A DNA stretch of 32,000 nt from an uncultured bacterium (lineage in GTDB: Bacteria > Babelota > Babeliae > Babelales > Vermiphilaceae), in contig OY970212.1 of assembly GCA_963713925.1 (NCBI GenBank), forward strand, positions 986,437 to 1,018,436, written 5' to 3'. The notes below the pieces were generated by a model, which saw nothing but the letters and a program-made list of their open reading frames with translations, did not search any database and had not been told where the DNA came from. Every line of letters starts with the position of its first letter. Position 1 is the first letter of the stretch. Below, piece by piece: positions 1-32,000 of the stretch. The translations under genes were made by a program, and so were the position numbers.

Positions 1-348
1 ACTAACACCAACGCTATTGCGCAAGCAGATGAACCGCAACCAGAACAACAAACAATGCAATCAAAAATACGTGATACTGTTGACGAATATACCACCTATC
101 TGAAAGAAGAATTCATCGACACTTACCATGGATTAGGTGAGCTTGGTGCCGATTTTATTGCAGATGTTATGTCTGCAACCGATCCCGTCAGCACCGTTAT
201 TGTGACAGGTGTCTCTGAGCTGGGCATTTTGGCACAAGACGGATATGAAACACTCAAGCTGGAACTGAGTCCACTTGGCACCTTGATTACTTCCGCTCGA
301 AAAAAATTGGAAGAATTTGCGTCAAACGTTCGTGTTGATAATAAATAA
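1..348 (+). CDS. C-terminal part of a hypothetical protein; the frame is open to the window edge
   Basis: Frame 1 has no stop from base 1 to the TAA at 346-348. The listed ORF begins at an internal ATG at 55. No recognisable motif. Confidence 0.4.
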   Translation, partial: TNTNAIAQADEPQPEQQTMQSKIRDTVDEYTTYLKEEFIDTYHGLGELGADFIADVMSATDPVSTVIVTGVSELGILAQDGYETLKLELSPLGTLITSARKKLEEFASNVRVDNK

Positions 349-350
349 TT

Positions 351-1328
351 CTACTGAATTCTTTTTTGAAATTCTTGCTCATCCGTTTTGAGATTTAAGA
401 GAAAGGCTATTTTTGCGGCTGCGTCATCATATCCGCTGCCTCCGATAGATTTTTCTACTTTGGTAGCTCTTTCAAGTTTTCTTGGGCTGAATGGATCTGT
501 AATATCATTTGTGTACGGTCGAGGGCTCGTAGGCGGATTATCGACGTTAGCAACTTTTTTAAGATCATTGCAGTGCGTCGTATCAATACATAAATGAAAC
601 AGCGACTCATCAAAAGCAGTAAATTTTTTTCTCTGTCCCTTATATTCATTCTTAAGAGTTTCTTTCTTGAGAGACAACACAGCATCAGGAAATTTTGAAT
701 TTTGAAGTACATCTGCGGCTAACCGCGTATTTGCTTTCTCCAATTTCGACATGACTTTTATTAGAAAATATTGTCCGTGATGATGAGCGAGAAAATCGGC
801 AAACCGTTTTCCGACCAATTGATCTTTCGTCCAAAAAAACATCGCATAAAAACAAGCTTTATTTTCAGGATTCTTAAGCCGATCACGTGTTTCAATAAGG
901 AATTTCATACTTTTGCGATAATGCTTTTCATCATACTTATCAGGCATTTTTCCTGAATCTTCAAGAACCATTTTTTCTATTTCACCTGAGTGTTCATATT
1001 TTTCAAGTACTTGCTCCAATTCTGATGTTGTCGAACCTTTCTTATGTGCAAGATTCTGTTTCGATTCTTTTGACTTTTCCGATGATATTAAAAAGGTACT
1101 CTTTCCATAGTGATCGCTCAGAAGAATTTTTAAACTTTTATATATCTCTTCTTGGCCTGCAAATGGCGGTGCAACAAAAATGATCAATGGTTTTTGAGCT
1201 GAGTCAGATTGTGTCGGACTCACCAAAGAAATTGGAGCTGATGATTCTTCATCCCTATCAGCAGATCGCAATGATATGCAACATAATAATAGAATGATTC
1301 CACGCAGATGAACGGTCTTCAATTGCAT
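351..1328 (-). CDS. hypothetical exported protein (325 aa)
   Basis: Long ORF with an AGGAGA Shine-Dalgarno sequence just upstream of the ATG at 1328. The N-terminus MQLKTVHLRGIILLLCCISLRSA looks like a signal peptide. No family motif recognised. Confidence 0.55.
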   Translation of the reverse strand: MQLKTVHLRGIILLLCCISLRSADRDEESSAPISLVSPTQSDSAQKPLIIFVAPPFAGQEEIYKSLKILLSDHYGKSTFLISSEKSKESKQNLAHKKGSTTSELEQVLEKYEHSGEIEKMVLEDSGKMPDKYDEKHYRKSMKFLIETRDRLKNPENKACFYAMFFWTKDQLVGKRFADFLAHHHGQYFLIKVMSKLEKANTRLAADVLQNSKFPDAVLSLKKETLKNEYKGQRKKFTAFDESLFHLCIDTTHCNDLKKVANVDNPPTSPRPYTNDITDPFSPRKLERATKVEKSIGGSGYDDAAAKIAFLLNLKTDEQEFQKRIQ

Positions 1329-1442
1329 GCTTTCTCCTAAATCCCAACATCGTAGGCTTCCGTTACTGATACCTTATCGTTTTTGATGCACGGGTGGCAA
1401 TGGTTATCTGATTTATGAATGCTGCAATAAATAAGCCCGCAT

Positions 1443-2447
1443 TTATAAGTGCGAGGACCCCAGCGAGTCAATTATGTGAGAGACGGATTTTCGAACATGT
1501 ATAACTTCATAAATGGATCTGATGATTGGAATGCGTAGTGAGTGAGTATGTGCATACGCATAGAATGAATTGAGAGTATTAACTCCCTCTGGCAAAATTC
1601 CGTATTCCTTGATCAGGTTATCGAGCGAATGCCCTGACCCCATTTTCTTTCCAACAGAAAAATTCTTGCTTAACCCTCCATATGAAGTAAGGATCACATC
1701 ACCAAATCCTGCCAATCCATAGATCGTTTCTCGATCGGCGCCAAAAGCTTCCGCGATGCGCGCAATTTCTTGAAAACAAAGTGTGAGAAAAAAGGCTCGA
1801 GTGTTCTGTCCGTATCCTGCTCCTTCGAGCATCCCCAAAGCAAGCGCGATAACATTTTTTAGTGCGCTACTTATTTGAACGCCTATGACATCATCTGTTG
1901 GGTAGAGCATAAAATACTCTGATTGCAAGAGCATTTGTGCTTGATTGGAAAGATCACTATCAGGACAGGCAACCATTGCAGCACTCACCTGCTGACGTGC
2001 AAGTTCATGCGCATATGTCGGTCCGGCAACAACGGCATACGTCGCTTCAGAACCAAAAATATCTGTAATGATAGTCCCAGGAAATGCGAATCTGTTTTGT
2101 TCAAAGCCCTTACTCAAAACAATCCATTTAGTACTTTTCTGGCCCTTGAGCTCTCGATGCATGCGCGTCAAAACATCGCGCAAATATTGAGTAGGAATCG
2201 CCTCAGCAATCCATTCACACTGTAGAATAGACCCAAAATCAGTTACCGGCACAATGGCTTCATCCAGTTCAATACCGGGCAAATAGCGATCATTAAAGCG
2301 AGTACGCCGTATATGCTCAGCATTTTTTTGGTCATAACACCACAACAATACTTCATGGCCGTTGCGCGCAAGCACTGTTGCGATCGCAGTTCCCCATGCA
2401 CCCTCGCCGATAACAGCTACTTTTTGTTTTACAAGACTGATATTCAT
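1443..2447 (-). CDS. gpsA: NAD(P)H-dependent glycerol-3-phosphate dehydrogenase
   Basis: N-terminal Rossmann motif VAVIGEGAWGTAIA and full-length GpsA-like sequence (ALKNVIALA, GEGV-type C-terminal region). Start placed at the ATG at 2447, which overlaps the uppS TGA as ATGA. The ORF-track start at 2468 is the alternative. Confidence 0.9.
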   Translation of the reverse strand: MNISLVKQKVAVIGEGAWGTAIATVLARNGHEVLLWCYDQKNAEHIRRTRFNDRYLPGIELDEAIVPVTDFGSILQCEWIAEAIPTQYLRDVLTRMHRELKGQKSTKWIVLSKGFEQNRFAFPGTIITDIFGSEATYAVVAGPTYAHELARQQVSAAMVACPDSDLSNQAQMLLQSEYFMLYPTDDVIGVQISSALKNVIALALGMLEGAGYGQNTRAFFLTLCFQEIARIAEAFGADRETIYGLAGFGDVILTSYGGLSKNFSVGKKMGSGHSLDNLIKEYGILPEGVNTLNSFYAYAHTHSLRIPIIRSIYEVIHVRKSVSHIIDSLGSSHL

Positions 2448-3133
2448 GAGCCGAACTTTCTTGTGCATTGTTCATAATAGTTGAGCGCAACCTCAAAATC
2501 TTCTTGCTTCATATCCGGCCATAATTTTGAAGTAAAATACAATTCGCTGTAGGCAGATTGATAGGGCATAAAGTTGCTTAGTCTTTGGTGTCCACCAGTT
2601 CTGATAATAAGTTCGGGGTCCGGTGCAGCCTTTGTCCATAAAAACTGTTTAAAATCGTTCGGATTTAAATCTTCTGCCCGTATTCCTGATGTAATAGCAT
2701 GCTGAGCAAAAGCAACTGCCGCCCGTTCAAGCTCTTGGCGACCCCCATAGCAAAACATGATGTACACACATAAAGCTATATTATGCTTCGTTTCTTGTTC
2801 AATGGTGCGTATGCTCTCAACAATGTTGGCTGAATAAAGCGAATGATCGCCAATGAACTTCACTGAAACTCCCGCCTTCTTAAGCTCGTCTACATTTTTT
2901 TTGCATTGCTCAATCAACAACGTATACAAAAACTGTCTTTCAATTTCAGATCGATTCAAATTTTCTAAAGAAAAGGTATAGAGCGAAAGATGAGAGATCT
3001 GCTTTTTCAAGCAAAAATCAATCACTTCCCTGACAGCATCAGTGCCTTTTTTATGGCCTAGCCATGGAAGCATTCCCTGGTTTTTGGCCCACCGACGATT
3101 TCCATCCATGATACACGCAAGATGTTGTATCAT
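2444..3133 (-). CDS. uppS: undecaprenyl-diphosphate synthase (cis-isoprenyl transferase)
   Basis: Hallmark motifs IMDGNRRWA near the N-terminus and IRTGGHQRLSNFMPYQSAYSELYF near the C-terminus. 229 aa is the typical length. Confidence 0.9.
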   Translation of the reverse strand: MIQHLACIMDGNRRWAKNQGMLPWLGHKKGTDAVREVIDFCLKKQISHLSLYTFSLENLNRSEIERQFLYTLLIEQCKKNVDELKKAGVSVKFIGDHSLYSANIVESIRTIEQETKHNIALCVYIMFCYGGRQELERAAVAFAQHAITSGIRAEDLNPNDFKQFLWTKAAPDPELIIRTGGHQRLSNFMPYQSAYSELYFTSKLWPDMKQEDFEVALNYYEQCTRKFGS

Positions 3134-3138
3134 AGAAT

Positions 3139-3795
3139 TTATAATCCATTTTCAGACGGAACAGTAACACTATTGTGTGATCGTAATACTTTTTCAATTC
3201 CTACAAAAAGAACTGCTATTCCGGTAATGACTCCCGCAAAAACAAGCCGCTCAATCGCGACGACCGGCATAAGAGCCAGCCACGCGCTTCCGGAAACTTT
3301 ACCGGCATACAACCAAATGACTGATCCCACTGCGTGGGCAATAAAGGTTGCTGCTAAAGAACGCAGATATAAGCTCTGAACGCGACACACGCCTAATATC
3401 ATAGGGACAAGCCAATAAAGCGAATATACCTGTCCACCAATGCTTGCAGGGTGGGCAATGAAGAGAATCATGCACAAGGCAGGAATAACCCCATAAAAGA
3501 GCTTGCGTGAACCCGAAAAACTGAGGGATGCGCATAAGGTGGGAAGCTGGTAGGTTAACCCGATCAGGATGCTTTTTGAGATTACGGCGTGAATAACCCA
3601 AGCAAACATGCTTGCCCCAAGAACCGAACTTAATCCAAAGGAAGCGGCGCCTGCAGGAATTATGAGCCCGGATAGACTAAAAAAACCAGTAATAGTGCCA
3701 AAAACGTAACTTACTTTCACTAATGCGGCAACCTGAGTTATACTGGAGATAATACAGAGACGTATAAGTGAATATACTTTGGTAAAAAAGTCCAT
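3139..3795 (-). CDS. polytopic inner-membrane protein, family not assigned (possibly a small-solute transporter or ECF S-component-like)
   Basis: 218 aa, almost entirely hydrophobic with about 6 predicted helices. Ends 5 nt upstream of uppS on the same strand, so probably co-transcribed. Confidence 0.55.
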   Translation of the reverse strand: MDFFTKVYSLIRLCIISSITQVAALVKVSYVFGTITGFFSLSGLIIPAGAASFGLSSVLGASMFAWVIHAVISKSILIGLTYQLPTLCASLSFSGSRKLFYGVIPALCMILFIAHPASIGGQVYSLYWLVPMILGVCRVQSLYLRSLAATFIAHAVGSVIWLYAGKVSGSAWLALMPVVAIERLVFAGVITGIAVLFVGIEKVLRSHNSVTVPSENGL

Positions 3796-3885
3796 AAAAT
3801 ACCTCTTCTACTGATTAATGTAACACATCAATGATTATGGTACTGAGAACCAAAAATTTTTCAAATATTGCCGTAGGGGCTAGGG

Positions 3886-4551
3886 ATGAAATTTAAAGCA
3901 ATTATTTTTGATATGGACGGAACAATCATAGATACCGAACATATCTGGAACAGAGCAACTCGAGAATTAATCCGCAATCGAGGAGTTGTTATCACTCCTG
4001 AATTAGATCAAGAGCTCAAAGAACGTTTAAATGGGATGGCTCTTGGCCAAAGCTGCTCAATCATCAAAGAAATCACCAAAACAAGTGAATCTGTTGAACA
4101 GCTCGTCAAAGAAAAATCAAACCTTGCCTGTTCATTGTATAAAGATGGCGTTCGATTTATTGAAGGATTTGAACTCTTTTTTAATAAAATAAAACAATAC
4201 CCGCTTGCCGTCGGACTCGCAACAAATGCGGATGATGCAACGTTATCGCTGACCAAGCAAACACTCAAGCTCGAGCGTTTTTTCGGCCCGCACCTGTATA
4301 ATATTTCATATGTAAATAATGTGGGCAAACCAAACCCGGCAATTTATTTACACACGGCACGACAACTTGAGGTTGATCCGCAAGAATGTATCGCCTTTGA
4401 AGATTCGGCACACGGCATTAGCGCGGCTCAAGCCGCCGGCATGTTTTGCGTAGGCATCAACAGCTCAAAAAATCCGACTCAAATTGCGCGTGCGCACCTG
4501 AAGATCGAGGGATATCATGAGATCGATCTTGAAAAACTGCTTCACGGCTGA
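3886..4551 (+). CDS. HAD-superfamily hydrolase, beta-phosphoglucomutase/phosphatase-like
   Basis: HAD motif I FDMDGTIIDTE, motif II GLATNA, motif III GKPNP and motif IV FEDSAHGISAAQAAGM. Confidence 0.85.
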   Translation: MKFKAIIFDMDGTIIDTEHIWNRATRELIRNRGVVITPELDQELKERLNGMALGQSCSIIKEITKTSESVEQLVKEKSNLACSLYKDGVRFIEGFELFFNKIKQYPLAVGLATNADDATLSLTKQTLKLERFFGPHLYNISYVNNVGKPNPAIYLHTARQLEVDPQECIAFEDSAHGISAAQAAGMFCVGINSSKNPTQIARAHLKIEGYHEIDLEKLLHG

Positions 4552-4733
4552 TACAAAAGATTCAAAATGAATCACTCAATAACCCGAAAGCCTTTGTTTC
4601 GCGCGTAAATCTACGAATCTTGTGACTCCACTCTACTAACCCGTTCTTCGAAGCTGCCATTAGGCAGCGAAGTAGAATAAACCTTACTTCCAAAATGAGG
4701 TTATATCCCTCTTTTTGATGTTTTTTCCCAATA

Positions 4734-4763
4734 TTGACCCTAGATCTTAAAACTTGTTACTAT
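4734..4763 (+). promoter_or_regulatory. candidate sigma70-type promoter for the 4825 gene
   Basis: TTGACC (4734-4739), 18-nt spacer, TACTAT (4758-4763). AAGGAGG Shine-Dalgarno sequence before the ATG at 4825. Confidence 0.3.
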
Positions 4764-4824
4764 TTGAATATAGGCGCTTGACCGCTCATATCTATAAATA
4801 AAGACTTTAAAAGGAGGTTTTTTC

Positions 4825-5214
4825 ATGAAGCTACGCCTATTATTATCACTTATCACAATTGCTGCCGCTGCAACTTCTGAATATGCGTCGGAAACAGCTG
4901 CGCCCACAGAACCAACTCCCAAAGAACCCGTGTCTACTGCAAGCAAAGAAACGGAAAAACGCGGCCATAAAGATTTTGGTAAAAAGCGTCACGGTGAACA
5001 TCACTGGAAGCATGGCCACAAAAATTTAACTCCTGAGCAAAGAGCTGAGCGAAGAAAACGATGGGCGGTGGCGGGGCTCACGCCTGAACAAAGGATGGAA
5101 AGAAAAAAGAAATGGGCAGCGCTCACCCCTGAACAACGTGAGGAAAAGAAAAAGCAATGGACTGAACGCAAAAATAGGTTTGCTCGAAAAGCATTTGCAG
5201 GCCAAAAGCAATGA
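4825..5214 (+). CDS. exported His-rich LTXXQ-repeat protein (Spy/CpxP/ZraP-like periplasmic protein)
   Basis: Signal peptide MKLRLLLSLITIAAAATSEYA. His-rich stretch HKDFGKKRHGEHHWKHGHK. Three LTPEQR-E+KK+W repeats, which match the LTXXQ signature. Confidence 0.6.
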   Translation: MKLRLLLSLITIAAAATSEYASETAAPTEPTPKEPVSTASKETEKRGHKDFGKKRHGEHHWKHGHKNLTPEQRAERRKRWAVAGLTPEQRMERKKKWAALTPEQREEKKKQWTERKNRFARKAFAGQKQ

Positions 5215-5261
5215 TCCCCCACACACTGCTTCAATGACAAATTGAACCTGGAGATTTTAAT

Positions 5262-5312
5262 TTATTGATTTCTATTTGAAATTAATGGTAAAATTCAAGT
5301 AGAAATCAATAA
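5262..5312. repeat. 13-bp perfect inverted repeat with a 25-nt spacer
   Basis: TTATTGATTTCTA (5262-5274) and TAGAAATCAATAA (5300-5312), located 25 nt upstream of the ATG at 5337. Confidence 0.5.
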
Positions 5313-5336
5313 ATGATTGATTAAGGGGACAAATTC

Positions 5337-6314
5337 ATGAAAATTATTAAAAAAATTGCATATCTTGCGGCCGCTTTATATGGTATGTACGCAATGCATT
5401 CATACGTATATGCTGCCGATTCAGACCTTAGCCCTTTTAAACAATTCTTGAAAAATGATCACAACTTGTCTCAGTTAAGGTCATTTTTACTACCCTATCT
5501 TAAAACTCAGCCTGAAAAAGTGCTTTATTTGCCTGATGGCTCTCAAATACTAACCGGTTCGGGATTTAACAGATTTTATCAAGAGCTTCCTTTTGGCCTT
5601 TATAAACGAAAAAACGGCGAAGCTGATGAACCTTTTGGCAATGTCCCGCCAATTACAAAAGCAGCAAATCCTTTTGAACAAAAAGCAAAGGCTGTCATTC
5701 TCGTGCCTACCAGGGATACCTACACAAGCGCGGTAACGCAATTACGAGACGGTTCTCTTGTTGCCGCCGGTCCCTATGAAAAAAATAAAGTAATGATAGG
5801 AAAATGGAATGCTGCCGGACAACCTGACACTACATTCGGAGATAATGCGAAAGTAATAGTAAAACTCCATGAAAAGAATGTTGTTGCCGGGTCTGAATTA
5901 AGCTCACCAAAATTAATTGTTGAAAAAGATAACGGAGATATCGTTGTCTTCGGGGCCCTGACTCAGGGAAAAAACATCAACCCGTTTATCATCTTGCTTG
6001 CGCCCAATGGAATAGTAAAAGAAAAATATCTTTTAGATGAAAACTATGAAATGCAAAACCCGGACGAGCAAATGGGTGATATGCTCAGAGAACGAGAACT
6101 CAGAAATCAGCTCGAAGAACAGATGAATCCTGGGTCCCAAACACAACAAAGTGAAGTTTGGGTAAATAAATATCCAACGGTTCAAGAAAAAGTACCAGGA
6201 ATGATTTCAGAATCAGAACGACGTATGAACACATACCCTACTCGAACAGAAGAAACGCCGGGCATGATTTCAAGTAAGCAGGCTGAAGAACAAATGAATA
6301 AAATCAACCCATAA
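5337..6314 (+). CDS. exported hypothetical protein with delta-60-like beta-propeller repeat segments
   Basis: Signal peptide ending YVYA. Segments such as LRDGSLVAAG...KWNAAGQPDTTFGDNAKV and DNGDIVVFG resemble delta-60 repeats. The C-terminal tail carries a duplicated YPT..E..PGMIS unit. Confidence 0.5.
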   Translation: MKIIKKIAYLAAALYGMYAMHSYVYAADSDLSPFKQFLKNDHNLSQLRSFLLPYLKTQPEKVLYLPDGSQILTGSGFNRFYQELPFGLYKRKNGEADEPFGNVPPITKAANPFEQKAKAVILVPTRDTYTSAVTQLRDGSLVAAGPYEKNKVMIGKWNAAGQPDTTFGDNAKVIVKLHEKNVVAGSELSSPKLIVEKDNGDIVVFGALTQGKNINPFIILLAPNGIVKEKYLLDENYEMQNPDEQMGDMLRERELRNQLEEQMNPGSQTQQSEVWVNKYPTVQEKVPGMISESERRMNTYPTRTEETPGMISSKQAEEQMNKINP

Positions 6315-6325
6315 GGGAGAATATT

Positions 6326-6760
6326 ATGAAACGTATAATCGCAATACTTGCTATAGCAAGTGTCCATGCTTCGTTATTTCCCGGATATTACTTCCGAGAC
6401 ACAAATGATGCCGCTAATACTGCTTTGTCAATTTTAAAACGCAACGCGTCTTATCTTGATAAACCGTCAGCCTTTTTTGACACCATGAATGAAGAAAAAA
6501 TGAATGAGATGAATTCAGATCTCAGATTTGATTTGACACATTTCCTGTCCGAGTTGTCCGCTATTCCAGTGGAAGGGATGAGTGGCCTTGCTTATATTGA
6601 TCTCAAAACATCAAATTTAGCACCTCAGTCTCTCGAAAATTTACAGAGAATGATATCTAAAATAGTCGAAGGTTGGCTTCTCAACTTGAGTGGAATTCCG
6701 AAATTGAAACCAAGAGTTGAGTTCTATAAAAAGAACAACTTCAAAGCACCATATTTATAA
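6326..6760 (+). CDS. small exported hypothetical protein (144 aa)
   Basis: GGGAGA Shine-Dalgarno sequence before the ATG. N-terminus MKRIIAILAIASVHA is signal-peptide-like. Lies 11 nt downstream of the previous gene. Confidence 0.5.
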   Translation: MKRIIAILAIASVHASLFPGYYFRDTNDAANTALSILKRNASYLDKPSAFFDTMNEEKMNEMNSDLRFDLTHFLSELSAIPVEGMSGLAYIDLKTSNLAPQSLENLQRMISKIVEGWLLNLSGIPKLKPRVEFYKKNNFKAPYL

Positions 6761-6775
6761 TTTTTATGCAAAAAA

Positions 6776-6804
6776 AGAGCCTCGAAAAAATCGAGGCTCT
6801 TTTC
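6776..6804. terminator. bidirectional rho-independent terminator
   Basis: 10-bp stem AGAGCCTCGA / TCGAGGCTCT with an AAAAA loop. An A-run precedes it and a T-run follows. It sits between convergent genes ending at 6760 (+) and 6821 (-). Confidence 0.7.
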
Positions 6805-6820
6805 ATTTCTTGAGGTAAGG

Positions 6821-7234
6821 TTACCAGTTGCTTCCGCCTGAACGGTTGCCACCGAATCCACCACGGTCGCTGCTGCCACCACGGGATCCACCGAATCCGC
6901 CACGGGATCCAGATCCACCGAATCCGCCACGGTCACCACCGTTGCTGCTACCAAAGCGACGAGGACCAGCTGGACGACGATCGCCACGGTTTTCTTGTGG
7001 ACGAGCTTCGTTAACGGTAATACGGTTTCCGTTTACATCTTTGCCATTCAATTGAGCGATAGCTTCTTGTGCTTGCTCAGCCATAGGCATTTCAACGAAA
7101 CAGAATCCACGGAATTCACCGGTGAATTTATCTTTAATCAATTTGATTGAGTCTACTTGACCGTATTGTTCAAACAATCCACGGACATCATTTTCTGTTG
7201 TGTTAAGACCTAGTCTACCAACGTAAATATTCAT
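6821..7234 (-). CDS. RRM-type RNA-binding protein with a Gly/Arg-rich (RGG) tail
   Basis: RNP-2 NIYVGRL and RNP-1 RGFCFVEM motifs. The ~80 aa RRM is followed by DRGGFGGSGSRGGFGGSRGGSSDRGGFGGNRSGGS. Confidence 0.9.
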   Translation of the reverse strand: MNIYVGRLGLNTTENDVRGLFEQYGQVDSIKLIKDKFTGEFRGFCFVEMPMAEQAQEAIAQLNGKDVNGNRITVNEARPQENRGDRRPAGPRRFGSSNGGDRGGFGGSGSRGGFGGSRGGSSDRGGFGGNRSGGSNW

Positions 7235-7496
7235 TAAAAATCACTTATTATAAGGATTAAACAGATTGAAAACATTCTCTTTTATATTATAAATTTATTT
7301 CTATACCAGGCCTTTCTCATAAACTTTAAGACTATGAACCAATTATACCAAATGGTTTCCCCCCCGTCAAACACAGCGCATCAAATTGCCCCTCGCCCCT
7401 CTCAAAGACGCCATTCCTTCACAGGAGGCGCTCTTCTGGGAAAGCCCTGCCCCCACCTTGATCATAATTTCAAATGTGATATGATTGAATCGTAAG

Positions 7497-7693
7497 GCTT
7501 ATGCGAAAATTAAGCTTTCTGAACAAAATATACCGTAATCTCGCTCCACTTCAATTGGGGACCCCGAATTGGGGCCGGTTGTCATGCTGAACTTGTTTCA
7601 GCATCCAGATCTGGGTTAAGTGGATCCTGAAATGAATTCAGGATGACAAAGCAATAAGAAGACTTTCGGTAATTTTTGGATCCCCCTTAACCT
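7497..7693. repeat. MITE-like intergenic repeat, copy A (carries a nested 44-bp insertion)
   Basis: Near-identical to 10020-10153 across GCTTATRCGAAA..TTAAGCTTTCT..GGTTGTCATGCTGAACTTGTTTCAGCATC..GGTTAAGTGGATCCTGAAAT..GACAAAGCAATAA. Internal hairpins are ATGCTGAA/TTCAGCAT (7584-7604) and ATCCTGAA/TTCAGGAT (7624-7644). Confidence 0.7.
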
Positions 7694-7721
7694 CAAGGAA
7701 TGGAGATATGAAAAAAGTTTA

Positions 7722-8561
7722 TTGTTTACTGCTCTATCTGTTCTATTGACTATAACACCAGTCTCGCAAATGCATGCGTCTGCCGAATTGGCAAAACCTG
7801 CCGAATGGGCAAAACAAATGTACCAGTCTTGCTTTACGCTTCCCAGAGGCTCCATGACCCTGAGAGAAGTTTTCTTATACCATCAACACGAAAAACTTTT
7901 ACAATCAGAGACTTTGCTCAAAAAAAAGCGACGAACTGCTGAAACAAGAGCGGCTTATGCGCTCTACGTCGGTATCCCTGTAGGTGTAGGCATCTGGTAT
8001 AACCTGTATAAACCACATCAACATCCACAATATGGGTTTGCTGGAATATATCAAAAAAACGACTTGAATTGCATTGCCATTAATACCGCATTCCAAGCGA
8101 GCTCATTGTTTGCAAACGTATTGAACCAAGATTTTTATCCTCATAATAAAAAAACGCTCATTGGAACAAATAATTTTCCTATTCTTACTGAAGCTAATAT
8201 CTACTCATCTCTTGCCGCTGCTTGTTTTGTGGGAGGATTCTCCAAAGCATCCGGCAACCATCCGTGGAATGTTTCCATTCACATGGCATGTAAAGCAGGT
8301 GCAGCATCCCTCATCGGCAATAAAATAACCGATACCGCAAAATTTCTTAACAAACGATTTAATCTGCTTGAGGAAGATTCAGCATGGCATAACATTGCTG
8401 AAGGCATTGGAAGCATTGCCGCCCATTATTATGCCGCAAAACTTGTTAATAAAATATCGCCATATGCGGGCAATCCTTTCCCGTGCGATGCTAATGGTAA
8501 TCCATTGGATCAGCAACGAGCGAATGAACTAATAATGAAAAAAATTATCAACGTAGGTTGA
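7722..8561 (+). CDS. hypothetical protein, probably exported; the start is uncertain (see finding)
   Basis: 279-aa ORF starting at a TTG with no Shine-Dalgarno sequence. A GGAG plus ATG at 7708 lies in a different frame, separated from this ORF by an A6 run. Confidence 0.5.
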   Translation: MFTALSVLLTITPVSQMHASAELAKPAEWAKQMYQSCFTLPRGSMTLREVFLYHQHEKLLQSETLLKKKRRTAETRAAYALYVGIPVGVGIWYNLYKPHQHPQYGFAGIYQKNDLNCIAINTAFQASSLFANVLNQDFYPHNKKTLIGTNNFPILTEANIYSSLAAACFVGGFSKASGNHPWNVSIHMACKAGAASLIGNKITDTAKFLNKRFNLLEEDSAWHNIAEGIGSIAAHYYAAKLVNKISPYAGNPFPCDANGNPLDQQRANELIMKKIINVG

Positions 8562-8648
8562 TCTAATTTTTATTAACGCCTCTTTTAATCCATGCTACGA
8601 TACAAAAGTTAACAAATAAGAAAAACCACCACTTTTGAGCATGTACGT

Positions 8649-10001
8649 ATGAGTAGCATCCTTTTTTCCCTTATTCTTGTTCTTATTACCGCTGTATACC
8701 TGGGCATCAGCATTGTTATGTCCGGCAGAATCAAAAGCGGTTCTGACTATTTCTTGGCTGGCAAAAATCTCGGCTTTTTTGGCTTGACCGGCACACTCAT
8801 TGCCACCCAGCTGGGAGGCGGCATGCTTTTGGGCACCGCACAAGAGGCATATCAGCATGGCCTTTGGGGAATTTTATACACAGTCGGCATCAGTCTTGGC
8901 TTTTTGATGTTGGCCTCAGGGGTGGCAAGCAAGCTGCAATCGCTTAATGTTAGAACCACTGCCGAACTTTTCACCACGCGCTATAAATCTCCTGCATTGA
9001 CCATGATTGCATCAGCTCTTTCAATTGCCACGCTCTGCGGCCTTTTAATCGCTCAAATTGTCGCATCGAAGGCAGTGCTTGCAAGCATCGGATTTGGCAA
9101 TCCAATCATCTTTGCCCTTCTGTGGCTTTTAATAATTGCCTACACGATGATTGGTGGACTTTCGGCAGTCGTTGTCATGGATTCGATTCAGGTCGTGATG
9201 GTCATTGTCGTATTCTTGGGACTCTTTTTGTATAGTCTATTTTCAAATCCAACTTCGCTGAGCACTTTCTTTACTCTTTCAAGCTCAACGCCGGCAACAT
9301 ATAATATCACCGGCATCATCTTAATGCCGGCTCTTTTTGCACTCATTGAACAAGATTTGGCTCAGAAATTTTTTTCAGCGAAAAATAGCAAAGTTGCCAG
9401 CTGCGCGGCTGCCGCGGCAAGCATGTGTCTTCTGTTGTTTGCATGTATTCCCGTTTACTTCGGTATGTATGCAAAGCAAATATCGCTTGCATTGACTCCC
9501 GCCTCAAGCCCTTTGTTGCCTATGGTACAATTTTTAACCAATGATGCTGTTGTCGCGCTCGCATTGTATGCTATTTTGGCAGCCATCATTTCAACGGCAG
9601 ACTCATTGCTGTCAGCCGTCAGCTCAAATATTGCTCAAGACTTTGGTTCGCTCTGGAATTGGATGGGTGATTCCCTGCGCCGAGGACAAATCATTACCTG
9701 CCTAACTGGCATCGGGGCGTTTATCATTGCTCGATACATGCCAGCAAATATTATTCACATCTTGATTGGTAGTTACGAACTTTCAGTGGTCTGCTTACTC
9801 GTTCCGTTATTGATGTGTTACTACCGCACGAACACTCCGCGCGCCAGCGCGTATGGAGCCATTGTAGGAGGCTTGTTTGGATTTATTGTTTTTAGGTTCG
9901 TTCCGATCTTTATTCCACGTGAAATTGCTGCACTTGCATGTTCCGCGATTGGCTATTTTATACCCCAACTCCGCTTACGCTCCGATCGGGGGCCCCGTTA
10001 A
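8649..10001 (+). CDS. sodium:solute symporter (SSS) family transporter
   Basis: 450 aa and about 12 TM. The N-terminal region SGSDYFLAGKNLGFFGLTGTLIATQLGGGMLLGTAQEAY is typical of PutP/PanF-type SSS carriers. Confidence 0.8.
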   Translation: MSSILFSLILVLITAVYLGISIVMSGRIKSGSDYFLAGKNLGFFGLTGTLIATQLGGGMLLGTAQEAYQHGLWGILYTVGISLGFLMLASGVASKLQSLNVRTTAELFTTRYKSPALTMIASALSIATLCGLLIAQIVASKAVLASIGFGNPIIFALLWLLIIAYTMIGGLSAVVVMDSIQVVMVIVVFLGLFLYSLFSNPTSLSTFFTLSSSTPATYNITGIILMPALFALIEQDLAQKFFSAKNSKVASCAAAAASMCLLLFACIPVYFGMYAKQISLALTPASSPLLPMVQFLTNDAVVALALYAILAAIISTADSLLSAVSSNIAQDFGSLWNWMGDSLRRGQIITCLTGIGAFIIARYMPANIIHILIGSYELSVVCLLVPLLMCYYRTNTPRASAYGAIVGGLFGFIVFRFVPIFIPREIAALACSAIGYFIPQLRLRSDRGPR

Positions 10002-10019
10002 GATCGGAAACAAATTTAG

Positions 10020-10153
10020 AGCTTATACGAAACTTAAGCTTTCTAAATAAAAGGTCGGTTGTCATGCTGAACTTGTTTCAGCATCTAGGTTAAGTGGATC
10101 CTGAAATAAATTCTGCCCTGACAAAGCAATAAAGAACTTCTGGAAATTTTCGG
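10020..10153. repeat. MITE-like intergenic repeat, copy B
   Basis: Same element as 7497-7693 without the 44-bp insertion. The ends GCTTATACGAAA and TTTCGGACAAGC form a 10/12 imperfect terminal inverted repeat. Confidence 0.7.
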
Positions 10154-10161
10154 ACAAGCTC

Positions 10162-10803
10162 TTACTCGTTTAATTCATCCATCACCGCATCGAGAGAATC
10201 AACTATCGTAAAATAGTTTCGATGTTTTTTTGCAATATATTCTCGCTGTTCGGCCATTTCAAACCATTCAACAATTGGCGCCCAATAGGCTGTGCCAATG
10301 AGAATGGTTCGGCACCTTTTTTTCATGCCATGCTTGCATCTATTAAGCAGATCAAATAATTCATCCATGGTGCCAATGCCGCCCGGCAAGACTATAAAAG
10401 TTTGTGACAAACTTATAAGCAATTCTTTGCGCACTAAAAAAGTATCAACTTTCATCATGTGCCCATATGGATTATGAAAATGTTCATCAATTCCTTTTAC
10501 CGCTATCCCCAATGATCTATTTTCTTTGCCCAAATGAAGTGCTGCCTCATAAGCGCCTTGATTAACAGCTACCATAAATCCAGGGCCACCGCCCGTAATA
10601 ACGCCATACCCTTTTTGCACCAGCAATCGCCCGAGTGCGTGTGCTTGGCTAATCAAAACATCACTTTCATGCACCAATGAAGATCCAAAGACGGTAACTC
10701 GTTGCACAGGCATTTTTCGAACATACCATTGCACTTTTACTATGCAATAAGCTGAGTATAGGTATCTAAAAAAAGTTGATAGAACTTCACTAAACTTCAT
10801 CAT
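10162..10803 (-). CDS. LOG-family (TIGR00730/COG1611) nucleotide phosphoribohydrolase-like protein, paralogue 2
   Basis: Motifs TGGGPGFM and PGGIGTMDELF (PGGxGTxxE). The ATG at 10803 overlaps the upstream TGA as ATGA. Confidence 0.8.
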   Translation of the reverse strand: MMKFSEVLSTFFRYLYSAYCIVKVQWYVRKMPVQRVTVFGSSLVHESDVLISQAHALGRLLVQKGYGVITGGGPGFMVAVNQGAYEAALHLGKENRSLGIAVKGIDEHFHNPYGHMMKVDTFLVRKELLISLSQTFIVLPGGIGTMDELFDLLNRCKHGMKKRCRTILIGTAYWAPIVEWFEMAEQREYIAKKHRNYFTIVDSLDAVMDELNE

Positions 10804-11480
10804 GCACCTTTCTTCTTGCCCATATGAATTTCGCAAACCCCTAAGACAATACTTTTGACATATTCTAAATCATCGGTAACAGAAAGCATGTCGAGCTGAT
10901 TCTGGGTTATTAAACCTCCGCGTAAGGCATCACTATTAATCCAATCGAAAAAGCCTTTCCAATAGGTAGACCCAAATAAAATAACAGGCATTTGTGGAAT
11001 TTCTTTTGTGTACATCAACGTTAGTACTTCCGTCAATTCATCTAATGTGCCAAATCCACCGGGGAAAACTACAAAAGCCGTTGAATAATGTATGAGCAAC
11101 CATTTACGGGCAAAAAGATAATCGAGCAAAAAATATTGTTTTACACACTTATTTCTTTCTTCTTTGAGAACTTTCACACCGACGCCAATCACAACTGCCT
11201 TTGAATGAGGATTTGGTAAAATACATGTTGCAGCTTCCATAACCCCGGGGCCTCCGCCAGTAAGCACAGAGATATCATGTGCGATAAAATACTGAGACAA
11301 TGCTCTAATATGCTCTGCAAGGTGCATATCTCCCCTTCTCAGATTAGCCCCGCCAAAGATACTGACGATTGGTCTGTTTACTTTATTTAAGTATCGAATA
11401 CCTGAGAGCGTTTGATAAAAAACGTGCATAAATTCATATGCTTGAACAACCAATACTTTCACTCTTTCAAAATAATTCAT
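10800..11480 (-). CDS. LOG-family (TIGR00730/COG1611) nucleotide phosphoribohydrolase-like protein, paralogue 1
   Basis: Motifs TGGGPGVMEAA and PGGFGTLDELTE. Start taken at MNYFERV (11480); the ORF-track start at 11504 is the alternative. Confidence 0.8.
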   Translation of the reverse strand: MNYFERVKVLVVQAYEFMHVFYQTLSGIRYLNKVNRPIVSIFGGANLRRGDMHLAEHIRALSQYFIAHDISVLTGGGPGVMEAATCILPNPHSKAVVIGVGVKVLKEERNKCVKQYFLLDYLFARKWLLIHYSTAFVVFPGGFGTLDELTEVLTLMYTKEIPQMPVILFGSTYWKGFFDWINSDALRGGLITQNQLDMLSVTDDLEYVKSIVLGVCEIHMGKKKGA

Positions 11481-11531
11481 GATGAATCTCCTAATTATAC
11501 CCAATCATCGTTATCACTTGATTGGGACCCG

Positions 11532-11894
11532 TTATTTTTTATCCGGTTGTATTAATTCAAGCATCCATATGATCTGTTGTTCCGCTTTCGAACCGACCAA
11601 TTGTTCGTCTTTAAGCGCTTTGAGCTTTTGAATAAATGATTCATCCGAAACATGCACCGCGAATTTACAATAATATCCAAATTCTTTACCATGTCGTTGG
11701 ACTACCGTATGAAGCAACATTTCTTGCGCCGCCTGTTTGAATTCTTTGTCAAAAAAAGCACGTTTGTTGACGAGCAATCTAAGTAATTCTTCTTTGATAT
11801 AACCTGATCCATGATAATTCATATTCGCTTCAAGCCACCATATCGTTTTCATAAGAATTTCTTTATCAACATTCGATTCATCAACTTTTTTCAA
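11532..11894 (-). CDS. hypothetical protein (120 aa from the TTG); in frame with ftsI
   Basis: ORF with no ATG or Shine-Dalgarno sequence at its 5' end. The first ATG is codon 15. It shares a reading frame with ftsI, with 33 sense codons after the ftsI TGA. Confidence 0.45.
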   Translation of the reverse strand: MKKVDESNVDKEILMKTIWWLEANMNYHGSGYIKEELLRLLVNKRAFFDKEFKQAAQEMLLHTVVQRHGKEFGYYCKFAVHVSDESFIQKLKALKDEQLVGSKAEQQIIWMLELIQPDKK

Positions 11895-11993
11895 ACGAGT
11901 GATGACATAATCATCTGCATATGAAGCAATCCAATTACCACCTTCAATAACGAATTTAATAAATTTTTTCTTTTTTATGTCTTTTTTCCTTTT

Positions 11994-13661
11994 TCATGCA
12001 ATAACCTTGTCATGAATAATCATTTTTTGTGCAATCCGCTCAAAAAGTGGTGCTGCAACGGTTGAAGCGTAAAGAGCGCGCGTATGTTCCATTTCATCTC
12101 GTGCATACGCTTCTTTGACAAAAACAACGATTACTCTCTGATAATCACCCTTTTGAACAATGCCTGCGCACGTGAAAATATTTGCGCGAGTATCATATAC
12201 ACCGTTTTTTAACAAATTCGCCGTTCCTGTTTTGCTCATTATTTTGTAGCCATCAATGCGCGCTCGACGCGTTGTTCCCGTTGTCGTGGTAAGTTCCAAA
12301 ATGTTTTTAATTTCTTGAATAATGCCGGGATCATATAATTGATCAAAAGCATCATTATCAATTTTTTTTACCATGTGCAGGTGAACATCTTTGCCATCAC
12401 GCGCAATGATAGCAAATGCACGTGCTAACTGGGTAAGTGTAGCAGTTACTTCATATCCATATGACAGTGAAATAATCGATTGCTTTGACCATTTGAGTGG
12501 TTGATTTACAAACCCTGCGTGCTCTCCCATAAGTGAAACACCCGTCAAAGAGCCGAACCCCAGACGCTTGTAATGATCGTACAGTTTTTTACCCACGCGC
12601 TTTGCCACAATTGCAATGCCGATATTATTTGATACGGCAATCACTTCGCGGAACGGAATTACGCCACGCACCGATCCTGGCACGGTGTTAATAGGTCTTC
12701 CATCAACAATGGTTGACTCAACACCCCGACAATTAATCAACTCATCTGGACTGACTACGCCTTCTTGCAATGCCGCCAACGCCGTGAAAACTTTAAAAAC
12801 GGATCCCAGCTCATATGCATCCGATATGGGGCGCATTTTTGTATTTTCAATTTCGAGATCATGCGCATTATTCGGATCAAACGCGGGTACAGACGCAAGC
12901 GCTAAAACATCGCCGGATGCCGGATCGACAATAAGTGCCGATACTTCTTTTGCACTCAGTGATTCATAGGTCGCTTGCAATTCCTCAGCAACCAAAAATT
13001 GCAAATCCGCATCGATCGTCAGTTGAATATCCGTTCCGACAAGCCCTTCCTGTTTGGTCTCATGTTGAAAATAGTAGCGCCCTGATCTCGCATCTTTTTG
13101 CAGAACAACGACCTGTGGCTTTCCCGACAACAGCGCATCATATTGTTTTTCAATTCCTAACAGCCCCTGATTGTCGATGTCTGTCATGCCGACAAGTGCT
13201 CCTGCACAGCAATAGGGATAGAATCTACCCGGTTCATTCAACAAGTGTATATCACTAAGGCCCGATTGCTGAATCAATTGAACTTCTGCGTCACTCAACT
13301 TACGCTTGATGTAAAAAAATTTCATATTTTTATCAGCACGTGCCAATCGAGCATGTGCGAGTGGAAAATGTTCGGCGAGAAATGAATCAAGCTTCTCTCT
13401 CTGACAAATCCGATGGGGAAGAACAAATGCAGAAACGGTTTCCTTATTCATTGCTAAGGGCACGTCTGATCGATCGTATATTCGCGCACGAAACGGTTTG
13501 AGAGTGACGGTTGTTTGATATTGAGCCTGAGCTTGTGCAGCATACCATGCATGGTTTACCACTTGAAGACAAAAGGCGCGCACAAGAATCACACAATAGA
13601 TGAATCCAGTAACCAAAAAGAGAACAGCTACTCTTTTTTTATACTGCCGGTTCAGAATCAT
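11994..13661 (-). CDS. ftsI: penicillin-binding protein transpeptidase (FtsI/PBP3-like)
   Basis: N-terminal TM anchor. Active-site motifs SVFK (SxxK), SNN (SxN) and KTGT. The ATG overlaps the ftsL TGA as ATGA. Confidence 0.9.
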   Translation of the reverse strand: MILNRQYKKRVAVLFLVTGFIYCVILVRAFCLQVVNHAWYAAQAQAQYQTTVTLKPFRARIYDRSDVPLAMNKETVSAFVLPHRICQREKLDSFLAEHFPLAHARLARADKNMKFFYIKRKLSDAEVQLIQQSGLSDIHLLNEPGRFYPYCCAGALVGMTDIDNQGLLGIEKQYDALLSGKPQVVVLQKDARSGRYYFQHETKQEGLVGTDIQLTIDADLQFLVAEELQATYESLSAKEVSALIVDPASGDVLALASVPAFDPNNAHDLEIENTKMRPISDAYELGSVFKVFTALAALQEGVVSPDELINCRGVESTIVDGRPINTVPGSVRGVIPFREVIAVSNNIGIAIVAKRVGKKLYDHYKRLGFGSLTGVSLMGEHAGFVNQPLKWSKQSIISLSYGYEVTATLTQLARAFAIIARDGKDVHLHMVKKIDNDAFDQLYDPGIIQEIKNILELTTTTGTTRRARIDGYKIMSKTGTANLLKNGVYDTRANIFTCAGIVQKGDYQRVIVVFVKEAYARDEMEHTRALYASTVAAPLFERIAQKMIIHDKVIA

Positions 13662-14038
13662 GCCTGAATCTCACATGGCGTAATAACACAGTATGGTTTT
13701 AAAGCACATTCAGAAATGTTGGATCTATGAGCAACTTTCGAATGAAGTGTAGGTATATGTGTCGACTCGCGTGATATTTTTTTCACTTGAGATAAACGAA
13801 TCGGCTTCATTTCAAGCTGCTTTTGAGCAAATTCTTTTATTGCTTTTCGATCGGCGTGAGCGTAAGCCTCATTCACAAGCTGTTGCTTTGCTGCCATAAG
13901 ATCATTTCGAAACGATTCTTGGCGTTGATGCTCAAACAGCAACTGAGTGCGTTTGGTGTGCTTGTAAATGTGCAAACCAACTACCGCTACATGAAAGCTC
14001 ACAAAAATAATGAAAAAGGATGCTCGCTTCATTTGCAA
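13658..14038 (-). CDS. ftsL: cell-division protein FtsL-like
   Basis: 126 aa with a single N-terminal TM (FFIIFVSFHVAVVGLHIY), then a coiled-coil region and an AQKQLEMKP segment. Sits immediately upstream of ftsI and is translationally coupled to it. Confidence 0.6.
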   Translation of the reverse strand: MQMKRASFFIIFVSFHVAVVGLHIYKHTKRTQLLFEHQRQESFRNDLMAAKQQLVNEAYAHADRKAIKEFAQKQLEMKPIRLSQVKKISRESTHIPTLHSKVAHRSNISECALKPYCVITPCEIQA

Positions 14039-14060
14039 CTCCAGAGGAAAAAACAGTTAA

Positions 14061-14090
14061 GACCCTCAAAACATAACAGTTTTGAGGGTC
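14061..14090. repeat. perfect 12-bp stem hairpin between gltX and ftsL
   Basis: GACCCTCAAAAC (14061-14072), ATAACA loop, GTTTTGAGGGTC (14079-14090). Confidence 0.6.
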
Positions 14091-14144
14091 CCATGTGAAT
14101 ACTTTTTCTGGAATTATCCCGAGCGTGCGCCTATTGCTTTATGT

Positions 14145-15581
14145 CTATGCTATCACTGCCTTTAATCTTGTCAGCGATACATCATGTCCAAGCATATTCA
14201 CCAAAACTGCCAATGCCGGCCCCTTTTCTTGTCCCGAAAGCGCCATCCTGACAAAGGTAAACATATTTTTGAGCGGGATTTGTTCCGCTTTGCATCGTTC
14301 TTTTAATCGATCGACAAAGGTTTCGGGAGTTTTCAGAAGTGATATATTTTTCTGAATGATATCTTGAATCTTTGATATATCAGTCGCCGGAATATGCTCT
14401 TGGAGCTGTTTGGTTGTAATCGCAGGATGTTTGAAATAAAATTCCAGTGAAGAAAGAGAATCTTGCAATGTAATCAGATCAGTCTTAATGTATCCGATTA
14501 AACGCTCCAACTCGCGCTCGTCAATTTTTGTGCCAAAAGTCGATTCTACGATTGGTTTGATTTGAGTTGCAAGTTCTGCATCAGGAGCTTTCTCAATCCA
14601 TTTATGATTAAACCATCGCAACTTTTCAACATCATATTTAATGGCGCCCGTCGATTTCATGTCATCAAACGGATATGCCTGAGCGAGCTCATCAAGATTC
14701 ATAATTTCTTTTTCAAAGCTTCCGCCACCGATTGTTGCCAAATAGTTACAAATCGCTTCCGACAAGAAACCTGCATTTTTTAAATCGAGCAATGAAAATC
14801 CGAAATCACGCTTGGAAAGCTTTTGTCCTTGCAAATTACAAATGATTGGCAAATGCCAAAAAAGAGGAATGGTGATCTTAAATGCTTGATATAATGCAGC
14901 CTGGCAGGCAGTATTAGTCAAATGGTCTTCGCCTCTGATGACGTGACTAATTTCCATGATCATATCGTCAACGAAGTTGGCAAACAAGAAGGTGAAGCTG
15001 CCATCAGCACGAGTGAGCGCGAAATCTGAGAAGTTAATCCAGTCGAAAGTAATTGGTCCTCGAGCCATGTCTGTGATGGTGATTGTCCCTTCAGAAGGCA
15101 CCTTGAATCGCCAGAAATGAGAAACGCCGTCTTTAAGTTTCTTGGCAATTTCTTCTTCACTCAATCGAAAACAGACGCGATCATAGCGCGGCGGCTGCTT
15201 AAGCGCCAATTGCCGTTGACGACGCTTTTCCAACTCTTCCGGAGTACAAAAGCAACGATAGGCTAATCCTTTATGCTTGAGAATCTCAAAATGCTCTTGA
15301 TAAAGGTGAGTTCGTTGTGATTGGAAATACGGCTCAAAGGTTCCACCTTTGATTGGCCCTTCCTGATAATCAAGCCCAAGCCAAAGCAAATCTTGAATAA
15401 TTTGCGTTGCTCCGGGGTCAAAATTTCTCTGTGCATCAGTATCTTCGATACGAATGATGAAGGTTCCTTTTTTTCGTTTGGCAAAGAGAAAATTGAGCAA
15501 TGCGGCACGCACATTTCCAAGATGCATCATCCCCGTCGGGGAAGGTGCAAAGCGAACGCGAATCGGCTGAGAATTGACCAT
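14145..15581 (-). CDS. gltX: glutamyl-tRNA synthetase
   Basis: Class I motifs PSPTGMMHLGN (HIGH-type) and KLSKR (KMSKS). 478 aa and GltX-like throughout. Confidence 0.93.
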   Translation of the reverse strand: MVNSQPIRVRFAPSPTGMMHLGNVRAALLNFLFAKRKKGTFIIRIEDTDAQRNFDPGATQIIQDLLWLGLDYQEGPIKGGTFEPYFQSQRTHLYQEHFEILKHKGLAYRCFCTPEELEKRRQRQLALKQPPRYDRVCFRLSEEEIAKKLKDGVSHFWRFKVPSEGTITITDMARGPITFDWINFSDFALTRADGSFTFLFANFVDDMIMEISHVIRGEDHLTNTACQAALYQAFKITIPLFWHLPIICNLQGQKLSKRDFGFSLLDLKNAGFLSEAICNYLATIGGGSFEKEIMNLDELAQAYPFDDMKSTGAIKYDVEKLRWFNHKWIEKAPDAELATQIKPIVESTFGTKIDERELERLIGYIKTDLITLQDSLSSLEFYFKHPAITTKQLQEHIPATDISKIQDIIQKNISLLKTPETFVDRLKERCKAEQIPLKNMFTFVRMALSGQEKGPALAVLVNMLGHDVSLTRLKAVIA

Positions 15582-15723
15582 ATAAATCCTAAAAAATCAC
15601 GGTAATGACGGGTATATATGCCAAGTGTATATCAACTTTACCTGAGTGACAATTCGGCCCTGCATTTCATGCGTATAAACTCATCTTGAGGTATGGATAC
15701 CGCAGTAGTTACTCAAATTTCTT

Positions 15724-15753
15724 TTGACAGTATGACGATACTTTTGCTATTTT
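15724..15753 (+). promoter_or_regulatory. candidate sigma70-type promoter
   Basis: TTGACA (15724-15729), 18-nt spacer, TATTTT (15748-15753). AAGGAAG Shine-Dalgarno sequence and the ATG at 15786 follow. Confidence 0.35.
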
Positions 15754-15785
15754 TGTCCGCAAAGAAGCACAAAAAAGGAAGTAGT

Positions 15786-16067
15786 ATGAAAAAATGTATC
15801 CGACTCACCTTCGGCGCACACGTGCCTGAAGGTTTCCTCTCAACCGTTATTCTAGCCCAGGCGCGCTCGCATGAACTGGAAGGTAGTGCTCAACACGTGG
15901 TTGCTGAATCAATCATACGCGTCATCGCATGCGGAGACAAAGATAACATAGATGATTTTCTTGATAGCGTCTTGAAAGAGCTCGCAAAAAAGAAAATCGA
16001 TGATTATGAAATTGAGCCTTTTGTAAAAGATAGGGAATACAGGGGAGTTTTTAGGATAATAGAATAG
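15786..16067 (+). CDS. small protein with an acylphosphatase-like secondary-structure pattern (93 aa)
   Basis: Start set at MKKC behind the Shine-Dalgarno sequence and promoter. The beta-alpha-beta-beta-alpha-beta pattern and length resemble the acylphosphatase fold, but the VQGVGFR active-site motif is absent. Confidence 0.4.
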   Translation: MKKCIRLTFGAHVPEGFLSTVILAQARSHELEGSAQHVVAESIIRVIACGDKDNIDDFLDSVLKELAKKKIDDYEIEPFVKDREYRGVFRIIE

Positions 16068-16538
16068 CCCCTTGTGCAGGGGGCGAGCACCAAAAGCTCC
16101 GCTCCCCGCGGTGGGGCAAGAGTAGTTTTGCCACCACTCTTGCATCTCGGGCAATTAAGACCAAGGTCTTAATGATCCCTTCAGCCGCGCCGAGTCGGCC
16201 ATACAAAATTTCTTACGAAATTTCTTCATGGCTTCCGACGTCGCTCATTGGGACTTCTCTTCTTTACCAATGCGACATTATTATCAAGCCCAAACGACGA
16301 TTCAAAGTCAAATTACAGTGCCTTAAAATCCGCTGCGATGAAATAAAGAAGTCCGGTAGTTTCTCGAGACCGAAACAATTTCGCAGAAATTGTGTGTGTC
16401 GAGGTTTGAAACGAAAGACGGATTTTTAAGGCAGAGCCTTAAATGCCTGGATTCCAAAGGAGGTGGCAAGCACCTCCTTGGCGCTGGTCCCCGCGCAGGG
16501 GACAAAAAAACCGCGCTTTCCATTGCGCAATGGACCTA
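16068..16538. ncRNA. candidate structured non-coding RNA(s); family and strand unassigned
   Basis: 471 nt without a credible ORF between convergent gene ends. GC is visibly higher than in the flanks. There are 10 or more consecutive stable hairpins, plus an H-type pseudoknot-like arrangement at about 16109-16144. Confidence 0.4.
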
Positions 16539-17207
16539 TCAAGGGAATTTAACAATTCCCAACCGTCCCCAGTCATCAACAAACTTTTTTATCCCCTGAT
16601 CGGTGAGCTCATGATGCATCGCCTCGGACAATACATCTGCAGACATGGTGGCAACATCTGCTCGAGCAAGAATTGCTTGATTAAAATGCTCAACAGTGCG
16701 AAGCGACGCTGCAAGGACCTGTGTTTTAAATCCATATCGATCGATCATATTTCTAATGACATGCAAAAGCATCGCTCCGTCTCCCTCTTTGCAATATGCA
16801 TCAAGTCTACCGACAAAGGGCGAAATATAATCAACACCCAGCTTACACATAGCAAGCGCTTGAGTGAGCGTAAAAACGAGGGTGATATTAATTGAAACGC
16901 CCTCTTTAACCAAGCGATCAATCACCTCGTAATAATCTTTATAACATGGAATTTTCACGCTGATATTGGGAGCTATTTTGGCGATCTCATGCGCCTGGCG
17001 ATATATATCTTCTGCCTTCGTTTCTGTCACTTCAACGCTCAAGCTCCGGGAACTGCCGAGGATAGAAGCTATCTCCTTTATTATGGCTACCGGATCGCTC
17101 TTTTCTTTACTCAGATTAGTTGGGTTTGTGGTAACTCCATCCAGGATACCTGTTTTAACCCATTCCTTGATGGTAGGAATATGGGATGTATCGAGAAAAA
17201 TTTTCAT
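16539..17207 (-). CDS. tal: transaldolase / fructose-6-phosphate aldolase (short, type 3B)
   Basis: MKIFLDTSHIPTIKEW...GVTTNPT, SVKIP (Schiff-base Lys context), NITLVF and ISPFVGRLD. Start at the ATG at 17207, giving 222 aa. Confidence 0.9.
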   Translation of the reverse strand: MKIFLDTSHIPTIKEWVKTGILDGVTTNPTNLSKEKSDPVAIIKEIASILGSSRSLSVEVTETKAEDIYRQAHEIAKIAPNISVKIPCYKDYYEVIDRLVKEGVSINITLVFTLTQALAMCKLGVDYISPFVGRLDAYCKEGDGAMLLHVIRNMIDRYGFKTQVLAASLRTVEHFNQAILARADVATMSADVLSEAMHHELTDQGIKKFVDDWGRLGIVKFP

Positions 17208-17352
17208 AAAACACCTTATTTTGATTGTCTTGAACCTGCCTTTAACCATAGCAGAAAATTGACTGCAGACAACCTACTTGCCCAGGGAAGGCCTCCTGTA
17301 ATTGAAAATATTTTCAGATATGATATATTGTTAAATATTGCCCAGTTTAAAA

Positions 17353-17400
17353 GGGGCCCCAAATGGACATTAAAACCCCAAAGCCTTGGCATAATTTGGG
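17353..17400. repeat. REP-like palindromic unit (GGGGCCCCAAATG...AATTTGGG)
   Basis: Same core as the units at 22083-22119, 22144-22192 and 25724-25766 (reverse orientation). Confidence 0.6.
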
Positions 17401-17417
17401 CTAAATGGAGGAAAATC

Positions 17418-18290
17418 ATGAAAAAAGTATTCTTAATTGCTTCCAGCTGTATATTGATCTATTGTCTCTATGCAGTAACACCGGAAAGCACAAAAAGTGT
17501 GGCATCTGCCCCCCTTTCAATGAACCAGCAGATAAAGGACACTAAAACGGTCCCTCATATTGCAACGTTCACCTTGAATTGCGATATCGATGTCCAAAAA
17601 ACGATGGACGATCTTTTTACCGCAGCGCATGATGAATCGGTACATGCACTAGCATTGTATATCAATCATCCGGGCGGAGAATGTGGCCCGTATTCTGCGT
17701 TGCATGACCTTATTAAAGCCATACGGAAGAAAAAACCAGTCGTTGCCCTGATCACTGGACACGCATACTCGGCCGGCTACATGATCGCGAGCGCTACTGA
17801 TTATATCATCTGCGCAAGCGGTGCGGGAATCGGCGCGATCGGAACTATTTGGGAAATTCATAAATACAGCGATGCAACTGTCCGCTGCGATGGCCATGAA
17901 GCAACTGATACGGTTGAAGTCTTTATCGCAGGAAAATATAAAGGTGTCGAAAATCCATTAACGGCGCCATTAACCCCCAAAACTCGTAAACATTTACAAG
18001 CAATTGTTGATGAAAATTATCAGTATTTCTTGAAACTCGTGGCTACCAACCGCAATCTTTCTTTGCAAACTTCCGATCAGTGGGCCGATGGAAAAGAATT
18101 CATGGCAGAAAAAGCATTGGCTCTCGGACTTATTGATCAAATTGGAACGCTGTTTGATGTTGAACAGAAAGTGCTTGAAATGGTGCGCGTTGCAAAACCC
18201 GATATCGATTGGGCGCAAAACGTCACATTTGAAAAATATGTAACAAACGATACAGAACAACTATCTAAAAATGAAGGGAAAAATTCATGA
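17418..18290 (+). CDS. signal peptide peptidase SppA-like S49 serine peptidase, paralogue 1
   Basis: GGAGG Shine-Dalgarno sequence and the ATG at 17418. N-terminal TM or signal segment. Motifs INHPGGE, nucleophile context GHAYSAGYMIASA, and general-base context AGKYKG. Confidence 0.8.
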   Translation: MKKVFLIASSCILIYCLYAVTPESTKSVASAPLSMNQQIKDTKTVPHIATFTLNCDIDVQKTMDDLFTAAHDESVHALALYINHPGGECGPYSALHDLIKAIRKKKPVVALITGHAYSAGYMIASATDYIICASGAGIGAIGTIWEIHKYSDATVRCDGHEATDTVEVFIAGKYKGVENPLTAPLTPKTRKHLQAIVDENYQYFLKLVATNRNLSLQTSDQWADGKEFMAEKALALGLIDQIGTLFDVEQKVLEMVRVAKPDIDWAQNVTFEKYVTNDTEQLSKNEGKNS

Positions 18291-19117
18291 AAAAATTATT
18301 TTTTGGCCTTGTGCTCTTTACTTTGATAGGCGCGGCATATATAACAACTGCGGAAAAGAATACTCTTACCATACAACCTAATACGACACAATCTGAACTT
18401 TGCAAACCGGTTTCCGCTCGAATTGCTGTATTCCATATGACTGGCAACATGGATATAAAAACAGCAATGCAAAATTTAACTGTTGCAGCACGAGATGAAT
18501 CAATTCATGGTTTTATACTGGCAATTAATAATTGCGGCGGCGAAGTCGGCCCCTTTTCTGCATTGCATGATCTGATTAAAACAATCGGCACTAAAAAGCC
18601 GATTATTGCATTGATTGTTGGAAATGCAAAATCAGGTGGTTATATGATTGCAAGCGCAGCAGAATATATCATAGCTTCAAGTTGCTCTGAAATCGGTTCG
18701 ATAGGCGTCATGAACGAAACGCATAAGTATAAAAATGTCGTAATCAAAAAAGATATTGAAGCTGAGGATACAGTCACCGTTTTAACTGCCGGAAAATATA
18801 AGGCCATTGGAAATCCGTATCATGACAATCCAGAAGCTCGTGAATTTCTCCAAAAGAATCTCAATACCCTTTATCAAACATTTATCGAAATTGTTAGCAA
18901 AAATCGCTCCATTTCGATAGAAAAACATGAAGAATGGGCCAACGCAAATATATTTATCGGTTCTAAAGCGGTGCAATCAGGATTAGTAGATACAATAGGG
19001 ACTATTTTTGAAGCAGAAGCAAAAATGATCGAACTGTTACGCATACAAAAACCGGATACCATGTGGTCCAACAAAATTGATTTCTTAGCTTTTGAAACCG
19101 AATCGCAAAAGAAGTAA
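18287..19117 (+). CDS. SppA-like S49 serine peptidase, paralogue 2
   Basis: ATGA overlap with paralogue 1. Motifs INNCGGE, GNAKSGGYMIASA and AGKYKA. Confidence 0.8.
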   Translation: MKKLFFGLVLFTLIGAAYITTAEKNTLTIQPNTTQSELCKPVSARIAVFHMTGNMDIKTAMQNLTVAARDESIHGFILAINNCGGEVGPFSALHDLIKTIGTKKPIIALIVGNAKSGGYMIASAAEYIIASSCSEIGSIGVMNETHKYKNVVIKKDIEAEDTVTVLTAGKYKAIGNPYHDNPEAREFLQKNLNTLYQTFIEIVSKNRSISIEKHEEWANANIFIGSKAVQSGLVDTIGTIFEAEAKMIELLRIQKPDTMWSNKIDFLAFETESQKK

Positions 19118-19141
19118 GCAAACACCATTCATATTTTTCCA

Positions 19142-19174
19142 GGGGCTTGTCCGATGACAGGCCCTCTTTTTTTT
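19142..19174 (+). terminator. rho-independent terminator
   Basis: 10-bp stem GGGGCTTGTC / GACAGGCCCT (two G-U pairs) with a CGAT loop, followed by T8. Confidence 0.6.
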
Positions 19175-19218
19175 GATATTTTGAATTATATTATATTACC
19201 AATTAGACTTTTTATAGG

Positions 19219-20043
19219 ATGATTATGAAAAAAATAATATATGTACTGCTTTTAGCGTGCCCATACCTTCAGGTGTTTGCTGATGAACAAAAACCTTCAT
19301 GGAATCTTGAAATTTCTTCCAATAATTCCATAAAACCACGCATCGGTGTTTTTCACATCACTAATGATATGAACCAGTATACAACCCTGAAAAACCTCGT
19401 TCTAGCCTCTAAAGACAATTCGATTCATGGAATTTTACTCTCTGTTAACCATTACGGAGGCGCAGCCTCTATTCTTTCAGCTGTCCGTGATTTGATTAAA
19501 ACTATATCATTGAAAAAGCCTGTCATTGCTCTCGTTATCGGATCTGCTGCCTCCGGAGGTTACTATATGACCTGTGCAGCAAATTATATTGTGGTAACAG
19601 AAATGGCACACATGGGCTCTATTGGTGTTCTTCGTGAAGTTCATAAATATAGTAACGTTAAAATCAACAAAGATATAAAAGCTCACGATAAAATTGAAGT
19701 CTTGCGCGCAGGAAAATATAAAGCTGCCGGGCATCAATATACATCAGAACTCACCGAAGAAGATCGGAAATATATGCAACACGAGATTGATGCGATCTAT
19801 AAAATCTTTCTTGCCAATGTCGCAAATGATAGAAACTTATCATTGGAAAACGAAGATCAATGGGCAAATGCTCGTCTTTTCACCGGAGCGGAAGCTGTTG
19901 AAGTCGGTCTTGCAGATCAAGTGGGCACTTTGTTTGATTTCGAAAAAAAAATGATGGAATATTTACGATCAATAAAACCTGATCTCACTTGGTCGGCCCA
20001 GTTTGATTATGCCGAATACGAAACTGAACTGCCAAAGAAATAA
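19219..20043 (+). CDS. SppA-like S49 serine peptidase, paralogue 3
   Basis: Signal-like N-terminus. Motifs VNHYGGA, GSAASGGYYMTCA and AGKYKA. Collinear with paralogues 1 and 2. Confidence 0.8.
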   Translation: MIMKKIIYVLLLACPYLQVFADEQKPSWNLEISSNNSIKPRIGVFHITNDMNQYTTLKNLVLASKDNSIHGILLSVNHYGGAASILSAVRDLIKTISLKKPVIALVIGSAASGGYYMTCAANYIVVTEMAHMGSIGVLREVHKYSNVKINKDIKAHDKIEVLRAGKYKAAGHQYTSELTEEDRKYMQHEIDAIYKIFLANVANDRNLSLENEDQWANARLFTGAEAVEVGLADQVGTLFDFEKKMMEYLRSIKPDLTWSAQFDYAEYETELPKK

Positions 20044-20064
20044 AACATCTCGATTTTTTGGAGA

Positions 20065-20093
20065 GGCCTGTCAACAATGACAGGCTCTTTTTT
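20065..20093 (+). terminator. rho-independent terminator
   Basis: Stem GGCCTGTCA / TGACAGGCT with an ACAA loop, followed by T6. Confidence 0.65.
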
Positions 20094-20511
20094 ATTTAAA
20101 AAACTGACTCAGAAAGCGCATAAAAACACTCAAAAACCCATTGATTGTGATTCCCCAGAGCATATCAACAACGGTGAGCTGTAAACTCCACTGTGGCATG
20201 ATTGCATAGTTTGTCAGATCATATACGCCATAAACAACCAAGCCATAGGCGCATCCAAGTAACAACTGATAGACTAAACTCATAGTCTGGATTTGCGGCA
20301 TAACAAACAACAGCTGTCCTGCGACCATAAGCACCCACACCAACAGCGCAGGAAGGTGGCGCCCAACGAATGCTCCATCAATGATACGGGTAAATGGCTC
20401 TAACTGCGTTTGATAAAAACCACGCATAATGCCATTGAGCCAGATCAAATCCATCATGATGAGTGTCACGATTGAAATGAAAAATACAAGCAGTTTTGAA
20501 AATAGCGACAT
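20092..20511 (-). CDS. small 4-TM membrane protein (DUF2177-like)
   Basis: 139 aa. The N-terminal IVTLIMMDLIWLNGIMRGFY pattern and overall size and topology resemble DUF2177 as I remember it. No search was done. Confidence 0.5.
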   Translation of the reverse strand: MSLFSKLLVFFISIVTLIMMDLIWLNGIMRGFYQTQLEPFTRIIDGAFVGRHLPALLVWVLMVAGQLLFVMPQIQTMSLVYQLLLGCAYGLVVYGVYDLTNYAIMPQWSLQLTVVDMLWGITINGFLSVFMRFLSQFFK

Positions 20512-20542
20512 ACCCTCTCCTTGTTTTTATGAAAGATCTCAA

Positions 20543-22036
20543 TTATATTTTGGCCACATATCGTTGAGCAATTTCGCGAATACGCTCTGAACTTGATCGC
20601 TCAAGAGCAGCTATCACCTCAGGTTGAACCGCCGGCAAACTCTTTTTTTGTTGTAAAGCAACTAATAACATCAATATATCTTCAATCGGTGCTTCGTTCA
20701 GACTAGAATACAATTGCATTGAGTAATATTTTTTCCCATTTTCATCATGTACAACATGAAGACCATCAGTCGCAGTCCTCCACTTCAAACCACCAGAAAA
20801 TGTAACCAGGCGATTTGCACCACTGTAAATCCCTCTATCGGTATATACTCTACTTGAGCCAGCACTCGGGTTGAAATAGTTCGATGCTATATCGGCATCG
20901 GCAAATATTTGAGTATACGTACCGATTGCCAAGTCGCAATGCACAAGTGTTTTCTTATTATCACCCGAATTAAGAGTTATCATCTCTTTTCCACTGTCGT
21001 GAATACGCATTTTTAAAATAGGATAATCAAATGTAATATGCTTGAGCAATTTTTGTGTTTTAATATCCGATATAGAGCACGCATTATTAAAGACAGTCAC
21101 AATTTTTTCTTCGTCAATAATGCGAGCCCGTATATCATTGCCCCAAAATCTGTCATTCCCGCTTCTAAATGGTCCCCACAATTCTCCTGTTGTTATCTCA
21201 ACACAGTAAAGATTCACTTCCTTCGGTTCATCCAAAAAATTTCCTAAACACGCATATCGCTCGCTACCTTCCACTGTGAAAATATATTTTCCAGGAAATT
21301 CTCTTACAACAGTCTCAGGATTCAGAACAAGCGTTGATGCTTGACGATTGTTGTTTCTACATGCCACAACACATCCGGAGGGATTGATCAACTCAAAGTA
21401 TTTGACTTTTTTTCCTTGTGGTATTTTGAATTTGATATCAACCGTTTTACGCTCAGGGTCATATTTACAAATTTTGGTTTCTTCAGTGTTTTCATTTCCA
21501 CTATGATAATAGAAGCAATTTTCATGGAAATACAATGAGAAACGAGAATTCACCATATACTGCGTATCGAGTTCCTCTGTACGGCTCTTTCGTATATCAT
21601 GGGAATACAGTTTATTTTTTTCTCCCCACCATATTTTTCCTCGAAAAAATGTAACCTTTTTACGATTGATACCATCTACGTTGATAGGTCGCAATGGTTC
21701 TTGTTGCGCTTCCTGTATAAGACGCGGGTAATCCCTAAAAAAAATTCTTCTGAAATCATTTTTTATACTCTCCGGATAATATGTACCCATTACCTCTATT
21801 TCCGCAAGATCCAATGCTCGTTCTTCAATGGAACTCACCAAAGAATCAACAGCCTTTTCAGTAGCCATCTCTTGCAATGAGGGCACAAATCTTAATTGTG
21901 ATTCCTCAGCTTTTATTTCTTTAGCCTCATCAGATTTTATTCTCTTGGCATAATAATCGACTGGGAACAATAGTATCGGCGAAATCAGTGTTACTGTAAA
22001 AAATATTTTCAGTGCTATTTTCTTACCCAATCTCAT
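20543..22036 (-). CDS. membrane-anchored or exported hypothetical protein (497 aa), probably beta-rich
   Basis: Start moved to MRLGKKIALKIFFTVTLISPILL (ATG at 22036). The 75 codons upstream in the ORF track run through REP-like repeats. Confidence 0.6.
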   Translation of the reverse strand: MRLGKKIALKIFFTVTLISPILLFPVDYYAKRIKSDEAKEIKAEESQLRFVPSLQEMATEKAVDSLVSSIEERALDLAEIEVMGTYYPESIKNDFRRIFFRDYPRLIQEAQQEPLRPINVDGINRKKVTFFRGKIWWGEKNKLYSHDIRKSRTEELDTQYMVNSRFSLYFHENCFYYHSGNENTEETKICKYDPERKTVDIKFKIPQGKKVKYFELINPSGCVVACRNNNRQASTLVLNPETVVREFPGKYIFTVEGSERYACLGNFLDEPKEVNLYCVEITTGELWGPFRSGNDRFWGNDIRARIIDEEKIVTVFNNACSISDIKTQKLLKHITFDYPILKMRIHDSGKEMITLNSGDNKKTLVHCDLAIGTYTQIFADADIASNYFNPSAGSSRVYTDRGIYSGANRLVTFSGGLKWRTATDGLHVVHDENGKKYYSMQLYSSLNEAPIEDILMLLVALQQKKSLPAVQPEVIAALERSSSERIREIAQRYVAKI

Positions 22037-22039
22037 TAC

Positions 22040-22255
22040 ATTCCGCCGTTGCCCGTTGGCTATGGCTGTGCCCGTCGAAGCTGGGCCCCAAATGCAAATT
22101 TGGGTAAAAGCTTGGCGAGTTTGATAACCCGGATAAGCGATACGGGTCCCAAATGAAGCTCTCGCTGAATTTGGGTAAAAAGACTGGGCGAGACAAGTCG
22201 CTTGGGGCCCGTTTTTGGGGTATTCCATAAGTATGGAGCATGCGTGTGCTAGATA
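22040..22255. repeat. cluster of REP-like palindromic units
   Basis: Units GGGCCCCAAATGCAAATTTGGGTAAAAGCTTGGCGAG (22083-22119), GGGTCCCAAATG..AATTTGGGTAAAAAGACTGGGCGAG (22144-22192) and GGGGCCCGTTTTTGGGG (22204-22220). Confidence 0.65.
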
Positions 22256-22257
22256 TT

Positions 22258-22506
22258 TCATAATGTTTGCCCGTTCTCAATACGATTTGGCAATTGAGCA
22301 AAATCGCTCACAATGCCTTCTTTGATGAAATAGTCCATTACCGCTTCAAATTCTCTTTGTTGCAGTTCTGGCACGAAGAATTCAAATATGCTTTTTGGAA
22401 CATCTATCGTCCGATCGAAACAGATATGATCATATGAGCGTAGGAGCGCAGTGAAATACCATACGCGTGGAGGTTCAACGTGGGCTCTATAATATAGGCA
22501 ATACAT
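22258..22506 (-). CDS. small hypothetical cytoplasmic protein (82 aa)
   Basis: ORF with a globular-looking sequence (YYRAHVEPPRVWYFTALLRSYDHICFDRT...FEFFVP). Start taken at the second ATG (MYCLYY). No family assigned. Confidence 0.45.
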   Translation of the reverse strand: MYCLYYRAHVEPPRVWYFTALLRSYDHICFDRTIDVPKSIFEFFVPELQQREFEAVMDYFIKEGIVSDFAQLPNRIENGQTL

Positions 22507-22584
22507 GGCTGATTGTTTTTCTTTCGTATTTATGAGACTATAGCGTTTAGTATACAATTGTTTATTTATCAGAGGAACCCAATA

Positions 22585-23790
22585 ATGAATACCGTTGAGC
22601 AGAAAAAGATTGGCGTATCAACTGCAACTATCATTGGCATGAATGCCATGATTGGCGCCGGCGTATTTACCGCCCCCGCAGCAATGGCTTCGAACGTGGG
22701 TCCTGCCGGAATTGTTGCGTATCTTTTTGTGGTTATCGCTGTCTGGTTTTTGGCTCAATCATTAGCCCGTTTGGCATATCTCTATCCGCAAGAAGGCTCC
22801 TTTTACACCTATGCAAAGCAATGGGGTGGACATTATATCGGTTTGCTTTCAAGCGGCCTTTATTTGGTCGGCCTTATTATTGCCATGGGCTTACTGGCAA
22901 AAGTTGCCGGGTTCTATCTGCATGATTTTATACCGTTCATATCATCGCAAACTTTGGGTCTTATTGTGCTCTGGGTTTTAGTAGCGCTCAATATGTTTGG
23001 CGTCACCATGTCTGAACTAGGACAACAAATATTGATTATATGCACGGTGTTGCCATTGCTATTGACGACCATCATCTGTTTTGCTCATGCCGACATTGCG
23101 AATCTGACACCATTTATGCCTCACGGCATTGGCAATATTTTCAAAGCGACTCGCATTGTTATTTTTGGATTCTTTGGATTTGAGAGCGCTGCTTCACTGT
23201 TTACCATCGTTGACCGACCTGAAAAAAATGTGCCGCGCGCGCTGACCTACTCGATCATCTTGGTTGGAATCATTTACACACTCTTTATCGCATCAATTAT
23301 TATTTCGACTCCTGCATCAGTGTTTACCGGCCCCGATGTGAAAGTGCCACAAATTATTGCCGCTTTGTTGCCTGGCTACACGTGGCTCGTGAATCTTATT
23401 TACATCTCGATTCTCTCTGCTGTCATCGGCACGATTCACTCGATGATTTGGGGCTCGAGTGCTTTGTGTCTTTCTTTGGCAAACAAAATGAAAAGCCCTG
23501 TCGTGCATAAACTTTTGGATCGAGGAATTCTCAACAATCGCTTCATGGTATTTATGGTTGGGGTGTGCATTACCTTGAGCAATCTGGTATTGCATAACAT
23601 TGATCTTTTTTTTAATCTCACCGCATTATGCATCATCAGCGCATTCATTCTTTCGCTGATCACATTATTGCCTTTGAGATCAGAATGGAAATCGGGACGA
23701 AATATCAACACAGTAATTGGTATTATTACCGCTGTTCTTATTTTCTACTTTGCGGCTGAAGGGTTATACGACGAACTTTTCAAGCATTAA
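22585..23790 (+). CDS. APC-superfamily amino-acid permease
   Basis: 401 aa from MNTVEQKK, about 12 TM. The N-terminal GVSTATIIGMNAMIGAGVFTAP signature region is present. Confidence 0.85.
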   Translation: MNTVEQKKIGVSTATIIGMNAMIGAGVFTAPAAMASNVGPAGIVAYLFVVIAVWFLAQSLARLAYLYPQEGSFYTYAKQWGGHYIGLLSSGLYLVGLIIAMGLLAKVAGFYLHDFIPFISSQTLGLIVLWVLVALNMFGVTMSELGQQILIICTVLPLLLTTIICFAHADIANLTPFMPHGIGNIFKATRIVIFGFFGFESAASLFTIVDRPEKNVPRALTYSIILVGIIYTLFIASIIISTPASVFTGPDVKVPQIIAALLPGYTWLVNLIYISILSAVIGTIHSMIWGSSALCLSLANKMKSPVVHKLLDRGILNNRFMVFMVGVCITLSNLVLHNIDLFFNLTALCIISAFILSLITLLPLRSEWKSGRNINTVIGIITAVLIFYFAAEGLYDELFKH

Positions 23791-23989
23791 TACGTCAAAT
23801 GAATGACTATTGCCACAAACAAAAGTTCATTCATTTCAACAGCCTCTTAAATGCTTACCTTTTGTCTGAAAAGAGTCTCATATTCAGTATATACAGCGGG
23901 GATATATAATATCCCCGCTTTCAATTTGACGAGTCATTAATCTTGGTGCTATAAGTATAAAAAACCGATTCTTTAAAAAAGGAAACGTA

Positions 23990-25678
23990 ATGGCTGCAGC
24001 ACTCGTCTTTCGCGTGCGTACTTTTTCAGCGCTTGCTGCGTTGACCACATGCCTGTTCATGCACACTGTGTACGCCGATCTCACCTCTCTAGCACGAAAT
24101 GATCCATATCCTGTCTATAAAGCAGTTGATCCAACAGAACTTCTGTATACCTGGGACAAACTGTGGATGAAAGAATATCCGCTTGAAATTGATCGCTCTC
24201 AAACAATGAGCATTGCGCTTTCTGCCTTTGGCCAGAACGCCTGTGTGGGAAAAGATCGCTGTGGAATCCGTGTGCCGCTGGGCGATTTGCACGGTCGCTG
24301 GAACATGATCGGACTCTTGATGGGGCCATTACCGGAAGGAAAAACACTTCCCGCTCCATTGGCAGCTGCGCTTCAAGCGATTTTTCCCGGAATGCCTCAG
24401 GGCACACTCAATGACCCGAATATTGTTGATCCAAATCAAACATTCGGTTTTTTCTCTCTCCCACTCAAATATTATAAACGCGGTTTGCGCTGGGAATTTA
24501 CCGGCATGTTCAGCTGCAACTTCGGATTTATTTTTCAAGGCGGTGTTGCCGATATTTGTCAGAAAGTATGCAACTTTGACAATCTGACCTGCATGTCGTG
24601 TAATTATAAGCAAACCATGAATGGCGATGGATGCGTTAATACACTCTTGGCAAGCAACTGTAATCCTCCCAATCCTATAACGACACAAACTCCGGGAATT
24701 GCCGGACCGCTGCCGCTGGTTGAATGTACTGCGCCCGCCAATGCTGCAAGTAAAAGTGTGCCTCTCAATTGCTGCGGGAGAATCTGCGACGCGACCATTC
24801 TATGTTGTGGAAGAAAGTTTAATGAGTCGGTCAGCAGCCCGAATCCAGATGGAACAGGACCAAACCTTGCTCGAACGATAGGAAGCTCGCTCCCTAAATA
24901 TCCAAATCTCACTACAGACCTTGTAAACCAATATTTGATGAATGAATTACGTCCCATTGCTGACGCAATTGGTCTTAACATTTGCGATTTTCATACAGTT
25001 TCAATCGAAGATCTTCGCCTCAGCCTTTTCTGGCGCTCTGCTCGCAATGTGAACTTGGGGCGTGAAGGATGGGCAGAATTTTTGTTTGAACCGTATCTCA
25101 TGGCCGGCGTTTCAATCGGAAGCGGTAAAGAACAAAATACGAACTGCGCATTCTCACTGCCATTTGGAAACAATGGACACACCGCGATGGGTGCAACCGG
25201 CGGATTAAATCTTGATTTTGTCGATACTATTGAAATCGGCTCGGAAGTCGGATTTACCGGATTTTTTGGCAAAAACTTTTGTAATTATCGTGTTCCAAAC
25301 CAAGTGCCCAATAGAAATTGTCAGCTCGGAATTGCACCATTCACCACCGATGTATATATCAAACCGGGCTTCAACTGGCATTGGAACATCAAAATGCTTG
25401 CCTGGCACTTTATCGACAGACTTTCATTTTATGGCCAATATGTACTGCTCCATCACGAAGATGATAAAATATGCTTGAAAACGCCGGACATAACCAACGC
25501 ATTCGATGTCAGAACACTGGAGAATGAATCGTGCTTTAAAGTGCAACTTCTCAACCTTGGATTCTATTACGATATCGCACCACAAATGTCACTCGGCCTC
25601 TTTATTCAAGCGCCGTTAAGTCAACGACGTGCATATCAAAGCACCACGGTTATGTTCTCATTGTGGGCAACGTATTAA
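23990..25678 (+). CDS. cysteine-rich putative outer-membrane beta-barrel protein
   Basis: Signal peptide ending VYA-D. Alternating-polarity strands in the C-terminal half. The C-terminus is FSLWATY (aromatic). 22 Cys in total, 12 of them within about 90 residues. Confidence 0.55.
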   Translation: MAAALVFRVRTFSALAALTTCLFMHTVYADLTSLARNDPYPVYKAVDPTELLYTWDKLWMKEYPLEIDRSQTMSIALSAFGQNACVGKDRCGIRVPLGDLHGRWNMIGLLMGPLPEGKTLPAPLAAALQAIFPGMPQGTLNDPNIVDPNQTFGFFSLPLKYYKRGLRWEFTGMFSCNFGFIFQGGVADICQKVCNFDNLTCMSCNYKQTMNGDGCVNTLLASNCNPPNPITTQTPGIAGPLPLVECTAPANAASKSVPLNCCGRICDATILCCGRKFNESVSSPNPDGTGPNLARTIGSSLPKYPNLTTDLVNQYLMNELRPIADAIGLNICDFHTVSIEDLRLSLFWRSARNVNLGREGWAEFLFEPYLMAGVSIGSGKEQNTNCAFSLPFGNNGHTAMGATGGLNLDFVDTIEIGSEVGFTGFFGKNFCNYRVPNQVPNRNCQLGIAPFTTDVYIKPGFNWHWNIKMLAWHFIDRLSFYGQYVLLHHEDDKICLKTPDITNAFDVRTLENESCFKVQLLNLGFYYDIAPQMSLGLFIQAPLSQRRAYQSTTVMFSLWATY

Positions 25679-25680
25679 AA

Positions 25681-32000: not shown

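What the first reader, a model, noticed from the sequence alone, without database searches (positions are those of the whole stretch)
16068..16538. 471-nt GC-enriched, hairpin-dense non-coding block between convergent genes: candidate unassigned structured RNA
No credible ORF lies between the stop at 16067 (+) and the tal stop at 16539 (-), yet the block is noticeably more GC-rich than its surroundings. It can be read as an almost uninterrupted series of stable helices:
- CCCCT/AGGGG at 16068-16083.
- GGGGCGAGC..GCTCCGCTCCCC at 16081-16108.
- An interleaved GGTGG / GCAAGAGT / CCACC / ACTCTTGC arrangement (H-type pseudoknot geometry) at about 16109-16144.
- TTAAGACC-AA-GGTCTTAA.
- A ~60-nt imperfect hairpin at 16186-16245 capped by AAATTTC-TTAC-GAAATTT.
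- A long-range helix pairing GGGACTTCT..TTTA (16250-16266) with TAAAGAAGTCC (16345-16355).
- CAATTTC-GCA-GAAATTG.
- TTAAGGC-AGA-GCCTTAA.
- CCAAAGGAGGTG-GCAAG-CACCTCCTTGG.
- GTCCCC-GCGCA-GGGGAC.

The 5' GGGGGCGAGC (16079-16088) can also pair with GCTGGTCCCC (16490-16499), which lies directly after a hairpin. That resembles a closing or acceptor-like helix. The plus strand contains CAAACGACGA.. in a short frame (..NDDSKSNYSALKSAA MK stop, about 16290-16346) that recalls tmRNA tag sequences of the ANDENYALAA type. Against tmRNA, I could not find the GGAUUCGAC element, a UUCGA-type T-loop or a terminal ACCA. I also found no RNase P P4/CR-I plus CR-V pair. It could be a divergent tmRNA, another large RNA, or just stacked REP-type repeats.
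Basis: partly seen in the sequence, partly recalled or inferred. Interest (0 to 1): 0.65.

Follow-up and report, generated by a model that had tools for sequence, protein, structure and literature searches.

The report
Head-to-head pair of candidate small RNAs
The hairpin-rich gap between two converging genes of an uncultured Dependentiae bacterium is not a tmRNA or RNase P RNA; it looks like two mirror-image copies of an undescribed, strongly conserved ~170-nt structured small-RNA gene placed back to back, but no transcript has been seen.

Summary
The hairpin density is real. Five of about 28 perfect hairpins with stems of 7 bp or more in the 32-kb window lie in this 471-nt gap, and the folding z-score is about -5. 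No ORF is supported.

ARAGORN and Rfam find no tmRNA, RNase P RNA or other known family.

Exact 31-mers of the block occur in 19 sequencing runs from 13 studies, whereas the flanking genes were only glimpsed there, at 88-89% identity. The conserved core has sharp limits, 16099-16506.

The core is an inverted duplication. The left half read on the minus strand is homologous to the right half read on the plus strand (about 66% identity). The two halves share helices P1, P2, h4, h3, h2 and h1, and 14 of 33 consensus pairs show compensatory changes.

Four observations favour two RNAs transcribed outward from the AT-rich centre. They are the G·U pairs, the wobble substitutions, the U-rich outer flanks and the back-to-back promoter-like boxes.

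In one relative, halves have been exchanged by inversion, as expected for inverted paralogues.

The window holds no third copy, and the block matches no plasmid or phage record.

Verdict: a probable new small-RNA family present as a divergent pair (about 0.5). A DNA-level palindromic or mobile element is the main rival (about 0.2). No RNA data exist and the function is unknown.

The parts
16099..16270 (-). Left unit (L): candidate sRNA read on the minus strand, from about 16270 down to 16099. Helices are P1, P2, h4, h3, h2 and h1.
   Evidence: The conserved left limit is at 16098/16099, with different flanks in the X4, X8, X10, X12, X13 and X14 contigs. MFE is -65.5 on the minus strand against -56.5 on the plus strand. 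The covariance model scores 148.5 bits, by construction.
16337..16506 (+). Right unit (R): paralogous candidate sRNA read on the plus strand.
   Evidence: The conserved right limit is at 16506/16507, with two different flanks in X10. MFE is -62.7 on the plus strand against -52.2 on the minus strand. It aligns with rc(L) at about 66% identity. The covariance model scores 145.9 bits.
16277..16305 (-). Promoter-like site for L: TTGAAT, 17-nt spacer, AATAAT.
   Evidence: Consensus scan. The -10 region lies in the part conserved in X2, X6 and X19. TTGCAT stands at the -35 position in X2 and X19. This is inference only.
16301..16329 (+). Promoter-like site for R: TTCAAA, 17-nt spacer, TAAAAT. It sits back to back with the L site and the two -35 boxes overlap.
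   Evidence: Consensus scan. In X6 the stretch before the R unit (GTTATGATGTCACATTCATAAAGA) is homologous to the L promoter/leader (ATAATAATGTCGCATTGGTAAAGA). This is inference only.
16116..16143 (-). L h2: 11-bp stem GCAAGAGUGGU/ACUACUCUUGC (one internal G·U) with loop GGCAAA.
   Evidence: The bases 16113-16161 are nearly invariant in variants from about ten runs. X10/X12 carry a 52-nt insertion in this loop.
16454..16481 (+). R h2: CC-AAAGGAGGUG / GCAAG / CACCUCCUU-GG.
   Evidence: Relatives carry CAAGAAGGGUU-GGCGAG-AACCCUUCUUG and GCAAAAGGGUU-GGCGAG-AACCCUUUUGC, both perfect 11-bp stems. These involve several both-sided changes and compensated indels.
16154..16173 (-). L h3: UUAAGAC stem with a variable loop (CUUG, or GUA in relatives).
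16425..16443 (+). R h3: UUUAAGGC-AGA-GCCUUAAA.
   Evidence: The pair G16431-C16437 is A-U in L and in an X10/X12 variant.
16205..16224 (-). L h4: AAAUUUC-GUAA-GAAAUUU, the tip of the long P2 hairpin (16194-16239).
16375..16393 (+). R h4: ACAAUUUC-GCA-GAAAUUGU, the tip of P2 (lower stem 16363-16367 / 16399-16403).
   Evidence: The pair C16382-G16386 becomes U-A in X2 and X12. A16375>G and C16376>U give G·U on the plus strand.
16351..16423 (+). R P1: GUCCG (16351-16355) pairs with CGGAU (16419-16423). The homologue in L is GUCCC (16254-16250) with GGGAU (16179-16175).
   Evidence: The fifth pair is G-C in R and C-G in L. C16419>U (X19) and T16176>C (X9) give wobble pairs in the outward sense.
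16487..16503 (+). R h1: GUCCCC-GCGCA-GGGGAC, the 3'-terminal hairpin.
   Evidence: Sequence. In X10 variants it is followed, after AA, by CAUUUUUUGC or UGUUAUUUAUU. In the window it is followed by A7, which is the U-tract of the tal terminator on the other strand.
16099..16116 (-). L h1: CCCC-ACCGC-GGGG (alternative pairing CCGC-GGGGA-GCGG), the 3' end of the conserved L core.
   Evidence: The minus-strand flank beyond 16099 is U-rich in most variants: GCUUUUGG, UUUCUUAAACG, UUUGUUUAAAC, GCUUUUUAAUG, GUUCUUUGUGUG, UAUUCUUUAAAUG.
16067..16084 (-). Hairpin GCCCC-CUGCACAA-GGGGC followed by UAUUCUAUUA on the minus strand. It is a possible terminator of L and lies outside the conserved core.
   Evidence: Terminator scan. 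Related hairpins sit in the X9 and X10/X12 flanks.
16503..16531 (-). Terminator-like site of tal (stem plus U7). It is not part of the block.

Best explanation
The block holds two paralogous genes for a structured small RNA of about 170 nt, arranged head to head. Each is read outward from its own sigma-70-like promoter in the AT-rich centre. The left copy is on the minus strand (about 16270 down to 16099, perhaps on to the hairpin at 16084-16067). The right copy is on the plus strand (about 16337 to 16506).

Each RNA has the following layout:
- a purine-rich 5' leader (..AAAGAAG..);
- a long-range helix P1 (GUCCS/SGGAU) that encloses a long hairpin P2 tipped by h4;
- hairpin h3 (UUAAGRC stem);
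- a conserved single-stranded linker (YGCCYG..);
- an 11-bp hairpin h2 with a conserved GGCRAR loop;
- a GC-rich 3' hairpin h1.

Because the two copies are inverted, the DNA reads as one large nested palindrome.

Shown here: the inverted duplication, the sharp conserved limits, conservation above the flanking genes, and shared helices with compensatory changes.

Inferred: that the units are transcribed, the outward direction, and the promoters and terminators.

Most likely mode of action (a guess): a trans-acting RNA that is recognised by a protein or another RNA through the invariant h2 loop and linker. The sequence there is frozen while the stems covary.
For: **Inverted duplication**
- The left arm aligned against rc(right arm) scores 68, against 27 +/- 5.6 for shuffles (maximum 49).
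- 104 of 157 aligned positions are complementary.
- MAFFT aligns rc(L) with R end to end.

**Conservation**
- The block alone shares 31-mers with 19 runs from 13 studies. The 1.5-kb stretch that includes the flanking genes found only 3 runs.
- Pieces of the block are mostly 94-100% identical. The only flank pieces seen are 88-89% identical: tal in X19 and the upstream gene in X13.
- The limits at 16098/9 and 16506/7 are sharp, with different flanks.

**Structure**
- RNAalifold on 7 sequences (two paralogues plus 5 reconstructed variants) gives h4, h3 and h2. 14 of 33 pairs have both sides changed with the pair kept.
- The P1 fifth pair is C-G in L and G-C in R. The P2 lower stems also differ by both-sided changes.
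- Most variation and a 52-nt insertion fall in loops.

**Direction**
- The 13 window helices hold 4 G·U and no A·C in the outward sense, after correcting the h1 register.
- The single-sided stem substitutions 16375 A>G, 16376 C>T, 16419 C>T and 16176 T>C all give wobble pairs in the outward sense. So does 16192 G>A in the MFE register, though that base is unpaired in an alternative register.
- The alifold energy is -23.4 (33 pairs) outward and -16.9 (22 pairs) inward.
- Each half folds about 10 kcal/mol better on its outward strand.
- The outer flanks are U-rich in the outward sense.
- Back-to-back promoter-like boxes sit in the centre.

**Copy number**
- No other copy is found in the window by blastn or by covariance model.
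- The run holding this strain shows no variant copies.
- In X10 the variants have different depths (21/11/6/4.6), which suggests different genomes rather than many copies in one genome.

**Exchange of halves**
- An X19 contig has the window's L-type outer part followed by an R-type inner part. This is the product expected from recombination between inverted paralogues, and it leaves both genes intact.
Against: - No transcript evidence exists. No RNA run holds the block.
- Most of the about 10 kcal/mol strand difference is compositional. The z-scores differ by only 0.5-0.7.
- The wobble counts are small and several involve terminal pairs. The helices were chosen by folding the outward strands.
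- Promoter-like hits are common in this AT-rich DNA: 10 found in 1.9 kb against 3.3 expected.
- The U-runs lie 3-8 nt after h1 rather than directly after it. The window's R unit has no U-run at all.
- The variants were reconstructed from difference tables of short, low-depth contigs. X6 and X9 lack one or two unlisted differences.
- Palindromic DNA can keep its symmetry through template-switch mutation without any RNA-level selection.
- X19 carries at least two versions at similar depth, so some genomes may hold more than one locus.
- One substitution (16364 T>A), reported but not, would break a P2 pair.
Confidence: 0.5

Rival explanations
1. DNA-level element. The block is a nested palindrome that works or spreads as DNA. 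It could be a MITE/BIME-like mobile or mosaic repeat whose hairpins are recognised on single-stranded DNA. It could instead be a symmetric protein-binding or recombination site. It is not an RNA gene.
For: - The whole-block symmetry shows no strand bias: arm-to-arm mismatches are G·T 13 against A·C 10, and z is -5.0 against -5.1 on the two strands.
- There are nested inversions between relatives.
- The limits are sharp and the flanks differ between genomes.
- The ends look like inverted and direct repeats (D1 and D4).
- The block lies between convergent genes, as BIMEs do.
- The genome does carry a short repeated palindromic family elsewhere (7577-7660 and 10057-10137).
- An X19 contig shows the h3 module next to other sequence.
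Against: - There is a single locus in the window and in the run of this strain.
- It sits at the same locus in at least three relatives, next to the same upstream gene or next to tal, yet it is more conserved than those genes. That points to purifying selection in place rather than recent spread.
- No clear target-site duplication is seen.
- No transposase or recombinase lies within 32 kb.
- It has no match in plasmids or phages.
- Per-half G·U and wobble asymmetry is not expected for a DNA-level palindrome.
- The hexaloop is conserved on a covarying stem.
Confidence: 0.22
2. It is RNA, but read differently. Either the halves are the structured 3' UTRs of the two convergent genes (read inward, ending in the centre), or one long transcript of about 410 nt folds into a giant branched hairpin.
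For: - Both flanking genes point into the block, and the upstream gene's hairpin lacks a U-tract on its own strand.
- Hairpins followed by A/U-rich runs exist at the inner ends (16240-16276, then AUUAUUAU).
- The full-length MFE closes the two ends on each other with z about -5.
- In X19 tal is again followed by an outer end of the block.
Against: - Wobble pairs and substitutions fit the outward sense and would be A·C mismatches if read inward.
- The alifold energy is poorer inward.
- tal has its own terminator-like site before the block.
- The arms are only about 66% complementary to each other, while each arm's local hairpins are nearly perfect.
- Inversion of the inner part would reverse-complement 250 nt of a single long RNA.
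Confidence: 0.15
3. It is a divergent tmRNA (one-piece or permuted), an RNase P RNA, or another known large RNA.
For: - The size of about 410 nt fits.
- The plus-strand frame reads ..NDDSKSNYSALKSAAMK*.
- An AAGUCCGG 8-mer at 16349-16356 is, from my memory of the E. coli M1 RNA and not checked here, the same as in RNase P CR-I.
- The window contains no ssrA or rnpB.
Against: - ARAGORN finds nothing.
- Rfam finds nothing at the gathering threshold or at E<=10, including on slices of about 190 nt.
- No T-arm or acceptor stem is present.
- The tag frame is broken or changed in relatives.
- The sequence is an inverted duplication, which neither RNA is.
- A Dependentiae genome paper lists ssrA and rnpB among its annotated ncRNAs.
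Confidence: 0.02

Closest known systems
Duplicated bacterial sRNA genes (for example tandem PrrF1/PrrF2 or OmrA/OmrB, 6S-1/6S-2, the LhrC copies); recalled from general knowledge and not tested here
   Same: These are paralogous, independently transcribed, structured small RNAs of 100-200 nt. They have their own promoter and a 3' hairpin, lie in intergenic DNA, and are more conserved than neutral spacer.
   Different: - No sequence or covariance-model relation to any Rfam family was found.
- The two copies here are head to head with overlapping -35 boxes, not in tandem.
- Transcription is not shown.
- No target or partner is known.
REP/BIME clusters and MITEs (for example E. coli BIMEs, Neisseria Correia elements, Rickettsia palindromic elements)
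   Same: Both are hairpin-dense, GC-enriched imperfect palindromes that lie between convergent genes. Both have modules in alternating orientation and sharp limits, and their arrangement varies between relatives.
   Different: - Those families are multicopy within a genome. This block has no other copy in the window or in the strain's run.
- It stays at one locus in several relatives and is more conserved than the neighbouring genes.
- No transposase of RAYT or IS200 type is nearby.
tmRNA (ssrA), including two-piece permuted forms
   Same: The length is similar, there are many helices, and a short frame begins ..NDD.
   Different: - It has no tRNA-like domain.
- It gives no ARAGORN or Rfam hit.
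- The frame is not conserved.
- The sequence is a two-fold inverted repeat.
Invertible DNA switches (invertons such as fimS or hin)
   Same: Inverted repeats (the h3 regions, about 29 bp and 20/29 identical) flank a segment of about 250 bp that holds promoter-like boxes. That segment is found in the opposite orientation in a relative.
   Different: - No invertase gene lies within 32 kb.
- Flipping exchanges two homologous halves, so it would not switch anything on or off.
- Both orientations were not seen within one population.

Membership tests
tmRNA | tRNA-like domain (acceptor stem with G·U, T-arm, 3' CCA context) | tested here: not met
   ARAGORN finds 0 genes in the window. No tmRNA, alpha, beta or cyano tmRNA hit appears at the gathering threshold or at E<=10.
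tmRNA | Conserved tag reading frame with a resume codon and a hydrophobic C-terminus before the stop | tested here: not met
   The window frame ends ..SAAMK*. The 30-nt stretches seen in relatives read differently, and X19 has an in-frame TAA.
Bacterial RNase P RNA | CR-I and CR-V forming P4, within the type A or type B core | tested here: not met
   No RNaseP_bact_a/b hit appears at E<=10. The only CR-I-like 8-mer pairs with a segment 60 nt away, not about 280 nt away.
REP/BIME or MITE repeat family | Many dispersed copies in the same genome | tested here: not met
   blastn (word size 7) and covariance model R1 find no further copy in the other 31.5 kb. Run X1, which holds 71% of the block's sampled 31-mers, shows only exact pieces. 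The whole 1.32-Mb genome could not be scanned.
REP/BIME or MITE repeat family | Terminal inverted repeats with a target-site duplication, or an empty site in relatives | tested here: inconclusive
   The ends are similar hairpins (D1). The flanks CAAAAGCTCCGC and CAAAAAAACCGC resemble each other, but part of the left one lies inside the conserved core. No empty site was seen.
Independently transcribed bacterial sRNA gene | Conserved secondary structure supported by covariation | tested here: met
   14 of 33 consensus pairs have both-sided changes that keep the pair. The sample is small (7 sequences, 5 of them reconstructed) and the statistics are informal.
Independently transcribed bacterial sRNA gene | Own promoter and intrinsic terminator | tested here: inconclusive
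   Consensus -35/-10 matches lie back to back in the centre. 3' hairpins with U-rich flanks are seen in most variants, but the spacing is atypical and the window's R unit has none.
Independently transcribed bacterial sRNA gene | A discrete transcript | not testable with these tools
   No RNA run holds the block.
Inverton (site-specific invertible switch) | Inverted repeats flanking a segment found in both orientations, with a cognate invertase | tested here: not met
   The opposite orientation is seen only between genomes. No recombinase domain occurs in the 30 large ORFs of the window that were scanned.

The most novel reading that the evidence does not exclude
The block is an undescribed family of structured small RNAs specific to a clade of Dependentiae, which are obligate intracellular parasites of protists. 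The family is kept as a head-to-head gene pair that exchanges halves by flip-flop recombination. Its h2 hairpin region and linker are held nearly invariant (94-100% identical) in pieces from about ten runs, while the neighbouring genes were seen at only 88-89% identity. That would make it a housekeeping-grade RNA with an unknown partner.
Probability: 0.45. Interest if true: 0.6.

Novelty: new member of a known kind. Interest (0 to 1): 0.5.

Why it matters
Dependentiae are a widespread, almost uncultured phylum with reduced genomes. Apart from the rRNAs, tRNAs, ffs, rnpB and ssrA listed for one genome, my two literature searches found no RNA described for them.

A non-coding locus that is more conserved than its protein-coding neighbours, in samples from soil, leaf litter, freshwater, wetland and sediment, is a good candidate for a lineage-specific functional RNA. 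It would also be a new Rfam family.

The case carries a practical warning. Two inverted paralogous RNA genes look like one giant hairpin RNA or a stack of REP elements when a single sequence is read by eye. Apparent long-range helices can simply be homology between inverted copies.

Tried and rejected
**Negative searches on the block**
- ARAGORN and Rfam at the gathering threshold over the whole window gave nothing.
- Rfam at E<=10 on 801-nt, 186-nt and 196-nt slices gave only noise hits (mir-9229, lactis-plasmid, snoRNAs).
- blastn of the block against the rest of the window and against loci L001-L017 gave only chance matches.
- blastn 'distant' against plasmids and phages gave nothing.
- A six-frame concatenated translation against 5.8 billion proteins, meant to catch spurious ORFs called on relatives, gave nothing.
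- No RNA run was found.

**Searches for relatives**
- A genome-contig scan with tal found only relatives at 38-58% amino-acid identity, without synteny.
- A tal homologue search found nothing closer than 61%.
- tal neighbourhoods in three further contigs have no room for the block and give no covariance-model hit.
- Exact 24-mer searches in metagenome contigs and viral contigs gave 0 hits.
- An 18-mer search in metagenome contigs gave 11 chance hits.

**Readings considered and dropped**
- H-type pseudoknot: sterically implausible, and a plain hairpin on the other strand.
- RNase P P4, from the AAGUCCGG 8-mer.
- 6S-like, SRP-like and CsrB-like RNAs: the architecture does not fit and GGA motifs are not in loops.
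- oriC or parS: no DnaA or ParB boxes noticed by eye, and the block is GC-enriched.
- Small protein: the 11-codon MSDVGSHEEIS frame in L is absent from R.
- The Shine-Dalgarno / anti-Shine-Dalgarno look of the window's R h2 (AAGGAGGUG / CACCUCCUU): not conserved in relatives.
Full report
**Setting**

The window (41.4% GC) carries ordinary bacterial genes: gpsA, uppS, ftsI/ftsL, gltX, tal, three SppA-type peptidases and several permeases. The closest tal proteins in public data are only 55-61% identical. Those that carry a name are called Candidatus Dependentiae or Babeliales. The window's own contig is 1.32 Mb.

The finding is the 471-nt gap between a 124-aa acylphosphatase-like ORF (ends 16067, +) and tal (ends 16539, -).

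Yes, for the raw facts.
- All listed hairpins are present.
- Five of about 28 distinct perfect hairpins (stem of 7 bp or more) of the whole window lie in this gap.
- The MFE z-scores are -5.7 and -3.5 on the two strands.
- The mechanical ORFs have no Pfam hit. A six-frame translation finds nothing in 5.8 billion proteins, not even a gene call from the window's own genome.
- The GC excess is modest.

**Known RNAs**

ARAGORN finds no tRNA or tmRNA. Rfam finds nothing at the gathering threshold in the whole window. At E<=10 on slices of 801, 186 and 196 nt it finds only noise. A paper on the Dependentiae isolate Chromulinavorax reports ffs, rnpB and ssrA among that genome's annotated ncRNAs (PMC6561590). 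So a tmRNA or RNase P RNA in this phylum is not generally beyond annotation.

**Conservation**

A 31-mer search with the gap plus flanking genes found three soil runs. The gap alone found 19 runs from 13 studies, covering soil, leaf litter, freshwater, wetland, sediment and one organism-labelled run.

Laying those contigs on the window gave three results.
- Coverage is confined to 16098/16099-16506/16507.
- Beyond these limits the contigs continue with unrelated or much more diverged sequence. More than six different left flanks and two right flanks were seen.
- Pieces of the block are mostly 94-100% identical, and 16113-16161 is almost invariant.

The only flank pieces seen are 88-89% identical. 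They are a tal fragment in X19 and the 3' end of the upstream gene in X13. X6, X9 and one X10/X12 variant keep a recognisable version of the upstream gene's post-stop hairpin. The locus is therefore inherited in place in several relatives and is more conserved than its neighbours.

In X10 the variants have different depths (about 21, 11, 6 and 4.6). This points to several genomes rather than many copies in one. The run that holds the window's own strain shows exact pieces only.

**Anatomy**

The block is an inverted duplication. The left arm aligns with the reverse complement of the right arm at score 68, against 27 +/- 5.6 for shuffles. 104 of 157 aligned positions are complementary.

Taking the left half on the minus strand (L) and the right half on the plus strand (R), the two align end to end and share the same helices:
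- P1: GUCCC/GGGAU in L and GUCCG/CGGAU in R;
- a long hairpin P2 tipped by h4;
- h3, with a UUAAGRC stem;
- an 11-bp h2;
- a GC-rich terminal h1.

The 'long-range helix' flanking the centre is the pair of homologous 5' parts. The 'pseudoknot' is h2 of L seen from the wrong strand, where its internal G·U becomes an A·C mismatch.

**Covariation**

I reconstructed five variant sequences from the difference tables. For three of them the listed differences equal the reported count. X6 and X9 lack one or two unlisted differences.

RNAalifold on the seven sequences predicts h4, h3 and h2. 14 of 33 pairs have at least one sequence with both sides changed and the pair kept.

The clearest case is h2 of R:
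- window: AAGGAGGUG-GCAAG-CACCUCCUU;
- variant VA (reconstructed from X10/X12): CAAGAAGGGUU-GGCGAG-AACCCUUCUUG;
- variant VE (reconstructed from X2): GCAAAAGGGUU-GGCGAG-AACCCUUUUGC.

All have perfect or near-perfect stems with a GGCRAR loop, and L has GGCAAA.

Other examples:
- h4 pair C16382-G16386 becomes U-A;
- h3 pair G16431-C16437 is A-U in L and in one variant;
- the P1 fifth pair is C-G in L and G-C in R;
- the P2 lower stems differ at two pairs by both-sided changes.

Loop sequences and a 52-nt insertion in the h2 loop account for much of the remaining variation.

**Which strand?**

Over the whole block there is no asymmetry: G·T 13 against A·C 10, and z -5.0 against -5.1. That is expected if the halves are read from opposite strands. 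Taken per half, five lines of evidence point outward.
- Each outward strand folds about 10 kcal/mol better, though z differs by only 0.5-0.7.
- The consensus folding gives -23.4 (33 pairs) outward and -16.9 (22 pairs) inward.
- The 13 helices of the window hold 4 G·U and no A·C in the outward sense. One of the G·U pairs is internal, in L h2 (after correcting my off-by-one in h1).
- The single-sided stem substitutions 16375 A>G, 16376 C>T, 16419 C>T and 16176 T>C all give wobble pairs in the outward sense and would be A·C if read inward. 16192 G>A does too in the MFE register, though that base is unpaired in an alternative register.
- The flank beyond the L end is U-rich on the minus strand in most variants. 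The flank beyond the R end is U-rich on the plus strand in two X10 variants. In the window, the tal terminator's U-tract occupies that place on the other strand.

The consensus scan had already listed two promoter-like sites back to back in the AT-rich centre. They are TTGAAT-17-AATAAT on the minus strand (16305..16277) and TTCAAA-17-TAAAAT on the plus strand (16301..16329). In X6 the stretch before the R unit is homologous to the L promoter/leader.

These lines agree, but each is weak on its own.

**Inversions**

In X19 one contig joins a tal fragment to the L-type outer end (16105-16137). Another contig runs from the L-type outer part (16125-16161, 100% identical) through h3 into the reverse complement of the window's R inner part (16398-16292). 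Relative to the window, outer and inner parts have been exchanged between the two units.

For two inverted paralogous genes this is the expected outcome of recombination at a homologous site, and it leaves two intact, chimeric genes. For a single long RNA it would reverse-complement about 250 nt. No recombinase lies in the window.

**Copy number and mobility**

- blastn and covariance model R1, built from the alignment, find only the two units in the window.
- Model R1 finds nothing credible in 20 other loci.
- The block has no match in plasmids or phages.
- Exact-pattern scans of JGI metagenome contigs and viral contigs found no relative.
- The window does contain a genuine short repeated palindromic element, at 7577-7660 and 10057-10137. 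This shows what a repeat family looks like in this genome.

**Conclusion**

The best-supported reading (about 0.5) is a head-to-head pair of paralogous genes for an undescribed structured sRNA of about 170 nt. It is conserved in a clade of Dependentiae and its function is unknown. The frozen h2 loop and linker on covarying stems suggest recognition by a protein or RNA partner.

The main rival (about 0.2) is a DNA-level nested palindrome, either mobile or protein-binding. A differently read RNA (inward 3' UTRs or one long RNA) gets about 0.15. tmRNA or RNase P is effectively excluded.

Everything about transcription is inference, because no RNA data were available.

Noticed in passing
window 7577-7660 and 10057-10137: An intergenic element of about 85 nt with inverted ends (GGTTGTCATGCTGAA ... 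TTCAGGATGACAAAGCAATAA) occurs twice. The copies are about 90% identical with a 6-nt indel. It contains the perfect hairpins ATGCTGAA-CTTGT-TTCAGCAT and ATCCTGAA-ATGAA-TTCAGGAT. It looks like a small MITE/REP-type family of this genome and is unrelated to the finding.
   Followed up: partly
window 17400-20043: Three consecutive Peptidase_S49 (SppA-like) genes lie on the plus strand. The first ORF, as listed (16989-18290), overlaps tal by 260 nt, so its real start is probably further downstream.
   Followed up: no
window 10162-11504: Two adjacent paralogous LOG / 'possible lysine decarboxylase' (SLOG) genes lie on the minus strand.
   Followed up: no
window 6821-7234: A 137-aa protein carries a clear RRM_1 RNA-recognition motif (E 3e-21). 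It could be an RNA-binding partner for small RNAs in this organism.
   Followed up: no
window 16457-16479: In the window's R unit, the h2 stem is a perfect Shine-Dalgarno consensus (AAGGAGGUG) paired with an anti-Shine-Dalgarno-like CACCUCCUU. Relatives have different stem sequences, so this is probably coincidence.
   Followed up: yes
window 16248-16214 (minus strand): An 11-codon frame (MSDVGSHEEIS) lies in the L unit, preceded by a purine-rich stretch (AGAAGAGAAG). There is no counterpart in the R unit.
   Followed up: partly
window 16131/16132 (variant in runs X10 and X12): One relative carries a 52-nt insertion exactly in the loop of L h2. Its letters are not shown by the tool.
   Followed up: no
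window 6773-6803, 14061-14090, 23895-23919: Strong perfect intergenic hairpins (11-13 bp) lie at gene ends. They are likely terminators.
   Followed up: no
window 16539-17249: The tal ORF as listed is 236 aa, but the protein on record is 222 aa, so translation probably starts at the second Met (MKIFLD...).
   Followed up: partly
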